From an uncultured delta proteobacterium (GTDB lineage Bacteria > Desulfobacterota > Binatia > Binatales > Binataceae), in the NCBI GenBank assembly GCA_963724765.1, contig CAVRVY010000001.1, positions 1,344,001 through 1,408,000 on the forward strand: DNA of 64,000 nucleotides, written 5' to 3'. Made by a program: the position numbers and the translations under genes. Positions 1 to 64,000 of this stretch are shown piece after piece (within the stretch, counting starts at the first letter, position 1; every line of letters starts with the position of its first letter). The notes under the pieces were generated by a model that saw only the letters and a program-made list of their open reading frames with translations, ran no database searches and was not told where the DNA came from.

Positions 1-793
1 CGATCTCGGCTGGCTGGCCGACGCGCACGTCGGTGAGTTGGGTTTCCTTGTAATTGGCGGTGATGTAGAGCCCGCGGAGCGGAACCAGCGCCATCAGCGG
101 CTGCCCGACTTCGACGCGATGCCCGACGTGGACGTTTTTGCGCGTCACGATTCCGTCGAAGGGCGCCTTGATTACCGTGTAGCTCAGGTTGAGTCTGGCG
201 GCTTCCAGCGCGGCGTCGGCCTGTTGAACCACCGGCCGCTCGTAGTGCGAATGGTCCTCGCCGTTGGTGCCCAGGGCGGCCTCAGCCTGCATCAATTGAT
301 GGCTGGCCAGCCCCTCGGTGGCGAGCGCTACGCGCCACGCCGTGTTCGCCTGGTCGTAGTATTCACTGGACACCACGCCCTGCGCCTTTAGTTGTTTCGC
401 CCGATTGTAGTCGATACGGGCCTGATTGAGTTGCGATTCGGCGAGCCTTACGCCCGAGCGCGCGGCCTCGACCTGCGCGTAAAGCTGGTCGACGGTCTGA
501 CGCGCACGCTGCAGCTGGGCCTCGGCGCCGTTGACCTGGACCTGGTAGTCGCGCGGGTCTAGCTCGAGCAGCGTTTCGCCGGCCTTGACCCGCCAGTTTT
601 CCTCGACGAAGACCTTGACCACGGTGCCGCTGATCCGCGAGGAGATTAGCCCGATAGAACCATCGACGTAGGCGTCATCGGTGGAGACGTGGGAATTGAA
701 GTAGCGGTAGTACCTGAGAGCCGGGAAAATGGCTGCCACTATAAGGATCGCCACCGCGACCAGCAGAATCCGGCGAAACCAAATCGATTTCAT
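1..793 (-). CDS. EmrA/HlyD-family efflux membrane-fusion (adaptor) protein, 3' end runs off the window
   Basis: Not in the ORF track. Hand translation from ATG at 793 gives MKSIWFRRILLVAVAILIVAAIFPALRYYRYFNSHVSTDDAYVDGSIGLISSRISGTVVKVFVEENWRVKAGETLLELDPRDY...LNLSYTVIKAPFDGIV: N-terminal TM, TDDAYV and lipoyl half-motifs typical of EmrA. Confidence 0.88.
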   Translation of the reverse strand, partial: MKSIWFRRILLVAVAILIVAAIFPALRYYRYFNSHVSTDDAYVDGSIGLISSRISGTVVKVFVEENWRVKAGETLLELDPRDYQVQVNGAEAQLQRARQTVDQLYAQVEAARSGVRLAESQLNQARIDYNRAKQLKAQGVVSSEYYDQANTAWRVALATEGLASHQLMQAEAALGTNGEDHSHYERPVVQQADAALEAARLNLSYTVIKAPFDGIVTRKNVHVGHRVEVGQPLMALVPLRGLYITANYKETQLTDVRVGQPAEI

Positions 794-981
794 TTTGCCG
801 TCGCGGCGCCCCTCGAGTCCATGCCTGAACTAACCAGTCCGCTCCATGCGATAATGAGTACAGCCCTCATAACGAACCTTTCAGATCACAGGGAAGAGGC
901 GGCTCGGCAAATCTAGCCTGTCCGCCCCGCGCCGTCCACTATGCGCGGCACGGCCGCCTCAGTCGTATGCCGTGACCTATG

Positions 982-1710
982 CTAAGGGAACTTGATGAGC
1001 AGGCGAGGGCCCCCGGCCGCCTGCACCGCGACCGCGCCGTCGGAGAGGATATCGGCAAAGATAGTTCCTCCCTCGTCGACCGAATTGATTATCGCGTCCA
1101 CCCGCGCGTCAGGATGCTCGAACAGAAACAGGGCCGGGGAGCGTGCTTCGACCACGAAGCTCAGCGACAAATCCTCGACCAGCCCGTTGATCAGCCCGCC
1201 CGACGGTCCTTTGACGAAGATCATGACGTTGGGGTTCGCGTTCGGAGCGATTCCAGGCAGGCCGCCGAAGGTCTGCACTACCGTGGTGCCGAACGGATCG
1301 TTGGTCGATTCTTCAGCCACCAGGTTGTTGCCACTGATCAGCTCGGCAGTCAGCAAGGCGGCGCCGTTGGTGAGCTTGGTGACTGTCATCTGCACGCCCG
1401 GCGAACCGTTGATGACCACCACCGATTCGGGCACCACCCCCCGAAACGTCCACGACTGCGAGCTATCGGTGACCACGGCCTGAAAGGGCGTGCCCGGCGT
1501 GCCGAGCACCCACAGGCTGGCCTGTTGCGGAATAGAGGAAGTCTGACCGGGCGAGGTTGGATTAGCCGTGCCGAAGGCGCCCCCGCATGCCGCGCAGGCG
1601 AAGGCGAGGATCGCAAGCGCGCCGCGGTGCGCGGCGGCCGACCATTTTGATATACGCTTCGCGTTTGATTCGCGCTTCGCGCTCATGACTGATGCGGTGA
1701 TGGGGGTCAT
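982..1710 (-). CDS. Hypothetical exported protein, probable lipoprotein
   Basis: C-terminal part of ORF 982..2091. ATG at 1710 overlaps the upstream stop (ATGA). Hydrophobic stretch ending LAFACAAC-GG is lipobox-like; mature part is beta-rich. Confidence 0.65.
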   Translation of the reverse strand: MTPITASVMSAKRESNAKRISKWSAAAHRGALAILAFACAACGGAFGTANPTSPGQTSSIPQQASLWVLGTPGTPFQAVVTDSSQSWTFRGVVPESVVVINGSPGVQMTVTKLTNGAALLTAELISGNNLVAEESTNDPFGTTVVQTFGGLPGIAPNANPNVMIFVKGPSGGLINGLVEDLSLSFVVEARSPALFLFEHPDARVDAIINSVDEGGTIFADILSDGAVAVQAAGGPRLLIKFP

Positions 1711-3551
1711 GGGACCGTTACGCCGTTGTTGTTGACGCATACCAGGCACTGTGCGCTTCCGGTACCGCAGATGCTGTTGCACGGCTGAGCGACCTGCAGC
1801 GGCGGCGTCATCAGCTCCGGAACCGGAGTGCCTACCGGCGAAGGTTCCGCGGCCGGGGGACTCGCCTCGAAGCGTTGCAGCTCGTAGGACGCGGGATCGG
1901 CCGGCGCGCAGAGCGAGAACTGGCCTGGGACGGGACCAAACTTCGCGCCGACTCCCGTCGACATCAATTGCACTCCATCCTTGGACAGTACGATCGAGGT
2001 ACCGTCGTCGAAGGTCGCGGTCGAGCCCATGATCGACCCGTGTCCCGCGCATTGCATCGAGAGGATCGGATGGGTCGCGGCGGTTCCGCAACGCGAGGCC
2101 GGCACGAACGCGCTCAGCACCGCGATGGTGTGGCCGCTCGCTTTTTCCGGCAACCCGTTGAAGTAGTCGCTGACGGTCGCGTACAGGTCCAGCGAGGCGA
2201 CGCTGCTCTGCTCAGGCACGAACATCGTGAACGGCGCGGTGTTGGAACCGACCGGCACCGTAGCCAGCGCGACGTTCTCGATACTATGCGTGCCGTGGTC
2301 TTCCGCCGTTACCAGTACGTTAAGCGCCCGCGGGCTGGGAACCGGCGGGCTGATCGTGACCAGGCCCTCGATTGTCGATCGCCCAAGGGCGAAATTGCAT
2401 GAGCTGCCCGTGCCTGCCGAGCATACGGCGCCGCCGCTCACCGACATGCTCGTGGCCACCGTGTCGTAGCCGGCGTCCGTGACGACCATCGTGTAGCTGC
2501 CGTTGGGGACTTGCGTGAAATTCTGCACGACGAAGTTGCTGCCCGGCAGCGGGTAGGTGCCGGTGTCGTCCGTATTGGCGCTCGCCAGCACGACGCAGCC
2601 CGAAGGCGTCGGGACCTGCGTGCAATCGGCCCCGCTGCCCTTTGCTGGCGCCACGATCTGCAGCGTGGCGCCCTGCAGCGCCATTCCCGAACAGGCGTCG
2701 GTCACCTTGCCGGTGAGCGCGATCTGGCCGGCCGGCGCCGCATCGAGCTGCACCGAAGTTACTTTGCTCGGCTGGGCCAGCACGTTATGCGCGAACGCGT
2801 AAGCGAAACCCGGACCCGAGGCAACCAGGTCGTACAGCGTTCCTTGCGCGCTGGCCGGCAATAGCAACTGGTATTGCCCGCCGCCCGTGGTCGTCGTCTC
2901 GACCACGTCGCCGGTGTTCGACAGCTCCGCCGCGACTCTGCTGGCCCCAAACGCGGCGCCGGTTACCAGTCCTAAATAATTCGGGATGGTGGGCGCCAGC
3001 GTGATACTGGGCGAGAATTGGTAAAGGCCGCCACTGAAGGTCGGCCGTCCGGGAAATCCCTGGACCCCGGGAGTTACCGGCGTGATGTTAATGACCATGG
3101 CGGTCAGTCCATTGAGCGGCACGCTCACTCCCGCAAAGCTCATGGTCGTCAGGTATTGTTGGGGATTGACCAGCGATATTTGCGACGCGATACATCCCTC
3201 GAGCAGACTTTGGGGATTTTCCAAACAGGTCGGTATGACGGTGCCGGCGTTGCTCCCGTCGAGCACCAACTCGATCGCATGGTAAGTGTTGGCGGGCACC
3301 AGGTAGCTGTTGAAGAGCGTCGGCACCGACTGAATATGGTTGATGTCGACCTGCAGTTCACTAACGCCGACGCCGGCGCCGGCCGGGTTGGGACCGGTGG
3401 TATTGAGATTGAACAGCGTCGCGAGCTGGGTGAATACGTTCACCGTGCCAAGGTTATTAAGACCGACCCCGGGAGCCACCGGGATCGTTGTCCAGTTGGG
3501 GTCGCCCTGGTTCTGGAAGATGTAGGGATCGGTGCTAGGGTTGAGCTTCAC
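1707..3551 (-). CDS. Cys-rich secreted protein with DUF4382-like N-terminus and carboxypeptidase-regulatory-like beta domains; main frame of a gene split at 3621-3627
   Basis: 614-aa ORF with LTGKVTDACSGMALQGATLQI...TDDTGTY...GSYTMVVTDAGY (CarboxypepD_reg-like). The frame stays open upstream of the GTG to the G7 run (PSPTPPPFLSYTPGFQTLSFNVEAVKL). Confidence 0.65.
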   Translation of the reverse strand: MKLNPSTDPYIFQNQGDPNWTTIPVAPGVGLNNLGTVNVFTQLATLFNLNTTGPNPAGAGVGVSELQVDINHIQSVPTLFNSYLVPANTYHAIELVLDGSNAGTVIPTCLENPQSLLEGCIASQISLVNPQQYLTTMSFAGVSVPLNGLTAMVINITPVTPGVQGFPGRPTFSGGLYQFSPSITLAPTIPNYLGLVTGAAFGASRVAAELSNTGDVVETTTTGGGQYQLLLPASAQGTLYDLVASGPGFAYAFAHNVLAQPSKVTSVQLDAAPAGQIALTGKVTDACSGMALQGATLQIVAPAKGSGADCTQVPTPSGCVVLASANTDDTGTYPLPGSNFVVQNFTQVPNGSYTMVVTDAGYDTVATSMSVSGGAVCSAGTGSSCNFALGRSTIEGLVTISPPVPSPRALNVLVTAEDHGTHSIENVALATVPVGSNTAPFTMFVPEQSSVASLDLYATVSDYFNGLPEKASGHTIAVLSAFVPASRCGTAATHPILSMQCAGHGSIMGSTATFDDGTSIVLSKDGVQLMSTGVGAKFGPVPGQFSLCAPADPASYELQRFEASPPAAEPSPVGTPVPELMTPPLQVAQPCNSICGTGSAQCLVCVNNNGVTVP

Positions 3552-3784
3552 CGCCTCGACGTTGAATGAAAGGGTCTGGAAACCGGGAGTGTAAGACAGA
3601 AACGGTGGTGGCGTCGGTGAGGGGGGGCCCCGGTCAGAGCGATCACGATGGTGCCCGCGGGGCCTGAGACCCCGCTGGAGATGGGTTGGCTATGGCCGGT
3701 CCCGATCGGCACCAGCGTTGCCACTAACATCAACATGGGCGCGAGCAGAGCGGCCGCTGCCCGCCAGGACGATAACTGTTTCAC
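3548..3784 (-). pseudogene. N-terminal fragment (signal peptide plus GTIVIALTGAP) of the frameshifted DUF4382-like gene
   Basis: GTG at 3784 gives MKQLSSWRAAAALLAPMLMLVATLVPIGTGHSQ...GTIVIALTGAPP, then goes out of frame at a C7 run (minus strand). One extra C joins it to 1707..3551. Confidence 0.6.
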
Positions 3785-3939
3785 TCGTGAAGCCTGCAAC
3801 AGAGATTTCGGTTCCCGCTTGGGATAACCTAACGTAGGAGCGAAGGCAAGCAACCAGGTTTATCGCGTGACGTAATCGGGACGTGGGGCTTGACTGTATG
3901 GCTTGAAGATCCGGAGAGTTTTGGGAGAATTCTGTTGAC

Positions 3940-5592
3940 ATGAAGCGTATCTCACCAGCCGCGACCGGCCCGGCGCTGATCCTTGCCGCGCTCTTCGCTT
4001 TTCAGTTGTGCGCCGCTGCCGGCGCGCTCGCCGCGATGCAAGTCGTGGTCGGCAATCCCGGCCTGCAGCACTTCGACTCGGACGGCGGGGTCGAGCTCGA
4101 TTTCGGCTTGACCGATCAGAACGGCCAGCCAGTGGGCAATCTGCGCCCGGATAATTTACAGGTCTTCGAAGACGGCAAGCTGGCCAAGATTCTTGATTTT
4201 CGCGGTGTAGGGCAGGGCCGCCCGGTCGACATCGTGTTCGTGATGGACGTGACCGAGTCGATGCAGCCGTATATCGATGCGATCAAGCAGAACATGGTGA
4301 ATTTCGCCCACGACCTCGCCTCCAACAATCGCGACTATCGCCTGGGCCTGGTGACGTTCGAGGACTACGTGGTCTCGAAATACCCCGACTGCAATTGTCC
4401 CTATCAGAAGACCATGACCTCGGACGTAAACCAGTTCATCAACTGGGTCGGCACCCTGCACGCCTCGGGCGGCGGCGATATTCCCGAGGATCAGCTCGAC
4501 GCACTCGCCTACGCCTCGAGTTTCCCGTTCCGTCCCAAGGCCCAGGGCATTATCATCATCATCACCGACGCCCCACCGCATCATAAGGGCGACGGCTCGG
4601 CCAACACCCAGCACGACCAGGCCTTCTGGGACCACCATCAGAAGGGTCAGGACGTAACCGACCTGACCGGCAGCGACGTCGCCGCGATGATGAAGCGCAA
4701 CGGGCTGACGCTGTACGCGGTGGTACCGCCGCCGTTCATCGCGCCCGAGTACGCCGAGATCGTCGAGACCACCCACGGCCGCTCCTACAACATCGTGACC
4801 GAGGAAGGCCGCTTCGCTTCGCTGGTGCGCGAGATCGGACATTCGATCGCGACCGAGTACTCGCTGACCTATCGCACGCCGCGGCCGATCGAAGACGGCA
4901 CCGACCGCACGGTCGAACTCAAGATTAACTACGAAGGCCAAACCGGCTCCGCCACTACTTCTTACCAGGTGCACGGCGTTGGCGGCGCGACTATCAACGT
5001 GCCGGAAGAGGGCGCCGAAGCGGGCACCAACCTGGGCGGCACGGGACTTCAGCAGTTGTCCTTCAACTGGTGGAACCTGGCGGTGCCGCTGATCGCGATC
5101 ATGGGGCTCTTTGGGCTCTCGCGGATGCGTTTCGGGCTCTCAACCGAGGAACTCAAGGCGATTGTCGAGGCGCAGAACCAGCCCGCGCCAGCGCCGCCAA
5201 CGGGTCCTGCCGCGCGCGCGCCGGTTACCGCGCGGCCCACACCCCCCGCACGCACCGTTTCAGCCGCGCCGCCACCTTCCTCCACTCCGATGACGGCGGA
5301 TGAGGCGCGGCTCAGCCTGCTCGAAGCGATCGACCCGGTGCCGGCCGAGTACAGCCTGTTCAAGGACGAGGTTTCGCTGGGGCGCGGCGAGGACAACGAC
5401 GTGGTAATTCCCCACGCGAGCGTCTCGCGCGCGCACGCCCGCCTGATGCGTCGCAACGGGGTCTTCGAGCTGACCGATCTCAACTCGACCAACGGCAGTT
5501 TCGTCAACGAGCAGCAGGTGCACGGTTCGGTGCGCGTCAGCAGCGGCAACCAGGTGCGCCTGGGCGACGTACGTTTCGTGCTGCGCTACTGA
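3940..5592 (+). CDS. Membrane protein: signal peptide, VWA domain, TM helix, Pro-rich linker, FHA domain
   Basis: MIDAS-like DVTES in PVDIVFVMDVTESM, GGGDIPE, IIIITDAPPH; TM WWNLAVPLIAIMGLFGL; FHA motifs LGRGEDND, VSRAHA, DLNSTNGSFVN. Confidence 0.85.
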   Translation: MKRISPAATGPALILAALFAFQLCAAAGALAAMQVVVGNPGLQHFDSDGGVELDFGLTDQNGQPVGNLRPDNLQVFEDGKLAKILDFRGVGQGRPVDIVFVMDVTESMQPYIDAIKQNMVNFAHDLASNNRDYRLGLVTFEDYVVSKYPDCNCPYQKTMTSDVNQFINWVGTLHASGGGDIPEDQLDALAYASSFPFRPKAQGIIIIITDAPPHHKGDGSANTQHDQAFWDHHQKGQDVTDLTGSDVAAMMKRNGLTLYAVVPPPFIAPEYAEIVETTHGRSYNIVTEEGRFASLVREIGHSIATEYSLTYRTPRPIEDGTDRTVELKINYEGQTGSATTSYQVHGVGGATINVPEEGAEAGTNLGGTGLQQLSFNWWNLAVPLIAIMGLFGLSRMRFGLSTEELKAIVEAQNQPAPAPPTGPAARAPVTARPTPPARTVSAAPPPSSTPMTADEARLSLLEAIDPVPAEYSLFKDEVSLGRGEDNDVVIPHASVSRAHARLMRRNGVFELTDLNSTNGSFVNEQQVHGSVRVSSGNQVRLGDVRFVLRY

Positions 5593-5748
5593 GTGGCGAG
5601 GCGGCGATAGCCGCGTCAACCGGCTTTGACGTTGAGAGGCTTTGAAGGTGCCGGCCCGCGCCAGCGCCTGCGTTGAGCCATTCCCTTCGTTTGGTGTAAC
5701 TTTGCTGCTTAACCCCCAGGAGGTCTGTCCCGTGCAGCCGTGTCGCCG

Positions 5749-7455
<1,707 letters not shown>

Positions 7456-7492
7456 GCTTACAAGTTCGCTACCACGTGGAAGGAAATTTCCG

Positions 7493-8035
7493 ATGGCGCG
7501 ATTGCCGTATGTCAGCCGCGAAGATCTGACTGTCGAGGAACGCGAGGTCTTCGACGAACACGAGCGCGCCCGCGGCGCTCCGCCCGGACATATCCATCGC
7601 GCGATCGCCAACGCGCCCAATCTGCTGCGGCGCTTCTCGGCGATGGCGCTCGAGTTGCGCAATCACACGAAGCTCGACCCCCGGCTGCGCGAACTCGCCC
7701 TGATGACCGTCGGGCGCATCGCGGGCGCCGAGTACGAATTCGTCCATCACTGGAATATCGCGCTGAACGTCGGCGTGCGCCGTGAGCAGCTCGAGCAGCT
7801 TGCGGACTTCGAGCGGGCGCCGGTCTTCAACGAACACGAGCGCGCCGTGATGCGCTACGCGGCCGAGGTCACCACCAATATCAAGGTCAGCGACGGGACC
7901 TTCGACGCGCTGCGCGAGTTTCTCGACCATCGCCGCATCATGGAACTGGCGATGAACGTCGCGTTCTACAACGCCGTGGTGCGGATAATTGTGCCGATCG
8001 GCGTCGAGCTCGAACCCGACGCGCGCAAGAACTGA
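7493..8035 (+). CDS. Carboxymuconolactone decarboxylase / AhpD-like family protein
   Basis: MARLPYV start, LDPRLRELALMTVG...AEYEFVHH, ERAVMRYAAEVT, VAFYNAVVRI pattern. Confidence 0.85.
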   Translation: MARLPYVSREDLTVEEREVFDEHERARGAPPGHIHRAIANAPNLLRRFSAMALELRNHTKLDPRLRELALMTVGRIAGAEYEFVHHWNIALNVGVRREQLEQLADFERAPVFNEHERAVMRYAAEVTTNIKVSDGTFDALREFLDHRRIMELAMNVAFYNAVVRIIVPIGVELEPDARKN

Positions 8036-8143
8036 TTTCGCCTGCCAAGCGCTTGCTCGATAAGCCCGGCTTTCCTTGCTTCACTTTTCGTTTAATGCGA
8101 AGCATGAGAGGTACGCAACTCTATCCAATGCGGAGATCTGCTG

Positions 8144-9853
8144 ATGCCAGAATTCGACATTGTCATTAAAGACGGAATGATCATCGATGGGACCCGCGCC
8201 CCGCGCATTCGCGGCGACATCGGGATCAAAAACGGGCGCATCGCCAGGATCGGGCGTATCCCGGCCGGCGAAGCCAAAGAGGTGATCGACGCGCGCGGCC
8301 TTATCGTGGCCCCGGGCTTCATCGACCTCCACACTCACTACGATGCGCAACTGTTCTGGGATCCGTGGCTCACCATCTCGGGATGGCACGGCGTGACCTC
8401 GGTGGTTATCGGCAACTGCGGCTTCGGTTTCGCGCCGGTCAAGCCGGGCGACGAAGAGCGCGCGATGCTGACCATGACGCGCACCGAGGCGATTCCGCTG
8501 GCCGCGATGAAGGCCGCGATGCCGTGGGACTGGCACACCTATCCCGAGTTCCTCGACCGAATCGAGCGTCTACCCAAGGGCGTCAACGTGCTGCCCTACG
8601 TTCCGGTCAATCCGTTGATGGGCTACGTGATGGGGATCGAGCAGTCCAAGACCGGCCGCATGCCGACCGACGACGAGCATCGCATGATGGCCCATCTGCT
8701 CAACGAAGCGATGGACGCCGGCGCTTATGGATGGTCGGCGCAGCGCCTGAAGCCCGACGGGCCGTCAGCCGTGCAGCGCGACTGGGACGGCTCGCCGATG
8801 AACACGGACGTCATGCACGATGAGACCTGCAAACTTTTCGCCAAGGTGCTCGGCGAGCGCGGCGAAGGCTTCCAGGAACTGACGCTCGCGAGCTGGAATC
8901 CCAAGGAGGACGCGCGTCACTACGAGGAGCTGGCGAAAATCAGCGGCCGCCCGATTATGTTCGAGGCGGTGCAGTCGCAGGACCGCTTTCCGCATCGCCA
9001 TCGCAACATGATTCGATGGCTCGATCGGTGCCGCATCAACGGCATTCCCGTTTACGGCCAGGGCATCACCACCGAGGCCGGGCTGACTTTCACCTTCGAA
9101 GACTGGAACCTGTTCGACGATTCCGATTCGTGGCGCGAGGTCACCACCGGCACGATCGAGGAGCGCAAGGCCAAGCTCGCCGACCCCTCGCGCCGTCACG
9201 GGCTCAAGACCAACCTGCCGCGCGAAGGACTCATCACGAGTTTCTTCGACCAGATCGTCATCACCCAGGTGATCGACGACAAGCTGCGCCATCTCGAAGG
9301 GATGACGTTGCGCAAGGCGGGCGAGCGCGACGGCAAGGATCCGGTCGACGTGATGTGCGATCTGGCGGTGGCCGATAACCTCAAGACCGAGTTCTTCGCC
9401 CCGGCCATCAATCGCGACCCCGCGCTGATGAAGGAGATCATCGACTATCCGTACATCACCTTTGGCGTCTCCGACGGCGGCGCGCATACCAAGTTTCTCA
9501 CCGCCGGCCGCTACCCGACCGAGGGCATCGCGACTTTCGTGCGCGAGCGCGGATGGCTGACGCTGGAGGAAATCCACTGGCGGCTGAGCGCGCTGCCGGC
9601 GTTCTGCGCCGGTTTCAAGGACCGCGGCTTCCTGCGCGAGGGTGCGCCGGCCGACATCGTAATCTACGACTACGAAAGGCTCGGCGTCGGACCGGTCGAG
9701 ATCGTGCACGATCTGCCAGGCAATGAATGGCGCCGCGTGCAGCGCGCGGAGGGCTATCGCCATATCCTGGTCAACGGTGCGGTGACCTTCACCGAGGGCG
9801 ATTGCACGGGCGCGACCCCGGGCAAGTTGCTGCGCCACGGCGTGGCCGCATAG
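8144..9853 (+). CDS. N-acyl-D-amino-acid deacylase family amidohydrolase
   Basis: APGFIDLHTHYD, HGVTSVVIGNCG, SDGGAH, DRGFLREGAPADIVI. Confidence 0.9.
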   Translation: MPEFDIVIKDGMIIDGTRAPRIRGDIGIKNGRIARIGRIPAGEAKEVIDARGLIVAPGFIDLHTHYDAQLFWDPWLTISGWHGVTSVVIGNCGFGFAPVKPGDEERAMLTMTRTEAIPLAAMKAAMPWDWHTYPEFLDRIERLPKGVNVLPYVPVNPLMGYVMGIEQSKTGRMPTDDEHRMMAHLLNEAMDAGAYGWSAQRLKPDGPSAVQRDWDGSPMNTDVMHDETCKLFAKVLGERGEGFQELTLASWNPKEDARHYEELAKISGRPIMFEAVQSQDRFPHRHRNMIRWLDRCRINGIPVYGQGITTEAGLTFTFEDWNLFDDSDSWREVTTGTIEERKAKLADPSRRHGLKTNLPREGLITSFFDQIVITQVIDDKLRHLEGMTLRKAGERDGKDPVDVMCDLAVADNLKTEFFAPAINRDPALMKEIIDYPYITFGVSDGGAHTKFLTAGRYPTEGIATFVRERGWLTLEEIHWRLSALPAFCAGFKDRGFLREGAPADIVIYDYERLGVGPVEIVHDLPGNEWRRVQRAEGYRHILVNGAVTFTEGDCTGATPGKLLRHGVAA

Positions 9854-9886
9854 ACGTCGCGCGGGTCAACGAACATCAGAAGAGCG

Positions 9887-9984
9887 GGCGACGGCCGCCG
9901 GCGCGTATCGCGCCGGCGGCCGTCGCCATTGAGGCCGGTGCGCCGGGGAGCGACTTCAAGTGATACTTGAAGTCGCTCCCCGGC
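9887..9984. repeat. Two adjacent perfect inverted repeats (19-bp and 20-bp stems, 3-nt loops) between convergent genes
   Basis: GGCGACGGCCGCCGGCGCG-TAT-CGCGCCGGCGGCCGTCGCC (9887-9927) and GCCGGGGAGCGACTTCAAGT-GAT-ACTTGAAGTCGCTCCCCGGC (9942-9984). Confidence 0.9.
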
Positions 9985-10074
9985 ATACGGCGCGGGGTGC
10001 GCGGCATGCCGCCGATGCAGCTCTTGCGCAATGCGGGCGACGTCCGCCGCGTCGCTCGAGATAAGAATTTGCTC

Positions 10075-10113
10075 TACTCCTCTTCTGGAGCGGGAAGCGG
10101 TCAGGAGTCGGGT
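10075..10113 (+). repeat. Degenerate REP-like intergenic repeat, copy 1
   Basis: TACTCCTCTTCTGGAGCGGGAAGCGGTCAGGAGTC aligns ungapped with the reverse complement of 45181-45215 (TACGCCCCTTCCGCAACGGGAAGAGGCCGGGAGTT). Confidence 0.5.
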
Positions 10114-10130
10114 GGCCTGGCGTCGCCCGC

Positions 10131-10919
10131 CTATTCAATCGGCGTCGGCGAATGCGGGAACTCGGCCCAGTCCTCGGGGTCGTGACTGATCAGCAGGCGT
10201 GCCTCGCCGCGATCCTGCATTTCCTTGAGCCGTCGGATCGCCGCGCTCGACATCGGCTGATCCCAATCGGTAGCCATCGGGGCGCAATTCTCCAGTTGGC
10301 GGCGGATATGGATCGTGTCGCCGGTGAGCACGATCGCACGCTGCGGCAGGTTGACCATCAGCGAGCTTTCGCCCGGCGTATGGCCCGCCGTCTTCAGCAT
10401 GATCAGGCTGCCGTCGCCGAACAGATCGGTGTCTCCGCTAAGCTCGCGCCAGTTGAAGCGACGGGTTGGGAGCAGGTCGTTGAGGATGAAGGCGGCGCGC
10501 GCCTCGCGTCGCGGCCAGTACGCGTACGGCAGTTCGCCCTCCATGATGTAGAACTGCGCGTGGGGAAAAAGACTCATCCCGCCCGAGTGGTCGAGATGAA
10601 GATGGGAGACGATCACGTTTTTGACGTCGTCAAGCTTGTAGCCGAGCGCCTTTATCTGCGAATCGACGGTCAGGTCCGGCGAGTATTTCACCTTCAGGTA
10701 GTCGGCGATCCTGCCCCAGTAGCCGCGCGGATCAATGGCGACCTGCGGCGCGCATCCGGTGTCGAACAGCGTCAGCCCCTTGGGATGCTCGATTAGATAT
10801 GAAGGGCAGGGCAGGCTGAGTTCGACCTCGGGCCGCCCGCCCAGCATCATGTCCGCTTCCGTCAGCGTGAGCGGCGCGACGGGGAGCGCGATGAGCTTGC
10901 TCGCTTTGCCCTGTGCCAT
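10131..10919 (-). CDS. Metallo-beta-lactamase-fold hydrolase, N-acyl-homoserine lactonase (AiiA/AttM-like) family
   Basis: YLIEHPKGLTLFDTG, SHLHLDHSG (HxHxDH), DLFGDGS, GHTPG, LTGD, SHDP. Start MAQGK at 10919 with GGAGG upstream. Confidence 0.88.
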   Translation of the reverse strand: MAQGKASKLIALPVAPLTLTEADMMLGGRPEVELSLPCPSYLIEHPKGLTLFDTGCAPQVAIDPRGYWGRIADYLKVKYSPDLTVDSQIKALGYKLDDVKNVIVSHLHLDHSGGMSLFPHAQFYIMEGELPYAYWPRREARAAFILNDLLPTRRFNWRELSGDTDLFGDGSLIMLKTAGHTPGESSLMVNLPQRAIVLTGDTIHIRRQLENCAPMATDWDQPMSSAAIRRLKEMQDRGEARLLISHDPEDWAEFPHSPTPIE

Positions 10920-11030
10920 GAGCCGCCTCCTCGCGGGATGTACGCTCGATAATCGATTGCCCGGCGCGCGCGTCAAGCGCGCGGTCCCGCTATTATCGCA
11001 TGAGGTGAGGCGAGTGACGCGAGACGGGTG

Positions 11031-11381
11031 ATGCGGGATAAAGACGCGCACGACTTGTGGGCCGAAGGGATCGAGCTTTTCAACGCGGGCCGGTTTTTCG
11101 ATTGCCACGAGGTGTGGGAGGAAGTCTGGAAGCGGACGAGCGGCGCTGAGAAGTTCTTTTATCAGGGGATGATCCAGGCGGCGGTGGCGATCCTGCACGC
11201 CGAGCGCGGCAATCCGCGCGGCGCGCGCTCGACCTGGGACAAGGCGCGCGCGAAGCTCGAGCCGTTGCCGTCCGAGCACATGGGAATCGCGCTGGGCGAG
11301 TTACGTCATGCGATGGACGCGTTCATCACGGTCGCAATCGCCGGCGGCTCAGCGCCGCCGCCGACGATTCTCCGTCGCTGA
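11031..11381 (+). CDS. DUF309 domain protein
   Basis: GIELFNAGRFFDCHEVWEEVW...YQGMIQAAVAILH...GNPRGA signature. Confidence 0.9.
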   Translation: MRDKDAHDLWAEGIELFNAGRFFDCHEVWEEVWKRTSGAEKFFYQGMIQAAVAILHAERGNPRGARSTWDKARAKLEPLPSEHMGIALGELRHAMDAFITVAIAGGSAPPPTILRR

Positions 11382-11402
11382 AATTTGTGCTGCGAAAACC
11401 GT

Positions 11403-11852
11403 CTAGAAAGGGATGTCGTCGTCGTCGGGGCTGGCCGGCGGCATGTCGGTGCTGAAATCCTCCGGCTCATCCATCCCGCCACCGCCGCGCGCGCCCGCGC
11501 CGCCCGCGCCTGCACCGTCGCCGCGGCCGCCGAGGAATTGCACGCGCTGCGCGACGACCTCGGTGCGGTTGCGCTTGCCGCTGCCGTCCTTGGCTTCCCA
11601 CTGACGCGTCGTCAGCCGGCCCTCGATATAGACCTGCCGTCCTTTCTTCAGATACTGGCTGCATAGCTCGGCCTGTTTGCCGTAGACGACGATGTTATGC
11701 CATTCGGTCGATTCCTTGTTGGTGCCATCGCGTCCCTTGAAGCGCTCGCTGGTCGCCACGGAAAAATTGGCGACCGGCTGCCCCGAGGGCAGGTAACGCA
11801 CTTCGGGGTCGCGTCCGAGATTGCCGAGCAGAATGACTTTGTTTACTGACAT
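11403..11852 (-). CDS. ssb: Single-stranded DNA-binding protein
   Basis: [24 protein letters not shown], Gly-rich tail, C-terminal DDDIPF. Confidence 0.98.
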
Positions 11853-12098
11853 CGTGGTTTAAGCGACAAGCTTCTCGAGCCGCGCATACCTTTGGCGCAA
11901 TGGGTTGCTTTCCTACGTCTCGAAACCTAACGCCGGCGCGCATCCGGCGCAACCGCCCGCGCGGAGGTGAATCCACTGCCTGTTGATATGGCTCTGGAAG
12001 CCCCCGATTGGCGCTCCGGCCGCTCCCGATGCCGCTTTCGCCGCTACCGGGGGCTTTATATAATCGCTGCGGTGGTCGGGTGAGGTGGGGTTCAGGTA

Positions 12099-13769
12099 AT
12101 GGCATCCCACGGATTGACATCTTCGTCGGTCAGGATCGTGCCTTTAGGTGGGCTCGGCGAAATCGGGCTCAACCTGACGGTGATCGAATGCGCCGGACGC
12201 GCGATCATAATCGACGCCGGGGTAATGTTCCCCGAAGAGCGCACGCTCGGCCTCGGCGTGCTGGCGCCGGATCTCGCCTATCTCGAGCAGAGCCATCTCG
12301 AAATTCTTGGCGTGGTCCTGACCCATGCTCACGAGGATCACGTCGGTGCGCTGCCGCATCTGCTGCGCCGCTTCAACGTGCCGGTCTATGGCACCGGGGT
12401 AACGCTGGCCTTCGCACGCCGCCGCCTCGACGAGGACGGGCTCATCGGCGCGCGCATGAACACGATCGAACCGCGCCGGCGTTTCGAGCTCGGCCCGTTT
12501 GGCGTCGAGCCGATCCGCGTCACCCATTCCACGCCCGACTCGGTCGCGCTCGCGATTGCGACCCCGGCCGGGCTAATCGTGCACAGCGGCGACTTCAAGA
12601 TCGATCCGACGCCTATCGACGGCGAACTCTTCGACCGCGAGCGCTTCGCCGAGTTGGGCGCCGAGGGCGTGGCGCTGCTGATGTCGGATTCGACCAACGT
12701 CGAGCGTACCGGGCGATCGGGCGCGGAGAGTTCGATCAAGCCCGTGCTGCGCGAAATCGTGTCGCGCAGCCGCGGCAAATTCTTTCTCTCGGTCTTTTCC
12801 TCCCATCTGCATCGCATCCGGCAGTTGACCGAGGTCTCGCGCGAGATGGGGCGGCGGGTGGTGCCGCTGGGGCGGCGGATGGCCGAGAGCGTGCGCCTGG
12901 GATTGGAACTCGGCCAGCTCTCGTTCGCGCCCGGCACCTTTATCGATCCAGCTGAGGCGGAGTTTTTGGAGTCGCGCAAGTTGACCTTCCTCGCCAGCGG
13001 CAGCCAGGGCGAGCCGCTTTCGGCGCTGGTGCGAATCGCCGCCGACGCTCATCCGCGCGCACGCGTGGACCCGGGTGACACGGTGGTGCTGTCCTCGCGC
13101 TTCATTCCCGGCAACGAACGCACGATCAATACGCTGGTCAATCAGCTCTACAAGCGCGGCGCCGAGGTCTTCTACGAATCGGTTGCGCCGGTGCATGTCT
13201 CCGGTCACGCCAACCAGGACGAACTGACCGAACTGATCGCATTGGTCAAGCCGAAATACTTTGTGCCGATTCACGGCGAGTATCGTCACCTACGCCGCCA
13301 CGTCGCGCTCGCCGCGAGCGCGGGCATGCCTGAGGCCAATTGCTTTCTGCTCGAGGACGGCGAGCCGCTGACGTTGAGCGCGGGCCCGACGGCGCATCGC
13401 GCGCGCGAGGTCGAGGCCGGACGCATCCTGATGGAGGACGGGGAATTCGGCGACCCGGGGCTGCTGGGCGAGCGGCGCACGTTGGGGCGCGACGGCACCG
13501 TGTTCGCGGTAATCGCGGTATCGTCGAAGACCGGCGCGATTGTCGCGGGGCCGGAACTCGTCTCGCGCGGTCTTTTGATTGGCGACGGCACCTCGGCGCA
13601 CATCCGGCGCGCGCGTGCGCAACTGGCCGAGCGGCTCAATCGCGTCGAGGGACCGTTCAGCGCCGAGGGTACGATGCTGCGCGAGGAGATCGTGCATACG
13701 CTGCGCAACTACTTCAGTCACGCGCTCGGCAAACGGCCGCTGATCGTGCCGCACATTATGGAGGTCTGA
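12099..13769 (+). CDS. rnj: Ribonuclease J
   Basis: PLGGLGEIGLN, THAHEDHVG, HSGDFKID, SDSTN, GSQGEP, HVSGHA, PIHGE. Confidence 0.96.
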   Translation: MASHGLTSSSVRIVPLGGLGEIGLNLTVIECAGRAIIIDAGVMFPEERTLGLGVLAPDLAYLEQSHLEILGVVLTHAHEDHVGALPHLLRRFNVPVYGTGVTLAFARRRLDEDGLIGARMNTIEPRRRFELGPFGVEPIRVTHSTPDSVALAIATPAGLIVHSGDFKIDPTPIDGELFDRERFAELGAEGVALLMSDSTNVERTGRSGAESSIKPVLREIVSRSRGKFFLSVFSSHLHRIRQLTEVSREMGRRVVPLGRRMAESVRLGLELGQLSFAPGTFIDPAEAEFLESRKLTFLASGSQGEPLSALVRIAADAHPRARVDPGDTVVLSSRFIPGNERTINTLVNQLYKRGAEVFYESVAPVHVSGHANQDELTELIALVKPKYFVPIHGEYRHLRRHVALAASAGMPEANCFLLEDGEPLTLSAGPTAHRAREVEAGRILMEDGEFGDPGLLGERRTLGRDGTVFAVIAVSSKTGAIVAGPELVSRGLLIGDGTSAHIRRARAQLAERLNRVEGPFSAEGTMLREEIVHTLRNYFSHALGKRPLIVPHIMEV

Positions 13770-13774
13770 GCGCC

Positions 13775-16048
13775 ATCGCGCGTCAGCCCAAAGCGCCAAT
13801 CGAACTCGAGCCGGCGGCCGCGACGGTGGAGCTGAAAATTCCGCCCGCGCCGGCTCCAAACCGCGTCGCGCGCGAACTGGCGGCGATCGTGCTGGTCGCG
13901 CTGGCCGCCTTCGGCGTGCTGAGCCTGGTCTCGGCCGCGGCCGGTCAGAATCCCAACCTGTGCGGCATCCTGGGCGGCGCAGCCGCCGCCGCGGTGGGCG
14001 GCCTTTTCGGATTTCAGGCTTACGTGCTGGCTCTGCTGGTGACCGTTCTCGCGATGCGCGTGTGGAGCGGCGCGCCCGGGCGCACGCTGATGCGCGAAAG
14101 TCTCGGCGGAGCGCTCTTGCTGATAGCGCTCAGCGCCGGTGCGGGCCTTTTCGCCGGCGGCGCGCAATCGGCGGCGGGAGAAGCAGGCGGTGCAATTGGC
14201 GGCGCGCTCGCGTCTTCACTGGGAAGCTACCTCAACGTGGGCGGCGGTTATCTGTGCGTGATGCTCGTGGTGATCGCGGCGCTGGTGATGATGCTGCGGC
14301 GCTCGCCGACCGAGTTGATGGCGGGTCTCGCGTCCAGCGTGCGCCTGCGCGGGCCGCGCGGCGTGTCGCGCGATTTGCCTATGGATGACGACGGCGATTG
14401 GTCGGCCGGTGACGCTGAAGTTCCCGCCAAAGCCATGGCGTCCCCGGCCGCGAGCGGCGCAACGAGCGCCGATCTCCGTCCGCTCAAGGTCCGCCGTCTC
14501 GAACCCGCCGAGCTTCGTGCGCGCGACAACAAATCGCTGCGCCCGGCGCGCGCGAAGGGCGGCTACGAATTGCCGCCGCTCTCCCTGCTCGACATGCCGC
14601 CGGCTGAGCACGCGCAGGTCGACGAGGCAGCGCTCGAGCGCAGCGCCCGCGTGCTCGAGCAGAAGCTCGCGGACTTCGGGGTCGAGGGGCGCGTGGTCGA
14701 GGTGCAGCCTGGGCCGGTGGTCACGATGTACAAGTTCGAGCCCGGCTCGGGGATCAAGGTCAGCCAGATCGTCAACCTGGCCGATGACCTTTCGATGGCG
14801 TTGCGGGCGGCGACGGTGCGAATCCAGGCCCCGGTACCGGGCGAGGCAGTAGTCGGAATCGAGGTGCCCAACCGCAAGCGCGAGAAGGTTTATCTGCGCG
14901 AGATCATGGAGGCTGAAGAGTTCGCGGCCGCCCGCAGCCAGCTCACCATCGCGCTCGGCAAGGATATTTCGGGGCGACCGATGGCTGCGGATCTTGCGAT
15001 GATGCCGCATCTGTTGATCGCGGGCGCGACCGGGACCGGCAAGTCGGTGTCGATCCACACGATGATCGCGTCGATTCTCTTCAACGCTACCGCCGACGAC
15101 GTGCGCTTCATCCTGATCGATCCCAAGATGCTCGAGCTGTCGGTTTACGAAAACATCCCGCACCTGCTCGTCCCGGTGGTGGTCGATCCCGAGAAGGCGG
15201 CGGCGGCGCTTTTGTGGGCGACGCAGGAGATGGAGACGCGCTATCGGATGATGCGCGAGATGGGCGTGCGCAACATCGACGGCTACAACCGCGCGCTCGG
15301 CGCGGCCGGCAAGGTGGTCGAGCTGAAGCCGGTCAATCTGATCGAGGAAGGCGCCGGCCGTGCCATCGCCGACGAAGGCGAGCCGATCAAGCATCGCCGG
15401 CTGCCCAAGATCGTGATCATCATCGACGAGTTGGCCGACCTGCTGCTGAGCGAAGGCAAGACCGTCGAACGCGACATCACGCGCCTCGCGCAAAAGGCCC
15501 GCGCCTCCGGAATCCATCTGATTCTCGCCACCCAGCGCCCGTCAGTCGACGTGCTGACCGGGCTCATCAAGGCCAATCTGCCCGCCCGCATCTCGCTGCA
15601 AGTGACTTCGCGCGTCGACTCACGCACCATCCTCGATTCGATCGGCGCCGAGCGCCTGCTTGGCGCGGGCGATATGCTGTTCATGCCGCCGGGCAGCGCC
15701 AAGTTGCGCCGGCTGCACGGCCCGTTCGTCTCGGAGACCGAGATTCGCCGGGTCGTCGACTTTTTGCGTGCGCAGGGTGCGCCCGACTACCAGATGGAAA
15801 TTCTGGAGACCAAGGCGCCGTCGGAGGATGGCCTCGACGGTGGCGGCTTCGAGGCTGACGACCTTTACGATGAGGCGGTGCGAATCGTGCTCGAGAGCAA
15901 TCAGGCGTCGGTTTCGATGATCCAGCGGCGCCTGCGAATCGGCTACAATCGGGCGGCGCGGATGGTCGAGCAGATGGAACGCGAGGGGCTGGTTACGCCG
16001 GGTGACGGGATGCGCCCGCGCGAAGTCCGCACGCGCAACGCCAACTAG
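13775..16048 (+). CDS. ftsK: DNA translocase FtsK (start uncertain: ATC 13775 or GTG 13826)
   Basis: N-terminal TM region; MPHLLIAGATGTGKSV, IDPKMLEL, IIDELADL, LATQRPSVDV; gamma domain SMIQRRLRIGYNRAAR. The ORF-track start at 13340 lies inside rnj and is spurious. Confidence 0.96.
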   Translation: MARQPKAPIELEPAAATVELKIPPAPAPNRVARELAAIVLVALAAFGVLSLVSAAAGQNPNLCGILGGAAAAAVGGLFGFQAYVLALLVTVLAMRVWSGAPGRTLMRESLGGALLLIALSAGAGLFAGGAQSAAGEAGGAIGGALASSLGSYLNVGGGYLCVMLVVIAALVMMLRRSPTELMAGLASSVRLRGPRGVSRDLPMDDDGDWSAGDAEVPAKAMASPAASGATSADLRPLKVRRLEPAELRARDNKSLRPARAKGGYELPPLSLLDMPPAEHAQVDEAALERSARVLEQKLADFGVEGRVVEVQPGPVVTMYKFEPGSGIKVSQIVNLADDLSMALRAATVRIQAPVPGEAVVGIEVPNRKREKVYLREIMEAEEFAAARSQLTIALGKDISGRPMAADLAMMPHLLIAGATGTGKSVSIHTMIASILFNATADDVRFILIDPKMLELSVYENIPHLLVPVVVDPEKAAAALLWATQEMETRYRMMREMGVRNIDGYNRALGAAGKVVELKPVNLIEEGAGRAIADEGEPIKHRRLPKIVIIIDELADLLLSEGKTVERDITRLAQKARASGIHLILATQRPSVDVLTGLIKANLPARISLQVTSRVDSRTILDSIGAERLLGAGDMLFMPPGSAKLRRLHGPFVSETEIRRVVDFLRAQGAPDYQMEILETKAPSEDGLDGGGFEADDLYDEAVRIVLESNQASVSMIQRRLRIGYNRAARMVEQMEREGLVTPGDGMRPREVRTRNAN

Positions 16049-16124
16049 GCCCGGTTCAAAGCAGTTCCGCGGCCGCCCGAACGAAACTTCGACTGCTCCA
16101 CTCGGTCCTATAAACTTGGATTAG

Positions 16125-16871
16125 GTGCCTACGATGCCAAGAGCTGAATGCTCGCGTCGCAGCCTGACGAGGGCTCTTCGCCGCGCCACACTGGCGATAC
16201 TTGCGAGCGCGACCGTCGTATCATTTGGGCAAATAGCGACGGCTCAGGCGCGATGCAAGCCCGTGCCGGCGGGGGGCTATTCCGCGCAGCCCACGCCGAG
16301 CCTCGATACGACGCTGACGCGCTTGCAGCAGCGCTACGACTGCTCGCGCTCGCTGCAGGCGGATTTCGACGAGATGCTGAGCAGTCCTGGCGGCATGACG
16401 CGCACTCGCAAAGGGACGGTCTACTTCAAAAAAGTCGGGCGGATGCGATGGGAGTTTGCGGCGCCGTCGGAGGGCACGGTCGTGAGCGACGGCAAAACCG
16501 TCTATGATTATGAGAAGGATCTCAACCAGGTGGTCGAGTTGCCGGTGAGCCAGGCGCTCAAGAGCAGCGCCACGGCTTTTTTGCTCGGCTTGGGTAATAT
16601 CCGTCGCGATTTCAAGGTGTCGTTGCCGCCGCTGTCGTCAAGCGACGGACTGACGCATGTGATCCTGACTCCCAAGGGCGGCGGCGATACGATGGAACTG
16701 GGGCTCGATCCGAAAAGTTACGACATTGTTAATTTCAAGCTCACCAATCAGGTCGGCGGCGTTACCAAACTAAAGTTTAGCGATATTCGGACTAACGTAG
16801 CGCTTGATGACTCTTTGTTCAGGTTCACAGTGCCCGAAGGGGCGGACATCGTTCGTCCCCAAAAGAACTAA
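16125..16871 (+). CDS. lolA: Outer-membrane lipoprotein carrier LolA
   Basis: Directly after ftsK; SLQADFDE, GTVYFKKVGRMRWEF, VVSDGKTVYDY, FRFTVPEGADIV. Confidence 0.88.
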   Translation: MPTMPRAECSRRSLTRALRRATLAILASATVVSFGQIATAQARCKPVPAGGYSAQPTPSLDTTLTRLQQRYDCSRSLQADFDEMLSSPGGMTRTRKGTVYFKKVGRMRWEFAAPSEGTVVSDGKTVYDYEKDLNQVVELPVSQALKSSATAFLLGLGNIRRDFKVSLPPLSSSDGLTHVILTPKGGGDTMELGLDPKSYDIVNFKLTNQVGGVTKLKFSDIRTNVALDDSLFRFTVPEGADIVRPQKN

Positions 16872-16949
16872 AAGCGCTCTTCCGCGCGGACCCCGATTGC
16901 GCCCGTTGCCGGGTGAGAGTAAGCATATAAGCCCTATTTTTATCCACTT

Positions 16950-18296
16950 ATGGAAAGCGTCCACCTGATCAGCCTGGGATGTCCCAAAAACACAGCCGAT
17001 AGCGAGCTGATGTTGGGAGCATTGGTGCGCGCGGGATTCGAAGTCACGATGGATCCGCAGCAGGCACAGGTGCTGCTGGTCAACACTTGCGCTTTCATCG
17101 AGCCGGCCAAGAAGGAATCGATCGACGCTATCCTGGCGGCGGCTGAAGTCAAAAAGCACGGAGCAGGCAAGCGGCTGGTGGTGGCGGGATGCCTTTCGCA
17201 GCGCTATGGAAGCGAGCTGCGCGAGCAGTTTCCCGAGGTCGATATTTTCGTCGGCACCGGCAACTTTCTCGACCTTCCTGAACTCCTGCGCCGCAGCGAA
17301 CGGCCGGAGTTGCGGCCAATTCCTTACACTGGCGCGGCCCATCTGCTGCCTACGGCCGAGGCGCCCCGGATCAGGACGGGCGACCCGTTCAGCGCCTACC
17401 TGAAGGTCTCGGAGGGCTGCGACCATCGATGCGCCTTCTGTATCATTCCGAAGATCCGCGGGCGTCACGAAAGCCGGCCGCTCGATGACCTGGTGGAAGA
17501 GGCGGCCGAGCTTGCGGCGAGCGGAGTGCGCGAGATCAATCTGATAGCGCAGGACCTGACCGCCTACGGCCGCGACTTGAAGCCGCGCGCGTCGCTGGCG
17601 GCGCTGTTGCATCGTCTGGCGCCCATCGACGGCATCCGATGGATCCGGCTGCTCTACTGCTATCCGAATTTTGTCACCGACGAATTGCTCGCGGCCATCG
17701 CGAGTCTCGAAAAAGTGGTTAATTATATTGACATGCCGTTGCAGCACGCCGATGACGCGATGCTGCGTGCGATGAAGCGCGAGCGCTCCGCCGACGCGCT
17801 GCGGAGCCTGCTGGAGCGGGTTCGTGCGGCGATTCCCGCGGTGGCGCTCCGCACTTCGTTCATCGTCGGATTTCCGGGCGAGACCGACGCGGCGTTCGCG
17901 ACCCTGGTCGATTTTGTACGCGAGCAGCGGTTCGATCGGGTCGGAGTTTTCACTTACTCGCGTGAGGAAAATACCGCGGCCTGCGAGCTTGCGGGCCAGG
18001 TTCCGGAAGGAATCAAACGGCGCCGGCGGGCCGAGCTGATGGAGGTGGCGGCGGAAATTTCTCTGGAAAAGAATCGCGGCCTGGTGGGCCGCGAAATCGA
18101 GGTCATGGTCGAAGGGGCGGCGCCGGGGCGCGCGACGCGGTTACGCGCGCGGACCTCGGCCCAGGCGCCCGAAATCGACGGGATGGTCCTGCTCAGCGGC
18201 GAAGCCGAGCCAGGCGAAATCGTCCGCGCGCGTATCGAGTGCGCCTCGACTTATGATCTTCACGGACGGATCACGGGCGCAGTGGCGCAACTATAA
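16950..18296 (+). CDS. rimO: Ribosomal protein S12 methylthiotransferase
   Basis: SLGCPKNTADSE, NTCAFIEPAKKES, GCLSQRY, radical SAM motif CDHRCAFC, APEIDG in the TRAM region. Confidence 0.96.
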   Translation: MESVHLISLGCPKNTADSELMLGALVRAGFEVTMDPQQAQVLLVNTCAFIEPAKKESIDAILAAAEVKKHGAGKRLVVAGCLSQRYGSELREQFPEVDIFVGTGNFLDLPELLRRSERPELRPIPYTGAAHLLPTAEAPRIRTGDPFSAYLKVSEGCDHRCAFCIIPKIRGRHESRPLDDLVEEAAELAASGVREINLIAQDLTAYGRDLKPRASLAALLHRLAPIDGIRWIRLLYCYPNFVTDELLAAIASLEKVVNYIDMPLQHADDAMLRAMKRERSADALRSLLERVRAAIPAVALRTSFIVGFPGETDAAFATLVDFVREQRFDRVGVFTYSREENTAACELAGQVPEGIKRRRRAELMEVAAEISLEKNRGLVGREIEVMVEGAAPGRATRLRARTSAQAPEIDGMVLLSGEAEPGEIVRARIECASTYDLHGRITGAVAQL

Positions 18297-18309
18297 GGGG
18301 CGGCGAGCG

Positions 18310-18762
18310 ATGCCGAAGAAAACAGTAGCCACGAACAGAAAAAAGTTTCTGGCCAAAATGCGCGAGCAACTGGGAGAGATGAAGACCAAGCTGCTCAGCG
18401 AGATCGATTCCGAGTTGCGAGCCGAGCGCGAGGGCAACAAGGACGAGGGCATGGATACCTACGACCTCGCCTCGGAAGAGCGCGATCGGGAGATCAATTT
18501 CATCCTGTCCGATCGTGAACGGGTGAAAATCAAGCAGGTCGATGACGCGCTCGGCCGGCTTGACGATGGCACTTACGGTGTGTGCGAGTCGTGCGGACTC
18601 GAGATCGCCGAGGAGCGTCTGCAGGCGCTGCCGTTTACGCGGCTTTGCCGCGACTGTCAGCAGGAGCAGGAAAAAGAGGCCAAGTCGCAACGCCGCTTCG
18701 ACGACGAGCGCAACACTTACCGCAAGCTTGGCTCGACCGATGCCGATGAAGAGAATCCGTAG
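18310..18762 (+). CDS. dksA: DksA/TraR C4 zinc-finger RNA polymerase-binding factor
   Basis: Coiled-coil tip DTYDLA (DxxDxA); GTYGVCESCGLEIAEERLQALPFTRLCRDC. Confidence 0.85.
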   Translation: MPKKTVATNRKKFLAKMREQLGEMKTKLLSEIDSELRAEREGNKDEGMDTYDLASEERDREINFILSDRERVKIKQVDDALGRLDDGTYGVCESCGLEIAEERLQALPFTRLCRDCQQEQEKEAKSQRRFDDERNTYRKLGSTDADEENP

Positions 18763-18987
18763 CCGGCCGAGCCTGCGGAAGTTGCGAGAATAAGCTTGAC
18801 GAGAGTACGCCTGCCGGTTGTAACGGAGATGCGCCAAGGCGCGCATCGACGAACGAAACCGCGAAAGCGTCTTTACCGCCGCCCGATCCATGGGCATTCT
18901 AATTCTCATAGCGGCGCGAATTGATGGCTGAACGCGAGGTGTGGTCCTCTGGCGTGCCGCGCGGAGATCGCGTGCGCCGGGCAAAGC

Positions 18988-19977
18988 GTGGGAACGCCCG
19001 GACGGTATCGATCTAAGAAGGTGTCATTGACGACTAGAATCTTCTGCGCAGCGCGGCCGGAAAAGACGCCGGCCGGCGCTGGTGCAGACAATGGTGCGGC
19101 GGCCATCCTGAGGCTGCCCGACGTGCGCGCGGTGGTGGCGTTTGCCAGCGCCAAGGGCGGCGTCGGCAAGAGCGCCATCTGCGTGAACGTCGCGGCCGCC
19201 CTGGCGATGACCGGGCGCAAGGTCGCGATCATCGACGCCGACCTCAACTCGCCCAGCCTGCTCGGGATGCTAGGGTTAAAACCGCTTCGGCGGTTCTCGA
19301 CCGGTGAAGAGATCGATCCCGCTTCCGGTCCGTTGGGCGTCCGGGTCGTCGCTTCGAGCCAGCTCGCCGACGGCGAACCGGTGGCGTTCAGCTTCGTCGA
19401 AGACGAAGCTGCGCTGCCGCCGGCACCGTTGCACAACGGCGTGCGGCCACTCGAGATCGACCATCGTGCGGCGCTGCGCCGGCTGCTCGGAGCGCGCTTT
19501 GGCTTGCTCGACCTGATGCTCATCGATCTCGCCTCGGGGCTTTCGCCATTGCATGACCTGGCCGAAGTGATTGAGTTGACCGGGGTCGTGATGGTCACGC
19601 GTCCCTCCGAAGCCTGTGTGCGCGCGACCGATGCCGCGCTCAAGACTATCGTCCACGACGGGGTCCCGGTGCTCGGGCTGATCGAAAACATGCTCGGCTT
19701 CAACTGCGACAGTTGCCACACCGTGCGCCCGCTTTTTCCGCAGGGCGACTTCGCTGGCCTGGCGCATTCGGCCGAAGCGCAGATTCTCGGACGGCTTCCA
19801 TTCGACCCGCGGCTGGCGGATTGCGCCGAGCGCGGCGCGCTGTTCGTACGCGAGCATGCCGATGCGCCGATGTCCAAGCAGTTCGCGGTGATAGCCGCGA
19901 ATCTCGAGCAGGAGATCGCACGGCGCGCGGCAGCAGCAGCGGCGCCGCCGCCGCTTGTTACCGAAGAGCCTGCCTGA
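18988..19977 (+). CDS. Mrp/NBP35 (ApbC-like) P-loop ATPase, divergent; start uncertain
   Basis: ASAKGGVGKS deviant Walker A, IIDADLNSPS, LGLIENMLGFNCDSC (CxxC), LGRLPFDPRLA. Confidence 0.8.
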   Translation: MGTPGRYRSKKVSLTTRIFCAARPEKTPAGAGADNGAAAILRLPDVRAVVAFASAKGGVGKSAICVNVAAALAMTGRKVAIIDADLNSPSLLGMLGLKPLRRFSTGEEIDPASGPLGVRVVASSQLADGEPVAFSFVEDEAALPPAPLHNGVRPLEIDHRAALRRLLGARFGLLDLMLIDLASGLSPLHDLAEVIELTGVVMVTRPSEACVRATDAALKTIVHDGVPVLGLIENMLGFNCDSCHTVRPLFPQGDFAGLAHSAEAQILGRLPFDPRLADCAERGALFVREHADAPMSKQFAVIAANLEQEIARRAAAAAAPPPLVTEEPA

Positions 19978-20105
19978 GCGCACAGCCGCTTTTTGTGTGA
20001 TCCTGAGTCAGGCGAGTCTGCCTCTTGGTAAAGCTCTCTTCTTCAAAGGGGCCAGGGAACGATGATGGGTGGGGAGTTTTATTCAACCGAACTTGAAACT
20101 CAGGA

Positions 20106-21965
20106 CTAGCTCTCGTCGTTATCCGCGTCTGCGGTTTCGGTTATCGCGCGCGGCGCGGATGCGCTGCGGTGCGAGCACTCGAACATCCCGGCACCGACAA
20201 GATTTCCGACATGACCTCCGATACGAAAACTGGCGAATCCGAGCGAGGTCAGAATTCGACTTTGTGCGGGCCCCGGCCGCGAGAGCATCACGAAGCTCTG
20301 GACTTCGCCGTCGAGGCTGAGCGCTTGAGCGTCGCCGGCCGGCCGCAGTAGCGCGCTGATTCGATGCGGCGGGCGCCTGGGAGTTGCGGGCGTGAGTTCC
20401 AGCCGCTGGAGGCTCGCGTCGATCCATCGTCCGCGATCGAGGACGCGCGCGCTCGCGTTTTCGGCGCCGTCATCGCCGGTAAGCATTCGCGCCTCGACAA
20501 CGTGCCGAGACGCAGTGCCTGGAAAGGCGGCCCATATCATTCGCCGCTCTTTGAAAGTGCCGTTGCCGATCCCGATAAGCGAGCGACCCAGCCGGCCCAC
20601 GGCCTCAAGGCGATGTCTCGCTCCGGCTATCGAGAAGTGGCCGGTGACGCGGCCGAAAACGCCGTCGGCGGAGTGCTCCGCAGTGGTGATCAGTTCGATT
20701 AGCGTTTCGGTGCGCGATTTCAACGACGCGTGCGCCACCGGCCACACCTCGAACTCCGCGTGTAGCTCCATCGCTTCGTGCAGCGAGGCCTTTGCCAGCG
20801 CGCTCTCGACGCTCAGATACGCGGTGCCGTCTTCGACTACGACCGCCGGGCCTGTGAAATCGAAGCGTAGGCGCTCGCCCTCGATCCGCAATGCCAGCGG
20901 GCCAAGCGCCAGGCTTTGCGCCGTGCGTTCGACCCGTCCTTCGGCCGTGAAGAGCGCGATACGTTCGCGGCCCGTAACCGTCATCACGCGCGCACCCGCC
21001 GCGCCCGAGCCAAAATCGAAGCTCGCCATCGCACCCACCTGCGCCGACGAATCGTAAAACTCCAGTCCCACCCGAAGCGGCCCGGCGGAAGATTGCTGGG
21101 CACTGCGCCGGGGCGCTGATGAGGGCGGCTCGATGGTGCGGATGATCTCGATGCGGCTCGTGCGCTCGGTACGGCTTGTGCCGAACGCGTCGGCAGGCCG
21201 ATCGCATCGGGCGAACGATTCGGCGATCGCGGCGATGGTTTCGGTGCGGAAGCGGCCGGGCATCCGCAGCGCCACTGAAAGTTCGAGCTGCACCGCTTCC
21301 AGCGCGCCGCGCGCGTTGAGCGCGGCCAGGCGCTTGAGCGCGCCGACCGGGCTTGAAGCGTGACGTTGGGTGAACGCCTGGAGCAGATTGTTGGCGCCGG
21401 CGCCTGGATAGCGCAGGCCGAAGCTGGGCTTGATACCGCTGCGGCGGAGCGACTCGACGAAATCGAGCAGCGGCCCGTTGATAAAGCCGTCGCTGGCGGA
21501 GACGTGTGCGCCGCACGCCGGCAGCAGCGTCCCGCTGGCAGACTTGACGCCGACACCCAGGTCAACCCGGGGCTCGATGACGTTCCATCCGTGGATCACC
21601 AGCACCACCGCGCGTCCGCTGCGCGTCACGATTCGCTCCAGGCGCGCGGCAATAAGCTCGAGTATCCACGGCGCCTCGCTCATCACCTGGCTCAGGCGGT
21701 TGAGGTCGAGCCGGTTGCGATCCATCCCGGTATTGATGATCGCACCCGCGCCGAGGCGCCGCGCCAGCTCGCGCGTAATATCGGCAGTGTGCAGATCGTT
21801 GACCTTGGGATTGAGCGTCGCGCGCGTCGCCGGGCCGGCATGGCCGCCGTGAGGCGCGATCAGCAATACCGGCGCGTCGCCGTCGGGCCTCTGGAGCCAG
21901 CGCGCGCCTTTCGCCGCGGCGGCTTCGTCAAAGAGGCGCGACTTGGCCGTCGACCTTGCCATCAA
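20106..21965 (-). CDS. Hypothetical two-domain protein: N-terminal Zn-amidohydrolase-like region (N-formylglutamate amidohydrolase-like), C-terminal beta-rich region
   Basis: 619-aa ORF 6 nt downstream of the Pcs-like gene; LLIAPHGG, NDLHT, RNRLDLNR, VIHGWN, EAVQLEL. Fold assignment is inference. Confidence 0.6.
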   Translation of the reverse strand: MMARSTAKSRLFDEAAAAKGARWLQRPDGDAPVLLIAPHGGHAGPATRATLNPKVNDLHTADITRELARRLGAGAIINTGMDRNRLDLNRLSQVMSEAPWILELIAARLERIVTRSGRAVVLVIHGWNVIEPRVDLGVGVKSASGTLLPACGAHVSASDGFINGPLLDFVESLRRSGIKPSFGLRYPGAGANNLLQAFTQRHASSPVGALKRLAALNARGALEAVQLELSVALRMPGRFRTETIAAIAESFARCDRPADAFGTSRTERTSRIEIIRTIEPPSSAPRRSAQQSSAGPLRVGLEFYDSSAQVGAMASFDFGSGAAGARVMTVTGRERIALFTAEGRVERTAQSLALGPLALRIEGERLRFDFTGPAVVVEDGTAYLSVESALAKASLHEAMELHAEFEVWPVAHASLKSRTETLIELITTAEHSADGVFGRVTGHFSIAGARHRLEAVGRLGRSLIGIGNGTFKERRMIWAAFPGTASRHVVEARMLTGDDGAENASARVLDRGRWIDASLQRLELTPATPRRPPHRISALLRPAGDAQALSLDGEVQSFVMLSRPGPAQSRILTSLGFASFRIGGHVGNLVGAGMFECSHRSASAPRAITETADADNDES

Positions 21966-21971
21966 CCTTCA

Positions 21972-22685
21972 TCATGCACCGCGCCGATAACGCCTGAGTT
22001 TCATCGCCGCGCGCGCGTGCAGGATAAACGAGGCGGCGAAGTAATAAGCGATGAACGACAGCGAGGCATAGAGCAGTAACGGGTTATGTCCGGGTAACGC
22101 GGGCAACATTGCGAGCGTGATTATCGCCCAGGCGATCGCAAGCGTGAGTGTCAGCGCGCGCAGCGGCCCGGTGCGATTGGGATAGATGTACTTAATCGGC
22201 ACGAACACCATCAGTGCGAATATCGCGACGATGATCGTGCCGGCGAGCGCTCCGAGTTCGAGACAATAGAGATAAAACGCGACCAGGTTCCAGTACGACG
22301 GGAAGCCGCGGAAGTAGTGATCGTCGGTCTTGGCTTCGATGTGGCAAAATCCGTAGCCGCTCGCAACCATCACGAAGCCGCCGACGATGTAACCGCCGAG
22401 GCCGGGCTCTAAAATTCCCGCACGCAGCATCAGGAAGACCGGCGCGAGCACGTAGGTCAGATAGTCGACGACATTGTCGAGCAAGGCGCCGTCGAAGTGG
22501 GGGATGCGCCGGCGCACCTCGAGCAGGCGGGCGAGCGGGCCGTCGCTGGAGTCGATTGCGGTCGCAACCGCCATCGCGATGAAGCTCGCGCGAAAATCGC
22601 CGCGCGCGGCGTAATCGATAGAGAGCAGGCCGGCTACAGCGCCGAGCGCGGTGTACAGGTGAACGCCCCAGGCGCAAAGCCGCAG
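21972..22685 (-). CDS. pcs: Phosphatidylcholine synthase-like CDP-alcohol phosphatidyltransferase (start uncertain)
   Basis: Frame is open upstream of 22574 and encodes AWGVHLYTALGAVAG. Then IDSSDGPLAR, FDGALLDNVVDYLTYV, KTDDHYFRGFPSYWN, FVPIKYIYP, matching Pcs-type motifs. Confidence 0.8.
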   Translation of the reverse strand: MRLCAWGVHLYTALGAVAGLLSIDYAARGDFRASFIAMAVATAIDSSDGPLARLLEVRRRIPHFDGALLDNVVDYLTYVLAPVFLMLRAGILEPGLGGYIVGGFVMVASGYGFCHIEAKTDDHYFRGFPSYWNLVAFYLYCLELGALAGTIIVAIFALMVFVPIKYIYPNRTGPLRALTLTLAIAWAIITLAMLPALPGHNPLLLYASLSFIAYYFAASFILHARAAMKLRRYRRGA

Positions 22686-22737
22686 CCAGCGCTCGCGCGC
22701 AAGGGCGGCGGCGTCGCGGCCCGCCCGCGCAACCGGC

Positions 22738-23271
22738 TCACTTGCCGGGCTTGTGATGGCGCGGTCCGAAGTAGTCCTCCAAAATCGTCATGAACGGGCC
22801 GCAGGTGCGGCGCCCCTTGACGTGCGCGCAGGCCTCGTCGAGCGACATTTCGCCGTGCGCGCGCAAGTAAGCGATCGCGAGTGTCGGCGCGCGATTGAGA
22901 CCGGCGTTGCAATGCAGGTAAACGCGCTCGCCGGCGCTGATGAGGCTTGCCAGCGCGGCGAGCGTATCGGCGAGCCGCTCGGCCATCGCGTCCGCGCTGC
23001 CATCCTGGATCTGCGTGCGAACGAATTTGATTCCGCTTAAGCGGCAGGCCTCGGCGAGCTCACGTTCGCCGAGTCCATTGAGCGCCAGATCCTCGTCATC
23101 CTGAAGATTGTGAATGGCGGTGACACCGAACTCCGATTTGAGCCAGGCGATGTCGTCCGGGCGGGGAAATTCGCCGACCAGGAGTCCCGGAAAAATTTCT
23201 GTCACCGACGGACGGCCGCGATTGTGCGCCACGTGGCTCTGATGATCGGGTCGTTTGCTGAACCAGTCCAT
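22738..23271 (-). CDS. Dual-specificity phosphatase family protein (CX5R)
   Basis: VYLHCNAGLNRAPTLAIAYL; TEIFPGLLVG; general-acid loop IQDG. Confidence 0.9.
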   Translation of the reverse strand: MDWFSKRPDHQSHVAHNRGRPSVTEIFPGLLVGEFPRPDDIAWLKSEFGVTAIHNLQDDEDLALNGLGERELAEACRLSGIKFVRTQIQDGSADAMAERLADTLAALASLISAGERVYLHCNAGLNRAPTLAIAYLRAHGEMSLDEACAHVKGRRTCGPFMTILEDYFGPRHHKPGK

Positions 23272-23391
23272 CTTTTGTGAAGTGTGCGATCGCGACAGCC
23301 CGCTCCTGCGCGCCGCTAATTTTCATTTTAGCTCATCAGCCTGAGGCTCTAAACCTGGGAATCGCGGCGCTCGGTCAACCCCTTTGACTCC

Positions 23392-23476
23392 TTCCGTCGT
23401 CCTGAGCGAAGGCTGCCGGAGCGAAGGATCTCGCGCGGTCTTCCGCGCGTAATCCGCTACCTTCAGGATGACGGAA
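23392..23476. repeat. REP-like palindromic element (GTCRTCCTGAGCGAAG...GAAGGATCT...TCAGGATGAC type)
   Basis: TTCCGTCGTCCTGA (23392-23405) pairs with TCAGGATGACGGAA (23463-23476) with one G-T mismatch; GAGCGAAGG occurs twice internally. Confidence 0.65.
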
Positions 23477-23600
23477 CACGGCTTGTGCTGAACGCTTGTA
23501 TATCAATCTATAACTCAGCCCACTCGTGTCGCTCAGGTGCCAGGGTGGCCGGCGAGCAAACCCTGACGCCGGTGGCCTAGAGCGTCAGCGCATGCTGCGC

Positions 23601-26600
23601 TCAGCCCTTGGCGCGACGGCCGCCGCGCGCCGACGCGCGGCGCGGCCGATTCGCGGTGCGCGGCTCGTCGCCCGCCTCTCCAGCCGGCTGAGCGGTTTCC
23701 GCTGGGGCCACTGCGGTGCCGCCATCGTCGCTGTGCGCGCTATGCGCGCGCATGGAGCGCTTGGCCGCGCTGGACAGCGGCAGTCTCTCGCCCAGCGCCA
23801 GCACCGCCGCACGCATCGCGTCGGCGAGCTTGCGATAGGCGCCGGTGCCCTCGGCGTTGTCGGCGAGCGCGCGCAACTCGGCGTTGGTTATCACGCGGCC
23901 AATTCGGACTTCGACCGGGCGGCGATGCGGGATGATGCTGCCTTTGCCGAGAACCTCGTAAGTGCCGCTGATACGTACCGGCAGCACGTCGCATCCGCCG
24001 CGCAGCGCCAGGTAACCCGCGCCGCTTTTGAATTCGTGGATCGCGCCGTCGGGTGAGCGCGTGCCCTCGGGAAACATCAGGACGCTGCGCCCGGCATCAA
24101 GCTCGTCGATCGCGTCGTCGAGCGAGTCAAGCTGCGCGCGCTCGCGGTCGAACGGAATCAGGCGGGTGAAGTTGCTGACCACGAAGCGGCGCGCGTTGGT
24201 ATTGAAGAAATAATCCTTGGCGGCGAGCACGACCAGCTCGCGGCCCGGCGCGCCCAGCGCGTAGCTGGTGAGCGCGAAGTCGAGATGGCTCGCGTGATTG
24301 GCGACCACCAGGAAGTTGCGATTCGCCGGCACGTTGCCGCGGCCCAGCACGCGCGGCTGGAGCCAACCGTCAAACGCCATCCGCTGCGCCCCGCGAAACG
24401 CCGCTTCGCCCAGGCGCTTGAGCGCCCCCGGCAAGATCGGCGTGAACGGCTCGGCGAAGCGCGCGTATGACGGCAGCCGCGGGCGGTTCTGTCCCTGGCC
24501 CACGGCGCGTTGCAGATCGTCGACGGTGCGAAGGTCGCCTAGCTCCTCGGGGCTCAGCTCGCGCTCGGCGTGAGCCGCGATATGCTCGGCCAGTTCGGCC
24601 ATCGCCAGCGAGTCGAGTCCGAGGTCTTCGATAAGCCGGGTCGCGGGCGTGATGCTCTCGATGCCGCTGGAGACCTGGGCGAGCGCCTGGGCTAGCCACG
24701 GCTCGACCTCGGAGCTGACCGCCGCACGCTCCTGGGCGTGGCTCTCGAGCATCCGCGCGAGGATCCCGACGACTTCGAGGCGCTTGACCTTGCGCGTGCG
24801 GGTCCGCGGCAGCTCGGTGTCGGTGAAACGCAGGATGCGGATGCGTTTGTGCGGGCTGAGTCCCGCGCCCACCTTTTCGAAATGCGTACGCAGGTTGTCT
24901 TCCACGGCGCGACGGCTTTCACCGCGTGCGTAAGCCGGTACCACCAGCGCCGCGGCCTGCTCGCCCAGGGCAACCTTAAGCCCGACGATCGCAATCTCCT
25001 TGATATACGACGAGTGTCCGTAAACTTCTTCGAGTTCGTCGATATAAATATTGTTGCCGCCGGAGTCGACGATCACGTCCTTGGCGCGGCCAACGATGTA
25101 GAGCCGTCCGTCTTCGTCGAGGCGGCCGAGGTCTCCGGTGCGGAGCCACCCTTCGTGCAACACCTCGTCGGTGGCGGCTTTGTTGTGGTAGTAACCCGCC
25201 ATCACGTTCGGCCCGCGCGCCAGGATTTCGCCCACTGTGCCGTCGCCGCTGGAGGCGAGCTTGATTTCGACGCCATTGAGCGGCTTGCCGACCGACCCGG
25301 CGGCCATCGGTTCGTCCGGGCGCGCGACGCTCAGCACTGGCGCGGCCTCGGTCAGGCCGTAACCCTCGAGTAGCCGTATCCCGATGTCGTTGAAGAAGCT
25401 GGCTACGCGTTGCGGCAGCGCCGCGCCGCCGCTCACCGCGAGCCGCAGCCGCCCGCCAAGCGCGGTATGGGCCTGGCGGAAGAGCATCGCGCCGGCATTG
25501 AGACCCCATTCGCTGTCGAACCTGCGGTTGAGATCGCGCAGGCGATCGAACAACGCGTGGAGGAAGGGCCCTTGCGCCTCGACCCCGTCGACGATGCGGC
25601 GATGCACCGCCTCCCACAGCGCGGGCACGCCGACCACCGCGGTCGGCCGCACGTCGGCCAGCGTGCGCGCGAGGCTCGCGGCGTCCACGCCGAGCGGATA
25701 GACCACGGTCGCGCCGAGCGCGAGCGGCAACAGCATCCCGCACGTGAACTCGAAGGTGTGATGGAGCGGGAGCAGTGAGAGCACCACGTCGGAGGAATCG
25801 AGCGCAAAGACCCGCGCGAGCATCGCTACTTCGGCGGCGAAATTCCCATGCGTGAGCATCACGCCCTTGGGCGCGCCGGTGGTGCCGGAGGTAAAAACGA
25901 TGGAGGCGAGGGTCTTGCGCTCGGCGGCGGGCCGCGGGTCGGGCCGCCCTTTGAGCACGAAGGGACGGCTCAGCTCGGCGAACTCGAACTCGACGATCTC
26001 GCTGTTCAGCTCAGCCAGTGCGCCGCCCAGCCGCTTGGCGACGGCCGCCGAGCATAGCGCCGCAGCGGGCGTAGCGATGCGGCAGATGGGCGCCAGCTCT
26101 TCGGGCGAAATCAGATGGTCCAGCGGTACGGCGACCGCACCGGCGGCGAGAATCGAAAAATATGCGAGCACCCACTCGGGCGAGTTCTCGCCGATGAGCA
26201 GCACGCGGTCGCCCGTCTTGACCCCGCGCATCCCGAGCAACAGGCCGGCGCGATGCGCACCGTCGCGCAGCTCGCGGAAGGTGGACGTGATGCGCTCGCC
26301 CGAGGGTTGCCGCGCAACCAGCGCGGGCCGCGAGCCGTAGCGCTCAGCCGCGCGGTCCAGCATTTCGGCCAGGGTGCGATGGCGCGCCGGAGCGCTGGGG
26401 CGGCCGCGGGTATGCAGATCGAGCGAGCCGAAGATGTGCCGGCGCAGTCCCGGCAGATGCACGTTGATCCAGTAGTCCGCCCAATCGATTCGTTCGGGCG
26501 CGTAGGGATGATGCTCGGCGTCGGCACTCGCGAGCGATTTGTAGAGCGCGCGGATGTTGGTGCCGTGGAAGGTGTAGACGAGTTCCTGGATGTATGGGCG

Positions 26601-28019
26601 ATAGACCTCAACCAGCTCGCGCGCCATTGCGGTGTTGGCGCCAAACTTGTCGACGCTCTGCGCGAACTTTTTCGCGCGCTCGGAGTCCTCGCCAAGCAGC
26701 GTGCGCGCGGCGCCGGCGCCCTGCTTGAGCAACTCGGGCAGCGTCTGGCTCGCGAGCTCGTAAGTGCTCTGCGAGACGACCACCGCCTCCAGGTGCGGTG
26801 CAAAGCGGCCCATGGGACCGCCCACGCGGCGATGCTCGCGACGGTTGCTGAGCCCGGTCAGCTCGACCAGCCGGCGCATCGGCAACGGATTCACGTCGGA
26901 CGTGCAGAGCTGGTAGATGGGTTTGTGGCGTCCGGCGAGCAGTGCCGCGAGAATCGGGATCATCGCGTGCGCTGCAAGGTCGACCGGAATGACGTCGAGC
27001 ACCAGCTCGCCCTTGGCCGGGTACAGGCGATAACCGCGGCCGGAAAGATAAGTCAACGGAGCGCTGGTGTTGACGCCCTGGTTCCATCCGGGGAACGGGT
27101 CGCGGAGCGCGCTTTCGATGATCGAGGGGCGCGCCACCGTGGCGGCAATCGTGTCCTGCGCCGCGAACACCAGTTGCTCGCCGAGGCTCTTGCTGTAGCT
27201 GTAGGTGTTGGGCCATCCCCAGCGCCGCGCGCGCTCCAGGCCAATCTCCTTGAGCCGTTCTTCGACCCAGCGCTTGCGCCAGCGCTCGGCCGCCGCTTCG
27301 TGGACGTCGCCGCCGTCGGCGTCCGCATTGACCACGTGCAGCTCGTCGGCCTGGCGCGCCTGGTCGTGGGATTCCGCTTCCACGCGGGCGACCGCGGCGA
27401 GCGCGTCGCGGATTTCGCGCCGCAGCGTGAAATTGCGCCGGCCGTTGGGACACCAGTCGGTCGGTATGTCGTCCTCGAAACGATGGCCGTCCGCGTTGCC
27501 CGCGGCGTAGCAGGTCGAAACATGGAGCAGCGCGGCGCCGCGCTTGCGGCAGAACTCGATCACGTTGGCAACGCCGGTGGTGTTGACCGACAGCGACTTC
27601 TCCAGCGAGGCCTCGAAGTTGACCAGTCCCGCGCAATGCACCACCGCGTCGATCGCGCCGCGGCCCGGCGCCTCGCCCTCGGAGACCAGGTCGTCCTCGG
27701 TGATGTCGCCGCAGAGCACGGAAAGCTTTTCCTCGACGTAGCGGTCGAAGCGGTCGCCAAGGTGTTCGCGCAAAGGACCGAACACGGGCGAGTCGAGAAT
27801 TTCGCGGCGCAAGCGGCTGAGCGCGAGGCGGCGGTCGCCGCGGATGAGCAGGTAGATGCGCTCGATCTCGGGATGCCAGCGCAGGAGCAGCGAGAGGAAG
27901 ACCTTGCCGAGAAAGCCGGTCGCGCCGGTCAGCAGGATGCGGCGGTGGCGCAGCGTCTGTTCGAGCGGCGCCATCGCGGTGCGCGCGGCGCTGCCGTTAG
28001 TTCCATTGCTATTCGACAT
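23601..28019 (-). CDS. elbD: ElbD-like multidomain lipid enzyme: fatty acyl reductase, acyl-CoA synthetase, acyl carrier, PlsC acyltransferase
   Basis: 1472 aa. TGATGFLGK and NTYSYSK (FAR/NAD_binding_4); FTSGTTGAPKG, EGYGLTE, TGDLG (AMP-binding); DLGLDSL (phosphopantetheine site); NHASHLD and FPEGTRS (PlsC). Domain order matches Myxococcus ElbD. Confidence 0.85.
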   Translation of the reverse strand: MSNSNGTNGSAARTAMAPLEQTLRHRRILLTGATGFLGKVFLSLLLRWHPEIERIYLLIRGDRRLALSRLRREILDSPVFGPLREHLGDRFDRYVEEKLSVLCGDITEDDLVSEGEAPGRGAIDAVVHCAGLVNFEASLEKSLSVNTTGVANVIEFCRKRGAALLHVSTCYAAGNADGHRFEDDIPTDWCPNGRRNFTLRREIRDALAAVARVEAESHDQARQADELHVVNADADGGDVHEAAAERWRKRWVEERLKEIGLERARRWGWPNTYSYSKSLGEQLVFAAQDTIAATVARPSIIESALRDPFPGWNQGVNTSAPLTYLSGRGYRLYPAKGELVLDVIPVDLAAHAMIPILAALLAGRHKPIYQLCTSDVNPLPMRRLVELTGLSNRREHRRVGGPMGRFAPHLEAVVVSQSTYELASQTLPELLKQGAGAARTLLGEDSERAKKFAQSVDKFGANTAMARELVEVYRPYIQELVYTFHGTNIRALYKSLASADAEHHPYAPERIDWADYWINVHLPGLRRHIFGSLDLHTRGRPSAPARHRTLAEMLDRAAERYGSRPALVARQPSGERITSTFRELRDGAHRAGLLLGMRGVKTGDRVLLIGENSPEWVLAYFSILAAGAVAVPLDHLISPEELAPICRIATPAAALCSAAVAKRLGGALAELNSEIVEFEFAELSRPFVLKGRPDPRPAAERKTLASIVFTSGTTGAPKGVMLTHGNFAAEVAMLARVFALDSSDVVLSLLPLHHTFEFTCGMLLPLALGATVVYPLGVDAASLARTLADVRPTAVVGVPALWEAVHRRIVDGVEAQGPFLHALFDRLRDLNRRFDSEWGLNAGAMLFRQAHTALGGRLRLAVSGGAALPQRVASFFNDIGIRLLEGYGLTEAAPVLSVARPDEPMAAGSVGKPLNGVEIKLASSGDGTVGEILARGPNVMAGYYHNKAATDEVLHEGWLRTGDLGRLDEDGRLYIVGRAKDVIVDSGGNNIYIDELEEVYGHSSYIKEIAIVGLKVALGEQAAALVVPAYARGESRRAVEDNLRTHFEKVGAGLSPHKRIRILRFTDTELPRTRTRKVKRLEVVGILARMLESHAQERAAVSSEVEPWLAQALAQVSSGIESITPATRLIEDLGLDSLAMAELAEHIAAHAERELSPEELGDLRTVDDLQRAVGQGQNRPRLPSYARFAEPFTPILPGALKRLGEAAFRGAQRMAFDGWLQPRVLGRGNVPANRNFLVVANHASHLDFALTSYALGAPGRELVVLAAKDYFFNTNARRFVVSNFTRLIPFDRERAQLDSLDDAIDELDAGRSVLMFPEGTRSPDGAIHEFKSGAGYLALRGGCDVLPVRISGTYEVLGKGSIIPHRRPVEVRIGRVITNAELRALADNAEGTGAYRKLADAMRAAVLALGERLPLSSAAKRSMRAHSAHSDDGGTAVAPAETAQPAGEAGDEPRTANRPRRASARGGRRAKG

Positions 28020-29649
28020 CAGCGATCACCAGCGGCGGTAAGTGGAGATAGGTGATACTGGCCGAGCGCCCCAGATCCGACGTCGCCATCGCGATCGCCT
28101 CGTCCAGCGTGTCGGCCGACTCCCATCCCATACGCGTTGCGACTTCCGGCTCCTCGCATCCTGCGGCGATTACCCGTCCTACGTGCTGGCGAGCCGGCTC
28201 GCCCCAGTACCACATGTAGAACGGATGCACGCCGTGATAGGCATGGCCGTAGCGATACATGTGAACGTAGGTCGGGTTGCGTGCGAACTCGGCTTCGAAG
28301 TTGCGCTCCAGCTCGGTGGCCTCGGTGGTCTCGCGCAGGCAGCGATGGAAGAACTCGATGTAACTCGGATGATGCTCGGGGTGAAACTGATCGCGCAACG
28401 GATGACAGATGATCACGGTACCGCCTTCGCGTACCAGCGGCTTGCCGCGGAACATGTTGAACAGGTAGCCAAGACCCGTGCACTGCACCAGCACCGGGTT
28501 CATCACCGAGTTGACGTTGTAGGGGCAGACGTAGGGAACGCCTACGATCAGCACGTCGGACTGGCCCTTGACCGGCACCGCGTATTGCTGGAACACGCGG
28601 GCCAGCGCCTTGCGATGCACCGCGTCGGTCTCGCCCGCCCACACGCCGGTCATCGAATAGGGCGCGGCGTATTGATTGAGCACCTGGCGGCGCAGTGAAT
28701 CCGACATGTTGCCGAGCGTCCAGCGAAAGCCCTTCAACCGCATCCGATCCCAATCCGAGAAGCGGTCCTCGTTCTTCTGCAGAAAATCGAGCATCCCGCC
28801 GTACATCTGGTTGTTGATCGCGGTCTCGATGGTGAAGACATTGACGTGCTCGTTGACCAGGCGGCCCATCCGGTTGGCCGAGTGATGCAGCGCCGATCGC
28901 GTCGGGTCCATGTAGGAATTGCACTGGCGCAGCGTGGCCGGGTTGTGATGGTGGCGCAGGCTCTGGTAGGGCGCGAGGCCGACCGCGACGGATTTGTGGC
29001 CGCCGTCCATCGGGACCAGGTTGATGTTGAGATAGAGCAGCAGGTCGGACTCGGCCGCGCGGCGTGAGAGCCATACCTCCTCGCCATGATCGGTCTTGCC
29101 CAGCATCGCCAGCTCGGCGCGATTCTCGGCGTCGAAGTTATACAGCCGTTCGGGCCAGAACTCCTTGAACGCGCGCTCGCCCACCATGCGGCGAATCTCG
29201 GCCTCGGTCATGCGCCGATGGAGCGAGGTTGCGACGATCAGATGGACATCGTCGACGCCGTAGTCGGCGAGCGTCTGGAGTACGATGTTGAGCGCGCGCT
29301 CGCGGATATCGGGCCGGCGCATCTGCGGCAGCGGCAGGCTGATGTCGTCGATCGCGATCGTGACGCGCATGTTGGGATTGAGCTGCGCGAACAGCGGATC
29401 GGCGTTTTCAGGACGTAACAGCGCGTAGCGGATCGCGGCATCAGGATTGGCCAGCGGCTCCAGCGGCGGCGGGGGATAGATCACTCGCGTGCCGGCGGGC
29501 AGCTTCTCGTACCAGAAGTCGTCGCCATAGGCGATGAGCCGCGGCGCCGAGCGCCGGTTGAGCGTCACCACCAGGTCTCGGCGCGCGCCGGGCTCGTGCC
29601 GGAGTTCGGCGGTCTTCAGCTCTTTGAGCTTACCTTCCGGTCGCGCCAT
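28009..29649 (-). CDS. Lactate racemase (LarA/DUF2088)-domain protein
   Basis: VTIAIDDISLP, IVATSLHRRMTEAEI, GKTDHGEEVWLSRRAAESDLL, DGGHKS, LVREGGTVI. Overlaps both neighbours. Confidence 0.8.
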   Translation of the reverse strand: MARPEGKLKELKTAELRHEPGARRDLVVTLNRRSAPRLIAYGDDFWYEKLPAGTRVIYPPPPLEPLANPDAAIRYALLRPENADPLFAQLNPNMRVTIAIDDISLPLPQMRRPDIRERALNIVLQTLADYGVDDVHLIVATSLHRRMTEAEIRRMVGERAFKEFWPERLYNFDAENRAELAMLGKTDHGEEVWLSRRAAESDLLLYLNINLVPMDGGHKSVAVGLAPYQSLRHHHNPATLRQCNSYMDPTRSALHHSANRMGRLVNEHVNVFTIETAINNQMYGGMLDFLQKNEDRFSDWDRMRLKGFRWTLGNMSDSLRRQVLNQYAAPYSMTGVWAGETDAVHRKALARVFQQYAVPVKGQSDVLIVGVPYVCPYNVNSVMNPVLVQCTGLGYLFNMFRGKPLVREGGTVIICHPLRDQFHPEHHPSYIEFFHRCLRETTEATELERNFEAEFARNPTYVHMYRYGHAYHGVHPFYMWYWGEPARQHVGRVIAAGCEEPEVATRMGWESADTLDEAIAMATSDLGRSASITYLHLPPLVIADVE

Positions 29650-30427
29650 CCGTAGCTCTCCCCAGCCAGTCCAGCAGCCACGTCCCGGTTGAGCTGCCGT
29701 CGCGGACGGGCTCGGCGTCATGGCTGAAACGAACAATGGGCCATTTGCGATTGTGCGCGGCGGCGAGCAGGCGGCGATCGGGATTGACGGCCACCGGATG
29801 CCCCAGCGCGCAGAGAAAGGGTAAGTCGTAGTATGAGTCGGCGTATCCCCAGCATCCCGCCATGTCGACGCGGCACGCCTCAGTGAAGCTTTCGCACCAC
29901 TGCGACTTCTCGGAACCCGCCATCACCGGCTCCAGCATCCGGCCCGTAGCGAGTCCGCGGCTGTAGACCAGGCGGTTGGCGGCGAAATATTCGATCTTGA
30001 GGCGGCGCGCGAGCGGCTCGACCAGGAAATCAGGCGACCCGGTAACCAGCACCGGTTCGATTCCGGCGGCGCGATTGGCCTCGAGCATTTCGATCGCGCG
30101 CGGATACAGATGGCGCATCAGCACCCGGTCGCAATACTCGTCTCCAAGTTCCCACAGACGGTCGCGCGAGACCCCCTTGTAGGCCTCGAACAGCATCATG
30201 TTGAGCAGCCGGCGGTCGTGACGCTCGGCCATGTAGAGCCGCGGAAGGCTGAGCGCGAGACGGGCGAGATAGCCGGCACGTCCGCTCCATTCGCCCAGGT
30301 TGGCCATGTAGAAGACGGTGGCGTGCAGCAGGTTGAGACTGGCCAGCGTGCCGTCGAGGTCGTAAAAGGCCAGCACCTTAGCCCGGCCGCGGGAGCTGCG
30401 TCCCGTTCTGGTCGCATAAACTGACAT
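29630..30427 (-). CDS. HAD-IB (SerB-like) phosphatase
   Basis: AFYDLDGTL, LVTGSP, K in GSEK, GYADSYYDLPFL, AVNPDRRL. Confidence 0.92.
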   Translation of the reverse strand: MSVYATRTGRSSRGRAKVLAFYDLDGTLASLNLLHATVFYMANLGEWSGRAGYLARLALSLPRLYMAERHDRRLLNMMLFEAYKGVSRDRLWELGDEYCDRVLMRHLYPRAIEMLEANRAAGIEPVLVTGSPDFLVEPLARRLKIEYFAANRLVYSRGLATGRMLEPVMAGSEKSQWCESFTEACRVDMAGCWGYADSYYDLPFLCALGHPVAVNPDRRLLAAAHNRKWPIVRFSHDAEPVRDGSSTGTWLLDWLGRATDGATGR

Positions 30428-30428
30428 G

Positions 30429-31079
30429 TCATTCTACCTTGGGCCCAGAAACAGCGCGCTCAGCCGTTGGCAATTCGCCACGCCGGCGGGCTTCGTCGAG
30501 CAACTCCGGGCGCGCCACGCCACCCAGTCCGAAGGCCAGAATTTCTTCGACTAGCGAATCGATCTCACGCGGGCGCCGGCGCGCGATCTGGCCGACCACC
30601 TCCTTGATTCCGCCCAGGATGCAATAGGCGGCGATGCGCGTGTCGCAGGGACGCACGAGGTTCATCTGCACGCCCAGGTCCAGCGAACGCTGGATGGCGT
30701 CGGCGATGCGCTGGTAGAATTCCAGGATCCGCAAATCGAGGTCGCGGTCGAAACCCACCGAGTGGTTGAGCAGGATATCGGTCAATTCGCGCTCCGCCAG
30801 CACGAAATTCATCACGCGCTTGAGGTTGTCGCGCAGTTGATTGACCGGGTCGGGTTCATCCGCGCGCAGGCGCTGGATGCGTCGTGAAAGCTCGGTTAGC
30901 ACTTGGGCGAGCAGTTCCTCGAAGAGATCCTTCTTGTTTTGAAAGTAGAGGTAGAAGGTACCTCGTGCGATACGAGCGCGGGCGATGATATCAGCGACAT
31001 TGGTCCGATGATAGCCTTTGCGCGCGAATATCCGCTTGGCATGGCGCAACACCTGGGCGCGCCGGGCCTGTCGTTCCAT
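30429..31079 (-). CDS. TetR/AcrR-family transcriptional regulator
   Basis: FARKGYHRTNVADIIARARIARGTFYLYFQNKKDLF helix-turn-helix; ends 1 nt before the HAD start. Confidence 0.95.
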   Translation of the reverse strand: MERQARRAQVLRHAKRIFARKGYHRTNVADIIARARIARGTFYLYFQNKKDLFEELLAQVLTELSRRIQRLRADEPDPVNQLRDNLKRVMNFVLAERELTDILLNHSVGFDRDLDLRILEFYQRIADAIQRSLDLGVQMNLVRPCDTRIAAYCILGGIKEVVGQIARRRPREIDSLVEEILAFGLGGVARPELLDEARRRGELPTAERAVSGPKVE

Positions 31080-31181
31080 TACAAGAAAACCTCAGGAGAA
31101 TAAGACCCTATCGGCCCGTTCCGGTAGTGTCAAACCTTCCCTTTGTGGATAACCTCCACGCCGCGGTCGGGCTTTCGATGC

Positions 31182-31658
31182 TCACGGAGAAGGTGGCGAC
31201 GGCGGGCACGGACTGCAAGCCGACGCCGGCTGTCCGACGCCTATCAGCACCGGCGGGCTTATCACCGTCCCGGAGGCGGCCGTAATACACGTGCACCCCG
31301 TCACCGTGTGCGAGGTGAAGAAGCCTTGACCCTCACTGGTGAGGAGCGAATTGTTGACGAACCAGTTTGCCGACGGCGAGATATTCTGGAAAGTGCTGAT
31401 CCCGTTGGAGCTGAACTCACCCTGGGCATAGAACTCGTAGTCGTCGGTGCTGAGCGGAATCTCAGCCGAGGTGGCTTGTGTACACGCGGCCCCGGTTGAT
31501 GGAGCCTGCGCGCAGACCCGCATCACTATCAGCGTTATCGGCGTGACGGTAGGAGACGGGGCCGAGCTGCTCGAGCCGCCGCCGCAACTGAGCAGCAGCG
31601 TCGTCATCACGAAAGCCAGTACAGGCCCGACAATCAAGCATCTTTTTTGCCACATCAA
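31182..31658 (-). CDS. Cys-rich lipoprotein, possibly with an Ig-like domain
   Basis: Signal ...VLAFVMTTLLLS-CGGGSSSS lipobox; FYAQGEFS...NISPSANW pattern; several Cys. Confidence 0.65.
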   Translation of the reverse strand: MMWQKRCLIVGPVLAFVMTTLLLSCGGGSSSSAPSPTVTPITLIVMRVCAQAPSTGAACTQATSAEIPLSTDDYEFYAQGEFSSNGISTFQNISPSANWFVNNSLLTSEGQGFFTSHTVTGCTCITAASGTVISPPVLIGVGQPASACSPCPPSPPSP

Positions 31659-32034
31659 GCATCCAGCTATGCCGTGGTAGCTCCAGCGCTGTCAAGCAGA
31701 GGCGCCAGAAACTAGACATGCCGGCCCTAAATTCTTCCCGTCAGATGGGTGGAGAGGCGGGAGTGATTCGAAATCGAAGCTGGAGAGTCGCCAGACAAGG
31801 AACGGCGGGCATCGAGAGAGGGGGGAGGCTCCCCGATGCCCGCCCGTTCGGGCCCGCCTTTCGGCGGACATCGTTCGGCTGCCGGGAGGAGGTTGCAACC
31901 GAAGTGCGGTGCAGTGAAAACTGCCAACAAATCCGCACTCAAAAGATTCGACGATGACCCGGCGGGATTATTCAGAGGGCTCCGCGGACCGGCTTTTAGG
32001 CCGCAGTCGAGCACCACCAGAGAAGTTCCCAGGG

Positions 32035-32069
32035 AAAAAAGAAAAGGGCCGGAGGGCAAACTCCGGCCC
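32035..32069 (-). terminator. Rho-independent terminator downstream of the Flp pilin
   Basis: Minus strand GGGCCGGAG-TTTGCC-CTCCGGCCC followed by TTTTCTTTTTT. Confidence 0.85.
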
Positions 32070-32185
32070 GAAATCCAGTCCGCCGTCTGTGTCCTTTATC
32101 GCGATCCGGCTACTATCCCCGTGAAGCTGCCGGATGCCATACAAAGACCTTCAGACGGACGAGGTCTTCCCAGCCAAGGCAACGC

Positions 32186-32374
32186 CTAAAGAGAGGCCAC
32201 CACTGTGGCAAAAAAAGTTGCAAGATTCTCCGCAAACGCTTTGATCCCGAGCCCTAATCCCGCATAGGCGGAATAGGCCGCAACGCCGACGAAAAACACG
32301 ACCATTGAATATTCCGTGAAAGTCTGACCATTGCTCGACTTTCGCATCTTTGCCAAAACTCCGTTCAAATCCAT
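32186..32374 (-). CDS. Flp/Fap (Tad-type) pilin-like protein
   Basis: 62 aa: MDLNGVLAKMRKSSNG|QTFTEYSMVVFFVGVAAY... with G|xxxxEY prepilin motif and hydrophobic helix; GAGGAG RBS upstream. Confidence 0.75.
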   Translation of the reverse strand: MDLNGVLAKMRKSSNGQTFTEYSMVVFFVGVAAYSAYAGLGLGIKAFAENLATFFATVVASL

Positions 32375-32877
32375 CGCAATACTCCTCACCACCCCTTTTT
32401 TTGTGAGAGACCACGAAGCGTTCTGCGTCCCCATCGACCCTCCGGGCAGCTGATAGCAGGCCCGACGTGAACAAACGGCAAATCTAACGCCACAATAGTA
32501 GCATATTTTGCTTTAACTTGGCAAGCTTAGGCTCAATTACGCATTCAGACTGCTATCTTCCATTCAAAAGGACAGCTTGGGAGGCCTGCACTCCGAATGA
32601 CAGGCCATCGATGGCCTACGAACAGAAACGAACGTCTCGGGTCCTACGTCGTCCGAGCGGTCTCCCAGCTCGCCATTGATTTCACAATTTCCTCACTCGA
32701 CCGCAGCGACCGGCTGTGTTCAGTTTTTGTATGACGAGGCCGGCGGCTTGAATCCCACGCCTTTGAATGTGTCGGCAGGTTACCTAAGAGACTTACGCGG
32801 TGCATAATTATGATCGCACGTTGATCACGTCGTAACGACTTGCCCGGCGCGAGCCTTTTATCCAAGGAGCGATAGCA

Positions 32878-33894
32878 ATGCAGATGGGTATGATCGGTCT
32901 GGGCAGGATGGGCGCCAACATGGTGCGGCGGCTCCTGCGTGGTGGGCATCAGTGCGTGGTCTTCGACGTCAGTCCTGACGCGGTGAAGGCGATCGCCAAA
33001 GAGGGCGCAATCGGCGCATCCTCGCTCGATGACTTCGGGGCGAAGCTCACAAAGCCGCGAGTCGCCTGGATGATGGTGCCGGCGGCGGTGGTGGAAAAGA
33101 CGCTTGCGGATCTCGCGGCGCACTTCGAGCCGGGCGACATCCTGGTCGACGGCGGCAACTCCTACTACGTCGATGACCTCCGCCGCGCCAAGACGCTGCG
33201 CGCCAAGGGCATCCACTATGTCGATTCCGGCACCAGCGGTGGCGTATGGGGATTGGAGCGCGGCTTCTGCCAGATGATCGGCGGCGAGGCCGAGGTCATC
33301 AAACACCTCGATCCGATTTTCGCCACGCTCGCGCCGCCACTCGATTCAGCGCCGCGCACTCCCGGACGCGAGAAGGCCGCACCGGGCACCGCCGAGCACG
33401 GCTACCTGCACTGCGGACCCAATGGCGCCGGCCACTTCGTCAAAATGGTACACAACGGAATCGAGTACGGGTTGATGGCGGCGTATGCGGAGGGGATGAA
33501 CATCCTGCGCCGCGCCAACGTCGGCAAGCAGCAGCACGTGGCCGACGCAGAGACCACGCCGCTGCGCGATCCCGAACTGTACCAGTACAATTTCAATCTC
33601 GCCGACATTGCCGAGGTCTGGCGCCGCGGCAGCGTCATCGCTTCGTGGCTGCTCGATCTCACGGCCGACGCGATGGCGGGCGATCCGGAGCTGAAGAAGT
33701 TCACCGGCCGGGTCTCAGATTCGGGTGAGGGACGCTGGACGGTGGACGCGGCGATCGACGAGGGGGTGCCAGCGCCGGTCCTGACGGCGGCCTTGTACGA
33801 GCGCTTCAGTTCGCGCGGCGCGGCCGACTTCGCCGACAAACTGCTCTCCGCGATGCGCTACGAGTTCGGCGGGCACCTGGAGAAAAAGTCATGA
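32878..33894 (+). CDS. gnd: 6-phosphogluconate dehydrogenase, decarboxylating (short NAD-type)
   Basis: [49 protein letters not shown]. Confidence 0.96.
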
Positions 33895-35267
33895 GCGGCA
33901 GTGCGCCGCGCTCGGATGCGCTGGCGTTTTTTGGCGCCACCGGCGACCTCGCATACAAGAAAATCTTCCCGGCGCTGCATGCGATGGCGCGACGCGGCCA
34001 TCTGGAGTTTCCGGTGATCGGCGTGGCGAAGTCGGGCTGGAATCTCGATCAGCTTCGCGCACGCGCGCGCGAGAGTATCGAAAAGCACGGCGGCGGTGTC
34101 AACGACGAAGCCTTCGCGCGGCTGCTGAAGCGCCTCCGCTACATTGACGGCGACTATCAGGACGCGGCGACCTACACGGCGCTGCTCAAGGCGATGGACG
34201 GCGCGGAGCGCCCGGCGCACTACCTGGCGATTCCGCCGAGCCTCTTTGCAACCGTGATCAAGAATCTCGGCAGTTCAGGATGCGCGCGCAATGGGCGCGT
34301 TATCGTCGAGAAGCCCTTCGGACACGACTTGCCCTCGGCGCAGGCGCTCAACGTGACGCTGCACACGGTGTTCGACGAATCCCGGGTGTTTCGAATCGAC
34401 CATTACCTGGGCAAGGAGCCGGTGCAGAACCTGGTCCTGTTCCGATTCGCCAATTCCTTTCTTGAGCCGATCTGGAATCGGCGCTACGTCAAGAGCGTGC
34501 AGATCACGATGGCCGAGAGTTTCGGGGTGCAGGGCCGCGGCGCCTTTTACGACGCCAACGGCGCGATCCGCGACGTGGTGCAGAACCATCTGCTCCAGGT
34601 CGTGGCGTACCTGGCGATGGAGCCGCCGCTGACCACCTATCCCGAATCGATCCAGGACGAGAAGGTCAAGGTCTTCCGCTCGATCCTGCCGCTGAATCCG
34701 GATGACATGGTGCGCGGACAATTCAGCGGCTACCTCAAGGAGCCGGGCGTGAAGCCGGGCTCGACGGTCGAAACTTTCGCCGCCGTGCGGTTGCATATCG
34801 ACTCATGGCGATGGGACGGCGTGCCGTTCTTCATCCGCGCCGGCAAATGCATGCCGGTGACCGCCACCGAGGTGTTGGTCACGCTCAAGCGGCCGCCGCT
34901 GCGCAAGCTCCGTCCGGAGGATTCGAACTACTATCGTTTCCGGCTCGGCCCCGACGTGATAATCGCCGTCGGCGCGCAGGTCAAGCGTCCCGGCGAGCAC
35001 ATGGATCCCGAACCAACCGAGCTCAAGCTCGTGCAGCGGCCCGAAGGCGAAGAGATGGATGCCTACGAGCGTCTGCTGGGTGACGCGATGGCTGGCGACC
35101 ACTTGCTGTTCACGCGCCAGGATGCGGTCGAGTCGCAATGGGCGATCGTTCAGCCGGTTCTGGGCGACGTTACTCCGGCACTGGAGTATCAGCCGGGCAC
35201 CTGGGGGCCGGCCAAAGCCGAGCAGTTGACCTCGGAGGTCGATGGCTGGCACAACCCACCCGCATAG
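33891..35267 (+). CDS. zwf: Glucose-6-phosphate 1-dehydrogenase
   Basis: [40 protein letters not shown]. Confidence 0.97.
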
Positions 35268-35369
35268 GTTGATGAATGTATAACCGCTCGGTTTATGCCG
35301 ATCTCAGTTTAAGCCGAGCCTGCGCGCCATGCGCGTGGAGTGAGGCGCAAGAGAAGTCAGGAGAAAATT

Positions 35370-36455
35370 ATGAAAGCGACACAAATACTGCATGAGGCCG
35401 GCCAGAGCCTCTGGCTGGACAACATCACGCGCGCGCTGCTGGTCGGCGGCGGGCTCAAACGCTATATCGACGAGTTATCGATCACGGGCCTGACCTCGAA
35501 TCCGAGCATCTTCGACCAGGCGATCAAGAACAGTAACGACTACGACGCGGCCATCCGGGAGAAGACCGCCGCACGCAAGGAGGGCGAGGCGCTGTTCTTC
35601 GAGCTCGCGCTCGAGGACCTCACGCGCGCCGCCGATCTCTTTCGTCCGCTCCACGACAAGACCAACGGGGTCGACGGATGGGTCTCGCTCGAAATTTCGC
35701 CCAAGCTCGCCTACGACACCGCGGGCAGCATCGCGGCCGCGAAGCAGTTGTCCGCGCGCGGCGCACGCCCGAACCTGTTCATGAAAATTCCCGGGACTCG
35801 CGAGGGCATCCCGGCGATAGAAGAAGCTATCTTCGCTGGCGTGCCGATCAACGTAACGCTGCTTTTCTCGCGCGAGCAATACGTCGCGGCCGCCGAAGCC
35901 TATATCCGCGGCATCGAGCGCCGTCTCGCGGCCGGCCTCAATCCGCACGTCGGTTCGGTCGCCTCGGTGTTCGTCAGCCGATGGGACGTCGCGGCGGCGA
36001 AGAAAGTGCCGCCGGCTTTGCACGACCGCCTCGGCATCGCGATGGCCAAACGGATCTACAAGGCCTACCGCGAGTTGCTCGCCTCCGACCGCTGGCTCAG
36101 ACTGCTCAACTTCGGCGCCCGCTCGCAGCGGCTGCTATGGGCCAGCACCGGCACCAAGGATCCCAAGGCTTCCGACGTGCTCTACGTGAAGTCACTGGCG
36201 GCGCCGCATACGGTCAACACTATGCCCGAGAATACTCTGAAGGCGCTTGCCGACCACGGCGAGGTTGGCGCGATGATGGCGCACGATGGCGGCAACGCGG
36301 AGGCCGAGCTGGCCGAGTTCACCAGGGCTGGAGTCGATATCGACGCGCTGGCCGAGCAGCTTCAGCGCGAAGGCGCGGACGCTTTCGTCAAGTCATGGGA
36401 AGACCTTCTGGTCTGCATCACGAACAAGAGCGCGGCGCTCAAAAAGGCGAGCTGA
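35370..36455 (+). CDS. tal: Transaldolase (long type)
   Basis: [48 protein letters not shown]. Confidence 0.95.
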
Positions 36456-36475
36456 TCGCGAAGGGGAACGGACCG

Positions 36476-38119
36476 ATGGAGACCAAAACCGCGCCGCTCA
36501 CCGGACGGCCTGCCTGGAAGGCTCTGAGTGAGCATTACCAGAAGATTCGCGACATTCATCTGCGCACGCTCTTCAGCGAAGACCCGAAACGCGGCGCGCG
36601 CTTCGCAGCCGAAGCCGCCGGGCTCTATCTCGACTACTCCAAGCATCGCATCACGGACGAGACGATGCGCCTGCTGCTGGCGCTGGCCGGGGAGGCGGGG
36701 CTGCGCGGGCGGATCGACGCAATGTTCGCGGGTGAGAAGATCAACGTCACCGAGCGGCGCGCCGTTTTGCACGTGGCGCTGCGCGCGCCGCGCGGCGCGT
36801 CGATCATGACCGACGGCAAGAATGTGGTGCCCGAGGTTCACGAGGTGCTTGAGCGGATGGCGGCCTTCAGCCGCCGCGTGCGCGACGGTTCGTGGACGGG
36901 CCACACCGGCAAGCGCATCCGCAACGTCATCAATATTGGAATCGGCGGCTCGGACCTCGGGCCGGTGATGGCCTACGAGGCGCTGCGCCACTACAGCGAT
37001 CGCAATCTCACCGTGCGCTTCGTCTCCAACGTCGATGGCACCGACTTCGTCGAGGCGACGCGCGACCTCGACGCGGCCGAAACGCTATTCATCATCTCCT
37101 CGAAGACCTTCACCACGCTCGAGACCATGACCAACGCGCACAGCGCGCGGAAGTGGAGTCTCGATGCGCTCGGCGACGAGAAGGCGATCGCGAAACATTT
37201 CGTCGCGGTCTCGACCAACGCCGCCGAGGTGACCAAGTTCGGCATCGACGCGCAGAACATGTTCGGGTTCTGGGACTGGGTGGGCGGCCGTTACTCGATG
37301 GACTCGGCGATCGGGCTCTCGACGATGATCGCGGTCGGACAGGAGAACTTTCGCGCGATGCTCAACGGGTTCCACGCGATCGACGAGCACTTCCGCACCG
37401 CGCCGTTCGAAAGCAACCTGCCGGTGATCATGGGGTTGCTCTCGATCTGGTACAACGATTTCTTCGGCGCGCAGACGGTCGGCGTCTTTCCATATGAGCA
37501 ATATCTAAAGCGCTTTCCGGCCTACCTGCAGCAGCTCACGATGGAATCCAACGGCAAGCATGTGACGCTCGACGCCGCGGCCGTCGACTATCAGACCGGG
37601 CCGATTTTCTGGGGCGAGCCGGGAACCAATGGGCAGCATTCGTTCTACCAGTTGATTCATCAGGGCACGAAGCTCATCCCCTGCGACTTCATCGCGTTTT
37701 ACCGCTCGCTCAATCCGCTCGGGCGCCATCACGATATGCTGCTCGCCAACGTCTTCGCCCAGGGCGAGGCGCTCGCCTTCGGCAAGACTCCCGAGCAGGT
37801 CAAGGCCGAGGGTACGCCCGACTGGCTGGTGCCGCATCGCGTGTTCGAGGGCAATCGCCCCTCCACGACGATTCTGGCCGAGCAGCTGACGCCCGAGACG
37901 CTGGGCAAGCTGGTGGCGCTCTACGAGCACAGCGTGTTCACCCAGGGCGCGATCTGGGGCATCGACTCGTTCGACCAATGGGGCGTCGAGCTGGGCAAGG
38001 TGCTGGCCCAACGAATCATCCCCGAGCTGGAAAGCGCCGGCGCGCCGCAACTCAAACACGACAGCTCGACCAACGCGTTGATCGCGCGCTACCGGGAGCA
38101 TCGACAAAAGAGCGGATGA
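36476..38119 (+). CDS. pgi: Glucose-6-phosphate isomerase
   Basis: [51 protein letters not shown]. True start METKT at 36476. Confidence 0.97.
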
Positions 38120-38715
38120 AACTGCCCCGCAGTTTCTACGCCCGTCCGGTGTTGGTGGTAGCGCGCGAATGTATCGGGATGATGCTGGTGCATCGCACGG
38201 CCGAGGGCGAGGCGGCAGGCCGCATCGTTGAAACCGAGGCGTATCGTGGGCCGCTCGACCTCGCGGCGCACAGCGCGCGCGGACTTACCAAACGGACCGC
38301 GGTGATGTTCGGGCCGCCGGGCTACGCCTACGTCTATTTTATTTACGGATTGAGTTGGGCGATGAACATCATCGCAGCCACCGAGGGCGAGCCGCACGGG
38401 GTTTTGATCCGGGCACTCGAACCGGTTCGCGGATTGGAGCTGATGGTGCGCCGGCGCGGCGGCGGGAAATCTCCCGGCGCTCGCGAGTTGACCAATGGCC
38501 CGGGCAAGCTGACGCAGGCGCTCGGGATAACCGGCGAGGACTACGGACGCGACCTTTGCGGCGACCGGCTTTTCCTGGAAGAGGCCGATCGGCGGGTCGG
38601 AAGAGTAGGGCGCTCGGCGCGTATCAACGTGGATTACGCCGGCGCGTGGGCCACGAAGCGATGGCGATTTTACGAACGCGGCAATCGCTACGTATCGGTC
38701 CGCCCGCGTGACTGA
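38116..38715 (+). CDS. mpg: 3-methyladenine DNA glycosylase (MPG/AAG family)
   Basis: [40 protein letters not shown]; ATGA overlap with pgi. Confidence 0.93.
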
Positions 38716-38778
38716 CGCGTCGGCGATGCAGTCTGGACAGACCGCGCGCGTCTGCTAGTTTGTTGAGACTCCGGTCGC

Positions 38779-38855
38779 GCGCCCGTAGCTCAACTGGACA
38801 GAGCATCGGACTTCGGATCCGAGGGTTGGGGGTTCGACTCCCTTCGGGCGCGCCA
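38779..38855 (+). tRNA. tRNA-Arg, anticodon UCG
   Basis: Acceptor GCGCCCG/CGGGCGC-G-CCA; D arm GCTC..GAGC with GGA (A20); anticodon arm TCGGA-CTTCGGA-TCCGA; T loop TTCGA; 77 nt with encoded CCA. Confidence 0.95.
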
Positions 38856-38989
38856 ATAATTTCCGGATGCTGGGCTCGCCTTTTCGTTGGACGCGTTCCA
38901 TGTATCGTCCTCTTGCAGACGAGAGATCTCTCAGTTTCGCACGGACTCCTGCTGCCAATCGGTGCTTCTGGCACCTTAAAAACAGCCGG

Positions 38990-39475
38990 CTATTTAGCGG
39001 CCACGAGCCATACCAGAACGAGCAGACCAGTCACGAACACAATCGTCGCGGCGTTGTCTGCTAACCATCGAAGCCGCTTAGCCCGCCGACGACGCTGTTT
39101 GAGAGTAGCGGCGAACTTGCGATTCGCCTTATGCAGGTCGGCTTCGGTGATAGGTCCAGGAGCGAAAAGAACAACGTGCTTGCGGCTGCGGTGATCGGAC
39201 TTTCGAACAATGCCCGTCTCTCCCGCTAAGTCGCGTGGCGCCGCGGACGGGCTTGCGGACGCAACCGGCTCAGTCTGAGGTCCGGCGCGAAGGGGGTCCG
39301 CGGACGGTTCACTGAAATCCTCTACGATCGCGTCACCCGCTCGTCGGACTACACGACATTTGTCTGAGAAAAAACGACCGGCCAGCGGTGTGGACCGCAT
39401 TGCCGATCGCGCGGTGGAAAACCATCGAAGCGCGCGTCGATCCCCCGTCTCTCGCCATGTTTTCTGCATTCTCAT
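38990..39475 (-). CDS. Hypothetical protein with C-terminal TM helix (start uncertain)
   Basis: ORF ends in a basic stretch plus NAATIVFVTGLLVLVWLVAAK; no recognisable family. Confidence 0.35.
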   Translation of the reverse strand: MRMQKTWRETGDRRALRWFSTARSAMRSTPLAGRFFSDKCRVVRRAGDAIVEDFSEPSADPLRAGPQTEPVASASPSAAPRDLAGETGIVRKSDHRSRKHVVLFAPGPITEADLHKANRKFAATLKQRRRRAKRLRWLADNAATIVFVTGLLVLVWLVAAK

Positions 39476-39992
39476 GCTAACCGGACGTAGAGCGTTTCAA
39501 GTTTGCGATTCGCTCAGGAGCTTCAGCGTACAGGCGTTTGACACTTGCGAAAACAGGGTCAGTGGATAAAGCAAAGCAAGCATAATCATGCATAATGCGA
39601 GAGGCCTTTGTTATCGGCTGCATTGAAGACGAAAATCCGGCATCCGATTCGGTCCTCTTGCTGTGAATAACGAACTGCGCAGCAGCGCGCAGAGCGCTTT
39701 CAAATGCCGACGGCATGCCCGGTTTCTATAGATTATGCTGTCTAAGTAGGACTTTTATTAGGTGTTTAATCGGTTTGATACAATATCAAGCAGTTTGAGA
39801 TGAAAATATGGACTTTACCGGTCAAGCAGATTGGCACTCGACATGCCTCATCGGATTGCGCTATCAAGGCGCGTTCTACCTCGCGCAATTGATGTCCGGT
39901 CGCGTCGCACCGCGACCGAATAATGATGAAGGGCTTAAATGCTGAAGATATTAAGAAGACATCAGGGAGATATTAAGTTCAGGAGATACCGG

Positions 39993-40325
39993 ATGAAACT
40001 TCGAATGGTCCTTGCACTGGTTGCAACTGTGGCGGTCGTGGGAGCAGCGCCGGCCCGCGTGGCACACGCGCAGCCCTATGGACATCAGGGGTGGGGTGCC
40101 TACGACGAACATCACAGATGGCACGACGCCAATTGGTGGCACGTGCATCGTCCCGGATGGGTGTGGCAGTATCATCCGGAATGGGTCCAACACTATCCGC
40201 AGTGGCGGCTCACTGATGGCGACTATGACAACCACCATCACTGGCATGACCGCAACTGGTGGTACAAACATGATCCGAGATGGGTCGAGGCACATCACCC
40301 GCAATGGCAGCCGTGGCATAACTGA
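39993..40325 (+). CDS. Small secreted His/Trp-rich repeat protein
   Basis: AGGAG RBS; signal peptide MKLRMVLALVATVAVVGAAPARVAHA; two internal repeats GxYDxHHxWHDxNWW...PxWV...HPxW. Confidence 0.75.
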   Translation: MKLRMVLALVATVAVVGAAPARVAHAQPYGHQGWGAYDEHHRWHDANWWHVHRPGWVWQYHPEWVQHYPQWRLTDGDYDNHHHWHDRNWWYKHDPRWVEAHHPQWQPWHN

Positions 40326-40385
40326 CCGCCGCGACGGCCGCGATGACGGACGCAGCTAAGTTGAACGCGGGATCGCGAATCGAGT

Positions 40386-40435
40386 TCAGCGAATCAACCA
40401 TCATTGGTGGATTCGCTCGTTGGTTGATTCGCTGA
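40386..40435. terminator. Inverted repeat between convergent genes, possible terminator
   Basis: TCAGCGAATCAACCA (40386-40400) / TGGTTGATTCGCTGA (40421-40435), with a second near-copy of the right arm at 40405-40417. Confidence 0.5.
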
Positions 40436-40442
40436 TCGAGCT

Positions 40443-41312
40443 TCAGGAGTGACCGTGGCCACCGGACCGCGCCGCGATATGAGCTGGCGCGGGTCGGGAT
40501 CCACTCATACGCATGGGCGCGAACGCCCTAGTCTGCGCGGCACGCCGGCGTCCGAGGGCTTGCATCTTCTCCGCGCGCGCCCGCTGCAGGTTCTGTTGTT
40601 GCGCCATATGCTGTCGTTCGCGCGCCTGTTGGTCGGTCAGGCGCCCGCGCGGCGCCGCATATCTCCCTTGATCGTTCTGGCGCTGCAGCGCCGCGGTCTG
40701 CTGGGTATGAGGATACTCGACATGGTCGTCGACGCGCGTCCAGTCGTCGTCAGGAGTGTCGCGGACCGCATCTAACTCGCGAGGTTCTTTGGCAACCGCC
40801 GCTTGCGTCTGCGCTTTCGTTTGATTGTTCGTCTCGTTGCCAGGAGTATGTTTCCAGGCGCCGTGATGCTTGTTCGTGGGGATGATAATCCGGTTCACCC
40901 ACAGAGCGTAAGGCGATCGATTCCCGTAGCCATTGTTGCCGCACCAGCCGGAACCGTACGGATACGGTAGCTGCTGGCCGGTTGGAAACCAGGCGTTGGT
41001 GCTCGGAGCGTTCCACCATTGCACGGCGCCTCGGCCCGTCCCTGCCGACCATGATCCGCACGACCCCAGCCCGAGCCCATACCCTCCGGGGAGGTAGCCG
41101 AACGACAAGCCGTCGTTCTCCCCCCACCAATCGCTTTCGGTCAGGTCCAGCCTTGCGTCGGTCGAACTCTGGCCCTCGTCCTGAGCGCTGGACGCTGAGC
41201 CCGAGGATGCTTGGGCGGTCTCTTGCGGCTCCGCCGGATTTTGAGCGAACGCAGGCACCTTCATTATCAGGAGGAAGCCCGCGGCCGCGGCTAGAATCTT
41301 AAGTGTGCCCAT
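40443..41312 (-). CDS. Hypothetical secreted low-complexity protein
   Basis: Signal peptide MGTLKILAAAAGFLLIMKVPAFA-Q; Gly/Trp/Tyr-rich middle; Gln/Arg-rich tail. Confidence 0.55.
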   Translation of the reverse strand: MGTLKILAAAAGFLLIMKVPAFAQNPAEPQETAQASSGSASSAQDEGQSSTDARLDLTESDWWGENDGLSFGYLPGGYGLGLGSCGSWSAGTGRGAVQWWNAPSTNAWFPTGQQLPYPYGSGWCGNNGYGNRSPYALWVNRIIIPTNKHHGAWKHTPGNETNNQTKAQTQAAVAKEPRELDAVRDTPDDDWTRVDDHVEYPHTQQTAALQRQNDQGRYAAPRGRLTDQQARERQHMAQQQNLQRARAEKMQALGRRRAAQTRAFAPMRMSGSRPAPAHIAARSGGHGHS

Positions 41313-41466
41313 CGTCGCTACCCCAGTGGCTGCATGCTTGTTCCCATTGGAAGCTCCGCGATCTTGGCGCCGCATTCCCCTCCCCGCATTTGACGGTTTC
41401 CGTCCCGCAAACGTTTACATCGACGTCGCGTAGACGCGCCATATCTATAAATAGCGCGTTTGTGAC

Positions 41467-42450
41467 TCATCGTCCAACGTGGCGCAGCACCTCGTTTGCC
41501 AGGCGGCGCGTGGTCTCGGGGGTGCCAGCCCCGAAGATGAATTGTCCGACGCCCCACTCGGCCGCGCGGCGGTTGAGTTCCTCGATACACTGCTGCGGCG
41601 TGCCGATTAGAAACAGCGCCGAGCGAGGCGCCTCGCGCGCCGGGATGCCGAACATCCGGCCGATCTCGCGTGCGCTGGCCTCGGCGGCGGCCACTGAATC
41701 CGTGAGCATCACCGAGAAGACCGCATTGCTGATCGTGATCGCGTTGGGGTCGCGGCCCAAACGTGCGGCCTCGGCGCGTACGAACCTGGCCCTCTCTCGA
41801 AACGCCGCATCGCCGACCTGGCTCATGTTTTTCAGGGTCAGCTTTGCCGATTTGCCGGTGTCCACGGCGATATTCGCGACATCGGCGTGCTTGGCCATCA
41901 GGCGCAGCGCTCCGCGGCCGCTGCCGCCGATGATGATTGGCGGATGAGGCCGCTGGAGCGGCTTGGGCCACAAAATCGCGTCCTTCAGCCGATAAAACTC
42001 GCCCTCGAAGGTCGTACGTTCTTCGGTCCACAGCGAACGAATACAGGTCAGCGACTCGTCGAGCATCCGCAGGCGCGTGGCGATATCCGGAAAACCAATC
42101 CCGGTCATCCGGAATTCGGTCTCGGTCCACCCTGCGCCCAGGCCGGCCACCAGGCGTCCGCCGCTCAGATGGTCGAGCGACATCAGGGCCTGCGCCGTCA
42201 CTGCGGGATGGCGAAAGAGGTTGCATAGCACGAGGTGCCCGATTCGAATCGTACGGGTCGCCTGCGCGGCGACCGCAGCCAGCAGGATCGCCTCGTGGGC
42301 GATAGCGTGCGGGTCGTATTCCCCGCCGGGCGGCTCGTGGACGAAATGGTCGGGAAACACTACGAGGTGATAGCCGAGTTCCTCGGCGATCCGCGCTGAC
42401 TCGCGCACGGTTTCGAGATCAATCTTGGCCAGAAACAGTCCGAAATCCAT
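41467..42450 (-). CDS. LLM-class (luciferase-like) oxidoreductase, probably F420-dependent
   Basis: FPDHF, IGHLVLCNLFRHPA, DHLSGGRL..GLGAGW, PKPLQRPHPPIIIGGSG. Confidence 0.9.
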   Translation of the reverse strand: MDFGLFLAKIDLETVRESARIAEELGYHLVVFPDHFVHEPPGGEYDPHAIAHEAILLAAVAAQATRTIRIGHLVLCNLFRHPAVTAQALMSLDHLSGGRLVAGLGAGWTETEFRMTGIGFPDIATRLRMLDESLTCIRSLWTEERTTFEGEFYRLKDAILWPKPLQRPHPPIIIGGSGRGALRLMAKHADVANIAVDTGKSAKLTLKNMSQVGDAAFRERARFVRAEAARLGRDPNAITISNAVFSVMLTDSVAAAEASAREIGRMFGIPAREAPRSALFLIGTPQQCIEELNRRAAEWGVGQFIFGAGTPETTRRLANEVLRHVGR

Positions 42451-42540
42451 CCCAAGCTCCTTTCGATGAATCGCGCAGTTTAGCACAACGCCGCAGCAGC
42501 GCATCGGCGCAACGGAAACCATCGATTTCGAGGGATATTG

Positions 42541-44607
42541 CTATTCGTGGTCAGGCACGAGATCGAGCGCTGCGAGCCAGGCCGCGGCTTCGCTGTCCGA
42601 GGGCGCGCGCCAGTCGCCGCGCGGCGAGAGCGATCCGCCCGAGCCGACCTTGGGCGAGTTGGGTACGGCGCTGCGCTTGAACTGGCTGGTCTGGAAGAAG
42701 CGGAAAAGAAACGTGCGCAGATGCTCCTTCAGTTGGCCAATCGCGTACTGGTGGCGAGACTCGGATGGCACGTCGGGCCATCCGCCGCGCCGCGCGTCGT
42801 GCCACGCGCAGTAAGCGAGAAACGCGACCTTGGCCGGCGGATAGCCGAAGCGCAGGACGTGGTAGAGGCTGAAGTCGTGCAACTCGTAGGGGCCGATCAT
42901 CGCCTCGGTGTCCTGCGCAGGGCCCTCGCCGCCATCGCCGCCGGGCACCAGTTCGGGGCTGATGGGAGTGGCCAGGATTTCGTGCAGCGTGGTGCTCGTT
43001 TTGGCGCCGAGCCGTCCGGTGCCGGCGACCCATCGGATGAGATGCTGGATGAGCGTCTTGGGCACGCTGGCGTTGACGTTGTAGTGCGACATCTGGTCGC
43101 CGACCCCGTAGGTACACCATCCGAGCGCGAGTTCGCTCAGATCGCCGGTGCCGACCACCAACGCGCCGTTGAGGTTGGCGAGGCGGAACAGATGACTGGT
43201 GCGCTCGCCGGCCTGCACGTTTTCGAATGCGATATCGTAAACCGCGGCGTCTTCGCGATGCGGATGGCCGATGTCTTTGAGCATCTGGTGCGCGGCGGGC
43301 CGGATGTCGAGTTCGTGCGCGGTGCATCCGATCGCCCGCATCAGGTCGCGCGCCTGCTCGAGCGTGCGCGCGGAGGTCGCAAACCCGGGCATCGTGTAGC
43401 CAAGGATGCTGGCGCGCGGATAGCCGAGCAGATCCATCGCCTGCGCACAGACCAGCAGCGCCTGGGTCGAGTCGAGGCCCCCTGAGACGCCAATCACGAC
43501 GCGTTTGATTCCGGTCGCGCGCAGCCGCGTCGCCAGTCCCTGCACCTGGATTTCGTAAACCTCTGAGCATCGCTCGTCGCGCACTGCCGGGTTGGAGGGT
43601 ACGTAGGGGAAGCGCTCGGGCCGGCGCTCGGGTAGCATCCGGTCGCGCCGCGCGAGTTCGGCCGGGAATTTGATCGTGCGAAAGCCCCGCAGCTCATCGC
43701 GATGATGCCGCACTGTCTGGGCGAAGCTGGTCTGGCGCATCCGTTCCTGGGACAGGCGTTCGAGATCGATCTCCGAGCAGACGAGTTGCGGCTCGAAGCT
43801 GAAGCGATTTGACTCGGCGAGCAGGTTTCCGTTTTCGCAAATGAGCCCCTGGCCGTCCCAGGCGAGGTCGGTGGTCGATTCTCCGGCGCCAGCGCCGGCA
43901 AAGAGATAGGCCGCCATGCATCGCGCCGACTGATTTTCGACCAGCGCACGCCGGTATTCAGCCTTGGCGACGGTGACCGGCGAGCCCGAGAGGTTGAGCA
44001 GCACGGTCGCGCCGGCCAGCGCCGCATAGGACGACGGCGGAATCGGCACCCACAGGTCCTCGCAAATCTCGACGTGAAAAGCGAGCAACGGTTGTTCCTC
44101 GACCGCAAACAGCAGGCGGGCGCCGAACGGAATCGCGGATTGGCCGCAAAACTCGATTTCATTGCGCAGCGCCACGTCGCCGGGCACGAACTGGCGCATC
44201 TCGTAGAACTCGCGGTAGTTGGGCAGATAGGTCTTGGGCGTCACGCCGAGGATGCGTCCGCGATGAAGGACGGCGGCGCAATTGAAAAGCTGATGGTCGA
44301 TCGCAAGCCCGAAGCCAACGACCGCGACGGTGTCGAGCGCGCGGCTCGCCTCGACGATCCTGCTCAGCGCCGCGACGCATCCGTCGAGCACGACGCGCTG
44401 CTGATGCAGGTCTTCACAGGAGTAGCCGGGAAGTCCGAGTTCCGGGAAGAGTACGAGGGCCGCGTGACGCTCGGCCGCCTGGCGCATCAGGGCGATGGTC
44501 TGCTCGGCGTTGAAGGCCGGGTTGGCGACGCGCACGGCCGGGATAGCGACCGCGACGCGGACCATGTCGTGATTATGGAAATTGAAGAAATTCTCGCCCG
44601 CTCTCAA
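42541..44607 (-). CDS. nadE: Glutamine-dependent NAD+ synthetase
   Basis: Nitrilase domain [26 protein letters not shown]; synthetase [28 protein letters not shown]. Probable TTG start at 44607. Confidence 0.96.
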
Positions 44608-44704
44608 CGTGTCATCCTCGGCTAGACTTAGTGTATATCGGACGCATCGCAAAAAGAACTCAAGCTTCGCATGATCCGATGGGCCGCGCGCACGAACACG
44701 TTCT

Positions 44705-45115
44705 CTAGTTGAAGTGGCGCTCGATGTAGATCAGCGCGCTTTCAAGGTCGGGCAGGATCTTGGTGCAAAACCGCACCATCCAGGGCGAGCAGTCCTTGAA
44801 GCCGAGCGGGCTGAATGCGATCACGAACTTGCCGAGGTCGTGGCTGGCGTAGAAGACTTCCATCGCGGTGCCCAGCGAAGGCTTGCAATAGTTGACCAGC
44901 AACAGGTCGGCCTCGCGGACGTCCTGCAGATCGAACTCGACGATCTCGTTGGAGGAGTCGAGCTCGTTGTCGCGGAAATTGCGACGCAGCGGATCGAGCA
45001 GGATGAAGCGGCCTGCCAGACGTTCCTTGGCGCGGGTGCGCCAGTCCTTGGCCGCCTTCGGGTCGGCGTCCATGATCGGTCCGCAGAGGTAGATTTTCCG
45101 CACGCTCTCCGACAT
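44705..45115 (-). CDS. Nucleoside 2-deoxyribosyltransferase-like protein
   Basis: [40 protein letters not shown]. Confidence 0.75.
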
Positions 45116-45176
45116 AGGCAGGCAAATTAGCACAGCTTCGCGTCTTCCGCCGCATCGCACAGGAGAGAGCCGGAAG

Positions 45177-45215
45177 ACCTAACTCCCGGCCTCTTCCCGT
45201 TGCGGAAGGGGCGTA
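45177..45215 (-). repeat. Degenerate REP-like intergenic repeat, copy 2
   Basis: Reverse complement TACGCCCCTTCCGCAACGGGAAGAGGCCGGGAGTTAGGT resembles 10075-10113. Confidence 0.5.
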
Positions 45216-45343
45216 AACGCGTTGCTACGAAACCGGCGCGGGCGGATTGCGTATTATTCATGGGAAAGTGCGGCCGCTTTCTTCATTCAGCATCGGAAAC
45301 CGGGTAAGTCTTTAAGAGGCGGCTGGTCGAGCGCCTGATCAGG

Positions 45344-46135
<792 letters not shown>

Positions 46136-46187
46136 CGCCGCCCGGCGGAGGATGCGGCGCGGGCGCGACGATGGTATTGTTCATCAT

Positions 46188-46847
46188 ATGAGCTTGCTGA
46201 TTCCAATGGTGGTCGAACAGACCGGCCGCGGAGAGCGCGCGTACGACATCTACTCGCGCCTGCTGAAGGACCGGATAGTTTTCATCGGCGGCCCGATTCA
46301 TGACGAGGCCGCCAACCTGGTCACGGCGCAACTCCTGTTCCTCGAATCCGAGGATCCCGAGCGCGAGATCAACATATATATCAACTCGCCGGGCGGCTCG
46401 GTGACGGCGGGGCTCGCGATTTATGACACCATGCAGTTCATCAAGCCTCCGGTGTCGACGCTATGCGTGGGGCAGGCGGCAAGTATGGGAGCGGTGCTGC
46501 TGGCGGCAGGCGCCAAGGGGCGGCGCTACGCGCTGCCGCACTCGCGCATCATGATCCACCAGCTCTCGGGCGGCTTCGAGGGCCAGGCGACCGATATCGA
46601 AATCCAGGCGCGCGAGGCGCTGCGCCTGCGCGAGATACTCAACAACATCCTGACCAACCATACCGGGCAAGGGCTCAAGCGCATCGAGAAGGACACGGAC
46701 CGCGACTTCTTTATGCACGCCGCGCAAGCGGTCGAGTACGGGCTCATCGACGAGGTGATCGCCAACCGCCAGGGCAAAGCCGGCAGCGATCATGCCAAGC
46801 CAGCCGAGCATCCCAAAGCAGCCGAACATCCCAAGCCCACGCCTTAG
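46188..46847 (+). CDS. clpP: ATP-dependent Clp protease proteolytic subunit
   Basis: [45 protein letters not shown]. Confidence 0.97.
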
Positions 46848-46869
46848 GTGGCGGGGATTTCCGAAAAGC

Positions 46870-46909
46870 AAAAAAGGCCGGCATCCGTCAGGGCGCCGGC
46901 CTTTTCTTT
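46870..46909. terminator. Bidirectional rho-independent terminator between clpP and the encapsulin gene
   Basis: AAAAAAGGCCGGC...GCCGGCCTTTTCTTT. Confidence 0.85.
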
Positions 46910-46925
46910 CTATCCCGTATCGCTC

Positions 46926-47729
46926 TTATCCCGCGGGTGTAAGCGCCACCGCGGCTTCAGATGTAAGCAGGAGGAAGGTGAGCGTTTCCTGCAGGTACAG
47001 GGTAACGGCTGTGTCCGAGTGCTTCGAATAACCAATCGAGACGTCCTGGCCGATGTGCAGATCGAAGTCGCCGCCACGGGTGGTAAGGACGAAGGCTCCG
47101 GCGATTGCCGGCGCCCAGATAATTTCCTCGTTGACCAGGCGCTGGATGTGCTGGATCACCGGATAGCCGTGATCGCTGGTTTCGCTCAACGCCGTGTAAG
47201 CGTCCGCGCCCAGTAATACCGAATAGGGACCGTTGACGCCGACGAGACGCAACTGGCTGAGCGCTCCGGCGATCGCGTCGGGATATTGAATTACTTCGGC
47301 GGGCAGAGTTGCCACAGGATTGCTGGTCCCTTGCCGGATACCCTGGATGCCGGCTGCGGCGTAGCCTTCGAAGATGGCGCGGTCTTCGGCAAAGGCGATG
47401 CGCTTCGCGGCGTCTTTTAGCGGCTGCCAATCAGAATCGTTTGCCCCCCGCTCGACGTCGTCGATCGCCTGGCGTTCCAGTTCGAACGGTACCCGCAACT
47501 CCACCAGGGCCTTCACTTCGCGCTGGCGGGCGATGATTCCATCTCCGGGCGCCTCGACCGTGCGCAGGTGGCCGGTGCCGACGGCGGACAAGGCGACTCC
47601 GCCGGGTCCTTTGACGTCCACGACACGTCGTCCCGCAAGATAGCGTTTTAGCGTGCGCGCCGCCTCCGCCTCGATTTGGGCCCACGCGCTCTCGGAAAGC
47701 GGGGCAAGCTCGCGGTGCAGGTTATTCAT
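46926..47729 (-). CDS. Family 1 encapsulin shell protein (linocin M18 / CFP29 type)
   Basis: MNNLHRELAPLSESAWAQIE, AGRRVVDV, VELRVPF, AFAEDRAIF, GQDVSIGY, YLQET. Confidence 0.95.
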   Translation of the reverse strand: MNNLHRELAPLSESAWAQIEAEAARTLKRYLAGRRVVDVKGPGGVALSAVGTGHLRTVEAPGDGIIARQREVKALVELRVPFELERQAIDDVERGANDSDWQPLKDAAKRIAFAEDRAIFEGYAAAGIQGIRQGTSNPVATLPAEVIQYPDAIAGALSQLRLVGVNGPYSVLLGADAYTALSETSDHGYPVIQHIQRLVNEEIIWAPAIAGAFVLTTRGGDFDLHIGQDVSIGYSKHSDTAVTLYLQETLTFLLLTSEAAVALTPAG

Positions 47730-48798
47730 TGCGGGGTTCTCCTTTGAGGGAGCCGATGCCCAGCGAACCGTCGCTGGTCGGCGGAGCGGGAAGTGATGAA
47801 TCGGTCTCCGAAGCGGCGGTAGTCTCAGGTGCCTGGAGTTGGTCCGGCGCCACGCTCTCCAAGAACGAGAGCGAAGGCACGAAGAACAGGTTGCCTGTGA
47901 CCGCACGGCTGAAATCAAGCAGTCGATCATAATTGCCCGGCGGTCGCCCCACGAACATGTTCTGCAGCATCTGCTCGATCGTGCGGGGTGAGCGGGCGTA
48001 ACCGATGAAGTAGGTGCCGAACTCACCTTGTCCAACTTGCCCGAAGGCCATGTTGCTGCGGAGGATCTTAATCTCTTTGCCGTTCTCCACGATTGTCGTC
48101 AGTTCACTATGCGCGGAAGTCGGCCTGATCCCATCGTCCAACTCGACATCGGAGAGCTTGGTGCGGCCGATGATCCGTTCCTGGGCGGCGATAGGCAGAG
48201 CGTCCCACCCCGCCAGGTCGTGCAGGTACTTCTGCACGATTACGTAACTCCCGCCGGCGAAGGCGGGATCTTCCTCGCCAATGAAAGTGGCGTCGATAGC
48301 GGCTTGATTCGCGGGATTTTCCGTTCCGTCGACGAATCCGAGCAGATCGCGCGAATCGAAGTAACGGAAGCCGTGGACCTCATCCGCCGGACTGACCGCT
48401 TTGCCTAACTTCATCATGATCTGCGTCGCCAACTCGAAGCACAGATCCTCTCGTTCGGCGCGGATATGGAAAAGCAGATCGCCTGGCGTGGCGACGGCAT
48501 GGCGCGACTCGGCCTTGATCTCGCGGAAGGGATGAAGCTCCGCCGGCCGCGGTTGCCCGAAGAGCCGGTCCCATGCGTCCGATCCAAAGCCGAGCACGCA
48601 CGAGAGCTTTCCCTCGGGCTCGCGGAAACCCACCGCGCGTAACAGCTTGGACAGGTCTGCGCATAGCGATCGGACAGTCGTCAGGCTCTCTACACCCGGG
48701 TTCACCGTTACGATCAGAAAGATCGCGGCGCGTGTGAGCGGCCTGACCACTGCCTGTGGCAGGAGGTGCGGCCAGGTCATCCCCTCTGCGCCGTTCAT
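47722..48798 (-). CDS. DyP-type peroxidase, encapsulin cargo (start uncertain, 48780-48816)
   Basis: GFVDGTEN (GXXDG), QKYLHD, IIGRTK, SAH, ILR, YFIGY, DRLLDFS; C-terminal targeting peptide DGSLGIGSLKG. Confidence 0.94.
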   Translation of the reverse strand: MNGAEGMTWPHLLPQAVVRPLTRAAIFLIVTVNPGVESLTTVRSLCADLSKLLRAVGFREPEGKLSCVLGFGSDAWDRLFGQPRPAELHPFREIKAESRHAVATPGDLLFHIRAEREDLCFELATQIMMKLGKAVSPADEVHGFRYFDSRDLLGFVDGTENPANQAAIDATFIGEEDPAFAGGSYVIVQKYLHDLAGWDALPIAAQERIIGRTKLSDVELDDGIRPTSAHSELTTIVENGKEIKILRSNMAFGQVGQGEFGTYFIGYARSPRTIEQMLQNMFVGRPPGNYDRLLDFSRAVTGNLFFVPSLSFLESVAPDQLQAPETTAASETDSSLPAPPTSDGSLGIGSLKGEPRNE

Positions 48799-48895
48799 CG
48801 AATCGAAGACACGCATCGGGAGACGAGGCGGTTCCGATCCATCGTCATCATCGCAGCAGCCACGCCGAAGCGGCGGGTTGGGAGTTGGCGAAAGA

Positions 48896-50197
48896 TCATT
48901 GGCCGCCGCCGGCCGCCGCCACCGACGGTTCGGCCGGATACTGCGCCAGTTCATCGAGCGCGGGTTTGATCTCTTTCATGAAAATATGAAGCTGGCGCAG
49001 CACCTCTTCCTTCGGCATCTGCGCGTAATGATAAATCAGCGTCAGGTACTCGCTGGGGAAGCGTTTGTATTCCTCGACCAGCGTGTTGCGCACGCTCTCG
49101 ACCGTGCCCGGCACCCATAGTCCGAACTTGGTCACCGCCTTGACCACGTCCTTCGGCTCGACCGTGTGCCGGCCCATCGCGGCGTAGAAGTTGCGGAAGA
49201 TGTCGGAGTCGTACTTCATCACCGACTCGTGCGCCTTCTCCATCGTGTCGCCGATATGCGGCATCCGCACCAGCGCCTGGTTTTGCCCGAGCGCCATCGG
49301 GCGGCCGAGCCGGTTGGTTTCCTTGACGTAGGCGTTGCCCAGCGTGAGCGCCGTGTCGAGCGAGGTGAAGTAGAGCGGGATAAAGCCGCGGCTGGCCGCA
49401 TACTCGGCGCTCTCGGGCGAGCCCGCGGTGGCGACGAAGACCGGGGGATGTGGCCGCGTGTAAGGCGACGGCACCACGCATACGCGCCGCGTGTTGCCCT
49501 CGGCGTCGACCTCGCCATGCGCACCGAGCCGTCCGGTCACGCCGAACTTGCCGAGCGGCCAGTCGTCGACGCCGCTCTCGTAGGGGAAGGGGATCTGCCA
49601 GGTCTTGCCGTTGTACTCGATACTCTCCTGGGTCCACGCTTTTACGACGATGTCGATTTCTTCCTCGAAGATGCGCCGGTTGATGTCGTCGTCGTCGACG
49701 TCTTTTTTGACCACGTCCTTGCCGAACAGCCGCGCCGGGTCGACCTTGGCGGCCGAGGGCGAGGTGGTGGCGCGCGTGCCGAGATGCTGGCCGATGACGT
49801 TGGTCCAGCGCGACTGGTAGCCGCGCGCGAAGCCGACGAAGAAGCGTCCGTTGGCGAGATGGTCGAGGATCGCGGTTTCCTCGGCGACCCGCAGCGGGTT
49901 CTGCGTGCTCATCACGTAGCCCATCTGGCCGACGCGAATTTTCTTGGTGATCGCGGCCCAGTAGGCGTTGAGCACGCCAGGGTTGGGACCGACCTCGTAG
50001 CCCTCGGACCAGAAGTGATGCTCGATTGTGGCGGCGCCCCACAGGCCCATCTCGTCGGCGGCCTTGATGATATCGTGCCATCCGAGCAGGGTTTGGTGGT
50101 ACAGTTCGCGATTGCGCCCGATCGGGCGCAGCGCCGCGCGCTCCTCTTCACTGGCCGCAGGAATCACCGGGTAGAGCTGAAGAATTATTTTGACCAT
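48896..50197 (-). CDS. LLM-class flavin-dependent oxidoreductase
   Basis: IEHHFWSEG, NPLRVAEETAILDHLANGRFFVGFARGY, PSPYTRPHPP. Confidence 0.88.
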   Translation of the reverse strand: MVKIILQLYPVIPAASEEERAALRPIGRNRELYHQTLLGWHDIIKAADEMGLWGAATIEHHFWSEGYEVGPNPGVLNAYWAAITKKIRVGQMGYVMSTQNPLRVAEETAILDHLANGRFFVGFARGYQSRWTNVIGQHLGTRATTSPSAAKVDPARLFGKDVVKKDVDDDDINRRIFEEEIDIVVKAWTQESIEYNGKTWQIPFPYESGVDDWPLGKFGVTGRLGAHGEVDAEGNTRRVCVVPSPYTRPHPPVFVATAGSPESAEYAASRGFIPLYFTSLDTALTLGNAYVKETNRLGRPMALGQNQALVRMPHIGDTMEKAHESVMKYDSDIFRNFYAAMGRHTVEPKDVVKAVTKFGLWVPGTVESVRNTLVEEYKRFPSEYLTLIYHYAQMPKEEVLRQLHIFMKEIKPALDELAQYPAEPSVAAAGGGQ

Positions 50198-50274
50198 GAC
50201 TTCCTTATCGTTGCTGTCGGAAATTGCCGCTTACGACGGCGTTAGCATGCGGCGCACGCAGGCGGCAAGTGCCG

Positions 50275-51171
50275 CTACGGTGTGGCGCGAAAGATGCCCT
50301 CGGCGCCCTTCGTGGTTCGCCCGAGGGCGTGGTCAATAAAGGCGTAGTCGCCCGCTTCGTGAACGCGAAATTCGAACACTGCGCCGTCGCCGGGGCCGAC
50401 CTCGAAGCTCGCGAGATCGTGCATCGCGTCGGCCGGGTTGCCGCCGCGATAGACCGTGCTGAAGATCGCACCCGACACGTGAAAGGTCGAACTCAGGTTG
50501 GGACCGGCGTTGACAAAGAAGACGCGCACCAGTTCGCCGGTCTTGATCGTAATCGGATGCTCGACGTAGCGATCCACCATCCCGTTGAAGACCACGAAAT
50601 CGGGCCGCTCCTCGACCTCCTTGCGGCTGTCGCCGGCCACCAGCCCATTTTTGTCGGGCGTGCCGTAGTACTCGCCCTGTACGATCATCACTTCGTGCGC
50701 CTTGGGCCAGCCCTGAGCCGGGTCGACGATCATCATCCCATACATCCCGTTGGCGACGTGCGAGAGCGCCGGGATGGCGCTGCATTGGTAGAGGAACGCG
50801 CCGGGGACGCGCGCGCGAAAGCTGTAGCTCAGGTTGCGCAGGCCATCGGGCGCGGTGAAATGGAGCTTGGGCGCCAGCTCAGCGGCGTGCGTATCGATCC
50901 CGTGCGCCATCGTGGTCGGATTGACGAGCTTGAGCGTGACTTCGTCGCCCTCGCGCACGCGTAGTAACGGCCCCGGCACCTGGCCGTCGTAGGTCCACGC
51001 GTCGTAAGTCAGATCGAGGCCAATCTCGATACGCTTGTTCTCGACCGTCAGTGTGAAGCTTTTGTTTCCGGCGGGGGCGGCCGGCGTCGCCGGCGCCAAC
51101 AGGATCAGGATGAGGACCAGAATAGCGATGCGCGGCAATGCGATTGGGGCGACGGATGCCGCCGTAGTCAT
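50275..51171 (-). CDS. Two-domain multicopper protein, Cu-nitrite reductase (NirK/AniA)-like, with atypical type-2 site
   Basis: Signal peptide; WTYDGQVPGPLLRVREGD, HGIDTH, YQC...HVANGMYG, FHVSG, FIDH. Confidence 0.82.
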   Translation of the reverse strand: MTTAASVAPIALPRIAILVLILILLAPATPAAPAGNKSFTLTVENKRIEIGLDLTYDAWTYDGQVPGPLLRVREGDEVTLKLVNPTTMAHGIDTHAAELAPKLHFTAPDGLRNLSYSFRARVPGAFLYQCSAIPALSHVANGMYGMMIVDPAQGWPKAHEVMIVQGEYYGTPDKNGLVAGDSRKEVEERPDFVVFNGMVDRYVEHPITIKTGELVRVFFVNAGPNLSSTFHVSGAIFSTVYRGGNPADAMHDLASFEVGPGDGAVFEFRVHEAGDYAFIDHALGRTTKGAEGIFRATP

Positions 51172-51209
51172 CGATCGATTGGGTCTCGCGCGCAACGCTT
51201 GACCGGCGC

Positions 51210-51752
51210 TCAGCGCGGCGCGCCCGCCGTCTTTCCCGAGGCCTTTTTGGAGGACGCGGCCGCCTTGACCGTCTCGGCTGGCTTGGCCGCCTGCGGTTGG
51301 GTCTCGGGTTGCGGCGTAAAACGCAGGGTCAGGACCGGGCACACGGCGTTGCGCACTACAGCCTCGGTCACGCTGCCGAAGAGCAGATGCCCGATCGCGC
51401 TGCGCCCATGCGTCGCCATCACGATCAGATCGGCGGCGAGTTCGCGCGAGAAGGCCAGGATGGTTTTCGGCACTTCCGAGACGAACGTGATACGCGTATG
51501 GGTCTCGCAGGGGGTGCGGGACAGCCGGCGGCGCACGAGGTCCTTGAGCTTGCGCTGAGCCTCCTCTTCCGCCTCTTCATCGGCGCCGATGTTGACTCCG
51601 TGGTCCGCGAGCATCGGCAGGATCGGCAGCACGTGAAGCAGATGGATCGTTGCGCCCATGTCGGTCGCGAGGCGGCGCGCATGCGTGAGCGCGGCCATCG
51701 AGTTGTCGTCGAAATCGACCGGGCAGAGGATGATCTTGTACGGATATCCCAT
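51210..51752 (-). CDS. Universal stress protein
   Basis: ILCPVDF, ADLIVMATHGRS...FGSVTEAVVRNAVCPVL. Confidence 0.94.
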   Translation of the reverse strand: MGYPYKIILCPVDFDDNSMAALTHARRLATDMGATIHLLHVLPILPMLADHGVNIGADEEAEEEAQRKLKDLVRRRLSRTPCETHTRITFVSEVPKTILAFSRELAADLIVMATHGRSAIGHLLFGSVTEAVVRNAVCPVLTLRFTPQPETQPQAAKPAETVKAAASSKKASGKTAGAPR

Positions 51753-51798
51753 GAAGATGTGCTCCTGTTCTCTGCCGCTGGACGGCCCGGGTGGAGCG

Positions 51799-52806
51799 CT
51801 ACGCGCCCGCCATCGCGCGCATTGTGTTCTGGAAGTCGCGCTCGGCCGTGCGTCCGGGGCCGATCGGAAAGATCACTGGATGGTTGACGCCCGCGGCGCG
51901 AAAGCTGGCGACGAAGTCGCGGCCGCTACTGGCGGCACCGAAGGCCCCGATACGGCGCATGTCGGCGTCGCTCAGCGCCTTGTACGCGTCGTCGCGCTTG
52001 CCCTCGCGCCAGAGCCGTCGCACTTCGGCGAACTGGTCGCCGAGCCCGTAGCGCGCAAACATCTCGTTGTACGCGTCGACGAAGGCGTAGCCCGCGAGTT
52101 CGCGCTTGAACGATTCGAGCGCCTTGTCCTCATCTTCGGTGATGCACATGCGGAGATAAATCGCGATATCCACGTCGGCGGGATTGCGGCCGGCCTGCTC
52201 GGCGCCCGCGCGCACCTCGGCGATCATCGCGGGCACGGCCTCGGACGGCGAATAGTTGAGCAGGACGCCGTCGGCGACTTCGCCCGCCAGGCGCAGCATC
52301 GGCGGGTTGAGCGCGGCGAGATAAATCCGCGGCGGGCGCGGCGCACTGGTGACGAAGCTGTGGCGGAAGTCGCACTTGTAGACCTTGCCCTCGAACTTGC
52401 AGCGCCCCTTGGTGAAAAGCTCGCGCATGATATGGACGCACTCGCGCATCGCGGTCACCGGCTTGCGATACGACGCGCCATGCCAGCGCTCGACGATCAC
52501 CGGGCTGGAGACGCCAAGACCGGCGATCGCGCGGCCGCCCGAAAGCTCGTTGAGCGCCATCGCTTCCATCGCGAGCACGCCGGGCGTGCGAATCTGGATC
52601 GGCACCACGCCGGTCGCCAACTCGACGCGTTTGGTCGCCATCGCGCACGGCGCCAGGGCCACGAAGGCGTTGGGGCCGGCGACCTCGGCGACCCATAGCG
52701 AGGCATAACCGCTCTCTTCGGCTTCGAGCGAAAGCTTGCCCAGTGAACCGAAGAGCGACGAGACGACCGAAAGATGCAGTCCGAGCTTGTTGGTTTGCTT
52801 TGACAT
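51799..52806 (-). CDS. LLM-class oxidoreductase, probably F420-dependent
   Basis: LWVAE, LATGVVPIQIRTP, LSGGRAIAGLGVS, IYLAALNPPMLRLAGEVADG. Confidence 0.88.
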   Translation of the reverse strand: MSKQTNKLGLHLSVVSSLFGSLGKLSLEAEESGYASLWVAEVAGPNAFVALAPCAMATKRVELATGVVPIQIRTPGVLAMEAMALNELSGGRAIAGLGVSSPVIVERWHGASYRKPVTAMRECVHIMRELFTKGRCKFEGKVYKCDFRHSFVTSAPRPPRIYLAALNPPMLRLAGEVADGVLLNYSPSEAVPAMIAEVRAGAEQAGRNPADVDIAIYLRMCITEDEDKALESFKRELAGYAFVDAYNEMFARYGLGDQFAEVRRLWREGKRDDAYKALSDADMRRIGAFGAASSGRDFVASFRAAGVNHPVIFPIGPGRTAERDFQNTMRAMAGA

Positions 52807-52948
52807 CGGGTATCCGGCGTTGATGGAATTGCGGTCAAGCGAGATTTTGCCGCTATCGCGCGCGCCTGCGCAAGCCGCGAAGGTTGCCGGGATGGGGTGG
52901 CGCGAATTATAAGATCAGCCGGAGCGCCCGCAGCGATCCATCAGCACG

Positions 52949-53722
52949 ATGCCTTTCTTCGATTCCGACGGCGTAAAAATTCATTACCTGGACCAGGGAT
53001 ACGGCGCGCCGGTGCTCATGATCCACGGCTTCGGCTCCAGCGCGGATGAGCACTGGGTTAAGACCGGTATGGTCGAGCGGCTGGCGCGCCGATGGCGGGT
53101 TATTGCCTACGACGCGCGCGGCCACGGCCATAGCGACAAGCCTCACAACCCCGCCGAATACGGACTTGCGCACATGTGCGCCGACGCCGTCGCGCTGCTG
53201 GACCATCTGAAGATCGTGCGGGCGCGGATGATGGGCTACTCGATGGGCGGGCGAATCACACTCGAGGTGCTGTTGCGCCATCCGCAGCGCCTGAGCGCCG
53301 CAATATTCGGCGGCTATGGCGAGGGCGGCCAGATCGCGACGCCGGGCCAGCGCCATCGTATTGCGGCCGCGCTGTTGGCCGAAGATCCCGCGGTAATCGA
53401 GGACGTGCTGGCGCGCCGCTTTCGTCGTGGCGCCGAGCGCAATGGCAAGGACCTGCGCGCGCTCGCGGCCTGCATCGGAGCCGAAGAGACGACCGATGCG
53501 GACTCGACCATCGACTACGACGCGCTCAGACGCGCGGCGGTGCCGGTGCTAATCGCGACTGGCGACAAGGACACGATAGCGGGCGATCCGCGGTCGTTTT
53601 CGGGATGGTTCCGCGACGCGCGCGTGGTGGTGCTGGAGGGCGGCGACCACATGACGATCCCCGCCGATCCGCGTTTCCATCAGGCGGTCGAGGACTTCCT
53701 CGCGACGATCTCCGACGCGTGA
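52949..53722 (+). CDS. Alpha/beta-fold hydrolase
   Basis: IHGFG, YDARGHGHS, GYSMGG nucleophile elbow, GDKD, GDH. Confidence 0.92.
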   Translation: MPFFDSDGVKIHYLDQGYGAPVLMIHGFGSSADEHWVKTGMVERLARRWRVIAYDARGHGHSDKPHNPAEYGLAHMCADAVALLDHLKIVRARMMGYSMGGRITLEVLLRHPQRLSAAIFGGYGEGGQIATPGQRHRIAAALLAEDPAVIEDVLARRFRRGAERNGKDLRALAACIGAEETTDADSTIDYDALRRAAVPVLIATGDKDTIAGDPRSFSGWFRDARVVVLEGGDHMTIPADPRFHQAVEDFLATISDA

Positions 53723-53760
53723 CTCTCTCTCCCTCAAAACTGAGGGGGGGGTAGGGAGTC
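53721..53760. repeat. Imperfect hairpin / REP-like element between convergent genes
   Basis: CTCTCTCCCTCA-AAAC-TGAGGGGGGGG flanked by GACTC...GAGTC. Confidence 0.45.
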
Positions 53761-53791
53761 AGAAACGACGGCCGCTGGCTCTCATCGGTTC

Positions 53792-54655
53792 TCAGCTAAT
53801 CGACGGAGTCAGCAGTGGGCCGCTGAGCATATATGGGCGCGTGTCCGGCGGATGGGGCAGTAGTCCGAACAGCACGCCGAGACGCTTGCGCCCTTCGGCT
53901 GAGGGTTCGAGCGTAAGCGCGAAATCAATACGGCTTTGTCTCGCGTCGGGACCGAGACGGATCGTGCCCTGTCCCTGGATCGCGCCGTCGAGGCCCTTTC
54001 CGCTGAGCTTGCTCACCCGTAAAGCGCCGCCGCGCGCCAACTTGAGAGAGCCCTGGACGTTGCCGAGCCGGATTGGCGCGAAGCCCTGCGCCACCTGGAT
54101 GGTGAGGTCGGCGGTGCGAAAATCGAGTTCGCCGCTGGTCGCGGCCGTGTCGTTGCCCGCAAGCTCCGCCCATCCGGCGCCGGAAATTCGCCCGAGCACG
54201 TTGCCGCCGAGCCCGCGTAGCGCAGCCATCCGCGCCAGTCCCATGTCGCTCAATTCGAAGCTGACGCCGATTTGCGCGCCCTTGCGATAGATGGTCGCGC
54301 GCAGCGCGCCGCCGTAAAGCTGCGCATGCACGCGCACGCCGGGTTCGCCGAGCAGCAGTGCGCCGAGCGCCGGGGCGAGCGTCACGTCGGGGCTTTCGAT
54401 CTCGAATGAAGAGGCGGGCTCGAGCGAGACCACACGCACGTCGCTAAGCGCCGCGCCCAGCGGCAGGTTGAGGCCTTGGCCCGAAGAGCTAAACCCGATG
54501 CTCAGCGGCCGCAGCAGCGCCGCGAGCGTCGCCGCGTAGGGAAAAGTCGCGGCGAGCGAGGCGATAAAGACCGCAGCGCCGAAGGCGGAGTAGACGATTG
54601 CGTTGCGATGCTCGCGCGCAAAGCCGCCCAGCCATGTGCCTGGACCGTCAGCCAC
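53792..54655 (-). CDS. gspN: Type II secretion protein N
   Basis: Last gene of the gsp run; N-terminal TM ending ATFPY; beta-rich; overlaps gspM. Confidence 0.75.
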   Translation of the reverse strand: MADGPGTWLGGFAREHRNAIVYSAFGAAVFIASLAATFPYAATLAALLRPLSIGFSSSGQGLNLPLGAALSDVRVVSLEPASSFEIESPDVTLAPALGALLLGEPGVRVHAQLYGGALRATIYRKGAQIGVSFELSDMGLARMAALRGLGGNVLGRISGAGWAELAGNDTAATSGELDFRTADLTIQVAQGFAPIRLGNVQGSLKLARGGALRVSKLSGKGLDGAIQGQGTIRLGPDARQSRIDFALTLEPSAEGRKRLGVLFGLLPHPPDTRPYMLSGPLLTPSIS

Positions 54656-55310
54656 TGCGGCCCAGCGCGACGCAGGTCATCTCGACATCGAAGCTATGCT
54701 GGTCCTGCGAGCGACGGGTGATGTGCAGAGTCGACACCGTCACCGGTACGTTGAGGGCGCTCAGCCCATAAAGCGTGTTTACGATCTGGGGGAGGCTGAG
54801 CCCGTTGAGCTTGAGGTCGACGGTGTACTGCGTCATCCCGCCCGGGATGGTCTTTTCGGCGGGTGTGATCGAGCCAATCTTCTCCTTGCCCGGCGCACGG
54901 GTGAGAGCCTGCTCGACCACCGAGAAGAGCGAGAAGTCACCACTTGCCGCGACCGTACGGGTGCGCATCGTGGCCAGGTCGATGCGCAGGCGCTGGTACG
55001 TGCGCATCATGTGCGCGACCTCAACAGCGTCGTGCTGGCGCTCCTGGATGCGATCGCCAAGGCCGCCGAGCGCGCCCTGGATCGGCAGGTAGATAAGATT
55101 GAAGACGATGAAGAGTGCAACCAGCGCGCCCGCGATTTGCAACAGGACGCGCTCGCGCGATTCGAGCTTCTGATAACGTGCCCGCGCGGCCTCCGCCGTA
55201 GGAGCGGCTGCTGTGCGTACGCGCGCGGTCCCGGCGCTCCAAATTGCGGACACGCGGTTTCCGATCGCGCCGGCGCCTTCGCCGAATATTTTTCGCATCC
55301 GCTCCAGCAT
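54648..55310 (-). CDS. gspM: Type II secretion protein M
   Basis: YQKLESRERVLL followed by TM, coiled coil and ferredoxin-like C-terminus; position after gspL. Confidence 0.82.
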   Translation of the reverse strand: MLERMRKIFGEGAGAIGNRVSAIWSAGTARVRTAAAPTAEAARARYQKLESRERVLLQIAGALVALFIVFNLIYLPIQGALGGLGDRIQERQHDAVEVAHMMRTYQRLRIDLATMRTRTVAASGDFSLFSVVEQALTRAPGKEKIGSITPAEKTIPGGMTQYTVDLKLNGLSLPQIVNTLYGLSALNVPVTVSTLHITRRSQDQHSFDVEMTCVALGRSG

Positions 55311-55319
55311 CGGTGTCGC

Positions 55320-56771
55320 CTACTCGATCAACTCGCCGCGGACCGCCGCGGTGAGCCGGAACTCGACCTTGCTCGGATCGGAGCCGGCGGTGGCATGGGT
55401 TACCTGGATATCGCGGAAGTAGCCGCTTAGGTCCAGCGCCTTCTTGACCCGGTCGACGGTCCCGAACGAGTCGGCCATGCCGTCGAGCTTGATGGTGCCT
55501 TCGTCGAGCGTGAAGTCGACGATCTCCGCGCCGAGATGCGGCGGCAGCGCGCGCGCGAGCGCGAGCAGCGTGTCGAGCGGCGAGGCCGAGGCGCCAGCGC
55601 CGCCCATCACGTGCAACTGTTTCTCCATCGCGGCCACTTGCGCGGCGAGTTCGGCCTTGGCGTCGGCGCCGGAGACGCGCGGGCCCAGCGCGGGTGCGGC
55701 GATAGCGGCGATTTCTCCGTTGACCTGGGCCAGACGGCGCAGGTTGTAGGAGACGTTGATTCCGGCGTGCAACGCGATCGCGGCCGCCGCCGCGCCGGCC
55801 AGTATGAAGCTCGTGCGCCACGGGCGGAGACTGCCCGTGCGGCCACGGAAGGCGAATTCGCCCTGGCGGAAATTGAGCAGCTCGACCGCCGCGCCCGGCG
55901 CCTCGCCAAGCAGCATCGCCAGGCATCCCGCAAACCGCGTCGAGCGCGCGGAAAGCGGTCCAAGAAGCGCCGCGCAGTCGAATTCGTCAAGCGTATGGAC
56001 CGGCACGGCGAGCGCCTCGGCCATCCGGCGGCGCACGTCGGGCGTGGCCGCCATCGGTCCGGTCAGCACCAGCGCAGGCTGCTCGTGGTCGGAGCTGTGG
56101 GCGAGCAGCGTCTGGCGCACCGCACCCAGAATCGCCGAGGCGCCCTGCGCCGGCGCCCCGTTTACCGGGCCGAGTTCGGCGACGACGGTGCGGATCGCCC
56201 GTGGCATCCCGGTGTCGTCGAGCAGCACCATCGAGGTCGAGTCCTGGTCGAGGTCGACCAGCAGATGTGCGCCGCCGTCTCCGTTGCGCACGCGCGCCAG
56301 CAGGGCGGCAAGCGCGAGCGCGCTCAGAGTAACGGTCGTGGGGTTGATTCCGGCGCGCGCGAGCAAATCGAGATGGCGGCGCAGGTCGTCCTTGCGCACC
56401 ATCGCGGCCATCACCAGCGTCTTGTCGTCCTCCTGGCCCACCCGGGTGAAGGCGACCACCGATTCGTCGACGCCCACGGGCAGATGTTCTTCCAGCGCGA
56501 AGGGTACGGTCTGGGTAAGGCGGCGCTGATCCTTGAACGGCAACGTGAGCATTCGCTTGACCACCAACTCGCCGGGCAGCGCGCTCAGGATGAGGTCGGG
56601 CTTGCCGGCTTCGTCGAGCAAGCGGGCAAGCGCGGGCGCGAGATCCGCCTCGTCGGTTCCTCGGTGCTCCTCGACCACCTCGAGCATCGCGAGCGAATTC
56701 CAGTTGCGCTCGGCCAGTGCGCCGCGCACCGAGTCGCCGGCGACTTCGATGGCTAGTATTCGCTGCGCCAT
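55320..56771 (-). CDS. gspL: Type II secretion protein L (PilM/PilN-like)
   Basis: Actin-like N-domain (RMLTLPF...VPFALEEHLP), LNFRQGEF, TM, PilN-like C-terminus. Confidence 0.85.
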   Translation of the reverse strand: MAQRILAIEVAGDSVRGALAERNWNSLAMLEVVEEHRGTDEADLAPALARLLDEAGKPDLILSALPGELVVKRMLTLPFKDQRRLTQTVPFALEEHLPVGVDESVVAFTRVGQEDDKTLVMAAMVRKDDLRRHLDLLARAGINPTTVTLSALALAALLARVRNGDGGAHLLVDLDQDSTSMVLLDDTGMPRAIRTVVAELGPVNGAPAQGASAILGAVRQTLLAHSSDHEQPALVLTGPMAATPDVRRRMAEALAVPVHTLDEFDCAALLGPLSARSTRFAGCLAMLLGEAPGAAVELLNFRQGEFAFRGRTGSLRPWRTSFILAGAAAAAIALHAGINVSYNLRRLAQVNGEIAAIAAPALGPRVSGADAKAELAAQVAAMEKQLHVMGGAGASASPLDTLLALARALPPHLGAEIVDFTLDEGTIKLDGMADSFGTVDRVKKALDLSGYFRDIQVTHATAGSDPSKVEFRLTAAVRGELIE

Positions 56772-56777
56772 CGGCCG

Positions 56778-57731
56778 TTAGCCCTCTTGCCAGCTCGCCA
56801 GCATCGAGGTGCCGTTGGCGTTGCGGCGAAAAGTGCCGGTGATGCGCCGGCGCGCACCGGCGAAGACGCCGATGCCGGTAAGCGTGAAGTAGGCGCTGCG
56901 GGTGGTGATGAGCTTCATCAGGTCGGTGGCGGCGTCGCCCAATCCGGACAGATTGCCGACGTCGGTGACCATCAGGAACGGCTGCACCGTTCGGGCCTGG
57001 ATGATTTCCTTGACCATCGAGACATCGTTGGACAACTGCGGCACCAGCGCGGCGATGACCTCGGGCGACGCGGTATTTATGTTCACGCGCGGCTCGGGCG
57101 AAGCGGTCAGAAACTGTTGCAGCCGGAAAAAGGTTTCGTCGTCCACCCCCCGAATCATTCTCAGATCGCCAATGGTCGGCATCGGGCCGTTGCGCGGCTC
57201 GTACGGCGGTATGAGCTGCAGGTAATAGTCGGCCTCGGCTCCCCCAGGTGATTCGACACTATCGGGGTCGAGCCAGTCAACTATGGCCGGGACGAGGGCG
57301 GGGTTGACTCCGATGTTTGTGAACAGTCGCTCGGTGATCGCGACGTACACGGGATTAGGCTGTCCGGTGCGCGGATTGATGAGCAGATTGATGTCGAGTT
57401 TGCGCGCCTCGTCGACGATCGAGATCTGGGCGAATCCGCCGCCCAGCGGCACCGGCGGAAAGGGTTGGGCCCACGGCTCGTCCAGCCCGTCGTGCGGAGT
57501 TTTGGCGAGCGCGTCCTGCTGCGCGTCGGTCGAGAGCAGCGAGAGGCCGACGCTTATCGCCGAGCGGGCGAGGTACTCGGACCGCACCTGGTTGGCCTGG
57601 CCGGCCGCCGAGCGGTAGCCCAGCGACGCCGTGGTGGTGAAGTCCATCACCAACAACGTCATCAGCGCGAGCGCCATCATCGTGACCAGCAGCGCGACGC
57701 CGCGCTCGCTCGTTTTCGCCGCGCCTACCAT
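56778..57731 (-). CDS. gspK: Type II secretion minor pseudopilin K
   Basis: ERG|VALL, DGLDEPWA, IVDEARKLDIN, IVDWLDPD, GAEADYY, ININTAS. Confidence 0.92.
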   Translation of the reverse strand: MVGAAKTSERGVALLVTMMALALMTLLVMDFTTTASLGYRSAAGQANQVRSEYLARSAISVGLSLLSTDAQQDALAKTPHDGLDEPWAQPFPPVPLGGGFAQISIVDEARKLDINLLINPRTGQPNPVYVAITERLFTNIGVNPALVPAIVDWLDPDSVESPGGAEADYYLQLIPPYEPRNGPMPTIGDLRMIRGVDDETFFRLQQFLTASPEPRVNINTASPEVIAALVPQLSNDVSMVKEIIQARTVQPFLMVTDVGNLSGLGDAATDLMKLITTRSAYFTLTGIGVFAGARRRITGTFRRNANGTSMLASWQEG

Positions 57732-58441
57732 TGCGTGAACGCCATCGGCAGCGTGATCTGGGTCGAGAGCGCGACCGGCGCGCCGCCGGGGCCCGCTATC
57801 AGGATGTCGATCGCGACCGCCTGCGGAAGCTGCAGGCCCGGCGGCAGGCTGGCCGAGTTCCAGCTCTCCTGCCAGATGTTGCCGTTGAAGTAGCGCACGT
57901 GAAAGGCCAGCACATTGGCGGCCAGCACCACCGGCGGCGCGATTTTGATGCCGGCGGTGGCGCTCAGCAGGGCGCTCTGCTGCTGGCGCATCAGCATGCA
58001 CCATCCCTGGTGCTGCGGATTGGCCTGGCCGCTGTAAGAGATTAGCTCTTCGGCGCCGAAGGAGCTGATGCTGCGGCGATGGCCGGAGTCGAGCGTCGAG
58101 ATGATCAGGCTGTCCAGCGGCGCGCCATTTTGCATCCGGCCCTGGCCGACCAGCATCACGTTACTCGCGACGAGCGGGGTCTGGACCGCACCGCGCAGCT
58201 CGTTGGCCAACTCGGCCAGGATCGCGCGTGCCTGACGGTTGCTCAGCAGGCGGCCCTCGGCGTGGATCTTGCCCCCAGCCACCGCGTGGAACGAACTCGC
58301 GAGCATCACCATGATGACCCCGAGGATCGCCACCGCGAGGATTATCTCGATCAGCGTAAAGCCGCGGCTGAAGCCGCGGCGCGGCAGTGCGAGGCCGCGA
58401 TCCGTGCGGCGTGCGGACCGTGATTCACTGGCAGCAGTCAT
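57725..58441 (-). CDS. gspJ: Type II secretion minor pseudopilin J
   Basis: RG|FTLIEI prepilin motif; WQESW...LPQAVAI C-terminus. Confidence 0.85.
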   Translation of the reverse strand: MTAASESRSARRTDRGLALPRRGFSRGFTLIEIILAVAILGVIMVMLASSFHAVAGGKIHAEGRLLSNRQARAILAELANELRGAVQTPLVASNVMLVGQGRMQNGAPLDSLIISTLDSGHRRSISSFGAEELISYSGQANPQHQGWCMLMRQQQSALLSATAGIKIAPPVVLAANVLAFHVRYFNGNIWQESWNSASLPPGLQLPQAVAIDILIAGPGGAPVALSTQITLPMAFTQW

Positions 58442-58482
58442 AAATTCACTGGCGCTGGACAATTGATTCACCGACACGGAGA

Positions 58483-59037
58483 TCAATCCACCGGCGCGGC
58501 GCCAGGCGCTTGGGCGCCCGGTTGCGAGCCTTGCAGCGCAGGGTTCTGCGGCGCCTGGCCTTGAGGCGTGACCACCGTCGGCGTCGGATTGTGCATGAAC
58601 TCGACCAGCGCGAAGTCACGCCCTAAGCGGGGGCCGTAAAGCACGTGAATTTCGACCTCGCGCAGGTCGGGAAAGACCGACGACGGCTCGACCATGCGGG
58701 TCCAGCGGAAGTTGGGATACTGGCCGGAGTATAGCTGGTCGAAGTTGCCGCTGGTGGTGCCGAGCGGCGGGAAACGCTCGAGCTCGGCCTGCGTCATCAT
58801 GGCCTGCGCGAGCATCGCGGCGCGCGAGATCTCCTGTCCGCGGATAACGCTTTGCAGGTCCTGATGTTCGAGCGAAAGCAACGCAAGCAGTGAGATGCCG
58901 AGCACGGCGATCGCGATCAGCACTTCGAGCAGAGTGAAGCCGGCCCGGCTGGCGGGCGCGACTTTTCCCATCGGCGCGCAGATATCGGCGAAGTTCATTG
59001 CGAAAGTCTTAGCCAAAGTTTTGGGCCCGCGACTCAT
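58483..59037 (-). CDS. gspI: Type II secretion minor pseudopilin I
   Basis: AG|FTLLEVLIAIAVL; position between H and J. Confidence 0.85.
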   Translation of the reverse strand: MSRGPKTLAKTFAMNFADICAPMGKVAPASRAGFTLLEVLIAIAVLGISLLALLSLEHQDLQSVIRGQEISRAAMLAQAMMTQAELERFPPLGTTSGNFDQLYSGQYPNFRWTRMVEPSSVFPDLREVEIHVLYGPRLGRDFALVEFMHNPTPTVVTPQGQAPQNPALQGSQPGAQAPGAAPVD

Positions 59038-59666
59038 TGCGACATCGCGAGCGCCGTAACCGGCGGCACGTCGCCGCTCACGATTCCGACGTTGCCGGTC
59101 AGCGGATTGAAACTCAACGTCAGGACGCTGCCCGAGACGGTGTCGAGGTGGATGACCGTCGCGTCGACATAGCCCTCGGGATAGAACTGGCAGCTTATCG
59201 AACCAGCCTTGGCCCCGCCGATTCCTTCGACCGAGACGTCGCGCAGCCTGAGCCCCGGCGGCATCGCGACCGCGTAGCCCCAGGGGCCGCTAAAGGGCAG
59301 GAACTTGGAATCTGGCCCGTACGGGTCCAGGCGCGTGACGTAGTAGAGGTTGTGATCGAGGTCGAAGGTCATCCGGTAGATGACTTGCTGGGTTGCGGCT
59401 TCATCGTAGAGATAGTTGGCGCGGCCGGCGAGGCGGCGCGCCTCGCTTTTGAGTTGAGCGCCATGGAAGCCGCCCAGGTAAGGAATTGCGAGTGTCGTCA
59501 CCAGTCCCATGATGAAAATTACGACAGCGATTTCGAGCAGCGTGAAGCCGGGCGCACCGCTGGCGGAAGTCCGCCGCTTAAGGCCCGCACGCGCCGCGCC
59601 TGGGCGCGCACGAAACGACAGCGGGCCGCGCCGCCATCGCGCGAGCTTGAGGCGAGAGCGGGTCAC
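59034..59666 (-). CDS. gspH: Type II secretion minor pseudopilin H
   Basis: PG|FTLLEI, FYPEG, NPLTG; GTGA overlap with the gspG stop. Confidence 0.85.
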   Translation of the reverse strand: MTRSRLKLARWRRGPLSFRARPGAARAGLKRRTSASGAPGFTLLEIAVVIFIMGLVTTLAIPYLGGFHGAQLKSEARRLAGRANYLYDEAATQQVIYRMTFDLDHNLYYVTRLDPYGPDSKFLPFSGPWGYAVAMPPGLRLRDVSVEGIGGAKAGSISCQFYPEGYVDATVIHLDTVSGSVLTLSFNPLTGNVGIVSGDVPPVTALAMSQ

Positions 59667-60124
59667 GACGAACTGCCGTCGATATCCTCGTCCTTGCCGG
59701 TGCCGCCGGGCTTGCCGTCGGCGCCGAACGATTTCAGCACGTAGGCGTTGCCATCGCTCTGGTAGAAGTATGGGGTACCCCACGGATCGAGCGGCACCTT
59801 CTCGATATAGCCGCCTTCCTCGTAGTTGGCGGGCTGCCGGCCGCCAGTCGGCGCGCTGACCAGCGCGGTCAGGCCCTGGTCACTGGTCGGATAGTAGCCG
59901 TTATCGAGATAGTAGCGGTCGAGCGCGGTCTTGATTTCGGAGATGTCGGCCTCGGCCTTGGTGCGCTTGGCCTTGTCGGTCGCGCCTTTGAGGCTTTGCA
60001 CCACGATAGTGGCGAGCAGCCCGAGGATCAGGATGACTACCATGATCTCGATCAGCGTGAAGCCTTCTTCGAGCCTGCGCCGCCGCGTCATTCGCTCCAT
60101 TGTCATGCGCCCCCATATCGTCAT
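59663..60124 (-). CDS. gspG: Type II secretion major pseudopilin G
   Basis: EG|FTLIEIMVV, YYLDNGYYPTSDQGLTALV, DPWGTPY, SFGADG...DEDI. Confidence 0.96.
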   Translation of the reverse strand: MTIWGRMTMERMTRRRRLEEGFTLIEIMVVILILGLLATIVVQSLKGATDKAKRTKAEADISEIKTALDRYYLDNGYYPTSDQGLTALVSAPTGGRQPANYEEGGYIEKVPLDPWGTPYFYQSDGNAYVLKSFGADGKPGGTGKDEDIDGSSS

Positions 60125-61341
60125 TTCATCAACTGGTTCAATTGGAATATCGGCAGCAGGATCGCCAGCATCATAAACAGGATAATCCCCGCCATCGCCA
60201 AGGTCATCAGCGGCTCCAGCAGCGTCGTGAGCTGGTTGAGCGAGCGCTCGACCTCGCGTTCGTACGTGTCGGCCACCCGCTCGAGCATCGATTCGACCTC
60301 GCCCGTACGTTCGCCCACGCGGATCATCTCGATCAGTAGCGGCGGGAACAGTCCGCTTTGCGCGAGCGGATGGGTCATCCCGTGACCCTCGCGGATCGAG
60401 GTGCGGCTCTCCTCAACTGCGTCGGCGAGCAGCGCGTTGGTGATCACGTGTTTGACCGAGGCGAGCGCGGGCAGCAACTGCACGCCGCTTTGCAGCATCG
60501 TGGCCAGCGTGCGCGAAAAGCGCGCGCAGATCACACGCGTGACCGTGGCGCCGATGTAGGGCATGCGCAAGAGCCAGGTGTCGTAAAAGCGCCGCCCGCG
60601 CCTGGTGGAGAGCCCGTACATGATTGCGGCAATCGTTCCAACGATCAGTAGCAGCAGGAGCATCCAGTAGCCCGAGAGGAAATTCGAAATCGCGATCAGG
60701 ATGACCGTGGGCAGCGGTAGGGCGGCGTTGCTCTGCTGGAAGATGGTCGCAATCTGCGGCACCACGTAGCTCATCAGGAAAAACATGATCGCGCTGCCCA
60801 CGCAGACCATGATGATCGGGTAGGTCAGCGCGTGAGTCACCTTGGCTTTGAACTCGGCCTGATTTTCGCTGAAATCGGCGATGCGGTTGAGCACGGTCTC
60901 GAGCGCGCCGGCCGCCTCGCCCGCCCGCACCATCCCGACATACAAGTCGGAGAAGGTCTCGGGATGGCCGGCGAGCGCGTCGCCCAGCGAAGTGCCCTCA
61001 CGCACGCGCTCGCGAACTTGCGACAGCAGGCGCTTGGTCACCGGGCGGGTCGATTGGTCGGCGAGCGCGGCGAGCGCGTCGACCAATTGCACGCCGGCGC
61101 CCAGCAACGAACTTAGCTGGCGCGTGAGCAGTGAAAGCTCGGAGGGTGGGATGCGCCGCCCGAAGGAGGGCAGGTAATCGCTCAGGCTGCGCTTGACCGC
61201 GAGCTCTTCCTCCGCCAGGTCGGTGGGAAAGATGCCGCGCTCGCGCAGCTTGCCGCGCGCGGTGCGTACGCTGTCCGCGTCGACGACGCCGGCTACCGAG
61301 CGGCCATTGGCGGCCAATCCGCGATAGGCGAAAACAGGCAT
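60121..61341 (-). CDS. gspF: Type II secretion inner-membrane platform protein F
   Basis: MPVFAY, TRQLSSLL, AGEAAG, ALTYP, VVPQ, GERTG, LLEP. Confidence 0.95.
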   Translation of the reverse strand: MPVFAYRGLAANGRSVAGVVDADSVRTARGKLRERGIFPTDLAEEELAVKRSLSDYLPSFGRRIPPSELSLLTRQLSSLLGAGVQLVDALAALADQSTRPVTKRLLSQVRERVREGTSLGDALAGHPETFSDLYVGMVRAGEAAGALETVLNRIADFSENQAEFKAKVTHALTYPIIMVCVGSAIMFFLMSYVVPQIATIFQQSNAALPLPTVILIAISNFLSGYWMLLLLLIVGTIAAIMYGLSTRRGRRFYDTWLLRMPYIGATVTRVICARFSRTLATMLQSGVQLLPALASVKHVITNALLADAVEESRTSIREGHGMTHPLAQSGLFPPLLIEMIRVGERTGEVESMLERVADTYEREVERSLNQLTTLLEPLMTLAMAGIILFMMLAILLPIFQLNQLMK

Positions 61342-61371
61342 CGGTGGTGAACTTGGAGCGTGGTCCGCGGC

Positions 61372-63093
61372 TTACAGAATATCTTCCTGAGTGACGCGCA
61401 ACAGTTCTTCGACGGTGGTCTCGCCCAGGAGAATCCGTTGCGCGCCGTTTTGGCGCAAAAGCGTCATCCCGTGCGCGGTGCAGGCGCGTCGGATGGTCGC
61501 CGCGTCCGCCTTCTGCATCACCAACGATCGCACCTCATCGTCCATCAGCATCAACTCCTGGATCGCCATGCGCCCGCGGTACCCAGTGTTGCGGCAAGCC
61601 CGACATCCGTTAGCCGCCGGCCGATAGATTGGCCCCTGCAAAGTTTCGGGGCGCACGCCGATCCGCGCGAGTTCGGTGGCGCTCGGCGTGTAAGGCTCGC
61701 GGCAGGTCGGGCAGACAATGCGCACCAGACGCTGCGCCAGCACGGCCAGGATCGACGAGGAGACCAGGAAGGGCTCGATTCCCATATCGACCAGCCGGGT
61801 CAGCGCGCCGAAAGAGTCGTTGGTGTGCAGCGTCGAGAACACCAGATGGCCGGTCAGTGCGGCGTGGATCGCAATTTCGGCAGTCTCGCTGTCGCGGATT
61901 TCGCCGACCATGATCACGTCGGGGTCCTGGCGCAGGATCGAGCGCAGGCCGCTCGCGAAGGTGAGCTCGATCTTGGGATTGACCTGCATCTGGCCGATAC
62001 CGCGCAACTGGTACTCGATCGGGTCTTCGATCGTGATGATATTTTTCTCGGGCGAATTGATCCGCGCGAGACAAGCGTAGAGCGAAGTAGTCTTGCCCGA
62101 TCCGGTCGGCCCGGTGGCCAAAATGATGCCGTGACTCTGGCGAATCAGCCGGTCGATGCGGGTCAGGTTGTCGCCCGAGAAACCCAGGCGGTCCAGGTTG
62201 AGATCGACCAGCGCCTGCGCGCGATCGAGCAGGCGCAGCACGATCCGCTCGCCGAAGGCGGTCGGGATGGTGGAGACGCGGATGTCGATATCGCGGCCGG
62301 CCACGCGCAGCCGAATACGCCCGTCCTGCGGCAGGCGCTTCTCGGCGATGTTGAGGCCCGCCATGACCTTGACGCGCGAGGTGATCGCCGGCTGGAAACG
62401 CTTGGGCGGCGAGATCACGTCGTAGAGCATGCCGTCGACCCGAAACCGCACCAGCAGGTCGCGCTCGAACGGCTCGACGTGAATATCGCTCGCGCGGTCC
62501 TTGACCGCCTGCGAGAGCAATCCATTGACGAGCTTTATGATCGGCGCGGCGTCGTCGGAATCGAGCAGGTCGAGCGGCTCCTGGGCCAGCTCGTTGGCGA
62601 CCACGTCGAGGCGGTCCTCTTCGAGGTCGATCATCAGGTCCTGCGCGGTGGTGGTGGTGGCTTGGTCGTAGGAGCGATTGATCGCGTCGTTGAGGATCTC
62701 GAGCGGCACGACGACCGGATGCACTGGCATCCCGAACAGCATCCGCAGGTCGTCGAGCGGCTCGTAGTTGGAGGGGTCGGCGATCGCTACGGTCACGCTA
62801 TGGCCATCGCCGTTGAGTGGCAGCACGCCATTCTTCTTGGCGTAATTGATCGGCACCTTGCCGAGCAGCGCCGAATCGATCGCGTGCTCGTCGACGTGGG
62901 CCTGAAAAGGAAGCCAGTATTCCTGGGCGATCGCGCGCGCCAGGCGCTGCGGCTCCAGCGCGCCCATGTCGACCAGCACGTCGGCCAAATCCTGGCCGGG
63001 CTTCTTGCGCTGGCGGGCACGCTCGAGGTCCTGCTCGGATACCCACGAGCGATCCAGCAGGATTGACTCGAAACTTTTTTTCGCAGTCGCCAT
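61372..63093 (-). CDS. gspE: Type II secretion ATPase E
   Basis: ASDIHVEP, RLPQDGRI, GPTGSGKTT, IEDPIE, LRQDPDVIMVGEIRD, TGHLVFSTLHTN, two CxxC. Confidence 0.96.
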   Translation of the reverse strand: MATAKKSFESILLDRSWVSEQDLERARQRKKPGQDLADVLVDMGALEPQRLARAIAQEYWLPFQAHVDEHAIDSALLGKVPINYAKKNGVLPLNGDGHSVTVAIADPSNYEPLDDLRMLFGMPVHPVVVPLEILNDAINRSYDQATTTTAQDLMIDLEEDRLDVVANELAQEPLDLLDSDDAAPIIKLVNGLLSQAVKDRASDIHVEPFERDLLVRFRVDGMLYDVISPPKRFQPAITSRVKVMAGLNIAEKRLPQDGRIRLRVAGRDIDIRVSTIPTAFGERIVLRLLDRAQALVDLNLDRLGFSGDNLTRIDRLIRQSHGIILATGPTGSGKTTSLYACLARINSPEKNIITIEDPIEYQLRGIGQMQVNPKIELTFASGLRSILRQDPDVIMVGEIRDSETAEIAIHAALTGHLVFSTLHTNDSFGALTRLVDMGIEPFLVSSSILAVLAQRLVRIVCPTCREPYTPSATELARIGVRPETLQGPIYRPAANGCRACRNTGYRGRMAIQELMLMDDEVRSLVMQKADAATIRRACTAHGMTLLRQNGAQRILLGETTVEELLRVTQEDIL

Positions 63094-63325
63094 CAGACTA
63101 AACTCATCGCCAGCTTCCCGCCGCCCCTTGCTGTTATCGCGGGGCGTTTATAGCCCTGCCAGACTTACCCATCCCGGGGCGCCGGTTACACGTCCGCCAT
63201 CTTCAATTAGACATGATGGCTCGGTCGGGTTGCAACATGCCCGCTTGGATCGGCGCGTTGCGGTCCTTCGGGCCGGCTTTGCGAAGCTGCGAGCGGGTTC
63301 CCAAGCCTTCTCGGCGGCGCATAGT

Positions 63326-63748
63326 CTAGTAATGACGCTGGTTGCCGGTGGTCGAGCCTGGGCCTGCGACGCCAAAACTGAGCCCCGGGCCACCCTTCTT
63401 GGAGGGCATCGTGTGGGTCGCCTCCTTCCACGAGGTCAACTTGCCATCGACGAAAGTCAGATCGACGAACTCACCCTGGTCGCCCTCCTTGGTGTTGGTG
63501 TAGAGGATGGTTGCGGCGACGTCATTGGTGTTGGAGCGCTTGGCGTAGCTCCAGATCTCGGTGCTCTGGTCGGCGTCCTTGCGCAAATCGGGCTCGCCCC
63601 ATTGCTGATGCACGGCGACGGCGCTTTCGCCGACCTTGAGGTCGCGCTGCATGCGCGCGGCGCGCACCTCGGTCGAGGCCTGGTAGGCGACGCCGCATCC
63701 GCTCACCACCAGCGCGAGAGCGGCGACGAAATACAATCGGAGTTCCAT
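63326..63748 (-). CDS. Small lipoprotein, SmpA/BamE-like fold
   Basis: Lipobox LVVSG-C; LKVGES...WGEPD...EIWSY...LTFVDGKL. Confidence 0.65.
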   Translation of the reverse strand: MELRLYFVAALALVVSGCGVAYQASTEVRAARMQRDLKVGESAVAVHQQWGEPDLRKDADQSTEIWSYAKRSNTNDVAATILYTNTKEGDQGEFVDLTFVDGKLTSWKEATHTMPSKKGGPGLSFGVAGPGSTTGNQRHY

Positions 63749-63851
63749 GACGCAAAATTTCGTCATCATCCGAGCCCGAAGTCAACTTGCGGACCCGAAC
63801 TTAACTTGAGGTCCGAAGAGAACTCGCTTCGCTCAAAAAATTCACAAACTC

Positions 63852-64000
63852 TCAAACGAAAATGTCCACCGGGAAGCCGCGGTCGTTGATGAAGCTGCCC
63901 ATCTCGGCCATTGCGAAGGTCCGGCCGGCGCGCTGCGGATTGTTGAGCGCGTGGGCGCGGATCGCATGCACGTCGCGGAAATAGCGCTGGATCGGATTGT
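63852..64000 (-). CDS. C-terminus of an acyl-CoA-dehydrogenase-like flavin monooxygenase (HsaA-like), partial
   Basis: Hand translation: NPIQRYFRDVHAIRAHALNNPQRAGRTFAMAEMG...DIFV-stop. Confidence 0.75.
   Translation of the reverse strand, partial: NPIQRYFRDVHAIRAHALNNPQRAGRTFAMAEMGSFINDRGFPVDIFV

Follow-up and report, generated by a model that had tools for sequence, protein, structure and literature searches.

An elb-type ether-lipid gene core in Candidatus Binataceae, the trio of class-wide genes that follows it, and ElbC as a candidate for the ether-forming step

Seven co-oriented genes in a window of 64,000 nucleotides (the whole stretch of DNA that was analysed), whose host belongs to Ca. 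Binataceae, probably constitute two adjacent transcription units arranged head to tail: a Binataceae ether-lipid core, tetR-elbB-elbC-elbD, followed by a separately expressed trio of genes that occur class-wide, i.e. the phosphatase gene dsp, a pcs-like gene and a gene for an unknown 619-aa protein (Table 1). The original prediction had described an ElbD-type operon in an apparently non-myxobacterial host, with all seven genes in one orientation, a gap of about 330 bp before the phosphatase gene and no separate epimerase/reductase gene. This description was borne out: all seven minus-strand ORFs lie where they had been placed, the gap measures 329 bp and no such gene is found among the ORFs or domain matches of the locus. 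Within the core, ElbC, a predicted nickel-pincer enzyme, emerges as a candidate for the ether-forming step and is the most useful lead of this analysis.

Table 1. Features of the elb locus and the adjacent trio (positions in the window)
Feature	Coordinates	Strand	Basis or remark
Promoter-like site, sigma70-type, of the tetR-elbBCD unit	31105..31133	-	TTGACA, 17 nt, TAGGGT; read from sequence
tetR, TetR-family regulator	30429..31079	-	PF00440, E 7e-16
ElbB counterpart, HAD-IB phosphatase, DLDGT motif	29630..30427	-	TIGR01490
ElbC counterpart, LarA superfamily, predicted nickel-pincer (NPN) enzyme, groups 14/15/16	28009..29649	-	NF052592
ElbD counterpart, FAR - acyl-AMP ligase - ACP - PlsC acyltransferase, 1472 aa	23601..28019	-	Domains
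Short repeated element (REP-like) within the elbD-dsp gap	23388..23455	.	blastn
Promoter-like site of the trio	23325..23353	-	TTTAGA, 17 nt, TAAAAT; precedes the ATG of dsp by 53 nt
dsp, CX5R dual-specificity phosphatase	22738..23271	-	PF00782, E 4e-15
Pcs-like CDP-alcohol phosphatidyltransferase	21972..22757	-	NCBIfam Pcs models; start codon non-standard
Two-domain protein, 619-aa ORF	20106..21965	-	Predicted fold: FGase/PghP-type N-domain + AttH/CrtC-like C-domain

In 36 of 41 Binataceae genomes with visible flanks, dsp lies no more than 3.2 kb behind elbD in the same orientation (35 of 41 together with pcs), meaning that the arrangement is not due to chance and that the trio does usually stay beside elbD in relatives, as had been anticipated. 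However, this linkage is non-specific, since an unrelated, convergent housekeeping gene, mrp, stays beside the trio at least as tightly (37/40 Binataceae genomes); where the trio lies away from elbD, it is found beside mrp in four of five genomes. Selection for the elbD-trio neighbourhood is nevertheless possible in view of the same-strand cases and of two genomes, G086 and G166, in which the trio has kept elbD and lost mrp. Independent losses are seen in G042, G022 and G182, with elbBCD lost and the trio retained in G042, and pcs lost and elbD retained in G182. As the genomes are related by kinship, the counts are not independent of one another. Wherever flanks are visible in Binataceae, tetR-HAD-LarA-ElbD is unbroken; breaks and insertions fall at the elbD-dsp junction, where a Zn-phospholipase C/S1-P1-like gene (14/41 genomes), other genes, including IS-like ones, an insert of 10 kb (G020) or a separation of 56 kb (G009) are encountered.

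The wider distribution of the two gene sets differs. Nearly all Binataceae (23 of 25) have the ElbD reductase (FAR) domain, which was found in none of 175 genomes from other Binatia, whereas the Pcs-like gene is a single-copy, class-wide gene found in 167 of these 175. In families other than Binataceae, the three genes of the trio lie at unrelated places, and the trio is assembled only in Binataceae, the family with elbD. None of the three genes adjoins any of 59 non-Binataceae elbC loci (only 32 of which span at least 15 kb).

Promoter-like signals also point to two units. Upstream of tetR in the Binataceae loci compared, a TTGAC/TGAC -35-like element is repeatedly accompanied by a -10-like box that contains TA, as judged by eye and without a shuffle control. 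The TTTAGA-17 nt-TAAAAT site before dsp is the sole promoter-like match in a scan of 19900-31300, in which 1.4 matches are expected by chance. Under a rule fixed after the sequences had been viewed, 27 of 34 distinct loci carry a -10-like hexamer no more than 90 nt away from dsp, compared to a mean of 9.3 and a maximum of 16 in shuffles and 9/34 on the reverse strand. The elbD-dsp gap yielded no terminator-like site, so elbD read-through into the trio is possible; the repeated element in this gap, which has nine further blastn matches in the genome, is presumably REP-like. A shared palindromic operator upstream of tetR was not found among the Binataceae loci compared. The best, weak match of the TetR protein is of the Bacillus FadR type (NF053878, 64.6 bits against a cut-off of 200), and with this protein as the query no counterpart was detected beside the 59 non-Binataceae elbC loci.

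As for the proteins of the trio, the phosphatase (177 aa; CX5R motif HCNAGLNR) has the plant phosphoglucan phosphatase LSF2 as its closest solved relative (4kyq, E 3.6e-19; SEX4, 6e-10). It differs from the LSF2/SEX4/laforin glucan phosphatases in that it has no carbohydrate-binding module and in that several of the LSF2 aromatic residues, which serve in glucan binding, are replaced in the alignment. The structure model of the 619-aa protein (pLDDT 91.4) combines an N-terminal FGase/PghP-type metallo-amidohydrolase fold (2q7s, Z 16.6, rmsd 3.1, 199 aligned) with a C-terminal AttH/CrtC-like double barrel (DUF7064; 2ich, Z 20.6, rmsd 3.3, 251 aligned; 6kbc, Z 20.8), a type of barrel that often binds hydrophobic ligands. 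D57, H125 and E228 are invariant in 110 sequences and H39 is kept in at least 90%, suggesting that these four residues are metal ligands; the Pfam FGase model stays below its cut-off in relatives of the protein. Neither the phosphatase nor the two-domain protein points toward head-group chemistry.

The original prediction went further and suggested that the locus may make an ether backbone and attach choline or another alcohol to it under the control of TetR. On such a view, the seven genes (eight in relatives with the phospholipase C-like gene) would be one functional module in which alkyl-acyl glycerophosphate is made and channelled to ether-phosphatidylcholine, the phosphatase, phospholipase C-like and AttH-barrel proteins processing intermediates. 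The same-strand adjacency, the confinement of the assembled trio to the family with elbD, the entry of a phospholipase C-like gene into the neighbourhood and the hydrophobic ligands of AttH-type barrels all argue for such a module. So does the combination of ether lipids, PC head groups and elbD homologs in Acidobacteria subdivision 4, as given in the introduction of a preprint (bioRxiv 10.64898/2026.06.23.733905). We nonetheless consider a single module unlikely, and a module devoted to head groups and controlled by TetR was not supported: linkage to mrp is at least as tight as that to elbD, pcs occurs throughout the class, a promoter-like site precedes the trio, losses occur in both directions, the trio genes are missing beside the 59 non-Binataceae elbC loci, the phosphatase is nearest to LSF2 and no shared palindrome was found upstream of tetR. 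On the two-unit reading, the trio would consist of older class-wide genes united in Binataceae under their own promoter, with Pcs acting as the cell's single housekeeping phosphatidyltransferase for choline (or a related alcohol) rather than as an ElbD-specific accessory. Pcs could then add choline to an ether backbone, making ether-PC from this locus possible, and PssA and Psd, both encoded in the genome, could likewise give ether-PE.

ElbD is a single chain comprising FAR (residues 30-353) and Sterile (466-530), AMP-binding (554-1077), ACP (1108-1169) and PlsC (1223-1351) domains, and what we take to be the catalytic motifs are intact in all four (TGATGFLG, YSYSK, FTSGTTGAPKG, the ACP serine in LGLDSL, NHASHLD and FPEGTRS). 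It is 39% identical over 1452 columns to, and colinear over its full length with, the ortholog from Corallococcus exercitus, the Corallococcus proteins standing in for those of Myxococcus xanthus in all elb alignments; its initial identification as ElbD is supported by these features. The HAD-IB protein scores 98.7 bits against TIGR01490 (cut-off 98.3) and is 35% identical to the Corallococcus gene product in elbB position, and a HAD gene adjoins 49 of the 59 non-Binataceae elbC loci. The order of the Corallococcus cluster, epimerase-HAD-LarA-ElbD-epimerase, agrees with elbABCDE of M. xanthus (Lorenzen et al. 2014, as described in PMC9131029 and PMC13012113; MIBiG BGC0000871 as cited in PMC9426513). 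The locus shares the elbB-elbC-elbD order and the four-domain ElbD with M. xanthus, but has neither elbA nor elbE and is led by a TetR gene; moreover, M. xanthus has no choline lipids (PMC9131029), whereas the host here has a Pcs-like gene.

We envisage the core as the Binataceae version of the myxobacterial one, acquired by the family ancestor. ElbD would activate a fatty acid and load it onto its own ACP, as shown for the M. xanthus enzyme; judging by its domains, its reductase part would turn the acyl group into an aldehyde or an alcohol, and its PlsC part would acylate a glycerophosphate acceptor. The HAD enzyme would remove a phosphate and ElbC, a predicted nickel-pincer enzyme of hydride transfer, would more speculatively, but most likely, help to join the alkyl chain to glycerol, yielding a 1-O-alkyl-2-acyl backbone for the cell's general CDP-diacylglycerol routes.

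Neither of the NAD-dependent epimerase/dehydratase genes elbA and elbE is present in the locus, and no ElbE ortholog was found in the genome: the best match (33-35%) has squalene-synthase-like and FAD-dependent genes as its neighbours, in what we take, going by the usual gene order, to be the hopanoid cluster hpnC-hpnD-hpnE-hpnA. A CarF-family match was likewise not found in the genome, in a search without a positive control. It is conceivable, if improbable, that elbBCD without ElbA and ElbE stops short of the ether bond, its products being fatty aldehydes, fatty alcohols, wax esters or ester lipids that have been remodelled. In M. xanthus, loss of elbE lowers ether lipids, and neither reductase nor acyltransferase activity of ElbD was detected in vitro (PMC9131029); in Pontiella, ether lipids were not detected despite elbD homologs (PMC11868695), which are thus no guarantee of such lipids. 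On the other hand, ElbD aligns with the myxobacterial protein from end to end and has its motifs intact, ElbB and ElbC are kept (22 of 24 relatives in the family have an ElbC above the cut-off), other reductases, HpnA among them, might substitute, and clusters of elbB and elbD only are described from sponges containing ether lipids (bioRxiv 10.64898/2026.06.23.733905).

ElbC scores 839 bits against NF052592 (cut-off 740), compared to 838 for the Corallococcus gene product in elbC position, to which it is 52% identical; its ORF spans 28009-29736, with a likely start at ATG 29649, where homology to other genera begins. D131, H173, K248 and H264 are invariant in 79/79 homologs; based on residue equivalences from the alignment to 9q2u/9eid, the NPN-binding Lys/His and first catalytic His are kept (K248, H173 and H263/H264 in 77-79/79). 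The second catalytic His (H174 of LarA) is absent at that place in the ElbC alignments, which sets ElbC apart from canonical racemases/epimerases. The same His is missing from LarA groups 14 and 15, both as published and in the dataset rows (PMC12611868). ElbC is the genome's only PF09861 match, and larB, larC and larE, all over cut-off, provide the cofactor-making genes. larC also occurs in 13 of 14 hand-picked non-Binataceae elbC genomes, but as 15 of 16 Binatia without ElbC have it too, its presence is non-specific evidence. Like LarA groups 14/15/16 (Desguin et al. 2020, PMC7583248; NF052592), ElbC exceeds the family cut-off, keeps the D/H/K/H residues and lies among lipid enzymes; the His-lacking groups have no known activity. 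Table S1 of that study lists PlsC, HAD, acyl-CoA synthetase and thioester reductase as neighbours of groups 14/15, but neither "lipid" nor "acyl" occurs in the main text.

In its fullest form, to which we assign a low probability, this line of thought makes ElbC the ether-forming catalyst of the ElbD pathway and a nickel-dependent equivalent of the flavoenzyme AGPS, with Pcs nearby leading to ether-phosphatidylcholine in Binataceae. Having lost the second His for stereo-inversion, ElbC would transiently oxidise the sn-2 hydroxyl of an acyl-glycerophosphate, the ElbD-made fatty alcohol would replace the sn-1 acyl group and ElbC would give the hydride back. There is some, if limited, chance that ElbC plays no part in ether-bond formation and is instead an epimerase of hydroxy acids or sugar acids, or else a scaffold without cofactor. 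Every LarA enzyme characterised so far is a racemase or epimerase of 2-hydroxy acids; LarAH15, whose number is possibly other than group 15 of 2020, is a gluconate/mannonate epimerase (PMC11770544). A FAR domain is visible at only 29 of the 59 non-Binataceae elbC loci in the DNA fetched. The same reading is favoured in that a polar elbB insertion was partly rescued by elbD alone (PMC9131029), that some of the sponge clusters consist of elbB and elbD only and that larC is class-wide irrespective of ElbC. Against an epimerase stand the missing second His of groups 14 and 15, the lipid-enzyme neighbours and the inactivity of Frankia LarAH14 in all seven assays.

The ether-bond step of the ElbD pathway is still unexplained (PMC9131029), and the link between ElbC and nickel-pincer chemistry would make it simple to test in M. 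xanthus. Near-universal in Binataceae and not found in the 175 other Binatia searched, the elb cluster would, if active, make the family an added source of the bacterial ether lipids used as environmental markers and, should the reading of ElbC and Pcs be true, one unreported in the literature searched. The ElbD-plus-Pcs neighbourhood as such is of modest interest, as Pcs is apparently a class-wide housekeeping gene. Its presumed novelty survives in part: elb-like clusters known from Acidobacteriota and Poribacteria of sponges (bioRxiv 10.64898/2026.06.23.733905, section 14; PMC9426513), also non-myxobacterial and lacking some elb genes, though from another host lineage, have CDP-alcohol phosphatidyltransferases or phosphatases as neighbours, but the transferases are not named Pcs there, and the preprint's main text has no occurrence of Pcs, elbC, lactate racemase or Binatia.

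The assignment of the Pcs-like protein rests on its five best NCBIfam matches, all Pcs models (NF045884-NF045888; 137-193 bits), which it matches over its whole length, with the DxxDGxxAR...G...D...D motif and far above PssA (30 bits). It remains below all five cut-offs (300-440), but these models are lineage-specific, so that the score lowers membership rather than likeness; choline is the putative substrate, and no BCCT transporter was found in the genome. The 200-aa ORF called mechanically from ATG 22574 is truncated, as coding continues upstream through a conserved first membrane helix. No in-frame ATG, GTG or TTG lies upstream of that ATG, leaving the non-standard CTG at 22685 or ATC at 22757 as start candidates. 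The same holds in most of the genus, where 13 of 16 genomes have no ATG, GTG or TTG upstream of this segment, and its pN/pS of 0.14 equals that of the gene body.

This locus represents a real, family-wide variant of an ether-lipid cluster already known from other bacteria, here in a new host. All seven co-oriented ORFs of the original prediction are present on the minus strand between window positions 20106 and 31079, and the packing described there holds as well: tetR, the HAD gene, the LarA-like gene and elbD overlap or abut, and a 329-bp gap lies between elbD and the phosphatase gene dsp, which is followed by pcs and a gene for a 619-aa protein (see table). The 1472-aa ElbD protein comprises reductase, acyl-AMP ligase, carrier and PlsC domains in the predicted order and with the expected motifs intact, the GC content of the locus (62-68%) is comparable to that of the remaining window, and the closest named homologs belong to Ca. 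Binataceae, in agreement with a non-myxobacterial host. Loci of Corallococcus, our myxobacterial reference, have the order epimerase-HAD-LarA-like-ElbD-epimerase, which agrees with the elbABCDE layout in the accessible text of PMC9131029 (the operon is restated in the available part of PMC13012113). Judged by homology (35% identity to the Corallococcus counterpart for HAD, 52% for LarA-like and 39% for ElbD), the upstream unit is elbB-elbC-elbD.

The ElbD reductase domain was found in 23 of 25 Binataceae genomes versus 0/175 from the remaining families of the Binatia. A quick ElbC tree (66 rows) placed Binataceae in a single clade (SH-aLRT 100), and no donor lineage could be named; a plasmid search returned no record spanning 80% of ElbD. 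The host genome and relatives also encode a second ligase-carrier-acyltransferase protein (~830 aa) lacking the reductase domain, and genome G010 has a second elbC-elbD fragment, 69% identical, on a short contig that is possibly bin contamination.

As originally noted, the locus holds no epimerase/reductase gene, i.e. neither elbA nor elbE. We did not accept the genome's best ElbE match as an ortholog because of its gene context: it lies in a cluster of HpnA-like, FAD-dependent and two squalene-synthase-like genes, which by its gene order we take to be hopanoid-type. A search of the genome for the CarF family, run without a positive control, gave no match. The absence of elbE matters because M. 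xanthus had lower ether-lipid levels once this gene was inactivated (PMC9131029, accessible text).

Coordinates of features in the window, in genomes (G, one per species; G000, host; C, contig) and in fetched loci (L)
Feature	Location	Strand	Context
619-aa protein gene	window 20106-21965	-	
pcs	window 21972-22757	-	
pcs start candidate, CTG	window 22685	-	
pcs start candidate, ATC	window 22757	-	
dsp	window 22738-23271	-	
Short repeated element	window 23388-23455		elbD-dsp gap; 9 further matches in genome
elbC	window 28009-29649	-	
Zn-phospholipase C/S1-P1-like gene	L039:10044-10985		
Zn-phospholipase C/S1-P1-like gene	L051:2128-2985		
Zn-phospholipase C/S1-P1-like gene	L083:16023-16871		
Natural elbBCD deletion	L202:7197-9340		G042
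Best ElbE match, cluster	L205:1872-6121		G000:C1 near 1273900-1278100
Second ligase-carrier-acyltransferase gene	G000:C4:923559-925964	-	
Second elbC-elbD fragment	L050		G010:C183:1-2858
Distant LarA-group-14/15/16-like gene	L179:7853-9604		G028

Whether dsp, pcs and the 619-aa gene belong functionally with elbD is a harder matter. Synteny was counted in one genome per species with visible flanks, leaving out of the elbD-dsp count G218 (contig ends) and G006, G022, G042 and G111 (elbD not found). The predicted neighbourhood stood, in that dsp lies no more than 3.2 kb after elbD in 36/41 genomes, 35 of them with pcs there, so the linkage is real; it is not special, however, since the convergent housekeeping gene mrp, our control, comes next after the 619-aa gene just as regularly (37 of the 40 genomes with visible flanks). 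The trio is apart from elbD in G009, G020, G021, G023 and G095, remaining by mrp in four of these five, and is kept beside elbD in G086 and G166, where mrp is lost. Insertions map to the elbD-dsp junction, the commonest (14/41 Binataceae) being a same-strand Zn-phospholipase C/S1-P1-like gene whose start resembles a signal peptide. This gene remains near elbD where the trio is away and was not found in the host genome. Independent losses also occur: in G042 (98% complete), one unrelated opposite-strand gene replaces elbBCD next to tetR and an intact trio; G022 (92%) has the trio, with elbC and elbD not found; and G182 (96%) has elbD, dsp and the 619-aa gene, with pcs not found. At 30 loci from other Binatia families, pcs, dsp and the 619-aa gene each have unrelated surroundings, and none of them was seen next to elbC at 59 loci from outside Binataceae (32 of at least 15 kb). 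Reading the conserved neighbourhood as a head-group module is plausible but has weak support.

A sigma70-like scan of 19900-31300 returned a single site, in the gap before dsp; over the region scanned, 1.4 would be expected by chance. In 27/34 distinct loci (300 shuffles, 9.3 +/- 2.4, maximum 16; reverse strand, 9/34), the 90 nt preceding dsp contain a -10-like hexamer, which in many genera is placed 6-10 nt ahead of the start codon; as the loci are related by kinship and the rule was set after they had been viewed, this signal is support rather than proof. The second promoter-like site is tetR's own and is conserved. No shared operator palindrome was found upstream of tetR (the best core is common to 3 loci), leaving TetR control putative, and the elbD-dsp gap yielded no terminator-like site.

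Over its whole length, the Pcs-like protein matched five Pcs models at 137-193 bits (below the cut-offs, 300-440); its PssA score was only 30 bits. Separate PgsA and PssA proteins exceed their cut-offs in the host genome, which also encodes Psd. A sequence search for a solved Pcs relative found none. The frame ahead of the first pcs ATG has the same pN/pS as the gene body (0.14; 13 of 16 genus genomes, three excluded for indels), indicating purifying selection. No ATG, GTG or TTG precedes the conserved first helix in 13/16 genus genomes, and in other Binataceae genera such a codon is present in 20/20 and 17/17 rows of two sets with partly shared genomes. Given the selection on this segment, translation likely starts at CTG or ATC or involves recoding from dsp, whose 3' end shows raised synonymous conservation (7/14 codon columns invariant vs 16/105). 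A programmed frameshift fusing dsp and pcs has low odds; by eye, no invariant slippery site was evident.

Among solved structures, the dsp phosphatase comes nearest to LSF2 and SEX4; a PTPMT1-like lipid phosphatase was dropped as a candidate, PTPMT1 not being among the 50 matches listed. The 619-aa protein of the window had no match in Pfam or NCBIfam and no hit in a profile search of solved structures. Its alignment-based model (110 sequences, pLDDT 91.4; single-sequence fold, 34) has two domains. The first resembles FGase and poly-gamma-glutamate hydrolase (Z 16.6) and carries conserved His, Asp, His and Glu residues, and the second resembles an AttH/CrtC-like double barrel (Z 20.6-20.8); this is a modelled likeness of fold only, not function. 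The protein occurs in 13/16 genomes of other families.

Non-myxobacterial elbD clusters are described in Acidobacteriota and Poribacteria (accessible parts of bioRxiv 10.64898/2026.06.23.733905 and PMC9426513), some adjoining CDP-alcohol phosphatidyltransferases and phosphatases, as here. Having elbD homologs is no proof of ether lipids, as the available text of PMC11868695 points out. M. xanthus ElbD is described in the literature as having ligase and carrier activity and as needed for ether lipids. An acyl chain would be reduced to an alcohol or aldehyde, ElbC might speculatively serve as an exchange catalyst, and acyl transfer would give an alkyl-acyl product feeding general head-group routes. 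Ether-PC is possible because the cell's sole Pcs would encounter the ether backbone; ether-PE via PssA/Psd is as plausible. The Pcs-like gene is single-copy and almost universal (192/201 Binatia genomes; 167/175 in other families), so the class may make phosphatidylcholine. Our literature searches, weak on subscription journals, found no paper on ElbD in Binatia or on a connection between LarA and ether lipids; others found nothing tying elbC to nickel in Myxococcus, nothing on Binatota with phosphatidylcholine and nothing relevant linking Pcs to an ether lipid.

ElbC is the part of the locus worth testing. It scores 839 bits against NF052592, the family model of LarA groups 14/15/16 (cut-off 740, which the gene at the elbC position of Corallococcus also exceeds), and is predicted to be a nickel-pincer enzyme: D131, H173, K248 and H264 are invariant in 79/79 near-full-length homologs, and the alignments lack the second catalytic His, a feature also published of groups 14 and 15 (PMC12611868, accessible text). 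Host larB, larC and larE exceed their cut-offs, and ElbC is the genome's sole PF09861 match. Retention of larBCE for ElbC alone was dropped, since larC occurs in 15/16 genomes of other Binatia families, none with an over-cut-off ElbC and most without a LarA-group-14/15/16 match, which suggests another nickel-pincer client in the class; among three Binataceae without ElbC, larC is absent in two and present in one. Published neighbours of groups 14-16 include HAD, epimerase, acyl-CoA synthetase, PlsC and thioester reductase, and Frankia LarAH14 showed no activity in seven assays (Desguin 2020, PMC7583248, accessible text); a LarAH15-named protein is reported as a gluconate epimerase (PMC11770544, in part). 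The nickel-pincer reading calls for caution, given class-wide larC, further clients (PMC13524815, in part), a reductase domain visible in only 29/59 non-Binataceae elbC loci (fetched DNA) and certain sponge elb clusters described without elbC in the available text of bioRxiv 10.64898/2026.06.23.733905. Separately, genome G028 carries a more distant LarA-group-14/15/16-like gene, which at 499 bits falls short of the cut-off, beside hydrogenase-maturation-like genes, with elbD not nearby.
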